A DNA stretch of 64,000 nucleotides from Desulfatiglandales bacterium (GTDB lineage Bacteria > Desulfobacterota > DSM-4660 > Desulfatiglandales > Desulfatiglandaceae), in NCBI GenBank assembly GCA_963666345.1, contig OY762721.1:3456001-3520000 (forward strand), read 5' to 3'. A program made the position numbers and the translations under genes. Below the pieces are notes generated by a model. The model did no database searches. It was given only the letters and a program-made list of their open reading frames with translations, and was not told the origin of the DNA. Shown piece by piece: positions 1 through 64,000 of the stretch. Numbering within the stretch: the stretch's first letter is position 1; each line of letters opens with the position of its first letter.

Positions 1-1
1 G

Positions 2-1147
2 AAAAAGGCCCCGAAAGACCTTCCCGCTGTGTCTTTGAATCCCGACGAACATCTCTGTTATATCCTCTACACCGGCGGCACTACCGGTTTTCCAAAGGGG
101 TGCATATCGACTCATACCGGCATGGTTTCCTTTGTGAACGAGGTCCGTGATCTGGGAGCAGGGCATATAGAGGATGGAAAGGAGGTATTCATAATGGTCA
201 ACCCCCTTTTCCATCAGCTTGCCCAGGGAATCATCCTGGGGATGGTGCTTACCAGAGGGAACACCGCGGTGCTGATGCCCATACCACAGGTAGACCCCAT
301 TCTTGACGCAATAGAAAAACACCGGGGAACGCTTTTTCTCGGGGCGCCTACTCTTTACAGAATGATGCTTGAAAACGACCGCCTTGATTCTTTTGACCTG
401 AGTTCCCTTAAATTCTGCTGGAGCGGCGGGGATGTGCTTCCTCTTGAGGTATACAACCGCTGGAAAAAGAAGTTCCATTTACCGATACATCAGGTGTACG
501 GCTCAACAGAAGTGGGGTTTACGGCCATGAGTCCGCTGGACAGGGAACCGGTTCCCGGGAGTGTGGGGCGTCCCCTTCCATCCAGGCAGACAATGATCGT
601 GGATCCCGAGACCTTAATGCCTGTTGAGCCGGGAAAGGCGGGGGAACTCCTGGTCACCTCCGAGTACATGTCCACCAGCTACTGGAACAAGCCTGATGAG
701 ACGGCCGCCTCCTATGTGGAGATAGAAGGAAGGACCTGGTACCGGATGAACGACTACGTGAGGGAGGATGAGGGGGGAGAGATCTTCTACGTGGATCGAA
801 GTGCAGACGTGATAAAGTACAAGGCCTACCGGGTGTCCTGTTCGGAAATAGAAGCGGTGCTTCAGGACCATCCCGCGGTCATAGGGGCCTGTGTGGTGGG
901 TGTCCCCGATTCGGCGGTGGGTGAGCGGATAAAGGCCATCGTGGTTCTCAAGGAGGATGTGCGAGGCGTAAGCGGATCGGACCTGATGAAATGGTGCAAG
1001 GAGCACCTGGCTTCATACAAGATTCCAAGGTATATCGAATTCAGGGACATGCTCCCTAAATCCAAGGTGGGTAAGCTTCTGCGCCGTGATATACGGGACG
1101 AGGAACGAAGAAGACAGGGTAAGGGTGCCAAGTCGATAAGCGTATAG
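2..1147 (+). CDS. AMP-binding acyl-CoA synthetase (long-chain fatty acid-CoA ligase family), 5'-truncated by window edge
   Basis: YTGGTTGFPKG P-loop, YGSTE, DR..D.IK, EIE.VL..HPAV, LPKSKVGK; frame open to window start. Confidence 0.9.
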   Translation, partial: KKAPKDLPAVSLNPDEHLCYILYTGGTTGFPKGCISTHTGMVSFVNEVRDLGAGHIEDGKEVFIMVNPLFHQLAQGIILGMVLTRGNTAVLMPIPQVDPILDAIEKHRGTLFLGAPTLYRMMLENDRLDSFDLSSLKFCWSGGDVLPLEVYNRWKKKFHLPIHQVYGSTEVGFTAMSPLDREPVPGSVGRPLPSRQTMIVDPETLMPVEPGKAGELLVTSEYMSTSYWNKPDETAASYVEIEGRTWYRMNDYVREDEGGEIFYVDRSADVIKYKAYRVSCSEIEAVLQDHPAVIGACVVGVPDSAVGERIKAIVVLKEDVRGVSGSDLMKWCKEHLASYKIPRYIEFRDMLPKSKVGKLLRRDIRDEERRRQGKGAKSISV

Positions 1148-1404
1148 GCGTTAAGCGGAAACTTCCTTGAAAAACAAAACGAGCTGTTCCGGCAGCGGAT
1201 GATCATTCCCGGTTGCAGCTGGTCTGCATCCGGCCGGCCTCCCCGGTCCTGCATACAGGTTTTCCTTCCGTCGGTTCATTTCTACGGCCCCGGGCCTCTT
1301 CTCTCAACCAAAGAAACAATGACATGATGCCACCGGGTGTGCTGGCTTTGGCTACTTCATGAATGGCCTTTTATTGCGTTTTCTGCGCTCAAAAACCCCG
1401 TTTA

Positions 1405-1418
1405 TTGACTTAAGTCAA
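1405..1418. promoter_or_regulatory. CRP/FNR-family (HcpR-type) operator TTGACTTAAGTCAA
   Basis: Perfect TTGAC-N4-GTCAA palindrome 62 nt upstream of ORF 1480; identical box upstream of hcp. Confidence 0.75.
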
Positions 1419-1479
1419 GCAGGTTAATCGGAAAAAGGGTATACTGGAATTATTTCGAGAAAGAAAAGGTCCTTTATTT

Positions 1480-2277
1480 ATGATAAAATGGAATAGCGAA
1501 GCAAATGAGGCCTTAAACAGAGTCCCTTTTTTTGTGAGAAAGCGGGTGAGGAAACGGGTCGAGGAGGAAGCCGTCCGTTGTGGTTGCCGTGAAGTGACCA
1601 TCCGGCATGTTGAGACATGCAGGAAAAAATTCCTTAACCTCATGGAGGATGAGGTCAAGGGTTTTCAGGTGGAAACCTGTTTCGGCCTGGACGGTTGCCC
1701 GAACAGGGCGGTCGATTCCGACGGCCTGCCTGAAAAGATCAAAGAGGTCCTTTCAAAAAGGCACATGAAGTCGTTTCTAAAAGAGCGGGTGAACGGCGCC
1801 TTAAAGATGCACCATGAATTTCGAATCTCAATCTCCGATTGCCCTAATGCGTGCTCCCGTCCCCAGATAGTCGATATAGGGCTCATAGGGGCCTTGAGGC
1901 CGGAAGTTACGGATGAACCCTGCACCCAGTGCGGGGCGTGCGTGGAGGCATGCAGGGAAAGCGCCGTTTCCATCAAGGAAAATACCCCGGTTGTGGATTA
2001 TTCCAGGTGCCTTTGCTGCGGACAGTGTGTCCGGGTTTGTCCCACAGGTTCAATAAAGGAGGCGCAACAAGGCTACCGCGTCATGGTGGGAGGAAAACTT
2101 GGAAGGCATCCAAGGCTGGCGACACAGTTGGGTGGAATCCATACCCCTTCTGAAGCCCTGGAGGTAATGGAGGGTTGCCTGGATCATTACCAGAGCCACT
2201 GCGTAAAAGGAGAGCGGTTCGGCGAGATTCTGGAGCGAGAACCTTTACCCACTTCACGTGCGTCCATTGATTGTTAG
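1480..2277 (+). CDS. Nitrite/sulfite-reductase-like Fe-S protein: N-terminal PCP_red-like domain, NIR_SIR domain, 2x[4Fe-4S] ferredoxin insert
   Basis: W..EA...L..VPFFVR..VR..VE N-terminus; CFGLDGCPN...CPNACS (CX5C...CX3C); two CxxCxxCxxxC motifs; GGKLGRHP. Confidence 0.8.
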   Translation: MIKWNSEANEALNRVPFFVRKRVRKRVEEEAVRCGCREVTIRHVETCRKKFLNLMEDEVKGFQVETCFGLDGCPNRAVDSDGLPEKIKEVLSKRHMKSFLKERVNGALKMHHEFRISISDCPNACSRPQIVDIGLIGALRPEVTDEPCTQCGACVEACRESAVSIKENTPVVDYSRCLCCGQCVRVCPTGSIKEAQQGYRVMVGGKLGRHPRLATQLGGIHTPSEALEVMEGCLDHYQSHCVKGERFGEILEREPLPTSRASIDC

Positions 2278-2617
2278 CGCCTTTATAAAGCAATTTGAGA
2301 AGGCCCCTGATAAAGGCAGGGGCCTGATAGTACCCGTCCATCCATCATCTTTCAGGATTTCGGCATCAAGAAGCAGCATCACTATCGCGTCCTTCTATTG
2401 ATTTTATTAACCCCATTGATCTCATTTGATTCTCTTTGCTTAACTCCACTGCCTCTCACCGGGTTTCCTCCTTTGCTTTATGCTCAGACCCCAGGCTTTG
2501 GGCGCCTGTCTCCGGACGATTGAATCTGAAAATATATCGCATCCCCTGATCGAAAAACAGCCGATAACCTGAATCGATTTATGGATGGAGCTGAATGGCC
2601 AAGAAAAAATCTCATTT

Positions 2618-2631
2618 TTGACTTAGGTCAA
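2618..2631. promoter_or_regulatory. CRP/FNR-family (HcpR-type) operator TTGACTTAGGTCAA
   Basis: TTGAC-N4-GTCAA about 107 nt upstream of ORF 2738. Confidence 0.75.
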
Positions 2632-2737
2632 GGAGATATTTTTTTCCATATTCCATAATGCTCCCGAGATTGCGATATGAAAGCCGCAAACAACCGCATC
2701 AATATTTTTACTTAAAATGGGAGGTTAAGCTTTAACC

Positions 2738-3433
2738 ATGGAATGGGAAGACAAAAAGGATTTGTTCAAGGTGGTGGATGTAAGAGAAGTTACGACCAAC
2801 TTTTTACCCGGGCTTCTCAAAAAGGCGGGGGAGGTTGAAGTGGGCGACGGGATGTGCGTGGTTCAGACCTTTGAACCCATCCCCCTTTATTCAGCGATGG
2901 CCTCTCTCGGTTTCGAGCATATTACCGACAAGATCTCGGACAATGAATACCGGGTATATTTTTACAGGGAAGAAAATAAGGAGGCGCCGTTTCCCGGTAC
3001 CGGTGATGTCCCGCTTAAACCGACAGCCATGCTGAATTTCAAGAAAATAGATAATTCTCTGGCCGATATAGCGGTAAATTTCTGGCATTTGACCTGGGCA
3101 AAAGAGGCTCCTGCAATTGATCTGAAGACGAAATTGCTTCTGTCACTTGCAAACGGGGCGGGTGCGGGCAGATATCGCCAGGCAACCCGTGAACTGGTAA
3201 AGGCGTATTCACTCGGTGTTACCGTGGGTGAGCTGGATGAGCTTTTTTCATTGCTTGTATGGAATGGCGGGATAGGAACCTTCGCATCGGAGATAGGTAC
3301 TTCAACCCTGTTCGGCGCATACCAGTCCATAAAGACCCTTGAAGGCAAAGGGAAAACACGGAAAGAGGTGATGAGTGAGCTTATGGAAAAATTCGGCGAG
3401 AAAAACCCGGAAGTCAAGGTGACGGCAACGTAA
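2738..3433 (+). CDS. DUF2249-domain protein fused to a carboxymuconolactone-decarboxylase/AhpD-like helical domain
   Basis: DVRE...FEPIPLY..M...GF (DUF2249 pattern); ID.KTK.LL.LA...A..LGVT..EL.E (CMD-like); GGAGG RBS. Confidence 0.65.
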   Translation: MEWEDKKDLFKVVDVREVTTNFLPGLLKKAGEVEVGDGMCVVQTFEPIPLYSAMASLGFEHITDKISDNEYRVYFYREENKEAPFPGTGDVPLKPTAMLNFKKIDNSLADIAVNFWHLTWAKEAPAIDLKTKLLLSLANGAGAGRYRQATRELVKAYSLGVTVGELDELFSLLVWNGGIGTFASEIGTSTLFGAYQSIKTLEGKGKTRKEVMSELMEKFGEKNPEVKVTAT

Positions 3434-3560
3434 GATCAGGGTGCGGTTCACCGAGCACCCGCCTGCCCGTTATCTATAGTGTTGCAGCGGGCGGGCAGTA
3501 TGGAAAGGGTGGGTCTGGGCCTGAAAACGATAACCCCTGAGATCCAAAGGAGACACGGAT

Positions 3561-4739
3561 ATGAAAGCAAGAAAAATAAAAGACCGCATTTACTGGATGG
3601 GTTCCGTGGATTGGGACAGTCGCCTGTTTGACTCTCTTATCCCCCTTCCGGACGGAACCAGCTATAACGCTTATCTCATTGAAGGAAGTGAGAAGACCGT
3701 CCTGCTGGACACGGTTGATCCCCCCATGGCCGATGAACTCATGGCACAGCTTGAGGGCATCCCCAGGATCGATTACGTCGTCTCACACCATGCGGAGCAG
3801 GACCACTCAGGAACCATCCCTCGTGTGCTTGCAAGATACCCGGACGCAAAGCTCATATCAACCCCCAAAGCAAAGGCAATGCTGATCGATTTTCTGCAGA
3901 TACCGGGGGAGTCTTTCATAACCGTCGAAGACGGGGAGGCCCTGTCTCTCGGGGATAAGACCTTGAAGTTTATTTATGCCCCCTGGGTTCACTGGCCTGA
4001 GACCATGGTGACCTATCTGGAAGAAGACAAGATCCTTTTCAGTTGTGATTTTTTCGGCTCCCACATCGCAACGTCTGATCTTTTGGTCAACGATGAAGGA
4101 CGAGTCTATGAGGCGGCCAAGCGCTACTTCGCCGAGATCATGATGCCCTTCAGGTGCGTGATAAAAAAGAACCTGGAGAAACTTGCGCCTTACGATATCG
4201 AGATGATAGCCCCAGGTCATGGTCAGATATTTCCCGATCCGGCATTTATTTTGGATGCCTACCGTGACTGGATCCTCGGTCCTCCCGGAAACATGGTGGT
4301 CCTGCTCTACGTGTCCATGCACGAAAGCACGAAGCAGATGGTCGACCATCTTGTTGCTGCTCTTGTGGAAAGAGGCGTCAGGGTCGAACAGTTCAACCTG
4401 GCCGTAACCGATATCGGAAAACTGGCCATGGCCCTGGTTGATGCGGCAACAATCGTCGTCGGTACCCCCACGATCCTGGCAGGCCCTCATCCTTATGCCG
4501 CCTATGCCGTGTTTCTGGCAAATGCCCTGCGACCCAAAACAAGATTTCTCTCCATTATCGGCTCCTACGGCTGGGGAGGAAAGACCGTGGAAACACTTGC
4601 GGGAATGATCCCCAATCTCAAGGTAGAAGTCCTCGAACCCGTCCTTTGTAAAGGCGTGCCTTTGCAGGAGGCGTTTAAGGCATTGGATGATCTGGCTTCT
4701 GCGATTTCACAAAAACACAAGGAGAATGATTTCGTTTAA
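3561..4739 (+). CDS. fprA: Flavodiiron protein (FprA/ROO family; NO/O2 reductase)
   Basis: GTSYNAYLI, HHAEQDH, HWPE, SCDFFG, PGHG diiron motifs; C-terminal flavodoxin with GSYGWG. Confidence 0.93.
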   Translation: MKARKIKDRIYWMGSVDWDSRLFDSLIPLPDGTSYNAYLIEGSEKTVLLDTVDPPMADELMAQLEGIPRIDYVVSHHAEQDHSGTIPRVLARYPDAKLISTPKAKAMLIDFLQIPGESFITVEDGEALSLGDKTLKFIYAPWVHWPETMVTYLEEDKILFSCDFFGSHIATSDLLVNDEGRVYEAAKRYFAEIMMPFRCVIKKNLEKLAPYDIEMIAPGHGQIFPDPAFILDAYRDWILGPPGNMVVLLYVSMHESTKQMVDHLVAALVERGVRVEQFNLAVTDIGKLAMALVDAATIVVGTPTILAGPHPYAAYAVFLANALRPKTRFLSIIGSYGWGGKTVETLAGMIPNLKVEVLEPVLCKGVPLQEAFKALDDLASAISQKHKENDFV

Positions 4740-4820
4740 CAGCGGTTTAAAATCGTGACCCATTTTCTGAAGGCCTCTGCAATTTCAAAAAAACCTTGGG
4801 TCCGAAAAAAGGTGACTGTC

Positions 4821-4834
4821 TTGACTTAAGTCAA
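4821..4834. promoter_or_regulatory. CRP/FNR-family (HcpR-type) operator TTGACTTAAGTCAA
   Basis: Perfect palindrome about 90 nt upstream of hcp, the canonical HcpR target. Confidence 0.85.
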
Positions 4835-4923
4835 TGCGGTGCTCCTGTTTGTGACATAAAACGGGTCTCAATAGCGGGTATCGTATTTCGAAAAGCAACT
4901 AACCTTAATAGAGGAGGGGGATC

Positions 4924-6588
4924 ATGTTCTGTTTTCAGTGTCAGGAGACAGCCAAAAATACCGGCTGCACGGTTAAGGGAGTCTGCGGGAAACCTGAGGA
5001 CCTCGCTAATCTTCACGATCTGTTGATTTACGTGTTGAGGGGCATCTCCATATACGGCGAAAAGGCGGAAGAGATCGGGGTTTTCGACAAAAAAATCGGC
5101 CTGTTTATTGCGCAGGCCCTTTTCGCAACCATTACGAACGCGAACTGGGAAAAACAGTGGTTTGTCGATGAAACAAGGGCGGCCCTGAACATTCGCGAAG
5201 AACTAAAGGCCCGGTTTCTTGCCGCATACAAGGAAAAAAAGGGTGAGGAGTTCTCAGAGCAGCTTCATGATTCGGCTGTATGGTATTCGGATGATGAGGC
5301 GGAATTTGATGAGAAGGCAAAATCGGTTGGGATCCTTGCCACGGAAAACGAAGATGTGCGATCGTTGCGGGAATTGCTTATCATCGGTCTGAAGGGCGTT
5401 GCGGCTTATGCGGACCACGCGGCTATCCTCGGATTTGAAAGGGATGATATCTACCGGTTCATGATGGAGGCACTTGCCTCCACCACCAGGGACCTTTCCG
5501 TGGATGAAATGGTGGCCCTTGTCATGAAATGCGGAGAAACAGCGGTTAATACAATGGCCCTTCTTGATGAGGCCAATACGAGCGCCTACGGGCATCCGGA
5601 GATAACAGAAGTTAATATCGGGGTTCGCGGCAATCCCGGAATTCTTATCAGCGGTCATGATCTAAAGGATATGGAGGAACTTCTCAAGCAGACCGAAGGA
5701 ACCGGTTTGGACGTCTATACGCACGGTGAGATGCTGCCTGCGAATTACTATCCGGCATTTAAGAAATACGATCATTTCGCAGGCAACTACGGCGGCTCCT
5801 GGTGGCGGCAGAACAAGGAGTTCGAATCATTCAACGGTCCGATCATACTGACTACCAACTGCCTTGTTCCTCTAAGGAAAGAAAACACATATCTGGACAG
5901 GCTCTTCACCACCGGAGTGGTAGGGTACCCGGGCGCAAGGCATATCCCTGACAGGTCCGAAGGCGGAGCAAAGGACTTTTTGGAAGTCATGGAACGGGCA
6001 AAGAAGTGCGCCCCTCCCGTTGAGATCGAAACGGGAAAGATCGTGGGCGGATTCGCTCACAACCAGGTCCTCGCACTGGCAGATAAGGTCGTTGACGCCG
6101 TTAAATCAGGTGCGATCAAGCGCTTTATCGTAATGGCAGGCTGCGACGGCCGCCAGAAGGCAAGAAACTATTTTACCGAGGTGGCCGAGCAGCTTCCCTG
6201 CGACACGGTCATACTGACTGCGGGGTGCGCCAAGTACCGCTACAACAAACTCGATCTGGGCGATATCGGAGGCATCCCGAGGGTGCTTGACGCGGGGCAG
6301 TGCAACGACTGTTATTCCCTCGCTGTAATCGCTCTCAAACTCAAAGAGGTCTTCGGGCTTGATGATATAAACGAGCTTCCGATCTCCTTTGATATCGGAT
6401 GGTATGAGCAGAAGGCGGTCGCGGTTCTTCTGGCCCTCCTTTTCCTAGGGGTCAAGGGGATTCGTTTAGGACCCACACTCCCTGCATTTGTATCTCCTAC
6501 AGTGCTCAATGTGCTGGTTGAGAAGTTCGATATCAAACCGATTGGAGAGGTTGCGGCGGACATCGAAGCGATGATGGCCGGAAAGTAG
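4924..6588 (+). CDS. hcp: Hybrid cluster protein (hydroxylamine reductase / NO detoxification)
   Basis: [62 protein letters not shown]. Confidence 0.97.
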
Positions 6589-6812
6589 AAAGACATTGAC
6601 GGAGCCCGGATCATTACAATGATTTTTTATGCCGTACTTCCGGGTCCCGTCATAATCCTTAAGTAATGAAGTATAAAACAAAATCGGCAAAGGCATTAAA
6701 GGCGATTATAAAGACAAGAAGACGCAGCGGTAAAGCAATATTTACCTGGAATATCTTTTGTAACCAGGTTGGATAAGAATTTGCTTTTTTTATAAAATGC
6801 ATCACGGATAAT

Positions 6813-7463
6813 TCATGGTTCGGGATCCGGATCGGTTCCACTTATATATGAAGGGGCTTCCTTGTAATTTTTGAAATCCCCGTACATAGTTCGGGAAGGG
6901 AAGTATTCCGCCTTCATCTGAACGATTGCGGCGGCCTCGTCTCCTGCGATATATTGAATCAACGAAAGGGCCAGGTCGATACCTGCCGATACCCCGGATG
7001 CAGTCCACACACTTCCCTGCCTTACGATTCTTTCTTCAACGACCTTTACATCGCCGCATTTTCTTAACCTGTCAAGAGAGGCCCAGTGTGTGGTGGCCTT
7101 TTTCCCTTCAAGGAGCCCTGCCTTCTGCAGTATGAATGATCCTGTGCAGACGGACAGGACAATCCTACACTCCCCGGCCTTTTGGGCGACAAAGTCCATC
7201 AGGCGCGAGTTGTGCACCTCTTTTCTTGTGCCTTCACCACCCGGCACAAGCAGGAAGTCGAGCCGCGGGCATTGGCTGAATGTGGCATGGGGCTTCAGCC
7301 TTATGCCCTTTGCGCATTCGATGATCCGGGAGGTCTCGGATATGGTGATGCATGTATCCGGCCCATTTGCATATTTATTCCACAGGGTGATCATTTCCCA
7401 CGGCCCGATAAGGTCAAGCTCCTCAACACCTGGAAATACGAGAAAACCGAAATTCATGTTCAT
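6813..7463 (-). CDS. DJ-1/PfpI family protein (isonitrile hydratase/ThiJ-like)
   Basis: EELDLIGP, LVPGG.G, SVCTGS, ATTHW, SGVSAGID; start moved to ATG 7463 (AAGGGGG RBS). Confidence 0.88.
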   Translation of the reverse strand: MNMNFGFLVFPGVEELDLIGPWEMITLWNKYANGPDTCITISETSRIIECAKGIRLKPHATFSQCPRLDFLLVPGGEGTRKEVHNSRLMDFVAQKAGECRIVLSVCTGSFILQKAGLLEGKKATTHWASLDRLRKCGDVKVVEERIVRQGSVWTASGVSAGIDLALSLIQYIAGDEAAAIVQMKAEYFPSRTMYGDFKNYKEAPSYISGTDPDPEP

Positions 7464-7701
7464 ATCCCCCTTGATTTCAGGAATCACAAACGATGTGTGC
7501 TCTGATGTATCATGCGTCAGGAATATGCTCTGCTCATGGGTCGAGAGTCCTGCCGGCATTATAACTGCAAATATGGGTTCGTGGGGTATAAGGAATCAAC
7601 GCATCTGATAAGGGCAGTGACTAGGGAGAAAGTGCCAGTGGCGCTGTTCGGCAGGGCACCTGGATAAAGCGTAAAGTAAAAATACCCGGCGATATCGCAT
7701 G

Positions 7702-7741
7702 AAAGGGGTCTGCGTCCTGTTAGGACGTAGGCCCCTTTTTC
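7702..7741. terminator. Intrinsic terminator hairpin downstream of the 7756-8091 gene
   Basis: AAAGGGGTCTGCGTCCT-GTT-AGGACGTAGGCCCCTTT stem with A/T tails. Confidence 0.7.
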
Positions 7742-7755
7742 TTTGACCCTTGATT

Positions 7756-8091
7756 CTAGCGCCTACCGCTCATTCCCCTGCCTGAGATGCCTCTTCCGGC
7801 AAGCGGATTATAGAGTTTTATAATCGCGAATTTCATGACATCCAGGGACTTCATCTCCAGGATGATATTCATCAGGGTGTTGTTTCCTTCTTCAGGAAGC
7901 ACGCAGGCATTGTTGGAATCAAAGGTCAGGTCTTCAAATCCCTTGATTAGTTTTTTCTGGTCCTTTTTGGTCATACCCACCTGAAGGGCCTTTTTACCGT
8001 CAATTTCCTGAATCTGGTCCGCGAGACCTATCTCTTCGATCTTTTTGAGTTTTTCATCATCCAGGAACAAATTAATGTAAAAATCAGCCAT
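7756..8091 (-). CDS. Hypothetical protein (111 aa)
   Basis: Clean ORF with GAGGAGG RBS, protein-like composition, own terminator. Confidence 0.75.
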   Translation of the reverse strand: MADFYINLFLDDEKLKKIEEIGLADQIQEIDGKKALQVGMTKKDQKKLIKGFEDLTFDSNNACVLPEEGNNTLMNIILEMKSLDVMKFAIIKLYNPLAGRGISGRGMSGRR

Positions 8092-8340
8092 AATAAGACC
8101 TCCTCTTAAAAGAAATTAAAAGCAAGAAAACCATTGGCTATTCTCCTTTGAAACAGGGGCTTAACCATGCAATCCCAAGCGTTTATGAAACACTTGACCC
8201 TCAATCTGTCTGGAATGACATCTTAGTAATACTTTGATGCAGTTATGTCAACTTTACGTTCAGATAACCCAGTCCAATAAAAACCGGATTCTCCACAAGT
8301 TCGTTTTTAGGTATATGCATATCCCTGCAAGATTCAGCGT

Positions 8341-8688
8341 TTATTTGTAACGGACCTCAGCCAATCTTCTGGGTGGGACCCGTTTGAATTTATATTTGGG
8401 ATAGCCCATGGTGATGCCGGCATAGACCTCACGGTGCTCAGGCAGGTCAAGCAGTTTTCTTATATCCGGAGACCTGTTGCACGCAGACGGAATTAAATCG
8501 TTAAAGCATGTCCCTATACCCATGACCTGTGCCATCATAATGGAATGAAAGGCCGCAATGAGACAATTTTCCGCCCCCATCGGTTCGTTTACGGGGCTGT
8601 GAAACAGCATCAATGCCGGGCAGTCTCTAAGGATTTCATCGCTTTTCCCGCCTCTGTACCAACGGATATACCAGTGCATGCCCTGCAC
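8341..8688 (-). pseudogene. C-terminal fragment of a nitroreductase-family protein
   Basis: AENCLIAA...MMAQ.MGIGTCF...RKLLDLP...GITMGYP matches a nitroreductase C-half; N-terminal RRS.R half is absent. Confidence 0.65.
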
Positions 8689-8818
8689 AGATCCTGATTG
8701 ATGCTTAACGTCATTATCGTTCCTGCCGAATTTAGATAAATGGTTAAAATGCCTTTATCCCCTCATTTGAGATGGATGTAAAAAGGGCCTGTTTAGCAAG
8801 AAGTTATGATAAACCTTA

Positions 8819-9595
8819 TCACTTTCTGTTAAAAATATCAGCCAGAGGGAGTGAAAGACCTACCTCGGGCTGATAGCGCAGGTAGGCCGGAATCGGATAC
8901 CTGATGCCTGTTTCGTGGGTTCTGGAAAGGCCCTGAACCAGGGCTTTAAGAAGTGATGCCGGTAGGGCATATATCATCTCATGATCCTGTGTGGCGGCCC
9001 AGACCCTGTCCCCGTTGCCGGGCACCACTACCTTGGGGCTTTTGTCCAGATAGGCCCCGAGCACTCCCTCGGTGCACGACGCGGCACGGCCTGAGTGCGA
9101 ACAGATAAGGGGCTTTCCCTTTTTCCGGGTAGCGGCGTGAAGACAGCGCATGAGCTGGGCCGGATTAAGGTAGATCAACACGACATCAGGTCCCACTTTG
9201 GTCCATTCAAGGGGGGAATAGACCACCGCAGAGCACCTGCCGGGCTCGAGGGTCCTCAAGGATTCAAAGAGACTGACGGCCGCGTTCCTGTCGGTCGCGT
9301 AATTCATGCGCGTGAAAAAATCGACGGCCCCCTCTGTGTCAGCTGGCTTCCAGCCGTATGTGTGCCCTGAAATCGCACAGCCCAGGTCATCGGGGGTCAT
9401 GGCCAGGGTCCAGCCGTATCTGCGGGCGATGGTTGATGCCTGACAGTGGGCGATTTTTGCTTTCAGGTCTTTTGCGGGAGTGCGGGTTCCTTCAGGAATC
9501 TCGTCTTTGCGGGATAAAAGCCGAACCGCCAGGGGGAACGTACCGGGGTTGATGTATCGTCTCAGTCCTCTGCCGAGTTTGTGCCATTTTTCCAT
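8819..9595 (-). CDS. DUF169 family protein
   Basis: T.PLAV.L, HCQ....ARRYG......DD.GC, PDVVLIY.NPAQ.MR, GRAASC, PG.GDR. Confidence 0.8.
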   Translation of the reverse strand: MEKWHKLGRGLRRYINPGTFPLAVRLLSRKDEIPEGTRTPAKDLKAKIAHCQASTIARRYGWTLAMTPDDLGCAISGHTYGWKPADTEGAVDFFTRMNYATDRNAAVSLFESLRTLEPGRCSAVVYSPLEWTKVGPDVVLIYLNPAQLMRCLHAATRKKGKPLICSHSGRAASCTEGVLGAYLDKSPKVVVPGNGDRVWAATQDHEMIYALPASLLKALVQGLSRTHETGIRYPIPAYLRYQPEVGLSLPLADIFNRK

Positions 9596-9759
9596 AAGGG
9601 GGCTCCTTCCGGATTTTTTTGAGACATTGCAAAAAGTTTACCTGAACATATGGAGTGGCGGCGGAATAGCCGGCAGGTGCCGTAATCCATAATGAAACTG
9701 TACGACGGGTTTCAGCCGGCCGCCCGAAAATATTTCCCGGCATGTCCGGGAAAATCGCC

Positions 9760-10578
9760 TTACTTCACAACCGGAGAGGCGTTTTTGTCAAACGGGTTCA
9801 TGCGAACTGCAAGGGAGAAAAGGTAAGGAAAAAGCTTTTTTAAAGAGTGCATGTATTCGAGCCAATAGCGGATAAGGAGCCTGTAGGCCCTTTTGATATC
9901 TCCTGACAGATGCTGATAATCGGTCTTTGGGAGGTCATCCAGGTTTTGCCTGCTCATAAGCTCTTCTCTCAGGTGAAAGATCGCCCTCAGGAGTTCCGTG
10001 AAAGACTCGTTTTCAAGAAGATAGGGGCTTTCAAGCAGGCGGAGGAGTGTGTTCCCCCTTTCTTCCAAAAATCTACGAAGCTCGTTAAGGTCTGCCTTGC
10101 GGGCATCGATATCAAAACCATATCTGCCGAGGGACCTTGAAAGATCGGAAAAGTCTTTTGCCGTCCACTTAGAATCGATCAGAAAGTCCTGCCTCACCCG
10201 GGCAATGTCCGTATCGAACTTGATGAAGCGTGAAAGCAGTCCTGTGCCGAGTTCACTGAAGAAGATTCCGAGGAGCATATGGAGCTTCTGCATTCGAACC
10301 TGTTTGTCGTGCCTGCTCAGGAGCATGTCCGTGGCATTTGCTATCAGGCCGAGAAAGGTCCCCACGCCCGATATGATGATCATTACCGCTAGAAATTTCC
10401 CGATGGGGGTTACGGGATGAATGTCTCCGTAGCCCACCGTTGCCATGGTCACTATGCTGAAGTAAAGCGCATCTATGAAGGATACCTTTTCAGCGTAGGA
10501 AAACCCGATAGCCCCAAGGACCATAACGCTCAAGAGAACCGAAAGGTAAATGCGAGTGCGCGTTTTTACCAAATCCAT
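9760..10578 (-). CDS. Two-TM potassium channel family protein with helical C-terminal domain
   Basis: DALYFSIVTMATVGYGDIHP selectivity filter flanked by TM helices. Confidence 0.88.
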   Translation of the reverse strand: MDLVKTRTRIYLSVLLSVMVLGAIGFSYAEKVSFIDALYFSIVTMATVGYGDIHPVTPIGKFLAVMIIISGVGTFLGLIANATDMLLSRHDKQVRMQKLHMLLGIFFSELGTGLLSRFIKFDTDIARVRQDFLIDSKWTAKDFSDLSRSLGRYGFDIDARKADLNELRRFLEERGNTLLRLLESPYLLENESFTELLRAIFHLREELMSRQNLDDLPKTDYQHLSGDIKRAYRLLIRYWLEYMHSLKKLFPYLFSLAVRMNPFDKNASPVVK

Positions 10579-10662
10579 GCGTTACTCCAATGAATAGAAC
10601 CTTCACTCAGATGAGAGGGCAGCCACAATATCCCGCGGACCAGATCCCATCCTGTTCGGTTT

Positions 10663-11220
10663 TTACTGCCCAGGGCCAAAGGAGCGGATGAACAGGTCAC
10701 GGAGTGCCTGTCTGCCGTCATCGGACAGATTTCGGGTTCCGGTGCCTGCAAAGGTATCCGAGGTAATCACAGGCGTGTTCTCAACCCATTTGCCGTTCTG
10801 CCAGGAAAACCATCCCTTTCGATCCTGATCATAGACGTTCAGCGGCCGGTTGAAAAGCTTTGCCAGTTCGACCCCCCAGCCGGTTCCCCCCTTGACAGTG
10901 TCGTCAGGCTGTATCCAGCCAACCGTAATGACATGGTGGCCGTTATTGACCATATGAAAGATGGACTGGATGACCTTTCGGATCTTGTCCGCCCGGGAGT
11001 ATGTGCGTTTCATCCGTTTGGACACGATTTCCATGCTGACATCGCCTTTTTGCAGCTCTTCCCGGCTCAGCATCTTGATGCCCCTGGTGCGCTCGGCAAT
11101 GTGCCCTTCAAATGATATATTAACCTCATCGATGTTCCAGGCCTCGGCTAGTCTGCCGAATTCCGCCTCGGTTCCCTTGTGGCCGCCGCTGTAAAGCGTA
11201 ATCTTTGACATGTCCGTCAT
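10663..11220 (-). CDS. Conserved hypothetical protein, SLOG-superfamily-like
   Basis: LYSGGHKG.E N-terminal loop, KGGTGW.VELAK...RP, FAGTGTR. Confidence 0.6.
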   Translation of the reverse strand: MTDMSKITLYSGGHKGTEAEFGRLAEAWNIDEVNISFEGHIAERTRGIKMLSREELQKGDVSMEIVSKRMKRTYSRADKIRKVIQSIFHMVNNGHHVITVGWIQPDDTVKGGTGWGVELAKLFNRPLNVYDQDRKGWFSWQNGKWVENTPVITSDTFAGTGTRNLSDDGRQALRDLFIRSFGPGQ

Positions 11221-11594
11221 CTTTTTTTGTCTCCTTAGATTTTTACGATGCTGTTGATGCCTCGCTGTGATTCTTGAGGGCGAAAGGGTAAGCTAATTCC
11301 CTTTTTCAGTATTACAAGCCCGCCTCTAAATATTTCCCAATAGACCGGCTCAAAATTTGTCAAAAGATATCTATAATGCCACGGTTAAGAATAAGAAAAG
11401 GTAAGAATACCTTATGACTTATGTTAGATAATAGGTGGTCAGGTTCGGGGCCGGGAGGTAACCGTCCTAAGTTGCGTTATTGTAAAACCTTAAAGGGCAA
11501 AAAGCAGCCTTAAAAAGGATATCTCAACATTTTCCTCTTCCCTTATAAAATTGGTTCTTCTCCAACTTAGTTGTCGAAGAGGGTCCAAGGATTC

Positions 11595-11955
11595 GAGGGT
11601 TTTCTTTCCAGGGATTTGATCATCGCTTTGAACATTGCCCCGACATCCCTTATTTCCCTTCTTAATCTCTGAAGCTTACTTCTTTCAAATAATCCAGGTC
11701 AGCTGATGTCATGTCCCGGGTTTCCAATTCACAGTCTGAACCATATGCAATAAAGAAAAATTGCATATACTCTATAGCCGTTTTTTTCCCATACCCTCAG
11801 GCGGTATCCCTTGATATGAAAACAGCGGATCTTCTGATTCGGGGGGGTAAAACAGTATTGCTCATATTTAAAAAAACGCTTCGTTTCTTCATACATATGC
11901 AAACAAGGTGTATTCGATTTTTGTCTAACGTTTAGCTGCCTATGATCTTTAAGCT
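11595..11955 (-). pseudogene. Degenerate four-helix-bundle (23S rRNA IVP / bAvd-like) protein gene
   Basis: Minus-strand translation L.VRQKS...IRRSAV...A*GYG...IAYGSDCELET; start codon lost, in-frame stops. Confidence 0.7.
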
Positions 11956-11987
11956 TTTCACTCGAACCCGCGGCCCCTTGACCCCTC

Positions 11988-12046
11988 GAAACCGGGAACC
12001 CGCTGCAAAGCAGTGGGACTGAGCTGAGCTAAGCAAGGGCAAAGAA
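11988..12046 (+). repeat. ~60-bp dispersed hairpin repeat, copy A
   Basis: GAAACCGGGAACCCGC-hairpin-GTGGGACTGAGC...GCAAAGAA; also at 36316, 45934(-), 46337. Confidence 0.8.
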
Positions 12047-12088
12047 TCCTTCATTTAGACCAACTCTTTTGGAGATAATCCAAAAAAT

Positions 12089-12694
12089 TTAACTCATGGG
12101 TTTTGCAAGTCTTTCACAAATCCCGACTGCAAGGGCATAAATGATATCTGATGCAAAATGCCGAACAATGGTTTTATCATAAAGAATCTTAGATTCGGTC
12201 GGGAATTCATCATCACCTCTCCAATACAAGACAGCTACCGGAATTCTGGGCGTTATTTCAAAAATATAGGCAGCATCGGCCAGGCTGACGGGGATACCCT
12301 TTAGTTCTTCACATCTGTTATTGAAACCTTCCATGTCGCTGTCAAATCGAGTTGAAATTAAATTCGTCGGAATCGCATGTGGGCCTCGGAAAAACGTCAT
12401 GCCCTCGGTGATGTCTTTTTCGGAAATCCATTGGCTTGAGGCTTCAATTTCCTTTACCTTAAGAAGATAATGAACAATAAAAAGCTCAAAATAGGAATGA
12501 AATCTTTGAGGGTTTTTGCCGATACATTCAATTCTAAACTGATGTGGATATATCCTGTATCCTTCACCCCATAAGGACACTGTGTAAAACTTGTTCGCAT
12601 TATCATACGAGCATAATGCCCTTGTGCATACTTCCATGGGATTTTGTTCTGATAGTTCCTGAAAATAAACCCTGTCTATCAAACGTTTCATCAT
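12089..12694 (-). CDS. DUF3786 domain protein
   Basis: WISEKD..EG..FFRGPH, PRIPV.VLYW.GD.EFP.ESKILYD pattern. Confidence 0.8.
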   Translation of the reverse strand: MMKRLIDRVYFQELSEQNPMEVCTRALCSYDNANKFYTVSLWGEGYRIYPHQFRIECIGKNPQRFHSYFELFIVHYLLKVKEIEASSQWISEKDITEGMTFFRGPHAIPTNLISTRFDSDMEGFNNRCEELKGIPVSLADAAYIFEITPRIPVAVLYWRGDDEFPTESKILYDKTIVRHFASDIIYALAVGICERLAKPMS

Positions 12695-12821
12695 AATTTC
12701 CCGTTTGGTTTGTAACAGCCAAACCCCGGTCTCCACTTACGGTCGGCATCAAGAATGGGGGAGTTCTACTCTTTTCATCTGTTCAAAAGTTAAAGGCGAA
12801 TTTGACCTATTCTCATAAATA

Positions 12822-13574
12822 TCATTGTCTTTGATGCTTTAACAGGTTCTCTATGTAGATTTTCATTTCCCGGTAATGAGATCCCTTCCAGTAAAACCTG
12901 CCGCATTCGCAACACACATGAAATTCATCGTAATATAAGTCTGTCTTAGGCAGTAAGCGGGCCTTGATCGCTTCTTTGTCAACTTGAGTGAGAACTCCGT
13001 TACATACCAGGCAGCGGCGAAAGGCCGTGACTTGAGCAAAGAGGTCAAAACGATTCAAGACCTCCGTGAGTTGATCGTAGACATGGTCAGCCCTTATCCA
13101 GTAGCCATGTGTAACCGATTTATTCATCAGGATCCCGCGGTCGCGAGTCAGGATGATCCGCCTGTCAGTCAATGAGAGATCTATAATTTCAATATCATCA
13201 TAATCATTTCTGTAAAGGATATCAAATCCGAGCATGCGTAATTTCCTTGCAAGTTTTCCCAGATGAACGTCCGCTATGAACCTGGGATCTCGAAGGGGCT
13301 TCGCCCTGAGTCTTGTTACCTGTGAGACATCTACGCTTTCAAAGACCGGATATACCGATACATAATCTCCATTCTGCAGTTTGCAGTCAAACCGGACCGA
13401 GGCTCCGTTAACTAGTATAAGATCCACTTCCGTATGAGGTACGCCCAAGGCCTCGATACAGTCCTTGATGGCAGGGGTACCCTTAAACGAATAACCGAAT
13501 AAATGATATCTATGACCAGCTGATAAGAAATCATTAAGCTCGGCATAAAACCGAAAATAGGCCTGTTTTTGCAC
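12822..13574 (-). CDS. Mut7-C RNase domain protein with N-terminal ubiquitin-like (Ub-Mut7C) domain
   Basis: FRFYAELNDFL, KD.IEALGVPHTEV, FIADVHLGKLAR.LR.LGFD, LTRDR, RC..CNG, C..C.R.YWKGSH. Confidence 0.9.
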   Translation of the reverse strand: MQKQAYFRFYAELNDFLSAGHRYHLFGYSFKGTPAIKDCIEALGVPHTEVDLILVNGASVRFDCKLQNGDYVSVYPVFESVDVSQVTRLRAKPLRDPRFIADVHLGKLARKLRMLGFDILYRNDYDDIEIIDLSLTDRRIILTRDRGILMNKSVTHGYWIRADHVYDQLTEVLNRFDLFAQVTAFRRCLVCNGVLTQVDKEAIKARLLPKTDLYYDEFHVCCECGRFYWKGSHYREMKIYIENLLKHQRQ

Positions 13575-13616
13575 GAATCATATCTCTTTGAAATCTTTAT
13601 TTGAATTAATTTAAGT

Positions 13617-13688
13617 GCATAACGCTTAGGTCAACTGCCGATAAGGAGCCGCAGCGGATTCCCGGTCAGGTGAACCCGGGTGTTTGGG
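13617..13688 (-). repeat. attC-like integron recombination site
   Basis: Minus strand: CCCAAAC 4 nt after toxin stop, inner arms GGTtCACCTGaCCGG / TCGGCAGTTGACC with two unpaired bases, ends in GTTATGC (near GTTRRRY). Confidence 0.6.
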
Positions 13689-13692
13689 GTTC

Positions 13693-14036
13693 TTATTCTC
13701 TATAAATCATTCTATTCAAAAGAATATCTTCAACAGTCCGTCGTGTATCAATCACGGATAAAACAAAGACTATTTTTCCAGCGATCCTGCAAATTAATCG
13801 ATATGGCAGGATAACCAATTCCCTGTATTGGAATATGCCTTGGCCCTGAAGTTCCGGTGCAATGCGGCCTCTTTCTGAAAGGGTAAAGAGAGTTGAAGCC
13901 TTTTTCTTTATTTTTTTAGCATAGTTAGCGCATTCTGAGTGTTTTCTGCTGAAATGTACTCATTGATTTGATCTAATAAAAGAGCTGCCTTTGATTTAAG
14001 GTAGGTAAGAGGCTTTATATCATTTGTAATCTTCAT
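13693..14036 (-). pseudogene. Collapsed type II toxin-antitoxin pair: Phd/YefM antitoxin N-terminus fused to RelE/ParE toxin C-terminus, frameshifted
   Basis: MKITNDIKPLTYLKSKAALLLDQINE joined to YISAEN.QNA..; after a slip in an A7 run: IKKKAS.L..LSERGRIAPEL...YRELV...YRLI.RI....VFVLSVIDTRR.VED. Confidence 0.75.
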
Positions 14037-14058
14037 CTTTAACACGTTCGATTTGTAT

Positions 14059-14086
14059 ATAGTACCAAATACGGTCCTATGGTCAA
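14059..14086 (-). promoter_or_regulatory. Putative sigma70 promoter of the TA cassette
   Basis: TTGACC-N16-TACTAT ending 22 nt upstream of ATG 14036. Confidence 0.45.
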
Positions 14087-14100
14087 GGCTGAATTTTGAC

Positions 14101-14150
14101 TGCGAGCGCTGCTAATCACCCGCGCGGTTTTTTGTGTCGGCTGATTGAAT
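14101..14150 (-). repeat. Second, more degenerate attC-like site
   Basis: Imperfect palindrome AATCACCCGCGCGG...TGTGTCGGCTGATT bounding the other side of the TA unit; core boxes are mutated. Confidence 0.35.
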
Positions 14151-14430
14151 CTCATTTAATTTGGAAAAGATATTCCCTTCACAGTCTTCTTGCCCGGAGG
14201 TAGGGATATTAGGGTATTATTGAATGCAGTGATACAACTAATCCCTATTGTTGTCTGATATGAACTGAAGAGTTATGGCTAAAGTTTATGCCATTTTCTG
14301 ATGGGTTTATCTATATAGCCATTTTTATTCTTAAGGTAATTTTCATAAGGGCCATGCCTTACACCCTTGCGAAACGTTGTCTTACATCCCCATGAATAGG
14401 GTTCCCCTTGAAAAATTCAACAGGGGACCA

Positions 14431-14500
14431 GGGGAACGTTCTTAAATAATTCAATAATGTTAAGTTGTTAGAAGTTATTTTGATTATTTAAGGATTGTCC
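14431..14500. repeat. 70-bp imperfect inverted-repeat element (REP/MITE-like)
   Basis: GGAACGTTCTTAAATAAT ... ATTATTTAAGGATTGTCC. Confidence 0.5.
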
Positions 14501-14547
14501 GTCTATCTATTGCACTTTTCAAGGGCCATTTCCGGGTGCTCACCGGG

Positions 14548-16170
14548 CTAGGCCATCCAGGCGGACTCGAGGTAGGTGGTCGAAAAATCGATCATCATCT
14601 TGGGCTGGTTGTTTTTCAGGTCCCAGGAAATGAACGGGCTCAACTGATCGAGGACCATCCCATTTTCCAGGCCCAGTTTATGGGTGATGGCCTCGACAGC
14701 TTCTTTCACGGTGCTGAGGATAATGCTATCCATCTTCACTGTACGGTTGAGTTCTTTCAGGTGCGGATGGCTTTGCACCTGTTCCAGCGCTTCCTCCCAG
14801 TGAATGGCGTCGATCTTACTGCGCAATACATAGGCATTACCTCTGTCCTGAAAGATCAACAGGGCAGGGTTGGTTCGTACCGGTGTATTCCTGACCTTTT
14901 CCTGGGCCATTTTGATGGAAATATGCTCGAGGAGTTCGTTCTTTTTCATAATTTCAGGGATCTGTCTGGCCTGTACACGCTCAAATATGAATTCCTGACC
15001 GTCGATGGTGATCTCCTTCAGACGGGTCGGATCAAAGCCCAGGTCCATAATGTCGCCGATGGTGAGGGGATTTTCAAAGGACTTTTCCCTCTCCTCCAGC
15101 CAGGTCTTGAGGTTGGGTCTTCGGTAATTGGGAAGGGATTCAACTGTCCTGGCCGGCCTGATCTTAAAATCGTCCCGGATCCTGGAGAGCAGTTCGAGGT
15201 CCCCGACGACCATGGGATTTTTTGTCTCCAGTTCACTTGGGGCGTAGGACTTCAACTTCAGCCTCGAGACCTCGGGGGAGACGGTAATCTGCATCATGGA
15301 TTCCCCGCCCGTATACCCCAAAAGATTTCCGATTCGTCTCCTGAAGGCTATGAGTTTTGTCACAAAGCGGGTGAACATAAATCTCATGAACGGGGATGAC
15401 TCCCGGTTTTTCAACTCCGTCTCAAAATAGGTCGTCAGGGTCTGATACAACTCCTTGAATTCAGCGATGGTTCTCTTCACCATCATCTGGTTGTCTCTCA
15501 TATCGATGATGGTTCGTTTTCTTCCGAGGTGGTAGAGCAGTTTCAGTATGGGTTCTTTCAGGTCCTTGTTTTCGAATCCCCTGGGCAGATAAATCATGTA
15601 GTTATGGTCCTTGCCGGAGGGTGACTCCCCGATGATGTCTTCGACAGGATTCCATGCGTGTTTGAGATAGATATCATATGTCGGGTCGTCGTTGGGGATG
15701 ATATTATCCAGGATACCAATCGCCGATTTGCTCGACAAGAAATCGGCAAAGTGGGTGAGGATCTGATTGCCCAGCCCCCTTTTTCTATAGGGCACGGCCA
15801 CTTCAACGTATACCAGGTAGTAGCAGGGGAGGGGTTTTTTGAGGTACAGCATATTGAGTCGCCCCAGCTTTTCTCCCGACTCTGCACTGATCTCAAGGAC
15901 CCGGAAACCGTTTTGGGCGTTGCCCGGTGTGTTGCGGTTGATCTTCGCCCCTGAGGCGGTAGCGGCGACAAGCTCCCACAGGTTGTTGAAAAGATCCGAG
16001 ACAACAGGCGCGTCGGCCAGGCCGAGTCGCATCCCTTCATCAATCAGGGAGACTAATCCGAGCCTCTCGTTCAGGCTCAAATTCTTTCGTTCAACAGGAC
16101 GATGTGAGGAGACAATCCTTCGGGCCGTTCCCGCTTGAATAGCTATCGGCTTGAAGTTTTTTTGGTCCAT
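14548..16170 (-). CDS. GNAT acetyltransferase-domain protein with large uncharacterised C-terminal region (540 aa)
   Basis: YLVYVEVAVPYRKRGLG (motif A, R-x-x-G-x-G) and YDIYLKHAW (motif B-like); remainder unrecognised. Confidence 0.7.
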   Translation of the reverse strand: MDQKNFKPIAIQAGTARRIVSSHRPVERKNLSLNERLGLVSLIDEGMRLGLADAPVVSDLFNNLWELVAATASGAKINRNTPGNAQNGFRVLEISAESGEKLGRLNMLYLKKPLPCYYLVYVEVAVPYRKRGLGNQILTHFADFLSSKSAIGILDNIIPNDDPTYDIYLKHAWNPVEDIIGESPSGKDHNYMIYLPRGFENKDLKEPILKLLYHLGRKRTIIDMRDNQMMVKRTIAEFKELYQTLTTYFETELKNRESSPFMRFMFTRFVTKLIAFRRRIGNLLGYTGGESMMQITVSPEVSRLKLKSYAPSELETKNPMVVGDLELLSRIRDDFKIRPARTVESLPNYRRPNLKTWLEEREKSFENPLTIGDIMDLGFDPTRLKEITIDGQEFIFERVQARQIPEIMKKNELLEHISIKMAQEKVRNTPVRTNPALLIFQDRGNAYVLRSKIDAIHWEEALEQVQSHPHLKELNRTVKMDSIILSTVKEAVEAITHKLGLENGMVLDQLSPFISWDLKNNQPKMMIDFSTTYLESAWMA

Positions 16171-16211
16171 GGAATTAGGATTCCTTTTTCAAGAACTGCT
16201 GATTTTCAACC

Positions 16212-16245
16212 AAAAAAAAACCGTGGGCTTGCTTGCCCACGGTTT
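16212..16245 (-). terminator. Intrinsic terminator in the 5' leader of the GNAT gene (attenuator)
   Basis: Minus strand AAACCGTGGGC-AAGCAA-GCCCACGG-T9, about 40 nt upstream of ATG 16170. Confidence 0.85.
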
Positions 16246-16263
16246 AAGAAAGTAACTCGACAC

Positions 16264-16335
16264 TCAGGCCATGGGCAGATATCTCCCCCTAAAACCGAAG
16301 ATAAAATAGAATCTGGCCAGCGTGTTTTTCGTCAT
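16264..16335 (-). CDS. Putative Phe/Tyr-rich attenuator leader peptide MTKNTLARFYFIFGFRGRYLPMA (23 aa)
   Basis: GAGGT RBS 8 nt before ATG; 4 Phe + 1 Tyr within 7 codons; last codons contain antiterminator segment TGCCCATGG. Confidence 0.7.
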   Translation of the reverse strand: MTKNTLARFYFIFGFRGRYLPMA

Positions 16336-16374
16336 CTCGATAGACCTCAACAAAAATTGTATATTTGATGTCTG

Positions 16375-16404
16375 AACTTAACCGTATTAGGAAATATTTG
16401 TCAA
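16375..16404 (-). promoter_or_regulatory. sigma70 promoter for leader peptide and GNAT gene
   Basis: TTGACA-N18-TAAGTT on minus strand about 40 nt upstream of the leader ATG. Confidence 0.6.
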
Positions 16405-16499
16405 ACTTATTTTTTTACGTCCCAAACGGTTATCTAGGGAAACATGGCTTGAGAGGTATATGACTGATTATACGGTTCCAATGCTTGATCAACGATCCA

Positions 16500-16956
16500 C
16501 TCGATAATCTCCCGCAGCTGATGCTCCTCCCCAACTTCGACCACCTTCCGTCCTTTAACTCGAAAGCCCAGACGGGCTTTAACATTTTCAATAAAAAGTC
16601 GCTTTGCCCCTGCCATAACATCCTTTGAGAAAAACGCCCTTTTTTCTCCGAAAAAGCTTGATATAGACCCTAAATACAGGTTTTTTATAATTTTTCTTTA
16701 ACGCTTTTTAGTAGTTAACCGATCCTCATCCTCAGCATCCTCCAAAAATCGGTGCGACGATTTTTGAAAAGTGCATTCATTTTTTGCTCCCTAAACCATC
16801 GGTCCTTTTTTCATCTCAAATGGCTTTTTGCTTTTGCCATCACCAAAAACCTATAATGCCCTTTTCGGTACCAAAAATAACGATATAGGGTCTTACAACC
16901 TTTTTTTATGCCTTTCCTATGTTATTCTATTAAATTATCGTGGCCTGACCCCTTTT
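16500..16956 (-). mobile_element. Internally deleted remnant of a REP-associated (RAYT/Y1) transposase locus
   Basis: MAKAKSH start at 16840 and FIENVKARLGFRVKGRKVVEVGEEHQLRE resemble N- and C-termini of such transposases; AAAAGGGGTCAGG motif at the end. Confidence 0.4.
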
Positions 16957-16988
16957 TTGTCTTTTGCTCGGCACTCATCCACGAGTAT

Positions 16989-18041
16989 CTATTGAAAGTC
17001 CTTCCAAGCCTTTAGATATGATTCAGTCGACCACCGACGGCCATTGTAATTGTAGTCCTCAAATCGCACTATACCAAGCTGATGATTACGACCATTATCC
17101 ATAATGTATTTTCTTCCATTTACCTCAAAGAGGCACGCCCTGTGGTTATATCCCCCAGCTGAAATTTCCGAATCAGTGACGATGTAGCTAACCGCTTTGT
17201 ACCCTGCTTTTTGAAGACAGTAGCGCGTGAACGCCGTGATCATCATACAGTGCCCCACATTATAGCGAAACACATACCCGTAATTTTCAAGCATGCCCGT
17301 TTCATAATGATAGCGAATCCTCGCCCTCTCATAATAGTCCACCAACTCAGGTGAATTCAAACGAGCGGTAACGACATCGAAATCCTCCCAGCGCGTGTCA
17401 ATGACCAGCGCTTTGTCTATGATTTGACGGGCCTCTCTTGAAAAGAATTCAGGGACGCTCTTGTACATGTAAACAATGAATTCGTTTCGCTGCTCCGGTT
17501 GAACCCTCCTCAATGTGTTTCTGTCTTCTTTTTTCGTAGCTTCTATGATTTGCTGGTAATCCTTTTCCGATAGCCTGAGCACTTTGCGTCTAAGGCGATC
17601 CTTGAAGTACCATGCGCGGGTAAGCAAACGAGATAGAGTGTACGTTTGAAGTATTGAGTCCAGTTCTTCCACATTGCCATCCTGTGCCATCCAGAAAAGC
17701 GTTTGCAAAGGTGTACAATACTTTCTCACCTCGGGCAGGCCGACTTTATACATCTTTTCAAAAACCTTATCAAACCGTTCCGGGTCCTTTCTATAGACTT
17801 CTGCGAGCCTTTCCAGTGCTGCGGCCTCGGAATGGGAGATGCCATCCTGGATTTCAGGCAACTTACCAAGTTCGTTGGCCATAAGTCTGTTGCTTTGCGC
17901 GAACTTTTCATGTCCAAGATAATGCCTGACCACCGGGTTTGGTTTCGTGGATACAAGAAGTGCGCAACCTGTCACGAATGGCGTTAGAGCGAGAGCAGTG
18001 GCTGCAAACAAGAAAAGAGGTCTACCGAATTTGTCCCTCAT
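16989..18041 (-). CDS. Putative lipoprotein with C-terminal transglutaminase-like (Cys-His-Asp) domain
   Basis: Signal/lipobox-like VTGC; GHC....F..YCL.KAGY.A, NHRAC, YIMDNG. Confidence 0.55.
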   Translation of the reverse strand: MRDKFGRPLFLFAATALALTPFVTGCALLVSTKPNPVVRHYLGHEKFAQSNRLMANELGKLPEIQDGISHSEAAALERLAEVYRKDPERFDKVFEKMYKVGLPEVRKYCTPLQTLFWMAQDGNVEELDSILQTYTLSRLLTRAWYFKDRLRRKVLRLSEKDYQQIIEATKKEDRNTLRRVQPEQRNEFIVYMYKSVPEFFSREARQIIDKALVIDTRWEDFDVVTARLNSPELVDYYERARIRYHYETGMLENYGYVFRYNVGHCMMITAFTRYCLQKAGYKAVSYIVTDSEISAGGYNHRACLFEVNGRKYIMDNGRNHQLGIVRFEDYNYNGRRWSTESYLKAWKDFQ

Positions 18042-18179
18042 AAACTGAATCCTTTCTTAATGTAATGAAAGTGAACGCCCTTCAGTAAACAATCATCAAC
18101 CTTAAATCCACCCAAGCTATAGAGAACCTATTTCCGGTTCATGATTTCTAATAGGCGACCCCGAATGCACAAGCCCGCC

Positions 18180-18761
18180 TTATTTCCTCAGAATATTACC
18201 GGCCTCGCTACCAATAATCCCAAGAGGTCTCACAACCGCGTTATACATCTGGGACTCGTAAGCCGGAAGATTTCCTCCCTCACCTTTTCCGTCTTTGTCG
18301 CAGTCAAGGAAAATGCCGTCTCTGCTTTTTATCGTGCCTCTTAAATGCATGATATAAACGCCTGTCACAAGAGGCGCTCCGCTGACCCATGTAATAAAAT
18401 TCGGCCTTATCCGGACAATGTTCCCCCGGGTTGAGGCATCCACCCAGAAATGATTTTCATTCTTTTTTAAGAGTCTGATATTATTGTTCTGCCGGACGGT
18501 CGATGCGTCTATTTCCTTATTAAAAATAACAGCCGCAGAAAGATGTGGGACTCCGTTAAGAGATATCTCCTCAAATTTTACCTGCTGTACCTGAAAGGCC
18601 CCCGGCACAACAGTTGCGCCTTTTGGGTTTTTTATGGAGGGCGGATAAAATTTATTGAACTGGTTACGCTTTGTCCCGGGAAACTGATTTTCGGCAAGGG
18701 CTTGCGGGCTTGTGAAAATTACAGAACAGAGCATTAGCACTAAAATTTTAAGACCTTTCAC
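18180..18761 (-). CDS. Secreted hypothetical protein with Ig-like (Big_5-like) domain
   Basis: Signal peptide ending ALA; FNKEIDASTV, PL..GVY...L..TIKS.DG..LD; GGAGG RBS. Confidence 0.55.
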   Translation of the reverse strand: MKGLKILVLMLCSVIFTSPQALAENQFPGTKRNQFNKFYPPSIKNPKGATVVPGAFQVQQVKFEEISLNGVPHLSAAVIFNKEIDASTVRQNNNIRLLKKNENHFWVDASTRGNIVRIRPNFITWVSGAPLVTGVYIMHLRGTIKSRDGIFLDCDKDGKGEGGNLPAYESQMYNAVVRPLGIIGSEAGNILRK

Positions 18762-19134
18762 TGTACGCCTCCTTTTTCTTCTGTTTGCCTTTTTTTGAAC
18801 CTAAGGCTTTACTTAAGCGGTAGCGGTAAATCGTGCGCTCAAAGCCTGCCATGGACGTAAATTAGTGGGGTGAAGGTCCTCTCTGTGCCTGACGTGCAGC
18901 TATGAGAGGGTTTTTCTTGAAATATCGCCCAATCTCAACACAGACAAAATATGGTTCAGAAGAAATATGAAAAACCGTATCAGGATGAATCCGATTAATA
19001 TACTGTATATATTAACCAAAATACCAGCCTAAGACAACCCCCTTGGCCAAAGGTTACGGCGCGTCAGTAGGGCGGAAGCGATGCTACGGTGGCTGATGAA
19101 AGGGGACAAATATCAAAGGTAGATCCGGTCCATT

Positions 19135-20268
19135 CTATAGTTTACACCAACGGCGGGAAATTTCCGTGTAGATCTTAACCGCCTCAGAAAGCCTTGAAAT
19201 ATAGCAATATTCGTCCTTTTTGTGGGCCATTTCCGCTTCACCTGGTCCGAGTATTATTGTCGGAACCGAATCAAATGCCGGGGTTAATACCGCGGTATCC
19301 GTGAAGTAGGGGAGGCCTTTGGGTGGAGAAGGTTTACCAGAACGGTTCGATAGGATTGCAGATACCTCTTGAACCCATTCGTTACCGGGATCAGTAGCTA
19401 CTGGGTCAAGATCCAGTATGGAATTAATATCGACTTCAGGTCCCAAGGTGTTTATAAGATGCCTGATGGTTTCCTCTGAAGTCCTGCCCGGTACGGTACG
19501 AATGTCTATATGAATCAAGGCCTGATCCGGAACAATATTTATCTTTGTTCCGCCGGCAATCACCCCGACATTAAGCGTAGCCGATCCCAGAACCGGATGG
19601 GGTGGATAACCGAGTTCTATATCTTTGAGCTTGAGCACGGCATCAGCGGCGGGGTATATCGCATTTATTCCTTTCTCGGGCATCGATCCGTGCGCAGCAA
19701 TACCTTTGGTTTTCAATTCAAGCCAGAGAGTTCCCTTGTGACCCACATAAAGCTTGTTTGAAGTTGGTTCGGCAATAACGAAGCCTCCGGCCTCTCCGAG
19801 CACGCCGTCCAGCGAAGCCAGATGGGCTGAGCCCTCGCAACCCGTTTCCTCGCCTGCGGCTATCACCAGAAGAATATCCGCTTTACGATTGGAATGCTTT
19901 GCCATTTCCAGTGCGCTGACCACGCAGGCGGCGATTCCGCCCTTCATATCAGAGGCTCCGCGACCATACAGCCTGTTGCCGTCCACTTCCCCTGAAAAAG
20001 GCTCCCGGTCCCATTGAGAATCACCCAGAGGGACAGTGTCTATATGCCCTGCATAGCAGAGCGGCAATTCGCTTCCGCATCCCCGAAGGCGGGCAACCAG
20101 GGTCGGTCTTCCGGCACTGAACTCGTAGGTGTCGACGTCGAAGTTTGCACCTTCAAGGCGCTCTGCAAGGAAATCCACACACTCTTTCTCCTGTCCCGGG
20201 GGGTTGATGGTATTAAAGCTCAGCAGCTTTTGTGTCAGTGACAGGACTTCTCCGGAAATTGATTTCAT
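19135..20268 (-). CDS. M20 family metallopeptidase (ArgE/DapE-like deacylase)
   Basis: GHIDTVP, YGRGASDMKGG, GEETG, AEPT, G.AAHGS, TD, GPG...MAH..DEY. Confidence 0.92.
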   Translation of the reverse strand: MKSISGEVLSLTQKLLSFNTINPPGQEKECVDFLAERLEGANFDVDTYEFSAGRPTLVARLRGCGSELPLCYAGHIDTVPLGDSQWDREPFSGEVDGNRLYGRGASDMKGGIAACVVSALEMAKHSNRKADILLVIAAGEETGCEGSAHLASLDGVLGEAGGFVIAEPTSNKLYVGHKGTLWLELKTKGIAAHGSMPEKGINAIYPAADAVLKLKDIELGYPPHPVLGSATLNVGVIAGGTKINIVPDQALIHIDIRTVPGRTSEETIRHLINTLGPEVDINSILDLDPVATDPGNEWVQEVSAILSNRSGKPSPPKGLPYFTDTAVLTPAFDSVPTIILGPGEAEMAHKKDEYCYISRLSEAVKIYTEISRRWCKL

Positions 20269-20273
20269 GCTTT

Positions 20274-20928
20274 TTACCTCATAACAAAGTAGGCCTCATC
20301 CCAAAGCATATTTTCCCCGATCAAGTCTTCTCTTTGTTTAGCCAATTCTGCAAGAACAGGCGCAGTTTAAGACCTCTTTACTTCTTGAGCTATCAAGTCA
20401 GGGGATTGTTCACCGTCTGATTCCACATATAAATGGATATGGTCCGGAGCAAGCCAGAGGAGGCTGACGAAGCCGCCGACCTGCTCGCTACAATCAGTTA
20501 AAATATTGGTCATGAAATCAAACATCTTTCCCGGCTGAGAAAAGAGCGGTCTTCTATGACTTACATTCCAGGCAAAATGATATCTGATCATCATAAATAC
20601 GCCTTCAGGATCGATCTTAATTTTCTGCAGAGCCAATGCCCGCTGATACTTAAACCTGTCCGAATCAAGTAATTTTCTGAAGGCTTTTTGGTAAGGCCGG
20701 GTCATTCTGCCTGGATTCCCCTAGCAATTTAAGTAATGGCTGGAACGCGTGGCACTCAAAAGATGGGGGATCTTGTACGCAACGATTCAGGTCGCACAAT
20801 ATCTCTTCCTGAAATCCCAAATCCCGGCAGAAATTGCAGGCACCATGAACAGATGGCCTTGATGACCTGGCGCACTGCTGACATTTTTCAGGCAATTGAT
20901 CTTGTGATGTTGTTTCCTCCAAGTGCAA
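20274..20928 (-). pseudogene. IS200/IS605-like Y1 (HUH) transposase with Cys-rich N-terminal extension; frameshift near 20700 and in-frame stop at 20367
   Basis: YHFAWNV..RR.LF, PDHIHLYV (HUH); reading through the stop gives LWDEAYFV (catalytic Tyr); upstream ORF carries CxxC...CxxC...C...C...C. Confidence 0.7.
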
Positions 20929-21128
20929 CCTCCCTGTTTTTAAGTATTGAGCTGCATAAGTGCTAGAGGGGTAATTGTAAAAATCCGCCCCCCTCCTTTA
21001 AGCGCTTTTATGCCCGTCATTAATTATTTGAAAAACCTTTGATGGCGGCCTTCACCGACAGAGGAAATCTTGTGGTTGCATGCCTCCACCTTCCAGACCC
21101 ATTTCGTAGATTCTATTGAGCCGTGAGG

Positions 21129-22160
21129 TCATCCAGCGCTTTTTTTTCGCTGCCTGTAACCCTTCAGCGACCGGAAACTCACTATCTTTTTCCGGCTCTC
21201 ATCCCAGAGGTGAAGAAATGGCGACTTCAGGCTCTTACGAATGGTGAGGGGCCGGACGGTTCTCGTTTCAGGCGTTTCGTCGTAGCAGCGCTGAAGGTTG
21301 TAATTTGGGATACGCGGTCTGATATGGTGAATGTGGTGATATCCGATGTTACCGGAAAACCACTGGAGCAACCGGGGCAATTTATAGTAAGAGCTGCCCT
21401 CCATCGCAATGCGGACAGGATCCCGCTCTTCATGCCGGGCCCAGTAAACGCCGTCGAACTGGTGCTGTATGTAAAACATCCACAATGCCATAAAACCGCA
21501 AATGATAATAACCGGAAGCTGGATCAGCACGTATGCCCGGAATCCGATGGTCATCGCGGCAGCCGCGATAATGGCCAGGATGGCGAGGTTATTGAAATAC
21601 ACACTGTAGCGTTCGCTTTTCCCGGCCCCCTCATGAGAAAATCTGTGAGAGATAAGGAATTCATAAGCAGGTCCAAAACCGAACAGGATAAAGGGATTTC
21701 GGAAGATTCTGTACCATATCCGGGTGCGTCTGGGTGCCGTCAGGAACTCATCCACGGTGAGTGTCCACACATCCCCGACACTGCGGCGATCCAGGTCTCC
21801 GACCGTGGCGTGATGGATACCGTGTGCCCGCCGCCAGTCTTCGTACGGCGTGAAGGTCAAAACACCACAGATACGGCCCAGGATGGTATTTGCCTTGCGG
21901 GAGGCAAAAAAGGAAGAATGAACGCAATCATGGAAAAAGATAAAAATGCGGCCCAGAAAGCCGGCTGCAGGCACTGCCAGAGCCAGGGTAACCCAATAAG
22001 AATAACCGGATTGAATGGTCTGATACATCAAATACAGTATCAGGAAGTAAGGGATAAAAGTATTCAAAAGTTGCCAGATCGCAGTTCGAAGGTCCGGTTT
22101 TTCATATTTCCGGATATCCCGGGACCAAACCGGCCTGGAAGCCTTGTTATTGCCGGGCAT
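21129..22160 (-). CDS. Membrane fatty acid desaturase (Des-like)
   Basis: His boxes HDCVH, HGIHH, HHIHH; QHQF; PRIPNYNL; AGGAGG RBS before ATG 22160. Confidence 0.9.
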   Translation of the reverse strand: MPGNNKASRPVWSRDIRKYEKPDLRTAIWQLLNTFIPYFLILYLMYQTIQSGYSYWVTLALAVPAAGFLGRIFIFFHDCVHSSFFASRKANTILGRICGVLTFTPYEDWRRAHGIHHATVGDLDRRSVGDVWTLTVDEFLTAPRRTRIWYRIFRNPFILFGFGPAYEFLISHRFSHEGAGKSERYSVYFNNLAILAIIAAAAMTIGFRAYVLIQLPVIIICGFMALWMFYIQHQFDGVYWARHEERDPVRIAMEGSSYYKLPRLLQWFSGNIGYHHIHHIRPRIPNYNLQRCYDETPETRTVRPLTIRKSLKSPFLHLWDESRKKIVSFRSLKGYRQRKKSAG

Positions 22161-22196
22161 ATTGAACCTCCTTTCAAAAGGGCTTTCGGGCACGGT

Positions 22197-23282
22197 CTAG
22201 CCGGAAATCATATGGTCCACGAACCGGTTTATGGCATTCTGTGCCTTGTCATCGAGCGTTGTAAATTCTATGCTGCATTCGTAGCCGCTCTTAACCTTTT
22301 TGCAGCGCAGGATCTTGCCGTAAATGTCTGAGATCTCGTCTCCCATCAGGGAAAGGGTGAGGCTTATCATTATCTCGGAAAAGGTTTGCAGTTCCATAGG
22401 AACCAGCGCCAGTATTCCGTTGTAGCTTATGTCCATGACTTCGCCGTCATGTTTTTCAGGAAGAACTGTCTTACCGTCCAGGAGTTGAAAGCGCACGGGG
22501 AGCGATGCCTTGATACGATGGCTGGTTCTTATCTCCCGCTTCGGAAGCTCAAGCCTGTCGGGCCGATTTATCGCCGTCACCTCATGTAACCTGACCAGCT
22601 CCGATTTCCCTTTTACATGCACATCCTTGGCGTCACGGGTCTCGATAAATTCCTTTGCCAGGCGGAAGGACTTCTCGCTTATGAGTACCTGGCCCCGAAG
22701 AGTGAAGGCCTCAATTCGGGATGCAAGATTTACCTCGTCGCCTATCACTGTGAATTCGCTGTGAACGTCTGATCCGACATTGCCGGTGGCTACCTCACCG
22801 GTGTTGATACCTATGCCCATATAGATCTTGGGAAGCCCTGCGGCCTGGTTATTATGATTTATGTCGTCCATGGCGCATTGCATTTCTATGGCGCAGCTGA
22901 TTGCACGCTGAAGGTCGTCCGCTTTTTCCTTGGGGACACCGAAAAGCGTCAGGATGCCGTCGCCCATGTACTTGTCGATCAGGCCTCCGTGAGAATAGAT
23001 TATCTCCGACATCCTTGACAGGTACCTGTTAAGCAGCCCGAGGACAACGGTTGCCGAATAGCGCTCGGAGATCGCTGTAAAGCCCCTCAGATCAGACAGG
23101 AGTATGGTCACGTTCCGCAGTTCCGCATTTTCATCCCTGTACGCCCTATTCAGCATCTGTTCAAGGGCCAGGCTGAAGGGGCTTTCCGCCGCCACATCCT
23201 CATCGGATAGTGACAGGTGCTCCTTTGCCAGCTCGATAATTGAATCCTTCAGGCTGATAAATGATTTCTGCGTCGATGCCAT
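22197..23282 (-). CDS. Class III adenylate cyclase with C-terminal PilZ domain
   Basis: SDLRGFT, DKYMGDG, GIGINTG, FTVIGDEVNLASRIE; PilZ RTSHR and DISYNG. Confidence 0.9.
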   Translation of the reverse strand: MASTQKSFISLKDSIIELAKEHLSLSDEDVAAESPFSLALEQMLNRAYRDENAELRNVTILLSDLRGFTAISERYSATVVLGLLNRYLSRMSEIIYSHGGLIDKYMGDGILTLFGVPKEKADDLQRAISCAIEMQCAMDDINHNNQAAGLPKIYMGIGINTGEVATGNVGSDVHSEFTVIGDEVNLASRIEAFTLRGQVLISEKSFRLAKEFIETRDAKDVHVKGKSELVRLHEVTAINRPDRLELPKREIRTSHRIKASLPVRFQLLDGKTVLPEKHDGEVMDISYNGILALVPMELQTFSEIMISLTLSLMGDEISDIYGKILRCKKVKSGYECSIEFTTLDDKAQNAINRFVDHMISG

Positions 23283-23872
23283 TGGTTTTCCCCCCGGATA
23301 ACTTTCTGATTAACAATGATAAATCCAAAAAAAACAAACTGTATCAAGACCTGTATCACAATCGGGTGACGGGCGCAGCTCCGGCCTGGTCACGAAGTGA
23401 TCAGCCCGGGTACTGAATCTTTGAGATATCCATTTTAAGGCGGGAAAACCATGCCGGTGAAAAAGTCGGGGTACCTCTATTCCCCCGGTTACAGAGCATG
23501 TCGGGAAATGAGTATGGGAAAGTGGTACTCCGGTTTTTTTTGTGACAACCACCCGGTTCACCAACAAAATAACAGTCGATATCTTGAGTTTAAGGCTTGT
23601 CTGAAAAGGAGTATTTTTGTTTTGATCTCAAATAGTAACAAAATTAACACAAATGCAGCATCGTGTAAACGATTCCAGGCATGCGTTTTGTGGGTTCAAT
23701 AAATTATCCGGGTACCGAAGAACGTGCACCTGTGTCCGGTCTTGATAAGTTTTGTGAGCCGGCCGAAAGGCCGTAATCATAGGTGGAAAAAAAGGCAGGG
23801 CGGTTTTGTCTTTAGTTTCCATGAAAAATTGGCTAAAGTGAAAAAAATTATAGCCGAAAAAAGAGAGAAGAT

Positions 23873-24661
23873 ATGATCGAAAAGGATGCCGGGATCGTGT
23901 TTAACAGGAAGGTGGCTCATGCCACCTTTTTAATGGGGCTCAATGCCCCTGAAATCGCTGGAAAGGCTGCGCCGGGCCAGTTCGTGATGCTTCGCGTAAC
24001 CAAAGGGATCGATCCTCTTTTAAGGCGCCCCTTTTCCATAAGCGGTGTTCAAGGGACGGATACCCTGCTTATACTTTACCGGGCGGTCGGCAGGGGCACA
24101 TCCATTATGAGCGAAAAAAAGGAGGGGGAGAGCGTTTCCCTTTTGGGCCCGCTGGGAAACGGTTTTGATCTTGAAGCCTCTAAAAAGAAGATGATCCTTC
24201 TGGCAGGGGGCATAGGGATCGCGCCCCTTCTGTTTGTCGCCCAGAGGCTTGAGCCCGCTTCATATCGCTTTATGACAGGCTTTCGCTCAAAGCAAGAGAT
24301 AATCGGGGCGGATGGCACGGGGATTATCTTAAATAACAATGAAATCTCAACCGATGACGGCTCGTTCGGCAGAAAGGGCTTTGTGACCGATCTGCTCAAA
24401 GGCCGTATCGAACGGGACGGCCCGGAAGGAGTTTGTCTTTTTACATGCGGCCCCCTTTTGATGTTGAAAAACGCGGTCAAAATCGCGGCTGAAAGCCGTA
24501 TCCCCTGCCAGGTTTCCCTTGAAGCCAACATGGCATGCGGGCTCGGGGCGTGTCAGGGGTGCGCCGTTCCCGCCTCGGTTGCCATGAATGAAACCTATTA
24601 TCATGTGTGTCAGGACGGGCCTGTGTTTGAAATGAATCAGATTGACTGGGACAGGATATGA
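23873..24661 (+). CDS. pyrK: Dihydroorotate dehydrogenase electron transfer subunit
   Basis: PGQFV, LRRPFSI, GPLGNGF, GGIGIAP, CGP, MACGLGACQGC, CQDGPVF. Confidence 0.93.
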   Translation: MIEKDAGIVFNRKVAHATFLMGLNAPEIAGKAAPGQFVMLRVTKGIDPLLRRPFSISGVQGTDTLLILYRAVGRGTSIMSEKKEGESVSLLGPLGNGFDLEASKKKMILLAGGIGIAPLLFVAQRLEPASYRFMTGFRSKQEIIGADGTGIILNNNEISTDDGSFGRKGFVTDLLKGRIERDGPEGVCLFTCGPLLMLKNAVKIAAESRIPCQVSLEANMACGLGACQGCAVPASVAMNETYYHVCQDGPVFEMNQIDWDRI

Positions 24662-25584
24662 ACGGAAAAAGAGCTGAGCTTGGTGTGGACCTCGGATTCA
24701 TGAGGCTTAAAAACCCGGTGATCACCGCCTCCGGCACTTTCGGTTACGGGGAGGAGTACAAGGACCTTGTGGATCTAAACCGCCTCGGGGGCATTGCGGT
24801 AAAGGGGCTTTCACTCGAACCTAAGGAAGGAAACCCTCCTCCAAGGATCATAGAGACCCCCTGCGGCATGCTTAACGCCATAGGGCTTGCAAATCCGGGT
24901 CTAAAGGCCTTTATCGAAAAAAAGGTCCCGTTTCTTGAAACCCTGGACACGAACATTATAGTAAATATCTACGGGCACAGCCTAACAGAATACGGAGCGG
25001 TGGCGGCCGGGCTCAAAGGCATAGACGCCATTGACGCACTTGAGGTGAATATCTCCTGCCCCAATGTGGAACAGGGGGGAATGGCCTTTGGAACCGACCC
25101 TGACACCTCGGCCAGGGTAACCGAAGAGGTCTTGGAAAAATCAGACAAGCCGGTGATAGTGAAGCTTTCTCCCAATGTCACGGACATCAGGGTAATTGCA
25201 AAGGCGGTTCAGAAGGCGGGGGCGCATGCCGTATCGCTAATAAATACCCTGACAGGCATGTCCATAGATATAGAAAGCGGAAGGCCTGAGCTTTTCAACC
25301 TTACGGGAGGGCTTTCAGGACCAGCGATCAGGCCTGTTGCGGTTCACATGGTCTATCAGGTGGCTCAGGCGGTGGAGATTCCCGTAATAGGGATGGGAGG
25401 AATCATTGAATACAGGGATGCCCTGGAATTTCTGATTGCGGGGGCGCGCGCGGTCCAGGTGGGAACGGCCAATTTCGTGTCTCCCGGTGTGTGTGCTGAG
25501 ATAATCGAGGGGATGGAGGAATATCTGAGGGTGAAGGATATCCCGGATATCAACGGGATAATAGGGACGGTTAAAAGTGCCTAA
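24658..25584 (+). CDS. pyrD: Dihydroorotate dehydrogenase (class 1B) catalytic subunit
   Basis: ASGTFG, NAIGLANPG, NISCPN, KLSPN, INT, GGLSG.AI.P. Confidence 0.95.
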   Translation: MNGKRAELGVDLGFMRLKNPVITASGTFGYGEEYKDLVDLNRLGGIAVKGLSLEPKEGNPPPRIIETPCGMLNAIGLANPGLKAFIEKKVPFLETLDTNIIVNIYGHSLTEYGAVAAGLKGIDAIDALEVNISCPNVEQGGMAFGTDPDTSARVTEEVLEKSDKPVIVKLSPNVTDIRVIAKAVQKAGAHAVSLINTLTGMSIDIESGRPELFNLTGGLSGPAIRPVAVHMVYQVAQAVEIPVIGMGGIIEYRDALEFLIAGARAVQVGTANFVSPGVCAEIIEGMEEYLRVKDIPDINGIIGTVKSA

Positions 25585-25633
25585 AGTGACTAAAATTGGG
25601 AGTGCCTAAAGTGACTAAAATTGGGAGTGACTA
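25576..25633. repeat. 25-bp tandem repeat (2 perfect copies plus partial) spanning the pyrD stop
   Basis: AGTGCCTAAAGTGACTAAAATTGGG x2 + AGTGACTA. Confidence 0.9.
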
Positions 25634-25681
25634 GATTTGCGGGCCGGGGGATAGTAAAATTTTTTAAAAGAGAGGAGTTTT

Positions 25682-27109
25682 ATGTCTAAAAAGGAGCTGA
25701 CAAAAAAGGAGATAAAGGCGATCAGGCAAAGGCTTGTAAGGGAGCCGAGACTTGTGTGGGATGAGCTTGGTGCCTCGGAAAGAAAAAAGGCATTTGCCCT
25801 GTGCGATGAATACAAGGAATTTCTGGATCGGGCAAAGACGGAGCGGGAGGCAGTTGTCGCGATACGGGATGCGGCAAAAGAAAAGGGATTTTCAGAGAAA
25901 CCCAAGCCCGGATCAGGCAAACCCTTTTTCATGGTCTTTCAGGAAAAAACGATCGCCCTTGTAAGGCCGGGTAAAGGCGCAATCGATAACGGCGTAAGAC
26001 TTATCGTTTCTCATATAGACGCCCCCAGGCTCGATCTGAAACAGAACCCCCTTTACGAGGATGTGGATCTTACGTTTCTGAAGACCCACTACTATGGAGG
26101 GATAAAGAAGTTCCAGTGGGTGACCCGTCCCCTTGCCATTCATGGCCGTTTCATAAGAGCGGACGGTCAAGCCCTTGATATCGTGGTGGGGGAGGATGAA
26201 AAAGACCCTGTCTTCTGCGTGCTCGACCTGCTGCCCCATCTTGCCAGAAAGAGCCAGTATGACAAGAAGCTGGGGGAGGCTATCCCGGGAGAAAAGCTCA
26301 ATGTAATCGCAGGCTCTATTCCGATCGGGGACAGGGAGACAAAGGATCGTTTTAAACTGGCGCTCTTGAACATCCTTAACGAAAAATACGGTCTTGTGGA
26401 AGAGGATTTCATAAGTGCCGAGATAGAGGTGGTCCCGGCGGGAAAGGCAAAGGATGTGGGGTGGGACAGATCCCTTGTAGGGGCCTACGGGCATGATGAC
26501 AGGTCTTCGGCCTTTACGAGCCTCAAGGCCCTGTTTGACATAAAAGACAGTGACAGGACCTCCGTAATAATTTTCGTTGACAAGGAAGAGATAGGAAGCG
26601 AAGGGGCCACAGGGGCGAAGTCAAAGCTGATTGAAGCTGTCATCGCAAGGGCCATGAACGTGATGGGGCATGATGCGGGTTCGCACAAGGTTCTGGATAT
26701 CCTTTCAAGATCAAAGGCCCTTTCAGCCGATGTAAACGGCGCGCTTGACCCGGATTACCAGGAGGTCCACGAAAAGATGAACGCCGCCCGCCTGGGTTAC
26801 GGTGTGTGCGTGACAAAATTTACCGGCCATGGGGGCAAATCAGGAGCCAATGACGCAAGCGCCGAATACGCGGGATGGCTCAGAAGGCTCTTTAACTCGG
26901 AAAAGGTGACCTGGCAGACAGGAGAGCTCGGAAAGGTGGATGAGGGGGGAGGCGGCACGGTTGCAAAGTTTCTGGCCGTTTACGGGATGGACGTCATAGA
27001 CTACGGCGTACCGGTCCTTTCCATGCATGCACCCTTTGAAGTCGCCCATAAAGGGGATCTCTACATGACCTACAAGGGGTGCAGGGCTTTTCTGGAGGCC
27101 GATGAATAG
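25682..27109 (+). CDS. M18 family aminopeptidase
   Basis: KTERE, SHIDAPR, HYYGGIKKFQW, GHDDR, DKEEIGS, GGGGT, SMHAP.E. Confidence 0.93.
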   Translation: MSKKELTKKEIKAIRQRLVREPRLVWDELGASERKKAFALCDEYKEFLDRAKTEREAVVAIRDAAKEKGFSEKPKPGSGKPFFMVFQEKTIALVRPGKGAIDNGVRLIVSHIDAPRLDLKQNPLYEDVDLTFLKTHYYGGIKKFQWVTRPLAIHGRFIRADGQALDIVVGEDEKDPVFCVLDLLPHLARKSQYDKKLGEAIPGEKLNVIAGSIPIGDRETKDRFKLALLNILNEKYGLVEEDFISAEIEVVPAGKAKDVGWDRSLVGAYGHDDRSSAFTSLKALFDIKDSDRTSVIIFVDKEEIGSEGATGAKSKLIEAVIARAMNVMGHDAGSHKVLDILSRSKALSADVNGALDPDYQEVHEKMNAARLGYGVCVTKFTGHGGKSGANDASAEYAGWLRRLFNSEKVTWQTGELGKVDEGGGGTVAKFLAVYGMDVIDYGVPVLSMHAPFEVAHKGDLYMTYKGCRAFLEADE

Positions 27110-27113
27110 AAGA

Positions 27114-27911
27114 CTACCGGAGGCTTTCCGCAAGATTTTTCAGGGCCGTCATATATTCGGTAAGGCCGTGTGAAAAGATGGTATTGTGGTTTGCCCCCGG
27201 TATCTGGAGGAGATATTTTCTCTCGGAAGCACAGGCCTCGTAGAGCGCCAGGCCTTCCGAAAGAGATATTATGTGGTCTTTTTCCGCATGGATAACGAGC
27301 GTGGGCTTTTTGAACCCCGCCATCTTCTTCCTGTTTCCAAAACCCTTTTTCTCTTTAAATCTCATGGCCCTGAGATCGATACCCAGCACCTGGAGAAGCG
27401 GTCCGGTATCGGCAAATCCGCTTTCCACCACAAGGCCGCTCACCTGTCCCATGTAAGCGGATGCCAGTTCCAGGGCCGACGCGCTTCCAAGTGATCTTCC
27501 CATGACGATAAGGGGGCCGGTGAAGCTGTTTTTCTTGAGCCACCTGGCGACAAAATCATAGACGAGGTGGCAATCGCGCATCATGGCGGTTACCGTGGGT
27601 GAGCCTGTAGACAGACCGTAGCCCCTGTAGTCGAAGACCAGAAAATTTATTCCCATATTGTTTATGAGAGGTCCCAGTTGATCGTAGTCGGCCGCAATCT
27701 CCCCGTTTCCATGAAAGAAAAGGATGTTGGCCCCGCTGTTTGATCTCATATGAAGGCGGCCTGAAACGGCGATGTTTTCATCGACATCGACCATGACGTC
27801 CCGCACGGGCGTCCTGGGTCCGGTTCCGCCCCACTCCGGTCTGGGATGAAAAAGGAGGGTTATTACCTCCGGTCTGTCCAGGTGGGAATAATCGATTTCG
27901 GAAATCGTCAT
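27114..27911 (-). CDS. Alpha/beta hydrolase
   Basis: FHGNGE, DYRGYG, GRSLG nucleophile elbow, HAEKD, GANHN. Confidence 0.9.
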   Translation of the reverse strand: MTISEIDYSHLDRPEVITLLFHPRPEWGGTGPRTPVRDVMVDVDENIAVSGRLHMRSNSGANILFFHGNGEIAADYDQLGPLINNMGINFLVFDYRGYGLSTGSPTVTAMMRDCHLVYDFVARWLKKNSFTGPLIVMGRSLGSASALELASAYMGQVSGLVVESGFADTGPLLQVLGIDLRAMRFKEKKGFGNRKKMAGFKKPTLVIHAEKDHIISLSEGLALYEACASERKYLLQIPGANHNTIFSHGLTEYMTALKNLAESLR

Positions 27912-27959
27912 ATCACACCAAGGTCGGCTTGATTCAGGTTCGTGGGGTCCAGGCGGCGT

Positions 27960-28439
27960 TTACATATCCCTTATGATACCAAGCATGTCCAGCGCGCTTA
28001 TAATTCCAACCAGCTTCTTCTCTTTTGTGACGAAAACCCTGTGAATCCTTCCTCGAATCATCGCATCCGCAACCTGTTTGATCGATGTGTCTTCGTTTAC
28101 CTCGAATATGACGTGCGTCATTATGTCGCGTACCCTTGTCTCCGTCTCGTTTTCGATATGGAAGGTCTTGAGTTCCTGCGGGGAATACTGTGGCTCGAGG
28201 CCGTAAAGGTAGTAATCGCTTGTGTCTTCCCTGGGCAGGTCTCTTCCGGGCATGCTGCTGTGGCGGACGATATCGGTTAAGGAGACAACTCCTATCAGCT
28301 TGTCTTCCCTTGTAGTGACAGGGCCTCCGGAGATAGAGTTTTCAACGAAGAAATCCGCCAGCTGGTCGATCGACCAATCGGGGTTGACTGTCAGGATTTC
28401 ACTTCTCATTAAATCTTTTGCCTTTAAACCGGTCATCAT
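27960..28439 (-). CDS. CBS domain pair protein
   Basis: AKDLM, ISGGPV...LIGVVS.TD; VRDIM, IHRVFV...LVGIIS.LD; GGAGG RBS. Confidence 0.88.
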   Translation of the reverse strand: MMTGLKAKDLMRSEILTVNPDWSIDQLADFFVENSISGGPVTTREDKLIGVVSLTDIVRHSSMPGRDLPREDTSDYYLYGLEPQYSPQELKTFHIENETETRVRDIMTHVIFEVNEDTSIKQVADAMIRGRIHRVFVTKEKKLVGIISALDMLGIIRDM

Positions 28440-28787
28440 ATCCTCCAAAAAGCTGAGCCTCAGCAGACCTTTTGACGAGAGAAACATGAACGGGCATGCA
28501 TCTAATCCGCGCGGAAAACACATGTGTGAATCAATCGCTTAAGGCCGTACTGTCGTGTTCAATTTTACTTATCTGAGACGGGTCATGCAAGAACAATATT
28601 TTTCGGGTAGAAATAAAAGCAGGGCGGGGTTTTAGCGATTTTAATAAAATAGAGTGCATACCCGCTTTGATTTTAAAGATTACCGGGTCGGTGCGTCAGG
28701 CAAAAAAGAGGTTGCTGAGGGAGCCCTGAGTTCGATCCCGTAATTGGGGCAAAAATGGGAAGAGCCTCTTTCCTATGTGATTTTGGC

Positions 28788-28816
28788 TTGACTTGACTTT
28801 TTTATCCCATTATAAA
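28788..28816 (+). promoter_or_regulatory. sigma70 promoter of the liv operon
   Basis: TTGACT-N17-TATAAA ending 50 nt upstream of the livK start. Confidence 0.65.
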
Positions 28817-28865
28817 CGGGAGTTCCCGAAGGTTGCAATTCCAAAACATTAAGGAGGTAGGGTAT

Positions 28866-30083
28866 ATGCGAAAGTTATCATTATTTGTAATGATTGTATT
28901 CATGGTTTTCTCGGTTTGTTCTTGCGGTGAAAAAGCAGAAGACAAGACCAAGGAAATCCAGGAGTTAAAACAAAAGATCGCTGATTTAGAAGCCGAAAAT
29001 GCTCAACTCAAAAAGAAGATAGAAGAATTAACAAAGAAACCTGTCATTAAGCTGGGTGTTGCCGGTGCTCACAGCGGAGATCTTGCGTCTTATGGCATAC
29101 CTTCCGTAAAGGCTGCTGAACTGGTGGTCAAAGATGTCAACGCGAAGGGAGGAATCCTGGGCAGGGAGGTCCTGCTTCTGGTGGAAGATGATGCATGCAA
29201 GCCTGAAGTTGCCACAAACACGGCCACAAAGCTGCTGTCTCAGGGCGTTGATATTGTGATGGGACACATCTGCAGCGGCGCCACGAAGTCGGCCCTGGGT
29301 ATTTACAAGGATTCAAATATCATATGCATGTCACCATCGGCCACTAATCCTCCCCTGACCCAGAGCGGCGACTACCCCAATTTTTTCAGGACGATCGCCT
29401 CCGACGACGCACAGGCAAGGCTTGAGGTTGATTTCGCCACAGACAAACTGGGGCTCAAAAAGATCGCCGTTATCCATGACAAGGGTGACTATGGCAAGGG
29501 CCTGGCCGAGTTTGCCAAGGAATTCATCGAAAAGGACGGGAAGGCGGAAGTCGTTCTTTTTGAAGGCGTTACCCCCGGTGCTGTTGACTATTCGGCGGTA
29601 GTACAGAAGATCAAACGTTCCGAGGCCGACGGCGTAATCTTCGGCGGTTATCACCCCGAGGCATCTAAGATCGTCATGCAGATGAAAAAGAAGAGACTGA
29701 AAATACCCTTTATCTCTGATGACGGTGTAAAGGACGACACCTTTATCAAGGTCGCTGGAAAGTACGCTGAAGACGTATACGCAACAGGACCTAATGATGT
29801 CTCCCAAAACCCTCTGGCGGTCGCCGCCACAGAGGCCCATAAGAAGGCATACGGCTCAGATCCGGGCGCCTTTTTCCTGAATGCCTATACCGCCACCATG
29901 GCGCTTCTCAATGCCGTGGAAAAGGCAGGTTCAACCGATTTCGACGCGGTCAAAAAGGCACTTCAGACCGAATATGTGGACACCCCTTTCGGAAATATCA
30001 GCTTTGATAAGAAGGGTGATCCGATCGGAATCGGATTTGCCATGTACCAGGTCCAGAATGGCCAGTATGTGGAACTCAAGTAG
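28866..30083 (+). CDS. livK: Branched-chain amino acid ABC transporter substrate-binding lipoprotein
   Basis: EDDACKP, GHICSG, SPSATNP, FFRTIASD, YGKGLA, FGGYHPE; AGGAGG RBS. Confidence 0.9.
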   Translation: MRKLSLFVMIVFMVFSVCSCGEKAEDKTKEIQELKQKIADLEAENAQLKKKIEELTKKPVIKLGVAGAHSGDLASYGIPSVKAAELVVKDVNAKGGILGREVLLLVEDDACKPEVATNTATKLLSQGVDIVMGHICSGATKSALGIYKDSNIICMSPSATNPPLTQSGDYPNFFRTIASDDAQARLEVDFATDKLGLKKIAVIHDKGDYGKGLAEFAKEFIEKDGKAEVVLFEGVTPGAVDYSAVVQKIKRSEADGVIFGGYHPEASKIVMQMKKKRLKIPFISDDGVKDDTFIKVAGKYAEDVYATGPNDVSQNPLAVAATEAHKKAYGSDPGAFFLNAYTATMALLNAVEKAGSTDFDAVKKALQTEYVDTPFGNISFDKKGDPIGIGFAMYQVQNGQYVELK

Positions 30084-30098
30084 TTAACCAGGAATCTG

Positions 30099-30137
30099 AA
30101 ACCGGGGGCCGGACGTTTTTGTCCGCCCCTGGTTTTT
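30099..30137 (+). terminator. Stem-loop/terminator after livK
   Basis: AAACCGGGGGCCGGAC-GTTTTT-GTCCGCCCCTGGTTTTT. Confidence 0.65.
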
Positions 30138-30204
30138 GTTCCAAGCCGTCTCAATTATCTTGCGCCCCGCGCTGTCTCAAGGGCCCTTTGGAATAATACC
30201 CGAT

Positions 30205-31107
30205 ATGGAATATTTCCTTGAATTATTTTTCGGCGGATTGACCCGCGGCAGTATCTACGCCCTGATAGCACTGGGCTACACAATGGTCTACGGGATCATT
30301 GAATTGATAAACTTCGCCCATGGGGAGATCTACATGATCGGGGCCTTTATAGGGCTCATAGTCGCCAGTGTCCTGACCCTGCTCGGTCTGAATCACATTG
30401 CCATCATAGTTATCGCCTCCATTGTCGCGGTTATCTATTCAAGCGCCTATGGTTTTACGATCGAAAAAATCGCCTACAAGCCGCTTAGAAACGCACCCAG
30501 ACTCTCCGCACTCATCAGTGCCATCGGGATGTCTCTTTTCCTCCAGAACTATGTGCTGATCGCCCAGACCTCCGACTTTCTGCCGTTTCCGAGCCTGATT
30601 CCAGACTTTGAATTCATGGAGCCTATTGCGCATATCATCTCTTCACAGGAGCTTGTCATACTGATCTGCACCGCCGTTGTCATGATCCTTCTTACCTATC
30701 TCATAAAGTTTACCAGGACGGGCAAGGCGATGCGTGCCACATCCCAGGACAAGCAGATGGCCGCCCTTGTGGGGATAGATGTAAACAGGGTGATTTCGGT
30801 CACCTTTGTCGTGGGATCGGCCACCGCCGCATTAGGCGGAGTGCTTATAGCCTCTCATATCGGCATGATAAATTTTTACATAGGTTTTATCGCGGGAATA
30901 AAGGCATTCGTCGCGGCGGTTCTGGGCGGCATCGGGAGCATTCCGGGAGCCGTTCTGGGCAGTTTCGTGCTGGGGTGGACAGAGTCCTTTGCCACCGGCT
31001 ATATCTCAAGCGATTATGAAGACGTATTCGCCTTTCTCTTCCTTGTCTTCATTCTGATCTTCAGGCCTGCGGGCATCCTGGGACGATCAGAGAATCAGAA
31101 GGTGTAA
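30205..31107 (+). CDS. livH: Branched-chain amino acid ABC transporter permease
   Basis: YALIALGYTMVYG, INFAHG, GKAMRA, KAFVAAVLGGIG. Confidence 0.93.
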   Translation: MEYFLELFFGGLTRGSIYALIALGYTMVYGIIELINFAHGEIYMIGAFIGLIVASVLTLLGLNHIAIIVIASIVAVIYSSAYGFTIEKIAYKPLRNAPRLSALISAIGMSLFLQNYVLIAQTSDFLPFPSLIPDFEFMEPIAHIISSQELVILICTAVVMILLTYLIKFTRTGKAMRATSQDKQMAALVGIDVNRVISVTFVVGSATAALGGVLIASHIGMINFYIGFIAGIKAFVAAVLGGIGSIPGAVLGSFVLGWTESFATGYISSDYEDVFAFLFLVFILIFRPAGILGRSENQKV

Positions 31108-31140
31108 AGGCCTTTTATAGGGGTTTCCTTATATTTTGAC

Positions 31141-32367
31141 ATGTTTTCCTTAAATGAAATAAAAAAATCACTTCTCGCCTCCGCCTGGTTCATGTTCCTG
31201 ACCTTTCCAATCATGGTCATCAGGGTGAACACCATAGAAAACGTGGTCGAATGGCGCTGGAATAACCTCTACATGGTCGGGATCGGCAGTTTCGCGCTCT
31301 CAATGGTGTGGCGGTATATGCTGAAGCGCAAGGAGAGGGGCGGTAAGAAGGCTGATAACGGCCCATCGGACGCAAAACCTCTGGCCCAGAAGATCCTTGA
31401 AAACCGGAAGATCTCGGTGCCTGTGGTTGTGGCCGTATGCATCATAGTAATGTTCTTTCCCTTTGTGTTTTCAATGTATCAGACCAGTATCCTGATAACC
31501 GCCCTTACATATGTGATGCTTGGTCTGGGTCTCAATATAGTTATAGGCCTTGCTGGGCTTCTCGACCTGGGATATGTGGCCTTTTACGCCGTTGGCGCTT
31601 ACAGTTACGCCCTTTTGAATTACCATTTCGGGCTCGGTTTCTGGACTGTCCTACCTATCGCGGCAGGGCTGGGGGCCATGTTCGGAATACTTCTCGGTTA
31701 TCCGGTACTGAGACTCAGAGGAGACTATCTTGCCATCGTGACTCTCGGGTTCGGTGAGATAATCAGGCTCATTCTTGAAAACTGGAACGAGTTCTCATTC
31801 GGCCCGAGCGGCATCGCCAACATACCGAGGCCCTCCTTTTTCGGTATGAACCTGTCTGTTCACAGTGCCACGATATATACCTATTATATAATGGTAGGAC
31901 TCTGCATATTTACCATTTTTGTGGTAAACCGGCTCCAGGACTCAAGGATCGGAAGGGCATGGATAGCGCTCAGGGAGGATGAAATCGCCTGCCAGGCCAT
32001 GGGAATAGACAAGGCAAAGACAAAGCTCACCGCCTTTGCCCTGGGCGCAACATGGGCCGGGATGGCCGGGGTGCTTTTCGCGGCCAAGACCACCTTTGTA
32101 AACCCTGCCAGCTTCACCATCTGGGAATCGGTTATAATCCTCTGCGTGGTTGTGCTGGGCGGCATGGGTTCAGTGGTTGGAGTGATAATGGGGGCGCTGG
32201 TTCTGATCCTCCTGCCGGAGTATCTGAGGGCGTTTTCAGAATACCGCATGCTGATCTTCGGGGCGGTCCTTGTTACCATGATGGTCTTTCGTCCGGGGGG
32301 ACTCATCACCAATGTACGTCGCAGATACAAGTTTGAAGGTGGTGAAGGCGGAGGCCGAAAAGAATAG
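31141..32367 (+). CDS. livM: Branched-chain amino acid ABC transporter permease
   Basis: GLNIVIGLAGLLDLGYVAFY, LRLRGDYLAIVTLGFGEI, REDEIA. Confidence 0.93.
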   Translation: MFSLNEIKKSLLASAWFMFLTFPIMVIRVNTIENVVEWRWNNLYMVGIGSFALSMVWRYMLKRKERGGKKADNGPSDAKPLAQKILENRKISVPVVVAVCIIVMFFPFVFSMYQTSILITALTYVMLGLGLNIVIGLAGLLDLGYVAFYAVGAYSYALLNYHFGLGFWTVLPIAAGLGAMFGILLGYPVLRLRGDYLAIVTLGFGEIIRLILENWNEFSFGPSGIANIPRPSFFGMNLSVHSATIYTYYIMVGLCIFTIFVVNRLQDSRIGRAWIALREDEIACQAMGIDKAKTKLTAFALGATWAGMAGVLFAAKTTFVNPASFTIWESVIILCVVVLGGMGSVVGVIMGALVLILLPEYLRAFSEYRMLIFGAVLVTMMVFRPGGLITNVRRRYKFEGGEGGGRKE

Positions 32368-32372
32368 AAGAC

Positions 32373-33161
32373 ATGGAAACTATACTCAACGTACAGAAAC
32401 TGACTATGAATTTCGGGGGCTTAAGGGCCCTGGACAAGGTGGACATAGATGTAAAAAAAGGTGAGATCGTAGCCCTTATAGGGCCTAACGGGGCCGGCAA
32501 GACGACCTTTTTTAATTGCATTACCGGCATGTATGATCCCACGGCCGGGGACATATTTATCGAGCCGCCAGGCAAGAAGAAAGACAGGATAAACGGGCTT
32601 AAGCCCAACAAGGTGACCAAGAAGGGGCTTGCGAGGACCTTCCAGAATATACGGCTTTTTCCGAACATGACGGTGCTCGAAAACGTGATGATCGGCCGGC
32701 ACTGCCGCACTCATTCGGGAATCGCCGGGGCCATCTTCAGGGGGATTTCCACCAGAAAAGAGGAAAAAAGGATCATTGAAGACAGTTACGTCATACTTGA
32801 GAAGATAGGGCTTTCCCAGTATGTGAACGAACTGGCAATGAATCTTCCCTACGGAGCGCAGAGGCGCCTTGAAATCGCAAGGGCCATGGGTACCGAGCCG
32901 TTTCTGCTCCTGCTGGATGAGCCGGCGGCCGGGATGAATCCCCTTGAGACGAGAGAGCTTGATCAACTCATTACAAAGCTCAGGGATACGGAGGACATCT
33001 CCATACTTCTTATCGAACATGACATGAAGCTGGTGATGAGTCTGTCGGACAGGATTTTTGTGGTTGACTACGGGAAAAAGATAGCCCAGGGCACGCCTGA
33101 AGAGATCAAAAACAACCCCGTGGTCATAAAGGCCTATCTTGGAGAAGAACTCGATGCTTAA
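32373..33161 (+). CDS. livG: Branched-chain amino acid ABC transporter ATP-binding protein
   Basis: GPNGAGKTT, RTFQNIRLF, LPYG.QRRLEIARA, LLDEPAAG. Confidence 0.95.
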   Translation: METILNVQKLTMNFGGLRALDKVDIDVKKGEIVALIGPNGAGKTTFFNCITGMYDPTAGDIFIEPPGKKKDRINGLKPNKVTKKGLARTFQNIRLFPNMTVLENVMIGRHCRTHSGIAGAIFRGISTRKEEKRIIEDSYVILEKIGLSQYVNELAMNLPYGAQRRLEIARAMGTEPFLLLLDEPAAGMNPLETRELDQLITKLRDTEDISILLIEHDMKLVMSLSDRIFVVDYGKKIAQGTPEEIKNNPVVIKAYLGEELDA

Positions 33162-33861
33162 GCTCAAAAATATCCAAACATTCTATGGAAATATCCAGGC
33201 CCTGAAGGATGTCAGCATCGAGCTTTCCGAAGGAGAGATCGTCACACTCATCGGTGCCAACGGCGCCGGGAAGACAACCACCCTTATGTCAATCTCCGGC
33301 ATAGTTCCTGCCAGATCGGGTGAAATCTTCTTCATGGATGAACCTATCCATGATATGAGTCCCGACCTGATAGTGGCGCTTGGTGTCAGCCAGGTGCCTG
33401 AAGGACGCAGGATATTCCCATACCTCACGGTTTCGGAAAATCTTGATATGGGGGCCTTTTTAAGAAACGACACCGATGAGATACAAAAGGACAAGGAGTA
33501 TGTGTTCGGGCTTTTTCCGATCCTGGCGGAGCGAAGGAATCAGGCCGGAGGGACCCTGAGCGGCGGCGAGCAGCAGATGCTGGCGATTTCAAGGGCGCTT
33601 ATGGCCAGGCCCAGACTGCTCCTGCTGGACGAGCCTTCACTCGGGCTTGCACCTCTTTTTGTAAGACAGATCTTCGATATAATTGAAAAAATCAACAGGG
33701 AAAACAATACCACCATCTTTCTCGTGGAGCAGAACGCAAACCTCGCCCTGAAGGTCGCTCACAGGGGATATGTCATGGAAAACGGATGTATCACAATGAT
33801 GGACAAGGCGGGCAATCTGCTTTCAAACGAAGAGGTGAGAAAGGCATACCTGGGTATATAA
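33154..33861 (+). CDS. livF: Branched-chain amino acid ABC transporter ATP-binding protein
   Basis: GANGAGKTT, VPEGRRIF, LSGGEQQML, DEPSLGLAP, VEQNA. Confidence 0.95.
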   Translation: MLKLKNIQTFYGNIQALKDVSIELSEGEIVTLIGANGAGKTTTLMSISGIVPARSGEIFFMDEPIHDMSPDLIVALGVSQVPEGRRIFPYLTVSENLDMGAFLRNDTDEIQKDKEYVFGLFPILAERRNQAGGTLSGGEQQMLAISRALMARPRLLLLDEPSLGLAPLFVRQIFDIIEKINRENNTTIFLVEQNANLALKVAHRGYVMENGCITMMDKAGNLLSNEEVRKAYLGI

Positions 33862-33924
33862 GGGTTCAGGTTTTGATGCGGCCTTTGAAATGCCCTCAGA
33901 GAGATGAGGCCCCGGGTGCCCGGA

Positions 33925-34254
33925 CTATAATCCTGCCAGAGACCGCCATAATGCCACTGCCAGCATACCTGTAAGCACGGAACCGAAGAGGCTTCGCGTT
34001 TTCCAGGCCACAATCAGGGTCGGGATGGCGGCCCAGACAAAGACATTGTCCAATCCAAGTTTCAACCCCTCATCCCTTATCAGAAGTGAAGGCAGAAGCA
34101 TGGCGGAAAGTACCGAGACAGGGACATTCCCGAGCCACGCGATTACGCGTGGAGGAAGCGGTCTCGATGAAAGAAGCATGGAAGGAAGAAAACGGGGAAT
34201 ATAGGTCACAACCGCCATTCCCATTATTGTCAGGAAGATGCCTTCGGATCCCAT
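33925..34254 (-). CDS. azlD: AzlD family branched-chain amino acid exporter small subunit
   Basis: GM.VVTY.PR.LP, VP.SVL.A...P; overlaps end of azlC. Confidence 0.85.
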   Translation of the reverse strand: MGSEGIFLTIMGMAVVTYIPRFLPSMLLSSRPLPPRVIAWLGNVPVSVLSAMLLPSLLIRDEGLKLGLDNVFVWAAIPTLIVAWKTRSLFGSVLTGMLAVALWRSLAGL

Positions 34255-35114
34255 TGTTCAAATAATACCCCCAGGGTGGCGCCTATGAGTGTCGCGATTA
34301 TTATATTCCACCGATCCATGCCGGCCAGCAGAAGCAAAACCGACAGGGAACCGGTGATAATTGCCAGTAAGACCTGATTTATTTTTTTTATCTGAAGCAC
34401 TATGAGTGCTATGAACAGGGCGGGAAGGGCATAGTCGAGTGCGTATGCCTCTACATCGGCAACCAGACGTCCGGCCCGGGCGCCGATCCATGTCCCTGCG
34501 ACCCATGCCGACTGCGCGGTCACGTTTGTCGCGAAGACCTCCCTTTTGACCAGGCTGGTGGATCCGAAACTGGTCGAATGCACCGCAAATGTTTCATCCG
34601 TGACCTGAAAGGAGAAGGCTGCAAGCTCCGATGCCTTCCACCCCTTGAGAAAGGGAGCCAGGGCCGAAGTCATTATGAGGTGCCTGAGATTTACTATGAG
34701 GGTGGTCAGGACGATCGAAACACCCGGTACGGAGGCCTCAATGAGGCCGACCGCGATAAACTGGGCCGCGCCCGCATATACCAGCAGGGACATGGCAACG
34801 GTATTCAAAAAGGAAATGCCCGCCTTTTGAGCCAGGACCCCGAAGGCGAAACCCACCGGCACATAGCCCATTACGATGGGAAGTGCCCGGAGTATGCCGC
34901 GGATGACCCCCTCTTCCTTTTCAGTTCGTTTAAAGATGTCCTTTATATTCAATGCCTGTGTCCCGGGACTGCCTGGGGGTTGTCGATTCCTTCCATTGAC
35001 CGGATTGTCGTCAAACGGGATGGGCCTGTTCAAAGATGAAAAACCCGGTTCTATGAACCAGGTCGGAAATAACGGTTTTGACTTAAGGGATCGGGATAAG
35101 TGGCCAAAGATCAC
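34230..35114 (-). CDS. azlC: AzlC family exporter permease (true start probably near 34950)
   Basis: P.VMGY.P.G.AFG, MS..VYAGAAQF, NLRH, TDETFA. Confidence 0.88.
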   Translation of the reverse strand: MIFGHLSRSLKSKPLFPTWFIEPGFSSLNRPIPFDDNPVNGRNRQPPGSPGTQALNIKDIFKRTEKEEGVIRGILRALPIVMGYVPVGFAFGVLAQKAGISFLNTVAMSLLVYAGAAQFIAVGLIEASVPGVSIVLTTLIVNLRHLIMTSALAPFLKGWKASELAAFSFQVTDETFAVHSTSFGSTSLVKREVFATNVTAQSAWVAGTWIGARAGRLVADVEAYALDYALPALFIALIVLQIKKINQVLLAIITGSLSVLLLLAGMDRWNIIIATLIGATLGVLFEQWDPKASS

Positions 35115-35202
35115 TGAAATTGAAAGTGCCCGGAATTGCGCGGACTCGGCGTCCGGAAATTTTACCGGTGACTTCGATTAACCGCGGGATGGCCGTGCCG
35201 CG

Positions 35203-35841
35203 TTATTTTGATAAACGCAATCTCTGGCCCGGTTTAATCCCGGCCTTGGCATTCAGCCCGTTTATGCTGCAGAGCTCTTTCAGGGGGATTCCCCGGTTGC
35301 GGGAAATACCGTAAAGTGTGTCTCCCTTTTTGACGACATAGTAGAGTGTCTTTGAAGAAGCGGTACCTTTGCCGGGGGACGAACCTGCCGAGGCCTTTTT
35401 AGCTGGAAGAGGCGCCACTTTCTTGTCAAGGGAATCGATCCTCTTTTTTAACCCGGCCAGGGTCTTTGAATCGGATTCAAGATCGGCCGCGGCCCGACTA
35501 ATTTCCTTTTCAAGCAGGGTGATCCTTTTTTCCACCGCGTCAATTCGGGCTATCTTCGTGTCCATCCTTTCCAGCTTCGAGTTAAGGGCCTTAAGCTCAT
35601 CCTGGGAAATGCCTTGTCCGCCCCTGAACAGGAGGACCAGGATGACAACAACTATACCCAGTGCGATACCGAGGAATAGAGGGAGCCTGGCTGCGGAGCC
35701 TGAACCGTAACGAGCCCTGTTGCGGCCGGCGTCGGATTCATCGTAGGCGTAGTCAGGGTCTTGTTCAAAATCTTCCATGATCTCTATTTCATCCAGGTCT
35801 TTATCAGGGTGTTTTCTCATCGGTATCTCCTTGTTCGTCAT
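35203..35841 (-). CDS. Membrane-anchored coiled-coil protein with C-terminal LysM domain
   Basis: Single TM, heptad region, YVVKKGDTLYGIS...L...NGL...IKPGQRL. Confidence 0.85.
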   Translation of the reverse strand: MTNKEIPMRKHPDKDLDEIEIMEDFEQDPDYAYDESDAGRNRARYGSGSAARLPLFLGIALGIVVVILVLLFRGGQGISQDELKALNSKLERMDTKIARIDAVEKRITLLEKEISRAAADLESDSKTLAGLKKRIDSLDKKVAPLPAKKASAGSSPGKGTASSKTLYYVVKKGDTLYGISRNRGIPLKELCSINGLNAKAGIKPGQRLRLSK

Positions 35842-36315
35842 AAGTAAAAGGGATTTCAGAATTCAACTATAGGCCATAATAAGGTATCAAATCAACCCTT
35901 GATTATAATATTTCAGGAGCTGGTAAATTAATTTTCCGGCGTTTTTTTGCGGCACAGTCCCATGAGGGCCATATTTATGAGCCGGTCTGTTTTTCCGCAG
36001 GAAAGGGTTGCGTTAATTTCCTTGAGGGTCCCAACCCCGGGGTATATAAAACGAGAGAAGAGATAATTTACCTTGCCTGCACCTGTCTGGACGGCTGCGG
36101 CACCGGCACTCCTTTTTCCGGCCTTCTCTATTCCTTGCGGAAAAGTGACCTCATATATGGGGATTATAGGCAAATTGCTGTCTATTGATGCTGTGTGAGT
36201 ATGTTCACCTGTCGTATAAAATATTAAAGGATTCAATCGGCCAAGGGGCCGAGGGTCCAAGTGGGGGAGCCGTTTCCCGCTTTTCCCGTCTTTATCGCCG
36301 ATTTATAAGGCCGGA

Positions 36316-36376
36316 GAAATCGGGAACCCGCCCCGAGTTTTCCGAGGGGTGGGGCTGAGCGGAGCGGAGCAAAGAA
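36316..36376 (+). repeat. ~60-bp dispersed hairpin repeat, copy B
   Basis: GAAATCGGGAACCCGC-CCCGAGTTTTCCGAGGG-GTGGGGCTGAGCGGAGCGGAGCAAAGAA. Confidence 0.7.
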
Positions 36377-36471
36377 AAGAGCCCCGGTGCCTGCGCTCGT
36401 GCGTAAGGCGAAAAGAGGCGCGGGAAAGTGTAAATAGTGTGTTTTTGAAAACGAATATGGATTTGGAATTA

Positions 36472-37671
36472 ATGATGAGAAAACATTTTATAAAGGCAGG
36501 ATGGCTTATAGACGGAACAGGGGCCGGGGCAAAGAGGGATGTTACCGTCTGTTTGAATGGAGCTTTGATTTCCTCGATTGAAGAAGGCGCCTTTCAAACG
36601 GAAGAGGGGGCCGGTGTGGTGGATCTTTCGGACTGCACAATACTTCCGGGCTTAGTAGATTCACATGTCCATCTGTTCATGTCCGGGACGGCCGATGAAG
36701 GGATCAGAAAGAGACAGCTCAACTTATGCTTTGAGGATGCAAGAGAAGTCATTTCCAGGCATCTTGATGAGCATCTGTCCTGCGGGGTTGTGGCTGTAAG
36801 GGACGGAGGCGACTACGGGGGGCATTCGCTCAGGTATAAGAGGGAGTGTATGAAACAGAGTGGGCCTGTTCAGGTGAAATCTCCCGGAAAGGCGTGGAGA
36901 GCCGCAGGACGCTATGGAAGACTTATAGGAAGGCCTGTCTCACCGGGTGGCCGGCTCGGTAAGGCGATATCAGAGGAAACTGCCCCGATCGACCATATAA
37001 AGATAGTAAATTCCGGGCTTAACAGCCTCAGGGAGTTTTCAAGGCAGGGGCCTCCTCAATTCAGCCTTGAGGAACTTAGATCGGCCGTGTCCGAGGCCTT
37101 GAGACTAGGTATCGGTGTAATGGTTCACGCAAACGGCGGTATCCCCGTGTCTCTTGCCGTGGAGTCGGGCTGCACCTCGATCGAGCATGGCTTTTTTATG
37201 GGTGATGAGAACATCAGGATGCTTGCCGATAGCGGTACCGCGTGGGTTCCCACCGCATTCACAATGAAGGCCTATTCGGAAGGGTTAGACTCAGGCACGA
37301 TCGAATCGAGGGTGGCATGGCAGAACCTTGAGCATCAGCTCGAACAGATCCAAAAGGCAAATGAACTGGGTGTGGTCATGGCGATCGGTACGGACTCCGG
37401 GAGCCTTGGGGTTCACCACGGCTCTTCGGTGATAGAGGAGATGCGGCTTTTCAGACAGGCAGGCCTATCCGTTGAACAGGTCGTAAAGAGCGCCACTTCA
37501 AACGGTGCCTTGATTATGGGGCTTGAAAAAGATCTGGGCCGTATCGCAGCCGGGATTCCCGCCACTTTTGTCGCCGTGCCGGGTGGGCCGGAGGGCCTTC
37601 CCGAGGCCCTGATGAGACCGGAGGGGGTATGGATAAATGGAGAAAAACGGGTAAGTCAGGCAATCCTTTGA
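36472..37671 (+). CDS. Amidohydrolase family protein (prolidase-like subtype)
   Basis: PGLVDSHVH, RDGG, IK, VHAN, SIEHG, GTDSG. Confidence 0.88.
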   Translation: MMRKHFIKAGWLIDGTGAGAKRDVTVCLNGALISSIEEGAFQTEEGAGVVDLSDCTILPGLVDSHVHLFMSGTADEGIRKRQLNLCFEDAREVISRHLDEHLSCGVVAVRDGGDYGGHSLRYKRECMKQSGPVQVKSPGKAWRAAGRYGRLIGRPVSPGGRLGKAISEETAPIDHIKIVNSGLNSLREFSRQGPPQFSLEELRSAVSEALRLGIGVMVHANGGIPVSLAVESGCTSIEHGFFMGDENIRMLADSGTAWVPTAFTMKAYSEGLDSGTIESRVAWQNLEHQLEQIQKANELGVVMAIGTDSGSLGVHHGSSVIEEMRLFRQAGLSVEQVVKSATSNGALIMGLEKDLGRIAAGIPATFVAVPGGPEGLPEALMRPEGVWINGEKRVSQAIL

Positions 37672-38324
37672 AGAAAGGCCCTGAGCCTGTCTCTTATCGA
37701 TCTTATGACCAGTTCGGCCCTGCTCCTGCTGTGGTATTTTGCCTTTTGCTCAGGGGTCACCGACTCCGGGTCATGGCGGAGCTTTAGTTTGATTATGGCG
37801 ATGAAGTCGTCCTCCAGAAATCTGCGGTATATAAAATCAAGAGGAAAAAATCGGAACTCCCTTTTGCTGATGGATGCGGCCCAGTCAACAACATAGGGGG
37901 TCCCGTCCTCACCCAGAATTATATTGGGCGCCCTTTTAAGATCACAATGGGCGATTCCTCTTTCATGGAATCTTTTTACAAGATCAGTCAGGGCCTCAAA
38001 AAAATCGGGCGGAATCATGTCGTAGGATTCGAGTTGTTCCATGTTTTTCCCGGGGATCTGCTGCGTAACGATTGCCAGTCCGGACGCCCCGTAGAATTGA
38101 GGGACACCCTTGACGCCCCTGAGGGCCTTGTAGGCCCTTTTTTCTCGCCATATAAGGAATCTTCCGACAATATTGCGGAAAATGGCGCTGTTGGAGCTGA
38201 AATCCTTTACCACCGCTTTTGAATCCTTGTTTTCGACAAGCCATATCATAGGCCTTGTGCTGGAAGGGCCTCTGAGTACGGTGCATTTCCGTTTGGTAAG
38301 ATCTGAGGGTTTTGGTTCAAACAT
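37656..38324 (-). CDS. RIO1/Kdo-like protein kinase-fold protein
   Basis: VVKDF, RE..A...L.G..GVP, H..GIAHCDLK..PNI, VVDW. Confidence 0.8.
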   Translation of the reverse strand: MFEPKPSDLTKRKCTVLRGPSSTRPMIWLVENKDSKAVVKDFSSNSAIFRNIVGRFLIWREKRAYKALRGVKGVPQFYGASGLAIVTQQIPGKNMEQLESYDMIPPDFFEALTDLVKRFHERGIAHCDLKRAPNIILGEDGTPYVVDWAASISKREFRFFPLDFIYRRFLEDDFIAIIKLKLRHDPESVTPEQKAKYHSRSRAELVIRSIRDRLRAFLQRIA

Positions 38325-38345
38325 GGTTTGCCTGACCGGAGCTTT

Positions 38346-39008
38346 CTATATTTTTTCCCGAAGCCATCGGCACCATTCCATTATGCCCTGGCCGGTTTTG
38401 CATGAAATCTCAAAGATTACAAGTCCGGGATTCACCTTGAGCGATTCCTCCCGGATCCTGTCCAGACTTGTATCAACATAGGGAAGCAGATCAATCTTAT
38501 TGATGAGGAGCGCTTCCGATTCCCGGAACATGAGAGGGTATTTCGATGGTTTGTCGTCTCCTTCGGTCACACTCAGTATCATCGCCTTGAAGTGTTCCCC
38601 GACCTTGAACTCGGCAGGGCAGACCAGATTGCCCACGTTTTCGATTATCAGGAGGTTTATCAGGGAAAGATCCAGCTTTTCAAAGGCATTCCTGACCATG
38701 TTGCCGTCAAGATGGCATGCTCCCCCGGTGTTTATCTGTACTACCTGTATGCCCTTTTTCGCTACTCTCTCGGCGTCATGGCTCGACTGAATATCCCCTT
38801 CTATAACTCCCAGATTCAATTCGCTCTTCAGATTATCGATGGTTCTTTCGAGAAGGCTGGTTTTGCCCGCACCCGGAGAACTCATCAGGTTAACGGCCAA
38901 TAGGGCGTTTGAATCGAAAATCGCCCTGTTTTCAAGGGCGATTCGATCATTGGCCTCAAGAATATTTCTTACCACTTCAATCTTCATGACAGTCTGCTTT
39001 TCCCTCAA
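38346..39008 (-). CDS. hypB: Nickel insertion GTPase HypB
   Basis: SSPGAGKT, IEGD, CHLD, ENVGNLVCP, EGDDKP.KYP, NKIDL. Confidence 0.95.
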   Translation of the reverse strand: MREKQTVMKIEVVRNILEANDRIALENRAIFDSNALLAVNLMSSPGAGKTSLLERTIDNLKSELNLGVIEGDIQSSHDAERVAKKGIQVVQINTGGACHLDGNMVRNAFEKLDLSLINLLIIENVGNLVCPAEFKVGEHFKAMILSVTEGDDKPSKYPLMFRESEALLINKIDLLPYVDTSLDRIREESLKVNPGLVIFEISCKTGQGIMEWCRWLREKI

Positions 39009-39346
39009 CCGACTTCCATCTCAATGATGGAGAGTTCCTGCCCGGAAAGCTCCGAGATATCCGTTCCTTCGCACCCGGGGCATACAAATTCAAATTCCCT
39101 GATCTCGAATTCCCTGCCGCAGTCGGCGCAGATTCCCCTTAAGGGGATGGACTCTATTATCAGATCCGCTCCATCAAGCTCGGTCCCGGATATTATCAAC
39201 CCAAAGGAGAAAGAGAGGGCCTCCGGAACAACAGCCGTTAATGCGCCCACATGGAGAAGGACCGATCTAAGCCGGTCTGCCCCGTTGATTTTCATTTCTT
39301 CCCTGATAATTTTTATCAGGTTTTCCGCAATGGCCATCTCATGCAT
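39005..39346 (-). CDS. hypA: Nickel metallochaperone HypA
   Basis: MHE N-terminus, CxxC...CPxC, G.EL. Confidence 0.95.
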   Translation of the reverse strand: MHEMAIAENLIKIIREEMKINGADRLRSVLLHVGALTAVVPEALSFSFGLIISGTELDGADLIIESIPLRGICADCGREFEIREFEFVCPGCEGTDISELSGQELSIIEMEVG

Positions 39347-39398
39347 GGGCGTCTCTTTTCCGGCCGTTTCATGGGGAAAACGACGGCCTCAAAATTGC

Positions 39399-40352
39399 TC
39401 AGCCCTGTGTGAGTGACACGATAAGGGAATTCACCTTCTGCCTTGCATCGTTAAACACCCCTGAAAGGTTGAGAGAGTGGTTGGCGAATATGCTGTCGGG
39501 GTCGCCGTTACAGACAAGAAGCGGTTCAAAATGACAGCGGCGCAGGTTTTCAAGGATTTTGTCCACAAGCGTAACGGAGTTTTTGTCCTTGAGCACATCC
39601 AGAAAGTCAATCTTTATCGCCTTGAAAGACTCATAAAGTCCGTAGGCGACACCCTGGGCATAGTAGAAATTATCATCCACCCTGTACCAGGGGATATCTA
39701 TATCCACTGTTCTGGGGGTGCCGGTTCCCTTTTTAGTGTCTTCTTCGACAACAAGAGAGCGGTCGATGTCTCCGGGGGCGTTTATGAGCCTGGTATTGGC
39801 CCCGCCCATCAGGGATGCATACTGGCTGAGTAGTTCAATCAGGTTGTCGGCCCTGGAGTAAAAGTCTGAAGCCCCTGAGGAGAGCTTCGCGTCGAATTTC
39901 TCGAGCGCCTTGTGCGCCTGTTTCCATTTGCCTTCGGCAGACGGAAACCACCACTTGAAGGGATCATTTGAAAGTGAGGTAAATGCCTCCTCGGCAAGGG
40001 GGTCAAGTTTGTCGGTCGTCCTCATCCTTGTGAGATTGTCCCGCAGGACCCGGATGTTGTATCGCACGACCTCCAGCTCTCCGATCTGAAAGTTGGGCAT
40101 GTTGTCGAGCAGAACCGTGGGCCAGAATAGATCGTTCGGCATCCAGTTGACGTACATCTGTTCAATTAGCGCGAGGTTGGTTTTTATGAAAGCGGACCCG
40201 TCTACCTTCTTGTTGATGCCGCTTACGGCGAGCCTCTCAGGCTTTTTTGAGTTAACAAACATGACGCCAAAGACAAAAATCAGAAAGAGTATGATCAAAA
40301 AAAACACCATCTTTTTTGATTTTTTTTCGGGCTTTTTATTTTTGCCTGCCAT
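39399..40352 (-). CDS. DUF2333 family membrane-anchored protein
   Basis: PND...P...LDNMPNFQ.G, W.FPSAE, RADNL, DD.FY.A.G, ANH. Confidence 0.75.
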   Translation of the reverse strand: MAGKNKKPEKKSKKMVFFLIILFLIFVFGVMFVNSKKPERLAVSGINKKVDGSAFIKTNLALIEQMYVNWMPNDLFWPTVLLDNMPNFQIGELEVVRYNIRVLRDNLTRMRTTDKLDPLAEEAFTSLSNDPFKWWFPSAEGKWKQAHKALEKFDAKLSSGASDFYSRADNLIELLSQYASLMGGANTRLINAPGDIDRSLVVEEDTKKGTGTPRTVDIDIPWYRVDDNFYYAQGVAYGLYESFKAIKIDFLDVLKDKNSVTLVDKILENLRRCHFEPLLVCNGDPDSIFANHSLNLSGVFNDARQKVNSLIVSLTQG

Positions 40353-40915
40353 TTTTGATAAGCTCCTTGAAAGATAAAGTTTGTCTTGCCTTTAAAAGAA
40401 ACGGATCGATCATCGCGTTTCAGGGTATTTTAGAAAGGAGTTGCAGGTCTTGTCAACAGACTCTTGCCGCGGGTCTAGTGATAGGCGAAAAATACTGGCA
40501 TGGTTATTCGTTATCGGTTATACGGGAAAACAGGAAACATACCCATGAAAACTCCTTAACACCTCTGTTTGCCGATTCATAAGCGCGGGCGCCTCAGCAA
40601 TCCGGCGAAAAGGACGGGAAACGAGAAAACTCTGCAACCGGTAGTTGAACAATACCGCTTTTGTAGTATATAACTGCCTTTTCCATGATCCGGCATCAAG
40701 AGGTAATGCGAGGCGTATATGTCAACCGGCTCGTTGCCCCTTGCCTGCATCTGACACCCTGCCGGTGTCCGGGGGCAATCAAAATTTTTAAAGGCATGGT
40801 TGATTGCGCCCGGCTTGGGTGGTGGATTCGGGTTTGATAGCACCCGGATCGGCATGGCTTAACGCCGTGGCTTCAGGTTCGCAGGAGTTTAAACGCAAGG
40901 AACGGGGACAGCCTA

Positions 40916-41692
40916 ATGAAAAATGAATTCATCGATTTTATGTCGCAGATCGCAGGGGATGCGGGAAAAGAACTCCTTGATTATTTCAGAAAAGACCAGG
41001 GGCTTATCAGCATGCGGAGCACGGCCAAAGAGGCCGCTACCGGGTATGACCTCATAATCGACAAATTCCTGATCGGGGAAATCAGGCGAAGATACCCTGG
41101 TCACAGCCTTTTGACCGAAGAAAGCGGCCGTTTCAAGGGAGACCCAGAAATGCTTTGGGTAATAGACTCTCTTGACGGAACCGGAAATTTCGCGAATCAG
41201 AACCCGCTTTTTTCCGTATGCATCGCCTTGTTGAGAAAAGGAATCCCTGATGCAGGAGTTGTGTATGCCCCTGCCATCGGAGAGCTTTACTCGGCCTCAA
41301 GGGGGGAAGGGGCCCGGCTGAACGGGAAAAGGATCTCCGTTTCAGATGTCGAGGATCTAAGGGAAAGCTATTCCCTGTATTGTGAAGGTGGCGATACCGA
41401 CAGGGAAAGGACCGGAGGCATCCTCACAGGCGTCTACCGTGAGGTAAAGGATATACGTAAACTGGGGACCGCCGGGCTTGAAACTGCGTGGGTGGCCTCA
41501 GGAAGGAGCGAGACCTATTTTACGACCAGGATAGATCCGTGGGATGTGGCCCCCGGTGTAATCCTCGTCAAGGAGGCGGGAGGCAGGGTCTCGGACTTTT
41601 ACGGGAAGGAATGGGAATGCAAAAGAAGTGACCTCCTGTTTTCAAATTCCACGGTACATTCCAGGATGCTGGAGGTCTTGAAGCAAAACTGA
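40916..41692 (+). CDS. Inositol monophosphatase family protein (SuhB-like)
   Basis: TEE, WVIDSLDGTGNF, PWDVAPG...V.EAGG. Confidence 0.88.
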   Translation: MKNEFIDFMSQIAGDAGKELLDYFRKDQGLISMRSTAKEAATGYDLIIDKFLIGEIRRRYPGHSLLTEESGRFKGDPEMLWVIDSLDGTGNFANQNPLFSVCIALLRKGIPDAGVVYAPAIGELYSASRGEGARLNGKRISVSDVEDLRESYSLYCEGGDTDRERTGGILTGVYREVKDIRKLGTAGLETAWVASGRSETYFTTRIDPWDVAPGVILVKEAGGRVSDFYGKEWECKRSDLLFSNSTVHSRMLEVLKQN

Positions 41693-41697
41693 ACCGG

Positions 41698-43245
41698 CTA
41701 CCTTACGGAGGGGAACAGGGATCTGTCCGTGTGGGGTATGAATTTTGCGGCGCTGAAAAGATTCATGAATTCCTGGTTCACGTTGAGTTCGATATATGTG
41801 AGCTGTTCCCTTATCCGAACAAGCTCCTGCCGCGCATCAAGTGAAACAAGCGCCTTGATCGCGCCCTTAAGAGAGCTGTTTCCCAGCACGACATAGGAGT
41901 CCACCGGCAGATCGGGTATCATGCCGAGTGTGATGGCCGAGCGGGGATCGATATAGGAGCCGAACGTCCCTGCCACATAAAATCTGTCTATGTCACCAAG
42001 GGGTATGCCTATAATATTGCTCACCGTGGTAAGTATGGTATACATGGCCGCCTTCGAACGCATCAGGGAATCAATGTCGGGCTGGCTGAGCGTGAGAGGC
42101 CTTCCTGTTCCGGAGATATCGGCGGGGACAAGCATGAACCTGTCCATACCTCCGGAGTTCATGAGTCGTTTTCCGCAATTTTTGACTACAAATTTGCCCC
42201 TCAGATCTATCATCCCGTATACAAACATCTGAGCCACAAGATCCAGGAGCCCCGACCCGCAGATGCCTATCGGTTTGCCGCCATTGATCGTGCTTATGTC
42301 GAAGCGGCCTGAATCCCGGTCATAAGAGACCCTGTCGATAACACCCGGTCCGGCCATCATGCCCATTGACGCGACACCTCCTTCAAGCGCTGGCCCCGCA
42401 GCCCCTGCGCAGCCCATGAGCCATTCGTTGTTGCCCACGATCACCTCCGCGTTGGTGCCGACGTCCACGAGAAACGATACCCTGTCCTGTTCCCTCATGC
42501 CGGAGGCGATGATGCCTGCCATCAGGTCCCCGCCCAGATAACTGCCCACATTAGGGGATATGAGAACCGGGGCGCATCTGTTGACGTTGAGTCCGATCTC
42601 TTCCGCCCTCAGGATTTCAGGTGTGTTTACGGCAGGTATATAAGGTTCTCTGCAGATCCAGTAGGGATCAAGACCCAGAAAAAAATGGGTCATGGTTGTA
42701 TTTCCGGCGGCCGAAATTCCGACAATCGAGGAGACCTCTATGCCATGTCTTCCTGCAACCCTTGATATCTCCTCGTTTAATCCCTCAACCAGAAGCCGTT
42801 GGAGTCTTTTGAGTCCGCCGCTTTCGGCCGCGTAGTGTATCCTGGTCAATATGTCCGGGCCGATATGGATTTGCGGATTTGTGAAGGTGGATTCCTCAAT
42901 CACCTTTGAGGTGACAAGATCAATCAGCCCCAATACGACCGTGGAGGTCCCCAGATCAACCGCGATTCCATAGATCCTGTGTTTTCCGGGCGGGTAGATA
43001 TCAATCAGGTTCCAGCCGTTTTCCCCGAAGTAGAGCGCCGCAAGGACATCGTAGTCGTTTTCCCTCAGGAGGCGGGGGAGTCCGGCAAGGAGGGTATAGG
43101 GGATGTGAACTCTTTTGTCCTTAATGACTTTTTTGACGGCCCTTGAAAGGCGATCGGCATCGGCCGAGTTGTCGTCAAGACTCGGTCTTTTGATATCAGG
43201 GGCAACAAGCCTTATCCATGGTGAACTGCCTCTGTCGTCGGACAT
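41698..43245 (-). CDS. ASKHA ATPase, DUF4445/RACo (reductive activator of corrinoid proteins) family
   Basis: VDLGTST, NPQ...G.DI.TRI, GNTTM, GGD, DVGTNAE, AGPALEG, GICGSG, AG.FG. Confidence 0.88.
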   Translation of the reverse strand: MSDDRGSSPWIRLVAPDIKRPSLDDNSADADRLSRAVKKVIKDKRVHIPYTLLAGLPRLLRENDYDVLAALYFGENGWNLIDIYPPGKHRIYGIAVDLGTSTVVLGLIDLVTSKVIEESTFTNPQIHIGPDILTRIHYAAESGGLKRLQRLLVEGLNEEISRVAGRHGIEVSSIVGISAAGNTTMTHFFLGLDPYWICREPYIPAVNTPEILRAEEIGLNVNRCAPVLISPNVGSYLGGDLMAGIIASGMREQDRVSFLVDVGTNAEVIVGNNEWLMGCAGAAGPALEGGVASMGMMAGPGVIDRVSYDRDSGRFDISTINGGKPIGICGSGLLDLVAQMFVYGMIDLRGKFVVKNCGKRLMNSGGMDRFMLVPADISGTGRPLTLSQPDIDSLMRSKAAMYTILTTVSNIIGIPLGDIDRFYVAGTFGSYIDPRSAITLGMIPDLPVDSYVVLGNSSLKGAIKALVSLDARQELVRIREQLTYIELNVNQEFMNLFSAAKFIPHTDRSLFPSVR

Positions 43246-43311
43246 GTCTCACATTCTTTTTCTGCTGTTTACATGGGAGTTGCAGGCCATGAAATCAAAG
43301 GTCTTTTCAAT

Positions 43312-43650
43312 TTAACCTATTTTTTCAAAACGTTCATAATAGCCTATGAGCGCACCTTGCCTGTCTCGAACGGCAATGACGGTCAGGTTTTCATTCTCCG
43401 AGCTCACCTTGAGGAATACCTCGTCTTCACCCTTCTTCATCCTGTCGTGGATTTCCCTGACCCTTTCATTTGACTCCGGTTTGTGACAGTCAAAAAGGGA
43501 TTTTCCAACCAGGTCCGGGTAACCCCGTTTATCGTAGTATCTTTTCTCCGCCGGTTTATTGAGATATCTGATGATGTGGTCATTATCAACAAAAACGATC
43601 GGATGATTTATAGTATCAAGTATAGCCAGCAGCGTTTCGGTATCTTTCAT
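43312..43650 (-). CDS. Stand-alone PAS domain protein
   Basis: PIVFVD.DH.IRY.N, VGKSL.DCH, G..IGYYE. Confidence 0.8.
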   Translation of the reverse strand: MKDTETLLAILDTINHPIVFVDNDHIIRYLNKPAEKRYYDKRGYPDLVGKSLFDCHKPESNERVREIHDRMKKGEDEVFLKVSSENENLTVIAVRDRQGALIGYYERFEKIG

Positions 43651-43656
43651 CTATTT

Positions 43657-44073
43657 TCATTCTCCTATTATCTTGATTAGTACCCGTTTTCTTCTGCGTC
43701 CGTCAAATTCGCCGTAGAATATCTGCTCCCATGTCCCGAAGTCAAGCCTACCGTCGGTTATGGCGACCACGACCTCCCTGCCCATGACCTGCCTTTTCAT
43801 ATGGGCGTCGGCATTGTCCTCACCTATATTATGCCTGTATTGAGACACCGGCGCGTGGGGTGCGAGTCTCTCAAGCCAGACATCATAGTCATGATGAAGG
43901 CCCGATTCATCGTCGTTTATAAATACGGATGCCGTTATGTGCATGGCATTTACGAGCAGGAGCCCCTCTTTTATGCCGCTTTGCTCAAGGCATTCTTCGA
44001 CCCTGGGTGTTATATTTATAAAGGCTCTTCTTGAAGGAACCTCGAACCACAGCTCTTTTCTGTAACTTTTCAT
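43657..44073 (-). CDS. yjbQ: YjbQ/UPF0047 family protein
   Basis: [29 protein letters not shown]. Confidence 0.9.
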
Positions 44074-44249
44074 CCGCCTGTCCTCAAATCGGGTAGGGTA
44101 TTACCCGCCTTGTCCGTGGGATAGATCTATTGCAACCATATGACCCCCAAAAAAGGCCGTCTTACAGACCTCAAGTCCCGGTGGAATATGGCTCGGGAAT
44201 ATGAGGCGTCCGGCGGCCCTGATTTTGATCTCAGGCTAAAGGAAAAGGG

Positions 44250-44681
44250 TCATTCGGCTCCACCCATGCGGAGGGAAAACTTGCCTATGTATCTGTCGGC
44301 AATCACTCCCGCCACCCGCTCCATGACCTTTAGCGCATCCAGGGGATATTTTTCAAGGATATTCTTGAGGCTTTCCCCATCTATCTTGTACACACTGCAC
44401 CTGCTCTGGCATTCGGCCCTTGTCCTGTTTCTGCGGGGTTCCACCATGGCCGACCATCCGAATACCTGGCCTTCCCTGTCAACAGGGAAATGGAAACGGT
44501 CAAGACCCCGGATGGTGATGTCTATCTCCCCCTCAATAAGGATATAAAGGAAATCCGCGAAATCCCCCTTCCGGAATACGATATGACCAAAGGGAAGGGT
44601 GTCTTCACTGCAGATTTCTTCTATCTCAGTCAGAAGTTGCGGTCCGATTCCTTTGAACAGGGGCACATCCTTTAAAAGCAT
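44250..44681 (-). CDS. Stand-alone cyclic-nucleotide-binding domain protein
   Basis: L..VPLF, F..GD.AD.LY...EG.I, G.VFGW.A. Confidence 0.82.
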   Translation of the reverse strand: MLLKDVPLFKGIGPQLLTEIEEICSEDTLPFGHIVFRKGDFADFLYILIEGEIDITIRGLDRFHFPVDREGQVFGWSAMVEPRRNRTRAECQSRCSVYKIDGESLKNILEKYPLDALKVMERVAGVIADRYIGKFSLRMGGAE

Positions 44682-45099
44682 GATTTTCCTCCCATGTTTG
44701 AGTGGATTGCGATTGAGGGTTAGAAAGCCTTATGAACGCAGCCGATCCCCGCTTTGTTCAATTTGAGAAAACCTGTTTCCGTGGGACGGATCGGAAATAG
44801 AACGGCTCTGCCGTCAATGTGGGGTGCCTGAGTCTGTGGAGTCGTTTCAATTAGCGCCAGGCCCTTTGGGCCGGGATGTTCTTCTTGAGCAGCAGGTATT
44901 TGAAGCGGTTTTATCACTATAGGCTTATGTCGATCTGATTGATGAGAAGATAAAAAAACGTTCAAGTCAAGAAAAAAACCAAGATTTCCTTTCGGGTGTG
45001 CAAAAGGAGGTGCCTGCCGTGTTTGAGTATTTCCCTTGATTTTTTTTTGTGCTAAGGTGAAATATAGATATATTAAAATTTCCGTAATGGAGGTGTGTA

Positions 45100-45666
45100 A
45101 TGGGTTGGATAGGAGTAAAGGATTTGATGGTGCCACTTTCAGAATACGCAACCGTATCAGAGGATGCGACCCTTCGTGAGGCGGTTATGGCCCTTGAAAA
45201 GGCACAGGAAGAATTTGCCAGGACAGGGCATCTGTATCTGCACAGGGCAGTGCTCGTCTACAATAAGGCCGGGAAGATCGTGGGGAAGGTCAGCCAGCTC
45301 GATGTGTTGAGCGCGCTTGAGCCTAAATACAAGGAAATCAGTAACGGCAAGGGGATGTCCTACTACGGGTTCACGCAGAAATTCATAAGGTCGATGATGG
45401 ATCAGTACTCCCTGCTTGATAAGCCTCTTAACAATCTTTTGAGAAAGGCGTCGGAGCAACGGGTGAAAAATTTTGTCAGCAGGCCTACAGAGGGTGAATA
45501 TATAGAAGAAGACGCGTCTCTGGACAAGGCCATTCATCAGTTTGTAATCGGTCAGCATCAGTCACTTCTGGTGACAGGGCAAGATGAGATAGTCGGGATA
45601 CTCAGGCTTACGGATGTTTTTAATGCCATCTTTCAGGAGATAAAGGCGGACGAGGCAGGGGAATAG
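45100..45666 (+). CDS. CBS domain pair protein
   Basis: VKDLMVPLSEY, VG..SQLD, LLV...IVGILRL.D; GGAGG RBS. Confidence 0.85.
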   Translation: MGWIGVKDLMVPLSEYATVSEDATLREAVMALEKAQEEFARTGHLYLHRAVLVYNKAGKIVGKVSQLDVLSALEPKYKEISNGKGMSYYGFTQKFIRSMMDQYSLLDKPLNNLLRKASEQRVKNFVSRPTEGEYIEEDASLDKAIHQFVIGQHQSLLVTGQDEIVGILRLTDVFNAIFQEIKADEAGE

Positions 45667-45933
45667 GAGTCTCCCACTGTCCAACAGGTGATTAACAACC
45701 TCTGCAACATGAACCGCACTGCAAACGGTTTCCTGTAAAGCAATCAGTGCCACAGGCTAATTCTCATCAGAAAACGCCCTTCCCCGGTTTTGTGCCGTCG
45801 GCAAAAGAGAAGAAGAACAGGAGTCGTTGTTCTGAAAGCCGAATGGGCCGGGCCGGACAACACCTGCCGATCCGATATCTCGACCCTGAAAAATAAATGG
45901 ATTATCTCCACAAGAGTTGATCCAAATGAAGGT

Positions 45934-45992
45934 TTCTTTGCTCTGCTTACGCTCCGCTCAGTCCCACTGCTTCGCAGCGGGTTCCCGGTTTC
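45934..45992 (-). repeat. ~60-bp dispersed hairpin repeat, copy C
   Basis: Reverse complement GAAACCGGGAACCCGCTGCGAAGCAGTGGGACTGAGCGGAGCGTAAGCAGAGCAAAGAA. Confidence 0.8.
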
Positions 45993-46029
45993 TCATGGAA
46001 GGGGTCAAGGGTTCTAGGGTTCGAGCGAA

Positions 46030-46336
46030 ATGCTTAAAAATTATAAAGAGTTAAACGTTCGGCAAAAATCGTTTACGCTTTGACCTTCCGAATCAGAAGA
46101 TCCGCTGTTTCCATAGCGTCGAATATCGCCTGAGGGTATGGGAGGGAAACGACTATAGCGTATGTGAGATTTCTCTATATTGCATATGGTTCAGTCTGTG
46201 AATTGGAAACCCGGGCCATGATATCAGGTGACCTGGGTTATGTGGAAAAAGACAGGCTTCAGCAATTAAGAGGGGAAATCGGGGATGTCGGGACAATGCT
46301 CAAAGCGATGATCAAATCCCTTGAAAGAAAACCCTT
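46030..46336 (+). pseudogene. Degenerate four-helix-bundle (23S rRNA IVP / bAvd-like) protein gene
   Basis: MLKNYKELNVRQKS, internal deletion, IRRSAVSIASNIA*GYG, RFLYIAYGSVCELET. Confidence 0.75.
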
Positions 46337-46403
46337 GAAACCGGGAACCCGCCCTGAGCTGGCCGAAGGGTGGGACTGCGCGAAGCGTAAGCGAAGCAAA
46401 GAA
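46337..46403 (+). repeat. ~60-bp dispersed hairpin repeat, copy D
   Basis: GAAACCGGGAACCCGC-CCTGAGCTGGCCGAAGG-GTGGGACTGCGCGAAGCGTAAGCGAAGCAAAGAA. Confidence 0.8.
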
Positions 46404-46581
46404 TCCTTGAATCCTGGAACCCTTGGACCCTTTCTCCCAACTAATTGGGAGCAGAACCAGATAAATTAATCTGGACATGAAGCGCTTTTGGAGATAGACA
46501 CGGCAACATGCTTGTCATAGGATATAACGTGTTATTATTGTGTTCTTTTTGATGGAGCTATATTTTTTTAAGGAGGAATAA

Positions 46582-48714
46582 ATGAGTGATATTGAGTCAA
46601 TCATAAATCCCAAATCGATAGCTATCGTAGGGGCCACAAACCGCCCCGGAAGCGTCGGTTTGGCAGTTTTCAAGAACCTGCTTCAGGCCGGATACAAGGG
46701 TGTGCTCTATCCAGTCAACCCGAAGGCAATGTCAATCCAGGGCGTCAAGAGTTATCCGAGGCTCGTAAGCATTCCCGACCCTGTTGATATGGCTGTTATT
46801 ATCGTCCCCTCCGAAAGGGTCGCCTCCGTTGTCGAGGAAGCGGCCTATAAGAAGATCAGGGGTTGTATCGTTATAACCGCGGGCTTCAAGGAGGTGGGAG
46901 GCCGGGGAATCGAACTGGAAAAAGAACTCAGGGAACTGGCCGCTAAACATGGCATTCGCCTGGTTGGTCCCAACTGTCTCGGTATAATAAATACCAATAA
47001 TCAGGTATGCATGAACGCAAGCTTTGCCCGCGTAATGCCTTCTCAGGGGAATATCGCCTTTATATCACAATCAGGGGCACTATGTACCTCGGTACTTGAT
47101 ATCGCCGCCGGTAAAAACATCGGATTTTCAAAATTTGTGAGCTTCGGCAACAAGACGGACGTAAACGAGGTCGATTTTTTGAGGTACCTTAAAGATGATC
47201 CGGATACGGATGTCATACTCCTCTACCTCGAGGACATAACCGAAGGCCGTGCCTTTATGGAGGTGTCAAGGCAGATTACCCTGGAAACGGGTAAACCGAT
47301 ACTGGCCCTGAAATCGGGAAGATCCGCCGAAGGTGCCAAGGCCGCAGCCTCTCACACCGGCTCTCTTGCAGGTTCGGACACAAGCTATGACGCCATTTTT
47401 GAGCAAAGCGGGATTCAGAGGGTGGAAGGAGTGACCGAGCTTTTCTACTATGCCCAGGCATTTTCCATGCAGCCGCTTCCCAAGGGAAGAAGGGTCGCTA
47501 TCGTTACAAATGCAGGGGGGCCTGGTATTATGGCCACGGACGCGGCCATAAGACACGGCCTGAAACTGGCCGAACTGTCCCGGAAGACAAAGGACAAACT
47601 GAAGGATCAGCTGCCTGATACCGCAAGCATTGCAAATCCGGTGGATGTCATAGGTGATGCCACTCATGATCGCTATGAGGCGGCTTTGAGGACCACCCTG
47701 ATGGATGACGGGGTGGATTGCGCCATTGTTATCCTTACTCCCCAGGCCATGACCGATATCCTTGAGACCGCCGAGATAGTCCCCCGGGTGGCAAAGGCCG
47801 TCAAAAAGCCTATCCTCTGCTCATTTATGGGGCTTGTTGATGTCTCGGAAGGGGTCAGATATCTTGCTCAAAACGGCATACCCAATTATGAGCTGCCGGA
47901 GGGCGCGGTCAGAAGCATGGCTGCCATGGTAAGATTCGCCGAAGATCTGGAGCCGCGCAGGTGGGAAAAAAGGGATTTCAAGGAAATCTCCGTTGACAAG
48001 GACCGGGCCACCCGGATCATAAAAGAAAAACTCACGGAAAAAACCGAATGCTATCTTCCTGAAAAGGACGCATCGGAGATCCTGAGCTGTTACGGGTTCC
48101 CCATGCTCAAGAGTTCCGTGGTGCCGGATATCTCGGGGCTTGAATCCGCGCTCAAAGAAATAGGCCTTCCGGTGGCGATGAAGATAGATTCGCCTGATAT
48201 AATTCACAAGTCGGACGCAGGAGGCGTCAGGCTCAAGATAAAGACCGTGGAGGAGGCGCGCAAGGCCTTTGAAGAGATAATCGAGAATGCGAAGGCATAC
48301 AGATCGGATGTGCGTATCACGGGAGTGCTTGTGGAGGAAATGGCTGAAAGCGGTATGGAGGCGATCCTGGGTGCTACGAGGGATCCCAATTTCGGGCCGA
48401 TGTGCATGTTCGGTCTTGGAGGCATATTCGTAGAGGCGATGAAGGATGTTACCTTCCGGCTGGCCCCTATGTGGGAATCGAGCGCAGAGGACATGATTCA
48501 ATCCATAAAGGCCTACAAGGTGCTGAAAGGCGTAAGGGGAAATCCGCCGTCCGATATCGAGGCCCTCAAGGATTGCATTCTGAGGCTGTCCCAGCTGGTT
48601 TCAGAGCACAATGAAATAAAGGAACTGGATATAAATCCTCTTATCATCTATTCGGAAGGAAAGGGGTGCAGGGTCGCGGATGCCCGCATATTGTTATCCA
48701 GGCCCGATTATTGA
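46582..48714 (+). CDS. ADP-forming acetate/acyl-CoA ligase (fused alpha-beta, ATP-grasp)
   Basis: PKSIAIVGA, GPNCLG, SQSGA, SHTGSLAG (phospho-His), TNAGGPG, NPVD, HKSDAGGV, LDINP. Confidence 0.92.
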   Translation: MSDIESIINPKSIAIVGATNRPGSVGLAVFKNLLQAGYKGVLYPVNPKAMSIQGVKSYPRLVSIPDPVDMAVIIVPSERVASVVEEAAYKKIRGCIVITAGFKEVGGRGIELEKELRELAAKHGIRLVGPNCLGIINTNNQVCMNASFARVMPSQGNIAFISQSGALCTSVLDIAAGKNIGFSKFVSFGNKTDVNEVDFLRYLKDDPDTDVILLYLEDITEGRAFMEVSRQITLETGKPILALKSGRSAEGAKAAASHTGSLAGSDTSYDAIFEQSGIQRVEGVTELFYYAQAFSMQPLPKGRRVAIVTNAGGPGIMATDAAIRHGLKLAELSRKTKDKLKDQLPDTASIANPVDVIGDATHDRYEAALRTTLMDDGVDCAIVILTPQAMTDILETAEIVPRVAKAVKKPILCSFMGLVDVSEGVRYLAQNGIPNYELPEGAVRSMAAMVRFAEDLEPRRWEKRDFKEISVDKDRATRIIKEKLTEKTECYLPEKDASEILSCYGFPMLKSSVVPDISGLESALKEIGLPVAMKIDSPDIIHKSDAGGVRLKIKTVEEARKAFEEIIENAKAYRSDVRITGVLVEEMAESGMEAILGATRDPNFGPMCMFGLGGIFVEAMKDVTFRLAPMWESSAEDMIQSIKAYKVLKGVRGNPPSDIEALKDCILRLSQLVSEHNEIKELDINPLIIYSEGKGCRVADARILLSRPDY

Positions 48715-48916
48715 GGCGGTCTTAATCCGGGGACGCCCCTTTTGTCCTGTATCCGCATCAACCCGCGCAATCCGGTTTTTTCAGCTCGGAGTTGTCCGGC
48801 TGAAGATAAACGGGCCGGGTTGCTTGTGTTGAGCGGTTCTGCCGGTCTCCGGTGCGGGAACCCTTCGCGTCATCATATCGGGCCGTTTGTGCCGGCATGA
48901 CCTTGAGGTGAGTTTG

Positions 48917-49849
48917 ATGGATTCGGCAAGGATCGCCTTTATCGTAAATCCCAATTCAGCCGGGGGACTCACCGCCGGAAAGTGGCCGGAGATCCGCGCC
49001 GGGGCGAGGAGCAGGTTCGGGCGCATCGATTCCTTTATTACGGGAGGCCCCGGGGATGCGACCTCATTGACCAGGGAGGCGATTGCGTCGGGCGCGGACA
49101 TTATAGTCTGCATGGGCGGCGACGGCACTCTGAATGAAACCATAAACGGATTCATGGGTGGAAAAGGCCCTCTCAGGCAGGGCACGCTTCTCGGGTTCAT
49201 CCCCAGCGGGACAGGGTGCGATTTTGCCAGGTCCGTTCCCGTTCAAAGAGATGCCGTCCGATCCTTTGAAGACATAAGGACGCGCAGGCACAGGATTATA
49301 GATCTGGGAAGACTTAGCTACAGTAAAAACGGGGGCGGCACCGGGTCCAGGTATTTTCATAACGTGGTAAGTTTCGGCCTCGGAGGAGAGGTCGATTTGC
49401 GTGTAAAGGGGAGCGGAAAGGCCTTGGGAGGTTCCGTCTCGTTCATATGGGCCACGCTGGCATCCCTTTTATCATACAAAAAAAAGGTGATACGCATTGC
49501 GGTGGATGATATATTTGATGAACGGATCAGGTGCTGGAACGTGGCTGTCGCTAACGGCCAGTATCATGGGGGAGGGATGTGGATCGCCCCCGGATCAGAG
49601 GTCGCGGACGGATCTTTTCAGCTTACCATAATAGGGGATCTGTCCATGCGTCAGATTCTTCTGAACCTGCACAGGCTTTACAACGGGAGCATATATAAAC
49701 AGAAAATGGTTCAAATGGTAAGGGGAAGGCGCATAACGGCGGTTTCAGACAGCAGTGTCCTCATCGACATGGACGGCGAGCAGTGCGGACGGCTTCCCGC
49801 GGTCGTCGAGGTGGTTCCTTCCGTGCTGCCGATCATCTGCAGTGACTGA
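48917..49849 (+). CDS. Diacylglycerol/lipid kinase family protein (YegS/DgkB-like)
   Basis: IVNP.SAGG, GGDGTLNE, IPSGTGCDFAR, GGGM.IAP, DGE. Confidence 0.9.
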   Translation: MDSARIAFIVNPNSAGGLTAGKWPEIRAGARSRFGRIDSFITGGPGDATSLTREAIASGADIIVCMGGDGTLNETINGFMGGKGPLRQGTLLGFIPSGTGCDFARSVPVQRDAVRSFEDIRTRRHRIIDLGRLSYSKNGGGTGSRYFHNVVSFGLGGEVDLRVKGSGKALGGSVSFIWATLASLLSYKKKVIRIAVDDIFDERIRCWNVAVANGQYHGGGMWIAPGSEVADGSFQLTIIGDLSMRQILLNLHRLYNGSIYKQKMVQMVRGRRITAVSDSSVLIDMDGEQCGRLPAVVEVVPSVLPIICSD

Positions 49850-49887
49850 AAGGCCTTTGAGAAGCCGGGCGGCCCTTTGGGTGCTTT

Positions 49888-50238
49888 TTGATTCACGAGA
49901 TGAAATCGAGGTCTGTTTTGATGCAAACAGGTGGTTTCAAAAAGATAAACCACATGGCTATTTTAGGTTTTCTTCTACCCTTCGTTGCGATCGGAGCCGC
50001 CGGAGCGGTCCTTCTGATTGCGGGTAGCGATATGAATTATTCAGGGTATTCAATATGTTATATTTCGATAGTCCCTTTTCTGCTGCTTGCCGGGCTTGTT
50101 TCATCCATCAGGTCCATTCCCAGGATAGCTGACAGGGGTGATAAGGACTATGCCTTTTCAGGGCTCGTATTGAACATTTTCTTTATCTGCCTATATATCC
50201 TTTCCATGATTATTTTTCTTTTTAACTCCTCCAATTAA
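49888..50238 (+). CDS. Small membrane protein (3 TM), hypothetical; start may be 49921
   Basis: Three hydrophobic segments; fills the gap co-directionally. Confidence 0.55.
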   Translation: MIHEMKSRSVLMQTGGFKKINHMAILGFLLPFVAIGAAGAVLLIAGSDMNYSGYSICYISIVPFLLLAGLVSSIRSIPRIADRGDKDYAFSGLVLNIFFICLYILSMIIFLFNSSN

Positions 50239-50272
50239 CAAGATATTTTCTCCTGTTGCAGGCCTTTTTTTC

Positions 50273-50345
50273 TTGACAAAGGAAATTGTTTGTGGCTATA
50301 AGTGTCACAAAGTGGTATAGAGTTCCATAAAGTGTCAGAAAGGGT
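50273..50345 (+). promoter_or_regulatory. dcw promoter with MraZ-type operator repeats
   Basis: TTGACA-N18-TATAAG; GTG-core repeats at exact 10-bp period (TGTGG, AGTGT, AGTGG, AGTTC, AGTGT) before mraZ. Confidence 0.7.
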
Positions 50346-50350
50346 CTGAA

Positions 50351-50788
50351 ATGTTCAGAGGTCGCTCAAGACATGCCCTCGACAGCAAGGGGCGGTTGGC
50401 AATTCCTGCAAGGTTCAAGGAAGTCCTTGAATCAAGGGATGAAAATTGTCTTGTGGTGACCAATCATGACAGTTGTCTGTGGGCCTTTTCAAGGGAAAAC
50501 TGGAGGGTAATCGAGGAAAAGGCGGCGAGCCTGCCTCAACTCGATATGGCCGTCAACACCTATCTCAGATATTTTATCTCCGGTGCGGTCGAATGTCCTA
50601 TAAAGCAGGGGAGGATAACCCTCCCGCTCGATTTGAGGGAGATCGCGGGTCTTAAGAAGGAAGTGGTCCTGGTGGGAGAGTTGAAGCGGTTCGAGATCTG
50701 GGAAAAGGACAGGTGGGAGGAAGAATTCAGGCGTGCCAGGGAAGCCTTCCCGGATGTCAGCCAGTCCCTGTCCGGGCTGGGCATATAA
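50351..50788 (+). CDS. mraZ: Division/cell wall cluster transcriptional repressor MraZ
   Basis: DSKGRL.IP, QGRI.LP..LR, FEIW. Confidence 0.95.
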   Translation: MFRGRSRHALDSKGRLAIPARFKEVLESRDENCLVVTNHDSCLWAFSRENWRVIEEKAASLPQLDMAVNTYLRYFISGAVECPIKQGRITLPLDLREIAGLKKEVVLVGELKRFEIWEKDRWEEEFRRAREAFPDVSQSLSGLGI

Positions 50789-50799
50789 GGTTTGAAGAC

Positions 50800-51735
50800 T
50801 TGGATTATCCTCACGAACCGGTCCTTGTCAGAGAAGTTCTGGAATATCTGGAGCCCCACCGGCAAGGCGTATATGTGGACGGAACCGTTGGAAGCGCGGG
50901 CCACAGCCTTGAGATCGGGAAGAGCCTGGCAGGGCAAAGCCGCTTGATATGCCTTGACAGGGATCGCGCGGCCATAGGCTTTTCCGAAAAAAGGCTGGCC
51001 TTTATGGGCGACAGGGCCTCTATCGTAAAGGCCAGTTACGCGGACCTGGACAGGGTCCTGGAGACCATGGCGATAGACGGAGTCGACGGAGTCCTGCTGG
51101 ACCTGGGGATGTCATCATTCCAGCTTGATCATTCCGGAAGGGGTTTCAGCTTCGGAGGCGACGAACCCCTTGACATGCGAATGGATCAGGACCAGGAGTT
51201 GAGCGCCGACCGGATAGTAAACACATTTTCCCAAAAAGATCTTGCGGAAATTTTGTGGAAATACGGGGAGGAGAAGAGATCAAGGGCGATTGCAGGCTCA
51301 ATTGTCAGGGCGCGTATGAAAGGGGACATCAGGACATCCTCTCAACTGGCGGAACTGATTAAGTCGGTTTACCCCCCTTCCTATCGTTACAAGGCAAAGC
51401 ATCCTGCGGTGAGATCATTTCAGGCCTTGAGAATCGCAGTAAACAGTGAGCTTCAAAATATCGAACTCTTTCTCAGGAAAATCCCCTCTCTCATCAAAAA
51501 CGGCGGCAGGCTGGTTGTAATCTCCTACCATTCACTTGAGGACAGGATGATCAAGAGGGCCATGAACGGCTGGGAAAAACCATGTACCTGCCCTCCCGAC
51601 CTTCCCCGGTGCGCATGCGGTAAGGTCCCTCTGTTCAGGGCACTGAGCAGGGGCGGAGTAAAACCGGGGGAAAAAGAGATCGATGAAAACCCCAGGGCAC
51701 GCAGCGCCATCCTGAGAGCTGCGGAAAGGATCTGA
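50800..51735 (+). CDS. rsmH: 16S rRNA m4C1402 methyltransferase
   Basis: HEPVL, DGTVG.AGH, DLGMSS.QLD, PLDMRM, FQALRIAVN, SYHSLEDR, NPRARSA.LR; TTG start inferred. Confidence 0.95.
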   Translation: MDYPHEPVLVREVLEYLEPHRQGVYVDGTVGSAGHSLEIGKSLAGQSRLICLDRDRAAIGFSEKRLAFMGDRASIVKASYADLDRVLETMAIDGVDGVLLDLGMSSFQLDHSGRGFSFGGDEPLDMRMDQDQELSADRIVNTFSQKDLAEILWKYGEEKRSRAIAGSIVRARMKGDIRTSSQLAELIKSVYPPSYRYKAKHPAVRSFQALRIAVNSELQNIELFLRKIPSLIKNGGRLVVISYHSLEDRMIKRAMNGWEKPCTCPPDLPRCACGKVPLFRALSRGGVKPGEKEIDENPRARSAILRAAERI

Positions 51736-51737
51736 AG

Positions 51738-52106
51738 ATGACCGGAGCGGAGAGGGTGAAAAGCATGATGGTTTCAAGGAACGCAGTCACGGGCGTAAGC
51801 CCCAGGAATTCCCGCGTAAAGAAGCGCTCCTTTAATATGACCGGAAGGCAGATCCTGCTCATAGTATTTATGATGCTCCTGTTTATGGGAAGCAGTATCG
51901 GGTATGTGTGGTCCAATTTCGAGAGAACACAGATAGGTTATGACCTGAGCCAGCTGAAAAAGAAGGAGATGCAGCTTACGGAGATAAACAGGAAATTAAG
52001 ACTTGAACTGGCCATAGTAAAATCCCCGAGGCGAATAGAGAAGGTGGCCAAGGAAAGACTGGGGCTGAGGCAGCCTTCTCCTGATCAGATTGTTGTTTTG
52101 CCATGA
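51738..52106 (+). CDS. ftsL: Cell division protein FtsL
   Basis: TM, leucine-zipper region, P.RIE..A...LGL; position between rsmH and ftsI. Confidence 0.85.
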   Translation: MTGAERVKSMMVSRNAVTGVSPRNSRVKKRSFNMTGRQILLIVFMMLLFMGSSIGYVWSNFERTQIGYDLSQLKKKEMQLTEINRKLRLELAIVKSPRRIEKVAKERLGLRQPSPDQIVVLP

Positions 52107-54064
52107 AGGTAAGGGAAAAAAAATGGATAAGACTGCGAATCTATCTGATTGCCTCGTTCTTTGTCCTGGGGCTGGGGACACTCCTTTTCAGGGCGTTTCA
52201 ATTGCAGGTCCTCAAGAAGGACCGTCTCGAAGCGATAGCCAGGTCAGGTTACAAGGGGACCATTAAGCTCCCACCCAAGCGTGGCACCATACGCGACAGG
52301 GAAGGTAACGAACTGGCTGTAAGTGTGGAGGTCGGTTCTGTATACGCCCATCCAAGAAGAATAAAGGCGAAGAAAAAGACAGCGGTAAAACTGGCACAGG
52401 CCCTGGAAATAAGGGAAGACAAGATCCTTAATCTTCTCAAGACCAAGAGGTCCTTTGTGTGGATAGAAAGAAGGATAGATCCCAAAAGGACGAGGAAGGT
52501 CGAGGATCTGGGTCTGGACGGGGTAGGGGTCGCCAGTGAGACGAGGAGATTCCTGCCCGGCAGGGAAATCGGGGCGCACCTCATCGGATTTGTTGGTACC
52601 GACAATCAGGGGCTTGAAGGTCTGGAAAAGAGATATGACAAGGATCTGAGAGGCCCCCATAACAGCCTTATTCAGATGCGTGATGCCTTGGGCAGGCCTT
52701 TTGCGGTAAGCAGGCCGGTCCCCTCGGAGCATGGTATGAGGGACCTTGTCCTGACAATAGACAAGGACATCCAATACAAGGCACAGGCGGCGCTCAAAAG
52801 AGCTGTCGACAAGACAAAGGCCAGAGGGGGGCACTGCCTGGTGGTTGATCCCAAGACCGGAGAAATACTTGCCATGGCCGTTGTCCCCGAATTCAACCCC
52901 AACATATTCTCCAAATACGAGGCCGAGTGCTGGAGAAACAGGAGCATCACCGACTGCTTTGAGCCGGGATCCACGATAAAGGCCTTCCTGCTGGCAGCCG
53001 CCCTGGAAGAAAGCTCAGTCACTCCCACCACCACCTTTGACTGCGAGAACGGTAAATTCGCGATAGGCGGACACGTAATCCACGATACCCATGAACATGG
53101 AGTGATAAGCGTCCATGACATAGTGGTCAAATCGAGCAATATCGGCGCGATCAAGATCGGACAGAGGCTCGGGTATGAGAAATTTACCGGTTATCTCAAG
53201 GAATTCGGCTTCGGCGTCAGGAGCGGCATCGCTCTGATTGGTGAAAGAAGCGGGTTCATAAGATCTCCGAGAAAGGCCAGACCCGTGGACAGGGCAAATC
53301 TTTTCTTCGGTCAGGGGATGACCGCAACCTCTCTTCAGCTGGCAATGGCCATGGCCGCCATAGCCAACGAAGGCAGGCTCATGAAGCCGTTCGTGGTCAA
53401 GAGGATAGTGAGTGAATCTGGCAAGGTCATAAAGGAAAATTATCCGGAGATGGTCAGGAGGGTACTTTCAGCTGAGACCGCGAGGAAGGTCACCGCAATA
53501 CTCGAGGATGTCACGGCCGACGGCGGGACCGCCCCCAAGGCGGCAATCGAGGGCTACAGGGTCGCGGGCAAGACCGGAACCTCGCAGAAGGTCGACCCAA
53601 AGACCAGGAGATATTCCAGAAGCAAGTATGTGGCCACATTTGTGGGGCTCGTTCCCGTGGATAGGCCAAGGCTTGTGATACTTGTCGCAGTTGATGAACC
53701 GAAGGGAAACGCATATGGAGGCATTGTATCGGCCCCGGTGTTCAGAGAGGTGGGAAAGTGGGCGCTCAATCATCTCAGGATCAATCCTCAGGTGAGGCTG
53801 GTTCAGGAGAAGGGTGAGGTCGAAAAAGCTCCCCCAAGGCCGGAATTGAGCGAGGATGTAAAGAGGATAGCGCTTGAGGTGAGAAGCGGCATTGTTCCGG
53901 ATTTTTCAGGGTTGGGCATGAGGGCGGTCCTTAAAAAGGCAGGTTCGCTCGGGCTGGAGATAGTGGCAGAGGGAAGCGGGCTTGCGGTGGAACAGATGCC
54001 TGAACCGGGCACGCCTCTGGAAGGCGTAAAAAGGGTAGAGGTGACCTTCAGGTCTCCTGTGTGA
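52103..54064 (+). CDS. ftsI: Septal peptidoglycan transpeptidase (PBP3) with PASTA domain
   Basis: RGTI.DR, G.EGLE, EPGSTIK (SxxK), SSN, KTGT. Confidence 0.95.
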   Translation: MKVREKKWIRLRIYLIASFFVLGLGTLLFRAFQLQVLKKDRLEAIARSGYKGTIKLPPKRGTIRDREGNELAVSVEVGSVYAHPRRIKAKKKTAVKLAQALEIREDKILNLLKTKRSFVWIERRIDPKRTRKVEDLGLDGVGVASETRRFLPGREIGAHLIGFVGTDNQGLEGLEKRYDKDLRGPHNSLIQMRDALGRPFAVSRPVPSEHGMRDLVLTIDKDIQYKAQAALKRAVDKTKARGGHCLVVDPKTGEILAMAVVPEFNPNIFSKYEAECWRNRSITDCFEPGSTIKAFLLAAALEESSVTPTTTFDCENGKFAIGGHVIHDTHEHGVISVHDIVVKSSNIGAIKIGQRLGYEKFTGYLKEFGFGVRSGIALIGERSGFIRSPRKARPVDRANLFFGQGMTATSLQLAMAMAAIANEGRLMKPFVVKRIVSESGKVIKENYPEMVRRVLSAETARKVTAILEDVTADGGTAPKAAIEGYRVAGKTGTSQKVDPKTRRYSRSKYVATFVGLVPVDRPRLVILVAVDEPKGNAYGGIVSAPVFREVGKWALNHLRINPQVRLVQEKGEVEKAPPRPELSEDVKRIALEVRSGIVPDFSGLGMRAVLKKAGSLGLEIVAEGSGLAVEQMPEPGTPLEGVKRVEVTFRSPV

Positions 54065-54067
54065 GAG

Positions 54068-55630
54068 ATGTATCGGATGAGACTGACAGATCTGCTTAAA
54101 GGTGTTTCAACAGAAGAGGTAAAGTGCGATCTTGATTCGGATATCACCGGTCTGAGTTATGACTCGCGGAGGGTCGAAAAGGGGCACCTGTTCGTGGCGA
54201 TGAGGGGAAGCGAGCTTGACGGCCATGCCTTTATTGAAAAAGCGCTGGAAAACGGGGCCCAGGCGGTGATCTTTGATTCGGGCCGGTTGGAGAGCGGGAT
54301 CCCCGCGGTCAGGGTGGAAGACTCAAGGGAAGCGCTCGGGATATTGTCTGAAAATTTCTACGAAAGGCCTTTTGAAGGCATGAATCTGATAGGAATTACC
54401 GGCACGAACGGAAAGACCACAACCAGTTACCTGCTCGAGTCGATTATGTTTGAAGCGGGAAAGACACCTGCGGTCATGGGGACCGTAAATTACCGGCTTC
54501 CTGGAAAGACGTTTGACGCTCCCATGACAACGCCTGAATCGCTTGAGATTATGAAGATGTTGAGACGGATGAAAGACTCAGGGGTTTCAGATGTGGTCAT
54601 GGAGGTGTCTTCTCATGCCCTGGCCCAGGGCAGGGTAAAGCGGTGCCCCTTCAGAGCGGCTCTTTTCACCAATCTGTCCCGTGACCACCTCGATTATCAC
54701 GGTACCATGGAAAATTACTTTGAGGCGAAGGGGCGTCTTTTCAGGGAATTACAAAAAGAGGTCTCCGGGCAGGCGACATGGGCGGTGATAAACGGAGATG
54801 ACCCCAGGGCCGGTGCCCTGGCCGGGATTACCGATGCATCGGTTTTTACCTACGGCTTCGGATCTGAATGCGATCTTCGGGCCGAAGACATCAGGCTGAG
54901 CAAAAAGGGAATAATTGTGAATATGTTGACGGCGGATGAGAAAAGGGAGATCCGGTCACCTCTTATCGGTCGTTTCAATGTCTCAAACATCCTTGCAGCG
55001 GCAGCGGTTTCTCTCTGTCTCGGGATATCCATGGATGCGATCGAAAAGGGGGTCGCAGGACTCAAGGGCGTTCCGGGAAGGCTTGAACCGGTCGAAAATG
55101 ACAGGTCCCTGACCATACTGGTGGATTACGCCCATACCCCAGATGCGTTGAAAAAGGCCCTTGACGCGGTCGCGCCTTTGAACGAAGGCAGGCTTATCAG
55201 CGTCGTGGGTTGCGGGGGAGACAGGGACAGCGGAAAGAGAATGCCTATGGGGATGGCGGCGGGAGAGAAGAGCCACCTGGTCTTTATCACATCAGATAAT
55301 CCCAGGACGGAAGACCCGATGACAATAGCCTCTCAGGTCGAGGAGGGGGTCAGGGCGTCGGGTAAAAAAAGGCTTTCCCCGCCGATTGAGAATGCCGGGA
55401 AAGAGACCGGGTATATGCTTGAACTTGACAGAAAAAGGGCCATAGAACTGGCCGTAAGGTCGGCTTCTCAAAAGGATCTGATACTGATTGCCGGAAAAGG
55501 GCATGAAGATTACCAGATAATCGGCAGGCGGAAAAGACATTTTGACGACAGAGAGGTAGCCAAGGCTGCCGCTTCCGTCAGATCCGACCTGGAATGCGAA
55601 TCCGCAACCGATCGTCCGGGAGTTGCGTGA
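54068..55630 (+). CDS. murE: UDP-MurNAc-dipeptide:meso-DAP ligase
   Basis: TGTNGKTT, TTPE, MEVSSH, DHLDYH, DYAHTP, DNPR (DAP-specific), GKGHE. Confidence 0.96.
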   Translation: MYRMRLTDLLKGVSTEEVKCDLDSDITGLSYDSRRVEKGHLFVAMRGSELDGHAFIEKALENGAQAVIFDSGRLESGIPAVRVEDSREALGILSENFYERPFEGMNLIGITGTNGKTTTSYLLESIMFEAGKTPAVMGTVNYRLPGKTFDAPMTTPESLEIMKMLRRMKDSGVSDVVMEVSSHALAQGRVKRCPFRAALFTNLSRDHLDYHGTMENYFEAKGRLFRELQKEVSGQATWAVINGDDPRAGALAGITDASVFTYGFGSECDLRAEDIRLSKKGIIVNMLTADEKREIRSPLIGRFNVSNILAAAAVSLCLGISMDAIEKGVAGLKGVPGRLEPVENDRSLTILVDYAHTPDALKKALDAVAPLNEGRLISVVGCGGDRDSGKRMPMGMAAGEKSHLVFITSDNPRTEDPMTIASQVEEGVRASGKKRLSPPIENAGKETGYMLELDRKRAIELAVRSASQKDLILIAGKGHEDYQIIGRRKRHFDDREVAKAAASVRSDLECESATDRPGVA

Positions 55631-55637
55631 GGTGAAA

Positions 55638-57074
55638 ATGACCGCTGACTGGGGCAAAATAAGGGTGGAGGAACTGCTGGCTCACACGGGCGGCCGTCTG
55701 GTCGTAGGCAGGGAAAAGGCCCTGCTTGCGGGTCTGAGCACCGATTCAAGGCGGATTTCTCCCGGTGAGATCTTCTGGGCGCTAAAGGGGCTCAATTTCG
55801 ACGGTAACTCCTTTGCGTTAAAGGCCCTCGAAAAAGGGGCCGCCGCAGTAGTAGTGGAGGGGGAGCCTCCTTTTCTCAAAGGGTTTGCCGGCGCTTGCAG
55901 TTCCGCCTCGGTAATCTCGGTAAGGGATACATTAAAGGCCCTGGGAGATTTTTCCGCATGGTGGAGACGTAGGCATGACGCAAGGCTGGTGGCTGTTACA
56001 GGCAGCGCCGGCAAGACCACCACAAAAGAGATGACCGCCGACATCCTTGAGATGGGTGGAAGGACCCTCAGAAACAGAGGTAATTTCAACAACCTGATCG
56101 GAGTTCCCCTCACCCTTTTAAATATTGACGGGGGGCATAAAAACTGCGTGATCGAGATGGGGATGAACAGCCCCGGAGAAATCGCCAGACTGACCGAGAT
56201 AGCAAACCCTGACGTGGGGGTTATCCTGAACGTGGGAAGGGCCCATATCGAGGGACTGGGAAGTATCGAAGGCGTTGCAGCGGCCAAGACGGAACTTGTT
56301 GAAGGAATTTCACCCGCCTCCGGCGTAATCGTAAACGGGGATGACGATATACTCATGCAGAGGGCTTCAGGCATGAGAAAGGATCTTGTCACCTTCGGTA
56401 TGGGGGAGCGAAACGATGTAAGGGCATCCGATGTCAGGGACAGGGGAAGGGAGGGGGTTGCGTTCAACCTCAACTTCCGCGGCAGCTCCTGGCCGGTCGG
56501 GATGATAAACGCGGGCCGTCACAATATCCTGAACGCGCTTGCGGCGGCAGCGGCTGCGCTCATTCTCGATGAGCCTCCTTCAAACATCATTGAGGCCCTG
56601 GGCCGATTCAAAGGCGTGGACGGCCGCTTCAAGCTGGTGCCGATCAAGGGGGATATCCTTCTGGTGGATGACACATATAACGCAAACCCCTCTTCTCTCA
56701 GGGCATCGCTTGATTCGGTGCGGTCCCTGGCAACGGAAGGGGGCAGGATCCTCGTCGCATTGGGTGAGATGATGGAGCTTGGCGAGGATTCGGTATCGGC
56801 CCACCTTGAAGCGGGAAGATGGGTGGGTGAGCTGGGAGCGGACCGGTTCTTTGTGATCGGAGAACACGCGGCCCGGATGGCGGACGGGGCCGTGAAATCG
56901 GGCATGGCGCCGGGCGGAATTTTTGAGCTGGGAAGCCGTGAAGAAATGGCGGAGGCCATAAAGGCGAGCCTGAGGCCGGGGGATGTCATTTTTCTGAAGG
57001 GTTCCAGAAAGGCGGGCCTTGATAAGGTCGCAAAGGCCGTTAAGGTCGCGGGTCAAGAAAAGGAGGCATCATGA
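55638..57074 (+). CDS. murF: UDP-MurNAc-tripeptide:D-Ala-D-Ala ligase
   Basis: TGSAGKTTTK, NFNN.IG.P, EMGM, DDTYNANP, LG.M.ELG, KGSR. Confidence 0.96.
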   Translation: MTADWGKIRVEELLAHTGGRLVVGREKALLAGLSTDSRRISPGEIFWALKGLNFDGNSFALKALEKGAAAVVVEGEPPFLKGFAGACSSASVISVRDTLKALGDFSAWWRRRHDARLVAVTGSAGKTTTKEMTADILEMGGRTLRNRGNFNNLIGVPLTLLNIDGGHKNCVIEMGMNSPGEIARLTEIANPDVGVILNVGRAHIEGLGSIEGVAAAKTELVEGISPASGVIVNGDDDILMQRASGMRKDLVTFGMGERNDVRASDVRDRGREGVAFNLNFRGSSWPVGMINAGRHNILNALAAAAAALILDEPPSNIIEALGRFKGVDGRFKLVPIKGDILLVDDTYNANPSSLRASLDSVRSLATEGGRILVALGEMMELGEDSVSAHLEAGRWVGELGADRFFVIGEHAARMADGAVKSGMAPGGIFELGSREEMAEAIKASLRPGDVIFLKGSRKAGLDKVAKAVKVAGQEKEAS

Positions 57075-57481
57075 TGGGGGCTTCAAAAAAGATATTGGTG
57101 GTGGATGATGAAAGAGGCATCAGATATCTCCTTCTGGATGTCCTTTCCAGCTGCGGGTTCGATGTCGTAATGGCAAAGGATGGGAACGAATCCCTTGAGC
57201 AGATGAAGGACGAAGACTTCGGCCTCATCATAACGGACATCAATATGCCGGGGCTGGACGGGCTCGGGGTGCTCAAATGGATGAAAAAAACGGGCCGCAA
57301 GGAAAAGGTCATAGTCATGAGCGGGGATTCCGGGGACGGCGCATTTATCAGTGACGATTTTCCACCAGTACTCAAGCGGTTTTCAAAACCGTTTAAGATA
57401 GGTCATTTCATCGATGTAGTAACAGCGGCAATGGCAAACGGGGATACGCCGGAATCGGGTCGAGGAAGACATGTATCATAA
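57071..57481 (+). CDS. Single-domain response regulator (receiver only)
   Basis: ILVVDDE, IITDINMPGLDG (phospho-Asp), VMSG, KPF; AGGAGG RBS; ATGA overlap with murF stop. Confidence 0.88.
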   Translation: MMGASKKILVVDDERGIRYLLLDVLSSCGFDVVMAKDGNESLEQMKDEDFGLIITDINMPGLDGLGVLKWMKKTGRKEKVIVMSGDSGDGAFISDDFPPVLKRFSKPFKIGHFIDVVTAAMANGDTPESGRGRHVS

Positions 57482-57499
57482 AAGGTTAGAAGGGCCAAG

Positions 57500-58579
57500 A
57501 TGATTTACAAACTTTTATATCTCTTTCATTCTGATCTGTCTTTTCTGAATGTATTCAGATACATCACGTTCAGGACGGTTCTGTCCACTCTGACCGGCCT
57601 GGCCATATGTTTCATATTCGGCGAGTGGATGATAAGAAGGCTTCGCCGGCTGCAGATAGGACAGTACATAAGGGATGACGGGCCACCCAACCATAAATCC
57701 AAAAAGGGGACCCCCACCATGGGCGGAGCCCTTATACTGCCCGCCATTATAATCTCAACCGTGATATGGGCCGAACCGGTAAACATATATGTATGGATAG
57801 TCGTCTTTGTGGCCCTGTCCTTCGGCGGGATAGGCTTTCTGGATGATTACCTCAAGATAATGGGAAAGAGCAGCAAGGGGTTGAGTGCCCGTGCCAAGTT
57901 CTCTCTCCAGATCCTTGCAGCCCTCATGGTCGCCCTGGTCTTTTACGTGTATCCGGGCTTTGATACGCGCCTGAACATACCTTTTTTCAAGAACATCCTG
58001 CCGGATCTGGGCATATGGTATATCCCCTTTGCGGTCTTTATAATCGTGGGCACATCCAATGCGGTGAACCTGACCGACGGCCTCGACGGTCTGGCTATCG
58101 GGCCTCTTATCATAGCATTCAGCAGTTATGTCGTATTTTCGTATCTTTCCGGGCACGTAAAGATAGCCGGTTACCTGCAGATACCTTATGTGCCGGGATC
58201 AGGCGAGATAGTGGTGCTGTGCGGGGCGGTCGTGGGGGCCGGCCTCGGTTTTCTCTGGTACAACAGTTACCCCGCCGAGATATTCATGGGAGACGTGGGC
58301 TCCCTGCCGCTGGGGGCGTTGCTGGGCACGGTAGCCATAATAACAAAGCAGGAGATAATCCTGGCGCTCGTGGGGGGGCTGTTCGTATTTGAGGCCCTCT
58401 CGGTTATCTTCCAGGTCCTGTTTTTCAAGTTGACCGGCGGGCACCGCATATTCAGGATGGCCCCGATCCACCATCACTTCGAGCTCAAGGGATGGCCCGA
58501 GCCGAAGGTGATCGTCAGGTTCTGGATTATTGCCATAATACTGGCCCTTTTCTCTATAGGTACTATCAAGCTGAGGTAG
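57500..58579 (+). CDS. mraY: Phospho-MurNAc-pentapeptide translocase
   Basis: [42 protein letters not shown]. Confidence 0.97.
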
Positions 58580-58584
58580 TGTCG

Positions 58585-59964
58585 ATGGTCGATTCATCCC
58601 ATATCGTTCCGGGAGCCGAAACAGTGGTGGTGGGGATCGGTATATCCGGACTCTGGACCCTCAGGTGGCTCGCGGCACAGGGAGCCGACGTGGTGGTAAG
58701 CGATTCGGAAAAGCTCTCCAGGCTTTCTCCGGAGACCCTGAACGAGATCCGCAGCCTCGGCGCTAGGCTCGAGACGGGGGGGCACAGGACCGAGACGTTC
58801 CTGAGGGCCGGGAAGATAATCGTGAGTCCCGGTGTGCCGCTTGATATCGAGCCCTTAAGGGCCGCTTCCGAAAAAGGCATCCCTGTCATGGGAGAGCTGG
58901 AGTTCGCAAGCCGCCTTGTGGACATCCCGATAATCGCGGTTACCGGTACGAACGGAAAGTCCACTGTAACCGCCCTTATAGGGGAGATGATAGAAAGGGC
59001 CGGTCTGAGGGTCTTTGTGGGGGGGAATATCGGGCTGCCTCTTATCGCCTATGCGGCAGGGAAATGGTCCGCCGACTATGCGGTGGTGGAGGTAAGCAGC
59101 TTTCAGCTCGACACCACGGAGAATTTCTGCCCTTTTATCTCTCTGCTTCTAAATATCTCGCCCGATCACCTGGAAAGGTATGCCGATTATGGTGCGTATG
59201 TGAATTCAAAGCTCAGGATATTCAGGAACCAGGGCAAAGGCGACTACATGATCCTCAACGACGATGACGCCCTGCTGAGGGCTCTTGTCCCTGAGACCGA
59301 AGCGGATGTCCTGCGATACGGGTTTGAAAAAAGGATGGGAAGGCATTCATACTTTGAGCAAGGTGATGTAAGGGCCGGTGTCAGGCAAGACGGGATGGAG
59401 AGATTTACGGCCGGTTCCTTCAAACTTCCCGGTCATCACAACCGGGAAAATCTTCTTGCAGGTGTGCTGGCCGGGATGGTCATCGGCATTGACAAAGCCG
59501 CAATCCAGGAGACGATCGATGATTTCAGGGGACTTTCCCATCGCCTTGAATTCGTCGGAGAACTGGACGGGGTTCGCTTTTATGACGATTCAAAGGCCAC
59601 TAACGTGGATGCGGCCGTAAGGGCTCTGGAAAGCCTTGATACCCCGATTATCCTGATCGCGGGCGGCAGGCACAAGGGTGCTGATTACGGGGCGCTGGTC
59701 GAGGCGGCCGGGGAAAACGTGAAAAGGGCGGTCCTGATGGGAGAGTCGAGGGATATGCTCGCTGAATCCTTTGAAGGGGTTATCCCTTATGAAATGGCCG
59801 GCGATATGGACGAGGCGGTTTCACTGGCCTTTTCTCATGCCGAAACGGGAGATTCCGTGCTTCTGGCCCCGGCATGCTCAAGCTTTGATATGTACTCGGA
59901 CTACGGCGAGAGGGGACGGTTTTTCATGTTTGCCGTAAAGAGGCTTTTAAATGGCCGAAAATAA
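58585..59964 (+). CDS. murD: UDP-MurNAc-L-Ala:D-Glu ligase
   Basis: SPGVP, TGTNGKST, EVSSFQL, HRLE, DSKATN, PACSSFD. Confidence 0.96.
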   Translation: MVDSSHIVPGAETVVVGIGISGLWTLRWLAAQGADVVVSDSEKLSRLSPETLNEIRSLGARLETGGHRTETFLRAGKIIVSPGVPLDIEPLRAASEKGIPVMGELEFASRLVDIPIIAVTGTNGKSTVTALIGEMIERAGLRVFVGGNIGLPLIAYAAGKWSADYAVVEVSSFQLDTTENFCPFISLLLNISPDHLERYADYGAYVNSKLRIFRNQGKGDYMILNDDDALLRALVPETEADVLRYGFEKRMGRHSYFEQGDVRAGVRQDGMERFTAGSFKLPGHHNRENLLAGVLAGMVIGIDKAAIQETIDDFRGLSHRLEFVGELDGVRFYDDSKATNVDAAVRALESLDTPIILIAGGRHKGADYGALVEAAGENVKRAVLMGESRDMLAESFEGVIPYEMAGDMDEAVSLAFSHAETGDSVLLAPACSSFDMYSDYGERGRFFMFAVKRLLNGRK

Positions 59965-61111
59965 GACGAACACCTTCGGATACGACTACCTGATACTGGT
60001 GCCGGTGGTATGCCTGCTGGGTCTGGGGCTTGTGTTCGTATACAGCGCAAGTTCTCACACGGCCGCGCACAGGCTGGGGGACAGTTATTTCTATCTCAAA
60101 AGACAGGGCCTGTTCTGCCTGCTCGGGCTGAGTCTCATGATTATGACAAAGAACATCCCCTGCACGCTTTATTCAAGGCTCGTTTATCCCCTTATGGCAT
60201 TTAGTTTCACCCTGCTCGCGCTGCTGTTTGTCCCCGGGATAGGCGCGAAAGTGGGAGGCGCCTACAGGTGGCTTAAATTCTCGGGCCTCAGGTTTCAGCC
60301 CTCGGAACTGGCGAAATTTTCCCTGGCGGTTTACCTGGCCTATTCCATGGCCAAAAAGGGCTCGGCAATGTCGACCTTTTCAAAAGGCCTTGTGCCGCAT
60401 CTGGCGGTCGCAGGGGCCTTCATGCTCCTCATCCTGCTCCAGCCCGACCTGGGCACGACCGCCATTATCGGCTGCTGGGTACTTGTGCTTCTATTTGTGG
60501 GGGGTGCCAATTCACTTCAGCTCTTTTCCCTTCTGATGCTTGCTGCGGCGGCACTCTACTTCCTTATCCTCAGGGCCGACTACAGGCTGGACAGATGGAA
60601 GGCGTTCCTGAATCCGTGGGAGGACCCCCAGGGGATAGGTTTTCAGATAATACACTCCTTTCTGGCCTTCGGCTCGGGGGGGGTCTTCGGGGCGGGGCTC
60701 GGCAACAGCAAACAGAAGATGTTCTATCTGCCGGAGTCTCACACCGATTTCGTGCTTTCCATAGCGGCCGAGGAACTCGGTTTTGTCGGGATAACCATAA
60801 TCATAATACTGTTCTCGATTCTCATCCTGAGGGGGATAAGGATCTCACTTGAGGCGCGGGATCTCTACAGGAGTTACCTGGCATTCGGTCTTACATGCCT
60901 CATCGGGTTGCAGGTCATTGTGAATATGGGTGTCGTAATGGGCCTGCTGCCCACAAAGGGCCTCACCCTTCCGCTTATCTCCTACGGGGGCTCGTCCCTT
61001 GTCCTGAACCTGATAATAATCGGCGTTCTTCTTAATATATCCTCCTATTCCGGGGAGCAGAAGAGGGGCCCGGCCGCGCGGACAAAGGCGCGTAAAAAGG
61101 CAAAGAGGTGA
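59951..61111 (+). CDS. ftsW: SEDS peptidoglycan polymerase FtsW
   Basis: RW, QPSE.AK, QPDLGT, LPE.HTDF, EELG, P.KG.TLP.ISYGGSS. Confidence 0.96.
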   Translation: MAENKTNTFGYDYLILVPVVCLLGLGLVFVYSASSHTAAHRLGDSYFYLKRQGLFCLLGLSLMIMTKNIPCTLYSRLVYPLMAFSFTLLALLFVPGIGAKVGGAYRWLKFSGLRFQPSELAKFSLAVYLAYSMAKKGSAMSTFSKGLVPHLAVAGAFMLLILLQPDLGTTAIIGCWVLVLLFVGGANSLQLFSLLMLAAAALYFLILRADYRLDRWKAFLNPWEDPQGIGFQIIHSFLAFGSGGVFGAGLGNSKQKMFYLPESHTDFVLSIAAEELGFVGITIIIILFSILILRGIRISLEARDLYRSYLAFGLTCLIGLQVIVNMGVVMGLLPTKGLTLPLISYGGSSLVLNLIIIGVLLNISSYSGEQKRGPAARTKARKKAKR

Positions 61112-62214
61112 TCCGCGTGACGGCTTTTAAGGCGATAATAGCGGGAGGCGGGACAGGGGGGCATCTTTTCCCCGGCATTGCCGTTGCCGGTGAGCTGGAA
61201 AAAAGATTCGATCAGGCGGAGGTGTTGTTCGTGGTGGGGCACAGGAAGATGGAAGGTGAGATCCTTTCCCGCTACGGCTATAAACAGAGGTCCATAGACA
61301 TTGAGGGCATAAAGGGCCGGGGCTGGAAAAAGGGGCTTTACGCGATGTTCAAGATCCCCAAAAGCCTTTTTCAGTCCATTAGACTGCTGAGGGAGTTTTC
61401 CCCCCATGTGGTGCTCGGGATGGGAGGCTATTCGGCAGGTCCGGTCTGCCTTGCGGCCCGGTTGATGGGAATACCGACCGCCATACATGAGCAGAACTCC
61501 TATCCGGGATTGACCAACCGGCTGCTGTCCAGGCTGGTGAACAGGGTCTTTATATCCTTTGAGCAAAGCGGGGCGCACCTGCCTGCCGGGTGCGTGTTGA
61601 CCGGTAACCCGGTGAGGGAGGAGATCCTGGCCGGTCGGGTGGAAAGACCGTCATCATTCACCCTGCTTGTGGTAGGGGGGAGCCTGGGCGCCAGGGCGGT
61701 CAACGACGCTTTTGTGGAGGCCCTTGACCTGCTTAAAAAAGAGGGAAGAACCGTGCACGTGATTCATCAGACAGGTGAGGCGGACCATGAAAGGATAATT
61801 GAGCGGTACGCAGCCCTCGGGCTTGAAGGGGAGATCAGTGCGTTCATAAACGATATGGCCGGCGCGTACGCCCGGGCAAGCCTGGTAATTGGGAGGGCGG
61901 GTGCCACAACCATATTCGAGCTTGCAGCTCTTTCCATGCCGTCGATACTCATACCTTATCCATACGCCGCCAACAGGCACCAGGACACAAACGCGCTGAG
62001 CCTTTCAGAGGCGGGGGGCGCGGAGACGGTAAAACAGGAGTCGCTTGACCCTCGGATGCTGGCGCGGCTCATCGGGAAATACATGGATGATCCGGATTCC
62101 TTGAGGCGCATGGGAGAAAACGCCGGCAGGATGATAAAGGGGAAGGCCCAGGCCGTAATAGCCGATCAGATAATTGAATTGATCGAGGAAAAGGGCAAAG
62201 GACGGATAATGTAA
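61108..62214 (+). CDS. murG: Lipid II GlcNAc transferase
   Basis: [39 protein letters not shown]. Confidence 0.96.
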
Positions 62215-63596
62215 TGGGACAATTCGGTAAGGCAAAACATATCCATTTCGTCGGTATCGGAGGCATCGGCATGAGCGGCATAGCCGAGCTCCTTATGAAC
62301 CTGGGCTATGAGGTAAGCGGCTCCGATCTGAAAGACAGCGAGGTGACAAGGCGTCTTGCTGCGGCCGGCGGAAAGATATTCAAAGGTCACGGCAGGGAGC
62401 AGATCAGGGGGGCCGACGTGGTGGTATATTCCTCGGCCGTGACCCGTGAAAATCCGGAGATAAGGGAGGCCAGAGACTGCTATATCCCGGTGATCCCGAG
62501 GGCCGAGATGCTTGCCGAGCTGATGAGACTCAAACATGGAATCGCGGTGGCGGGGGCGCACGGAAAGACAACCACTACCTCCATGGTGGCATCCATCCTG
62601 AACAGGGGAAACCTCGATCCGACGGTGGTGATCGGAGGGAGACTCGATATATGGGGCGGGTCCAACGCGAAACTGGGTCAGGGTGAAATCCTGGTTGCCG
62701 AGGCCGATGAGAGTGACGGCTCCTTTCTCGCACTTTCCCCCACCATAGCCGTGGTTACCAATCTGGACCATGAACATATGGATCACTACGGCGACATGGA
62801 TCGCATAAGGGATACATTCGTCGATTTCATAAACAAGATCCCCTTTTACGGCACCGCGGTCATCTGCCTGGATAACGAGGAGATCCAGGGGATACTGCCC
62901 AGGCTGAAAAAACGTTATCTGACCTACGGGACGGCATCCCAGGCCGATCTGAGGGGCTATAACATCGCTCAGGACGTAAGCGGCGTTCGGTTCGACGTGA
63001 GTCTCCATGACAGGCCCCTGGGCGGTGTGCTGGTAGCGATGCCGGGACAGCACAATGTCCACAACGCGCTTGCGGCCATAGGGGTCGGCCTTGAACTGGA
63101 TCTGGATATGGAAGTTATCAGGGAGGGGCTGGAGAATCTGGGCGGTCTGGCGAGAAGATTCCAGGTCAAAGGGGAAAACCGGGGGATACTGGTGCTTGAC
63201 GATTACGGGCATCATCCCACCGAGATAGACGCGGTGCTTACAACCGTAAGGGAATCCTGGCCCGAGAGACGATTGATAGTGGCCTTCCAGCCTCACAGAT
63301 ATTCGAGGACGAAATCCCTTTTCGACCGGTTTGTCATGAGTTTCAACGAGACCGACATGCTGGTGGTTACCGAGATATACCCGGCGGGAGAAGATCCCAT
63401 AGAGGGGATCTCGGGCGAGGCGCTCGTAAGGGGAATAAGGGAGCATGGACATAAGGAAGTCCATTTTATCAAAAACAAGGGGGACCTTCCCTCCTTTCTC
63501 CTTCCCAGGATGAAGGAAGGAGACCTCCTGCTCACCCTGGGCGCGGGAAACATATACAGGGAAGGCGAGAGGATAGTGGAAGAGCTTGGCAAATAA
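62214..63596 (+). CDS. murC: UDP-MurNAc:L-Ala ligase
   Basis: [40 protein letters not shown]. Confidence 0.97.
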
Positions 63597-63629
63597 CGAG
63601 AATGGAAAAACCCGGGGCGTCTTATATCA

Positions 63630-64000
63630 ATGAACGCGGATCAGAAAAGGGAATTGTCCGGCATGGCGGGAAGCCGCGCAAGTTTCAAGGTCCCGATGTC
63701 GTTTTATACCACACTGGGCGTGGGAGGACCTGCCGAGGCCCTTTACCAGCCGGGTGACATACAGCAACTGGCGGAGGTAATAGCCTATCTCGGCTCGGAA
63801 ATGATCCCCTATGTTGTGGTGGGAAGGGGAAGCAACCTGCTCGTAACCGATAAGGGGATAAGCGGCGTCGTGATAATACTTGACGGGACACTGGAGGAAC
63901 TGACAAAGGGCCCTGAAGGACCGGAAAGCCTGGTCGCGGGTGGCGGGCTGGGTCTTGTCGACCTGCTTCTTTACTGCCGGAAAAACGGGCTCGGCGGGCT
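63630..64000 (+). CDS. murB: UDP-N-acetylenolpyruvoylglucosamine reductase, 3'-truncated by window edge (not in ORF track)
   Basis: Manual translation MNADQKRELS...YTTLGVGGPA...VVGRGSNLLVTD.G..GVVI; follows murC. Confidence 0.92.
   Translation, partial: MNADQKRELSGMAGSRASFKVPMSFYTTLGVGGPAEALYQPGDIQQLAEVIAYLGSEMIPYVVVGRGSNLLVTDKGISGVVIILDGTLEELTKGPEGPESLVAGGGLGLVDLLLYCRKNGLGG

Follow-up and report, generated by a model that had tools for sequence, protein, structure and literature searches.

The gene at 14548..16170 encodes a 540-aa hypothetical protein, and between its start and the next promoter-like site lie a short ORF rich in aromatic codons and an intrinsic terminator. The question that this locus raises is whether transcription of the gene is governed by the supply of aromatic amino acids and, if so, what the protein may be needed for. 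An attenuator is the cell's own signal that shortage of a particular charged tRNA calls for a gene's product, and it can offer a lead on function where the protein itself gives little. An earlier note on the sequence proposed a Phe/Tyr-sensing, ribosome-mediated attenuator in front of a GNAT-domain gene. The analysis reported here indicates that the locus very probably carries an attenuator of the trpL/pheL type, in which a ribosome on a leader peptide controls transcription, reading the supply of Phe and probably also that of Tyr. The mechanism itself is textbook; the interest lies in the regulated gene family. All positions refer to the window, the whole 64-kb stretch of DNA that was analysed, and all features of the leader and the regulated gene lie on the minus strand.

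Promoter, leader ORF and terminator

The candidate promoter read in the sequence (16375..16404) consists of a -35 element TTGACA (16404-16399), an 18-nt spacer and a -10 element TAAGTT (16380-16375). The -10 element is weak, matching TATAAT at only three of six positions (T1, A2 and T6), which is why the promoter is missing from the list of a consensus promoter scan. TTGACA is found at the equivalent relative position in most relatives' leaders, and transcription probably starts near 16368. A Shine-Dalgarno motif, GAGG (16344..16347), precedes by 8-9 nt the ATG (16335) of the leader ORF MTKNTLARFYFIFGFRGRYLPMA (16264..16335), which comprises 23 codons and a TGA stop (16266-16264). Its control codons 9-15 (16291..16311), TTC TAT TTT ATC TTC GGT TTT, read F-Y-F-I-F-G-F, with four Phe codons and one Tyr codon; Trp is absent from the leader.

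The last Phe codon is separated by 13 nt (16290-16278) from region 2 (16261..16277), a segment spanning the final four codons of the leader together with its stop. In region 2, the 5' strand of the antiterminator, TGCCCATGG (16277-16269), overlaps with the 3' strand of a helix termed P1, TGGCCTGAGTG (16271-16261). The 5' strand of P1 is region 1, CACGCTGGCCA (16314..16324), located inside codons 4-8 and paired with 16271-16261 in MFE structures. Region 3, CCGTGGGCA (16234..16242), supported by sequence, covariation and folds, is both the 5' arm of the terminator and the 3' strand of the antiterminator, and its 9-bp duplex with TGCCCATGG has a computed energy of -17.8 kcal/mol. The intrinsic terminator (16212..16245) has a hairpin at 16245-16218 with an 11-bp stem, AAACCGTGGGC / GCCCACGGTTT, of which seven pairs are G-C, a loop AAGCAA and a folding energy of -20.1 kcal/mol, and ends in nine T (16220-16212). 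The ATG of the 540-aa gene (16170) lies 41 nt past the T run. The layout described in the earlier note, that is, promoter, RBS, 23-codon leader ORF with an aromatic run within seven codons, 13-nt gap, two pairing segments, and a terminator with U9 about 40 nt before the gene, is present in every part, with a weak -10 element.

The aromatic composition of the leader is by itself not beyond chance. The window contains 902 ATG-initiated ORFs of 10-45 codons, of which only one encodes at least five aromatic residues within seven codons, and the same criterion applied to 20 block-shuffled windows yields 0-3 ORFs each (mean about 0.65). Hence the judgement that the feature is real rests on conservation and covariation, not on composition.

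Conservation of the leader among relatives

A homolog of the 540-aa gene is present in 28 of the 61 related genomes searched. Comparison of the upstream regions, a check that the earlier note had put forward, revealed a Phe/Tyr-rich leader ORF and a terminator in 26 of these 28, comprising 24 seen directly plus G006 and G016 (leader split over two contig ends). Of the other two, the contig of G019 ends inside the gene and G040 has no leader ORF by the criterion used. One may argue that the leader regulates nothing and is merely a chance short ORF beside a terminator that belongs to the preceding transcription unit, given that shuffled sequences contain roughly one aromatic-rich short ORF per window-sized stretch. 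This idea is scarcely credible and is already contradicted by conservation, since a promoter-like site separates the leader from the ORFs upstream, 26 of the 28 genomes keep leader, terminator and gene together despite differing upstream neighbors, and the helices covary.

The coding character of the leader is also conserved. After removal of nine duplicates from 59 rows, each of the 50 distinct leaders has an intact homologous ORF with an ATG or GTG start, a frame open through the aromatic run and a stop inside region 2. The run of F and Y is kept in relatives with synonymous TTT/TTC and TAT/TAC changes (TTT 174 and TTC 18, TAT 118 and TAC 36 over the 50 leaders), gaps in the coding part of the alignment termed A1 are multiples of three, and the TGA stop is invariant in ten leaders of the window's type (type A). 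These features bear on another explanation, according to which the leader is an untranslated RNA switch, either a riboswitch or a protein-binding leader, and the short ORF is incidental to a U-rich sequence. It is true that a U-rich run is Phe-rich in every frame and that conservation at the RNA level extends to P1, P2 and the terminator. However, the start, open frame and region-2 stop in all 50 leaders, the Shine-Dalgarno motif before the ATG, the indels in multiples of three and the invariant TGA all argue for translation, and there is no Rfam match even at E up to 1, which makes an untranslated switch highly improbable.

Most unfused homologs of the 540-aa gene are preceded by a second type of leader, type B (alignment A1, model R1), which shares with the window leader the gene family, a control run of the F-Y-F-Y-F type, the leader ORF, P1 and the terminator. 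It differs in its RNA sequence, since region 2 of type B is UAG-UGUGUG and complements the loop and the start of the 3' arm of the terminator (98% of cells paired) rather than the 5' arm. Folds of 19 type-B leaders with a ribosome mask, which left region 1 uncovered, gave mixed results, P1 and the loop-pairing helix being nearly isoenergetic.

Helix covariation and the alternative folds

Compensatory changes, which the earlier note had proposed to look for in the antiterminator and terminator, were found in an alignment of ten type-A leaders (the window leader, three of fused genes and six of aro genes). In the antiterminator, 94.9% of cells are paired, as compared with 33-46% in slid controls; column 94 versus 144 reads CG4/AU2/GC2, with column 144 in the terminator loop, and column 99 versus 139 reads CG8/UA1/UG1. 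In 500 shuffles, the covariation score of the antiterminator was never reached. The terminator is paired in 99% of cells, and P1 and the terminator together in 87.3%, 11 of the pairs having changed in both strands and again no shuffle out of 500 scoring as high, although such shuffle statistics overstate significance because the compared genomes are kin. Moreover, RNAalifold independently predicts P1 and the terminator.

The alternatives were also folded with a ribosome placed on the leader, the transcript being cut before the 3' arm of the terminator and the footprint assumed to extend from -12 to +17 nt, counted from the nucleotide that opens the P-site codon. Without a ribosome, the nascent transcript forms nine pairs of P1 and none of the antiterminator; with the A site at codon 9, 11, 13 or 15, it forms all nine antiterminator pairs; and a ribosome that has reached the stop codon leaves none of these pairs. 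These folds bear out the pheL/pheM/trpL-type geometry that had been suggested, in which a ribosome at the control codons frees the antiterminator and one at the stop codon masks it, and within the truncated transcript the antiterminator appears only with a ribosome on codons 9-15. In the full-length transcript at equilibrium, the terminator wins in every masked fold; thus the switch would have to be kinetic, as in classical attenuators. With the ribosome at F15, region 1 lies outside the assumed footprint, and P1 could compete for the UGG that it shares with the antiterminator.

The covariation also bears on the idea of an arrest sensor of the TnaC/ErmCL type, dependent on the nascent peptide or on a drug or metabolite, in which a peptide ending …GR..LPM. 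stop stalls the ribosome on a ligand or ribosome-targeting compound, and the GNAT, kinase-like and metallo-beta-lactamase (MBL) folds would be modifying or resistance-type enzymes. The peptide does end in conserved residues (L/M-P-M-G/D stop), and the regulated domains resemble acetyltransferases, phosphotransferases (APH, WaaP) and metallo-beta-lactamases in fold. However, the antiterminator strand is made up of these very codons, which covary with the terminator arm, so that RNA pairing explains the conservation of the peptide end. In addition, a ribosome arrested on the stop codon would hide the antiterminator strand, which favors termination, and related leaders precede aroK-aroC, DAHP synthase and pheA with a composition that tracks the amino acid made. 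An arrest sensor is therefore very unlikely.

A leader family shared with aromatic biosynthesis genes

A covariance model built from type-A leaders, R2, matches in 74 of 101 related genomes. Its best 29 loci outside the window precede aroK(-aroC) in 18 cases, aroC in three, DAHP synthase in two and a DeoC-type aldolase in one, the remainder being four fused genes, in which an MBL domain is joined to the 540-aa gene, and one unclear case; 16 of the downstream proteins were confirmed by Pfam and the others judged from N-terminal sequence. Within this genome, the model detects two leaders, that of the window (E 1.2e-17) and a second (E 4e-8), which encodes MSGFSEKFFFFFMGSNLPMR ahead of pheA (CM_2+PDT+ACT). 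The sister leaders of aroK-aroC, DAHP synthase, aldolase-pheA and pheA in relatives, and of pheA in this genome, are homologous RNAs that align with the window leader under the same model and have in common with it a TGCCCRTGG..TGA motif and a CCGTGGGCA...GCCCACGG terminator. They differ from it in having known aromatic biosynthesis genes downstream and in their codons, which either include Trp besides Phe and Tyr (21 of 25 aro-gene leaders) or, in the pheA leader, are Phe only. Leader composition thus tracks what the regulated genes make, and a leader family shared with aromatic genes gives direct comparative support for an aromatic amino acid signal.

Which aromatic amino acids are sensed at the window leader is a finer question. 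The same attenuator architecture could respond to Phe-tRNA alone, with the Tyr codons as passengers or serving the U-rich sequence. Codons 9-15 hold four Phe codons against one for Tyr, and the AroR leader of Corynebacterium glutamicum (Phe-Tyr-Phe) answers Phe limitation and not Tyr availability, as far as the excerpt of PMC11802643 goes. However, F and Y alternate strictly in relatives (F-Y-F-Y-F) even where the Tyr codon varies between TAT and TAC, and the family includes both Phe-only members (pheA in G000 and stand-alone MBL genes) and Tyr-only members. The occurrence of Phe-only and Tyr-only leaders in one family makes the composition look tuned rather than accidental, and sensing of Phe alone is considered unlikely. 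Hence, of the Phe/Tyr sensing originally claimed, the aromatic signal holds, through the conserved Phe/Tyr run and the family shared with aroK-aroC, DAHP synthase and pheA leaders, while the sensing of Tyr beside Phe is only probable in view of the aroR precedent.

The leader family appears to be a new, order-wide RNA family that is absent from Rfam 15 and belongs to a known mechanism class. Rfam searches gave no match at E<=1 in 14000-19000 of the window, no leader family in 11500-14700 and no leader match in the loci of 16 relatives. Open full-text literature, a coverage to which subscription journals do not belong, yielded neither aromatic leader-peptide attenuators in δ-proteobacteria/Desulfobacterales nor a description of the 540-aa gene family, and neither subject turned up among the passages of PMC4833913 and PMC545781 retrieved by term look-up.

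Proposed mechanism

The observed sequence elements, their conservation, the helix covariation and the leader-family membership point to a classical attenuation cycle. Transcription would begin at the TTGACA-N18-TAAGTT promoter, and a ribosome would translate the 23-codon leader. With ample charged Phe-tRNA, and probably also Tyr-tRNA, the ribosome would reach the TGA (16266-16264) and cover region 2 (16277-16261), whereupon the terminator (16245-16212) would fold and the transcript stop 41 nt before the gene. If the leader were left untranslated, region 1 (16324-16314) would pair with region 2 and the terminator would again form. When charged Phe- or Tyr-tRNA is scarce, the ribosome would stall at codons 9-15 and cover region 1, leaving region 2 free; UGCCCAUGG could then pair with CCGUGGGCA once that arm is transcribed, preventing the terminator and allowing readthrough into the 540-aa gene. 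It is from this arrangement that we infer actual stalling and a response to one or both of these amino acids.

The regulated protein and its possible role

Domain searches and predicted structures divide the 540-aa protein into a disordered part (residues about 1-58), a GNAT fold identified by fold search (residues about 75-200, nt 15948-15571), long helices (residues 205-281) and a kinase-like domain seen in the predicted structure (residues 295-540, nt 15288-14551). The family has at least 971 relatives. For the GNAT part, the Pfam profile PF00583 reaches 15 bits (E 0.031), below its cut-off of 20.7, and is matched at E<=0.1 by 23 of 24 family members, the best at 3e-07. R129, G132 and G134, which make up the acyl-CoA motif R/Q-x-x-G-x-G/A, are invariant in 24 sequences. 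Foldseek retrieves NatD, Naa50, RimI and AtaT (E about 1e-4, TM by target 0.4-0.5) with a model whose pLDDT in this part is only 50-83, and its Atlas neighbors are all GNAT. A profile search of the PDB gave only matches at E >=0.18, three GNAT chains among them aligning to the GNAT region, and an NCBIfam search of the protein found nothing. Identity as a GtgE peptidase (Pfam E 0.008; 4mi7 E 0.56) received no backing from the fold search.

The kinase-like domain is modeled with a pLDDT of 86. VIA-align of residues 295-540 places WaaP at Z 7.2 (rmsd 4.4, 157 aligned) and APH, Bud32, RIO, YihE and IucA/C at Z 5-7, all in the "middling" Z range, and Foldseek adds IRE1/IRAK4 at E 2e-3. K385, E386, E397, R398, N434, D442, R443, N445, H457 and E460 are invariant in the family. 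Thus the description as a GNAT-domain gene stands as regards the fold search, the acyl-CoA motif and 23 of 24 relatives, but it is incomplete: the protein itself falls below the PF00583 cut-off, and the models describe it as GNAT plus a kinase-like domain, not GNAT alone.

In many relatives, homologs of the 540-aa protein carry an MBL-fold domain as a fusion partner. A mixed Phe and Tyr leader precedes the fused or GNAT-kinase form, whereas stand-alone MBL paralogs have leaders with either Phe only or Tyr only, the latter reading YYYYY or YRYYYY, which suggests amino-acid-specific roles for these paralogs. A Tyr-only leader also precedes two paired genes, one for a member of the 2-hydroxyacyl-CoA-dehydratase family and one for its activase. 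Tyr-leader MBL genes stand alone, and among relatives there is no conserved downstream partner of the 540-aa gene, the neighbors being different and often convergent. The upstream 350-aa ORF (16989-18041) was considered as the missing MBL domain and rejected (best E 1.6 in blastp against the fused proteins); elsewhere in this genome there is no close MBL ortholog, the best match having 26% identity. This complete genome has no PF02153 prephenate dehydrogenase. Complementation of such a lack by the gene family was also considered, and the 61 genomes follow no such pattern (17 with the gene and PF02153, 11 with the gene only, 21 with PF02153 only (above cut-off) and 12 with neither).

The attenuator ties an orphan family of GNAT plus kinase-like proteins, often MBL-fused, in relatives of sulfate reducers to aromatic amino acid supply, and turns a hypothetical protein into a concrete hypothesis, namely, a role in Phe/Tyr supply in anaerobes. 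If its leader is taken as a guide, the GNAT and kinase-like protein most likely serves to supply Phe and Tyr. A bolder proposal, tentative and held with less than even confidence, is that this protein and its MBL partner are enzymes of an undescribed Phe/Tyr supply route in anaerobic Thermodesulfobacteriota. Such a route could salvage or bypass aryl precursors, perhaps via aryl-acyl-CoA thioesters, and, if it exists, the Phe-only, Tyr-only and mixed attenuators would serve as a readout of substrate.

Comparison with known attenuators

The closest parallels are E. coli pheL-pheA and pheM-pheST, which are controlled by leader-peptide attenuators (Rfam Phe_leader; PMC11802643, PMC3082878). In pheL and pheM as in the window leader, a short ORF holds consecutive Phe-rich codons, an intrinsic terminator precedes the structural gene, antiterminator and terminator exclude each other, and the position of the stop codon lets a ribosome that terminates there mask the antiterminator. 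Unlike pheL and pheM, the window leader has no Rfam match, mixes Phe and Tyr in its control codons, occurs in a Thermodesulfobacteriota-like lineage (judging by the homologs' names) and regulates a gene without a known biosynthetic, transport or synthetase role. The other parallel is C. glutamicum aroR upstream of aroF (Neshat et al. 2014), where, as summarized in PMC11802643, stalling on a Phe-Tyr-Phe leader raises transcription of the aromatic operon and only Phe limitation is effective. Although aroR belongs to another phylum, is another RNA, regulates DAHP synthase and by that account responds to Phe limitation alone, it shares with the window leader a leader peptide that mixes Phe and Tyr codons.

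The aromatic leader and its conservation

All elements of the attenuator were read on the minus strand. The promoter consists of a -35 TTGACA (16404-16399), an 18-nt spacer and a -10 TAAGTT (16380-16375), the latter matching three of six consensus positions, and the site is missing from the consensus-scan list. A GAGG (16347-16344) precedes the leader ORF (MTKNTLARFYFIFGFRGRYLPMA plus stop, 16335-16264), whose codons 9-15 read F-Y-F-I-F-G-F. Inside its final codons lies TGCCCATGG (16277-16269), while CCGTGGGCA (16242-16234) is the 5' arm of the terminator, an 11-bp hairpin with a tail of nine T (16245-16212) and the top-scoring terminator-like site of the region in the consensus scan. The ATG of the 540-aa ORF follows 41 nt past the T run, at 16170. 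Promoter, leader ORF, pairing segments, terminator and ATG are thus all as the earlier note had described them, and its observation is confirmed. At least five aromatic residues within seven codons occur in one of the 902 short ORFs of the window; because shuffled windows yield 0-3 such ORFs each, the aromatic richness of the leader ORF, taken alone, is not significant.

Of 61 genomes in this order, counting the window's own, 28 encode a homologue of the 540-aa protein, and conservation was assessed by reading the upstream DNA at all their loci. In 24 genomes a terminator lies 3' of a short ORF that contains an F/Y run, with a TTGACA hexamer ahead of the ORF in most; in one more (G006) the leader lies ~400 nt upstream of the gene, and in another (G016) it is divided between two contig ends. 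With these two counted, the F/Y-rich leader predicted for homologues is kept in 26 of 28 genomes, leaving G019, where the contig ends inside the gene, and G040, which has a terminator-like hairpin only. Genes farther upstream vary between genomes, and therefore the leader travels with the 540-aa gene.

The leaders fall into two types. Type-A leaders, found in the window and at the loci of genes extended by a fused N-terminal MBL-fold domain, encode a peptide ending in ...FFYFRxxxVPxG and stop, carry UGCCCRUGG at the final codons, and have the terminator CCGUGGGCA...GCCCACGG-U8. Type-B leaders, carried by most unfused homologues, end in ...FYFYFSGRxGMP and stop; here GUCACACAC, within codons 3-5, forms a helix with UGUGUGAC directly past the stop, and the terminator, GCGGAGCACACGCUCCGC-U8, is strikingly conserved. 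The nearest relative of the window protein (78% identity) is a fused 854-aa form. Among 50 distinct leaders (19 type-B and 31 type-A; 59 rows less 9 duplicates), all 50 have a start codon, an open frame across the aromatic run and a stop within region 2. Codon use is TTT 174 to TTC 18 and TAT 118 to TAC 36, the coding portion of the type-B alignment has gaps of 6, 9, 12 or 15 nt, and the TGA stop of type-A leaders is invariant.

The antiterminator logic of type-B leaders is unusual. In the alignment of the 19 type-B leaders, region 2 is the stop codon plus UGUGUG, whose complement occurs both in codons 3-5 and in the terminator loop with the first 3'-arm bases; the latter pairing holds in 98% of cells, with a double change from U-A to C-G at locus L012. 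The terminator sequence is almost invariant between genera, and simple masked folds of these leaders gave mixed results. One type-A leader (L093, G004:C148) has a second aromatic-rich short ORF (…SSPAYFCLYFWRGPP…) directly 3' of it, shortly before the contig ends, and may be a tandem attenuator.

Alternative helices and ribosome position

Structure was evaluated in an alignment of ten type-A leaders. The proposed antiterminator helix is paired in 94.9% of cells, versus 33-46% in slid controls. Columns 94 and 144 form C-G in four, A-U in two and G-C in two sequences, a covariation that cannot come from the terminator hairpin itself because its partner at column 144 is a loop base of that hairpin; columns 99 and 139 form C-G in eight, U-A in one and U-G in one. 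The anti-antiterminator helix P1 together with the terminator is 87.3% paired, with 11 pairs altered on both sides, and none of 500 shuffles equalled any of five measures, although all these helix statistics overstate independence since the aligned sequences are kin. Both P1 and the terminator were recovered by RNAalifold without a supplied structure. Compensatory changes in antiterminator and terminator, which the earlier note had proposed to look for, are present, including at a terminator-loop base.

The note had also held that stalling at the control codons frees the antiterminator and that a ribosome at the stop masks it. Folds of a nascent transcript ending just 5' of the terminator 3' arm, with the ribosome assumed to shield 12 nt on the 5' side and 17 nt on the 3' side of the P-site codon's first base, agree with this prediction: the ribosome-free RNA has P1 (9 pairs) and no antiterminator, the complete antiterminator (9 pairs) is predicted with the A site at codon 9, 11, 13 or 15, and a ribosome that has reached the stop codon masks it (0 pairs). 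By calculation the antiterminator is worth -17.8 kcal/mol, P1 -14.7 kcal/mol and the terminator -20.1 kcal/mol. When the full-length RNA is folded, the terminator prevails in every state, as is usual for kinetic attenuators, and hence the decisive, kinetic switching step is inferred.

Sister leaders and the signal sensed

Of 101 related genomes, 74 contain matches to the covariance model built from type-A leaders (R2), at most four per genome. The genes downstream of the 29 top-ranked loci other than the window's are aroK (18, usually then aroC), aroC (3), DAHP synthase with DHQ synthase (2), a DeoC-type aldolase (1), the fused MBL-540-aa gene (4) and one unclear gene, 16 proteins being identified by Pfam and the remainder from N-terminal sequence. 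Other matches of the family lie upstream of aldolase-pheA and PDT-PDH pairs. The window's own genome has two credible leaders, that of the window (E 1.2e-17) and a second outside it (E 4e-8; locus L073, G000:C1:2228714-2228864, plus strand), which encodes MSGFSEKFFFFFMGSNLPMR, with Phe only, and lies ~18 nt before a 368-aa pheA (CM_2+PDT+ACT). Leaders of common-pathway genes include Trp besides Phe/Tyr in 21 of 25 cases; the window leader has Phe and Tyr without Trp, and the mean content of type-B leaders is 3.4 Phe, 2.7 Tyr and 0.1 Trp. Leader composition tracks the product of the regulated genes, and since the family precedes aromatic-pathway genes, the window leader is placed in an aromatic attenuator family. 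Its assignment as a Phe sensor is well founded, and it probably senses Tyr too. As a caution on Tyr sensing, the C. glutamicum aroR leader (Phe-Tyr-Phe) is described in a review as responding to Phe and not to Tyr (PMC11802643).

The tyrosine route of the window's genome (one contig, 96.7% complete) is not evident from a search with PF02153 (prephenate/arogenate dehydrogenase, N-terminal domain), which gave no match at E<=0.001; 38 of 61 relatives and 14 of 14 control genomes score above the cut-off. No pattern of complementarity between the 540-aa gene family and prephenate dehydrogenase was found.

The regulated protein and its MBL partner

The earlier note's term "GNAT-domain gene" holds in part. 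P0001, the 540-aa protein, scores 15 bits against PF00583, under the cut-off; 23 of 24 family members match at E<=0.1, and the motif R129-x-x-G132-x-G134 is invariant. In its AlphaFold model (mean pLDDT 69.6), residues ~75-200 form a predicted GNAT-like domain with Foldseek matches to NatD, Naa50, RimI and AtaT (E ~1e-4). Besides this, residues 295-540, folded separately (pLDDT 86), resemble protein-kinase-like enzymes in the model: VIA-align gives WaaP (Z 7.2) and aminoglycoside phosphotransferases, Bud32, RIO, YihE and IucA/C (Z 5-7), a range that is "middling" by the tool's own scale, and Foldseek gives IRE1/IRAK4 (E 2e-3).

The gene is monocistronic in the window's genome and most relatives. 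A 63-aa ORF (16430-16621) and a 350-aa ORF with a lipoprotein-like N terminus (…ALTPFVTGC…; 16989-18041) lie upstream of the promoter on the minus strand, both without a Pfam match. The ~970 nt 3' of the gene (13575-14547) are AT-rich and gene-poor, with same-strand ORFs all <50 aa and no Rfam match.

In many relatives a protein of the 540-aa type is fused to an MBL-fold domain (PF00753, PF12706, PF19583). No close copy of this domain was found in the window's genome, and the upstream 350-aa ORF was rejected as a counterpart, as sequence comparison shows no relation. Stand-alone MBL genes, 50-67% identical to the fused domain, have their own leaders. In a sister family, five genomes (G049, G091, G095, G055 and G041; loci L059, L062-L064 and L070) in which the 540-aa query found no match have Phe-rich, type-B-like leaders ahead of stand-alone MBL genes of 307-313 aa. 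In three of these five, two further ORFs come next, one hotdog-like and the other again MBL-like, both judged by sequence motifs only. Tyr-only leaders (…LYYYYYS…, …FHYYYIG…) precede stand-alone MBL genes in G013 and G049; G049 has one MBL paralogue with a Phe-rich leader and one with a Tyr-only leader. The Tyr-only leaders at L116 (G013:C91), L119 (G049:C6) and L120 (G049:C27), with peptides …KLYYYYYSAGG…, …IFHYYYIGRKGLPGD and …IYRYYYYGRTGLPGD, belong to the window leader's family and adjoin stand-alone MBL/ODP-fold genes, except that at L120 a further Tyr-only leader stands before a 2-hydroxyglutaryl-CoA-dehydratase-family gene (HGD-D, PF06050) paired with a BcrAD/BadFG activase gene. The Phe-rich or Tyr-only leaders of stand-alone MBL genes point to amino-acid-specific roles of the MBL enzymes, and the fusion in relatives points to a Phe+Tyr-related role of the GNAT-kinase protein.

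Comparison with known attenuators

The occurrence of the R2 family before aroK, aroC, DAHP synthase and pheA supports the earlier interpretation of the leader as a classical leader-peptide attenuator responding to Phe(Tyr). Neither type-A nor type-B leaders match any Rfam family, the RNA family of the window leader being absent from Rfam 15, and no description of the leader family was found in the full-text literature, subscription literature lying outside the scope of the search. In mechanism the attenuator follows trpL, pheL and pheM, the classical cases outlined in PMC11802643. Its interest lies in the orphan gene family that it exposes.
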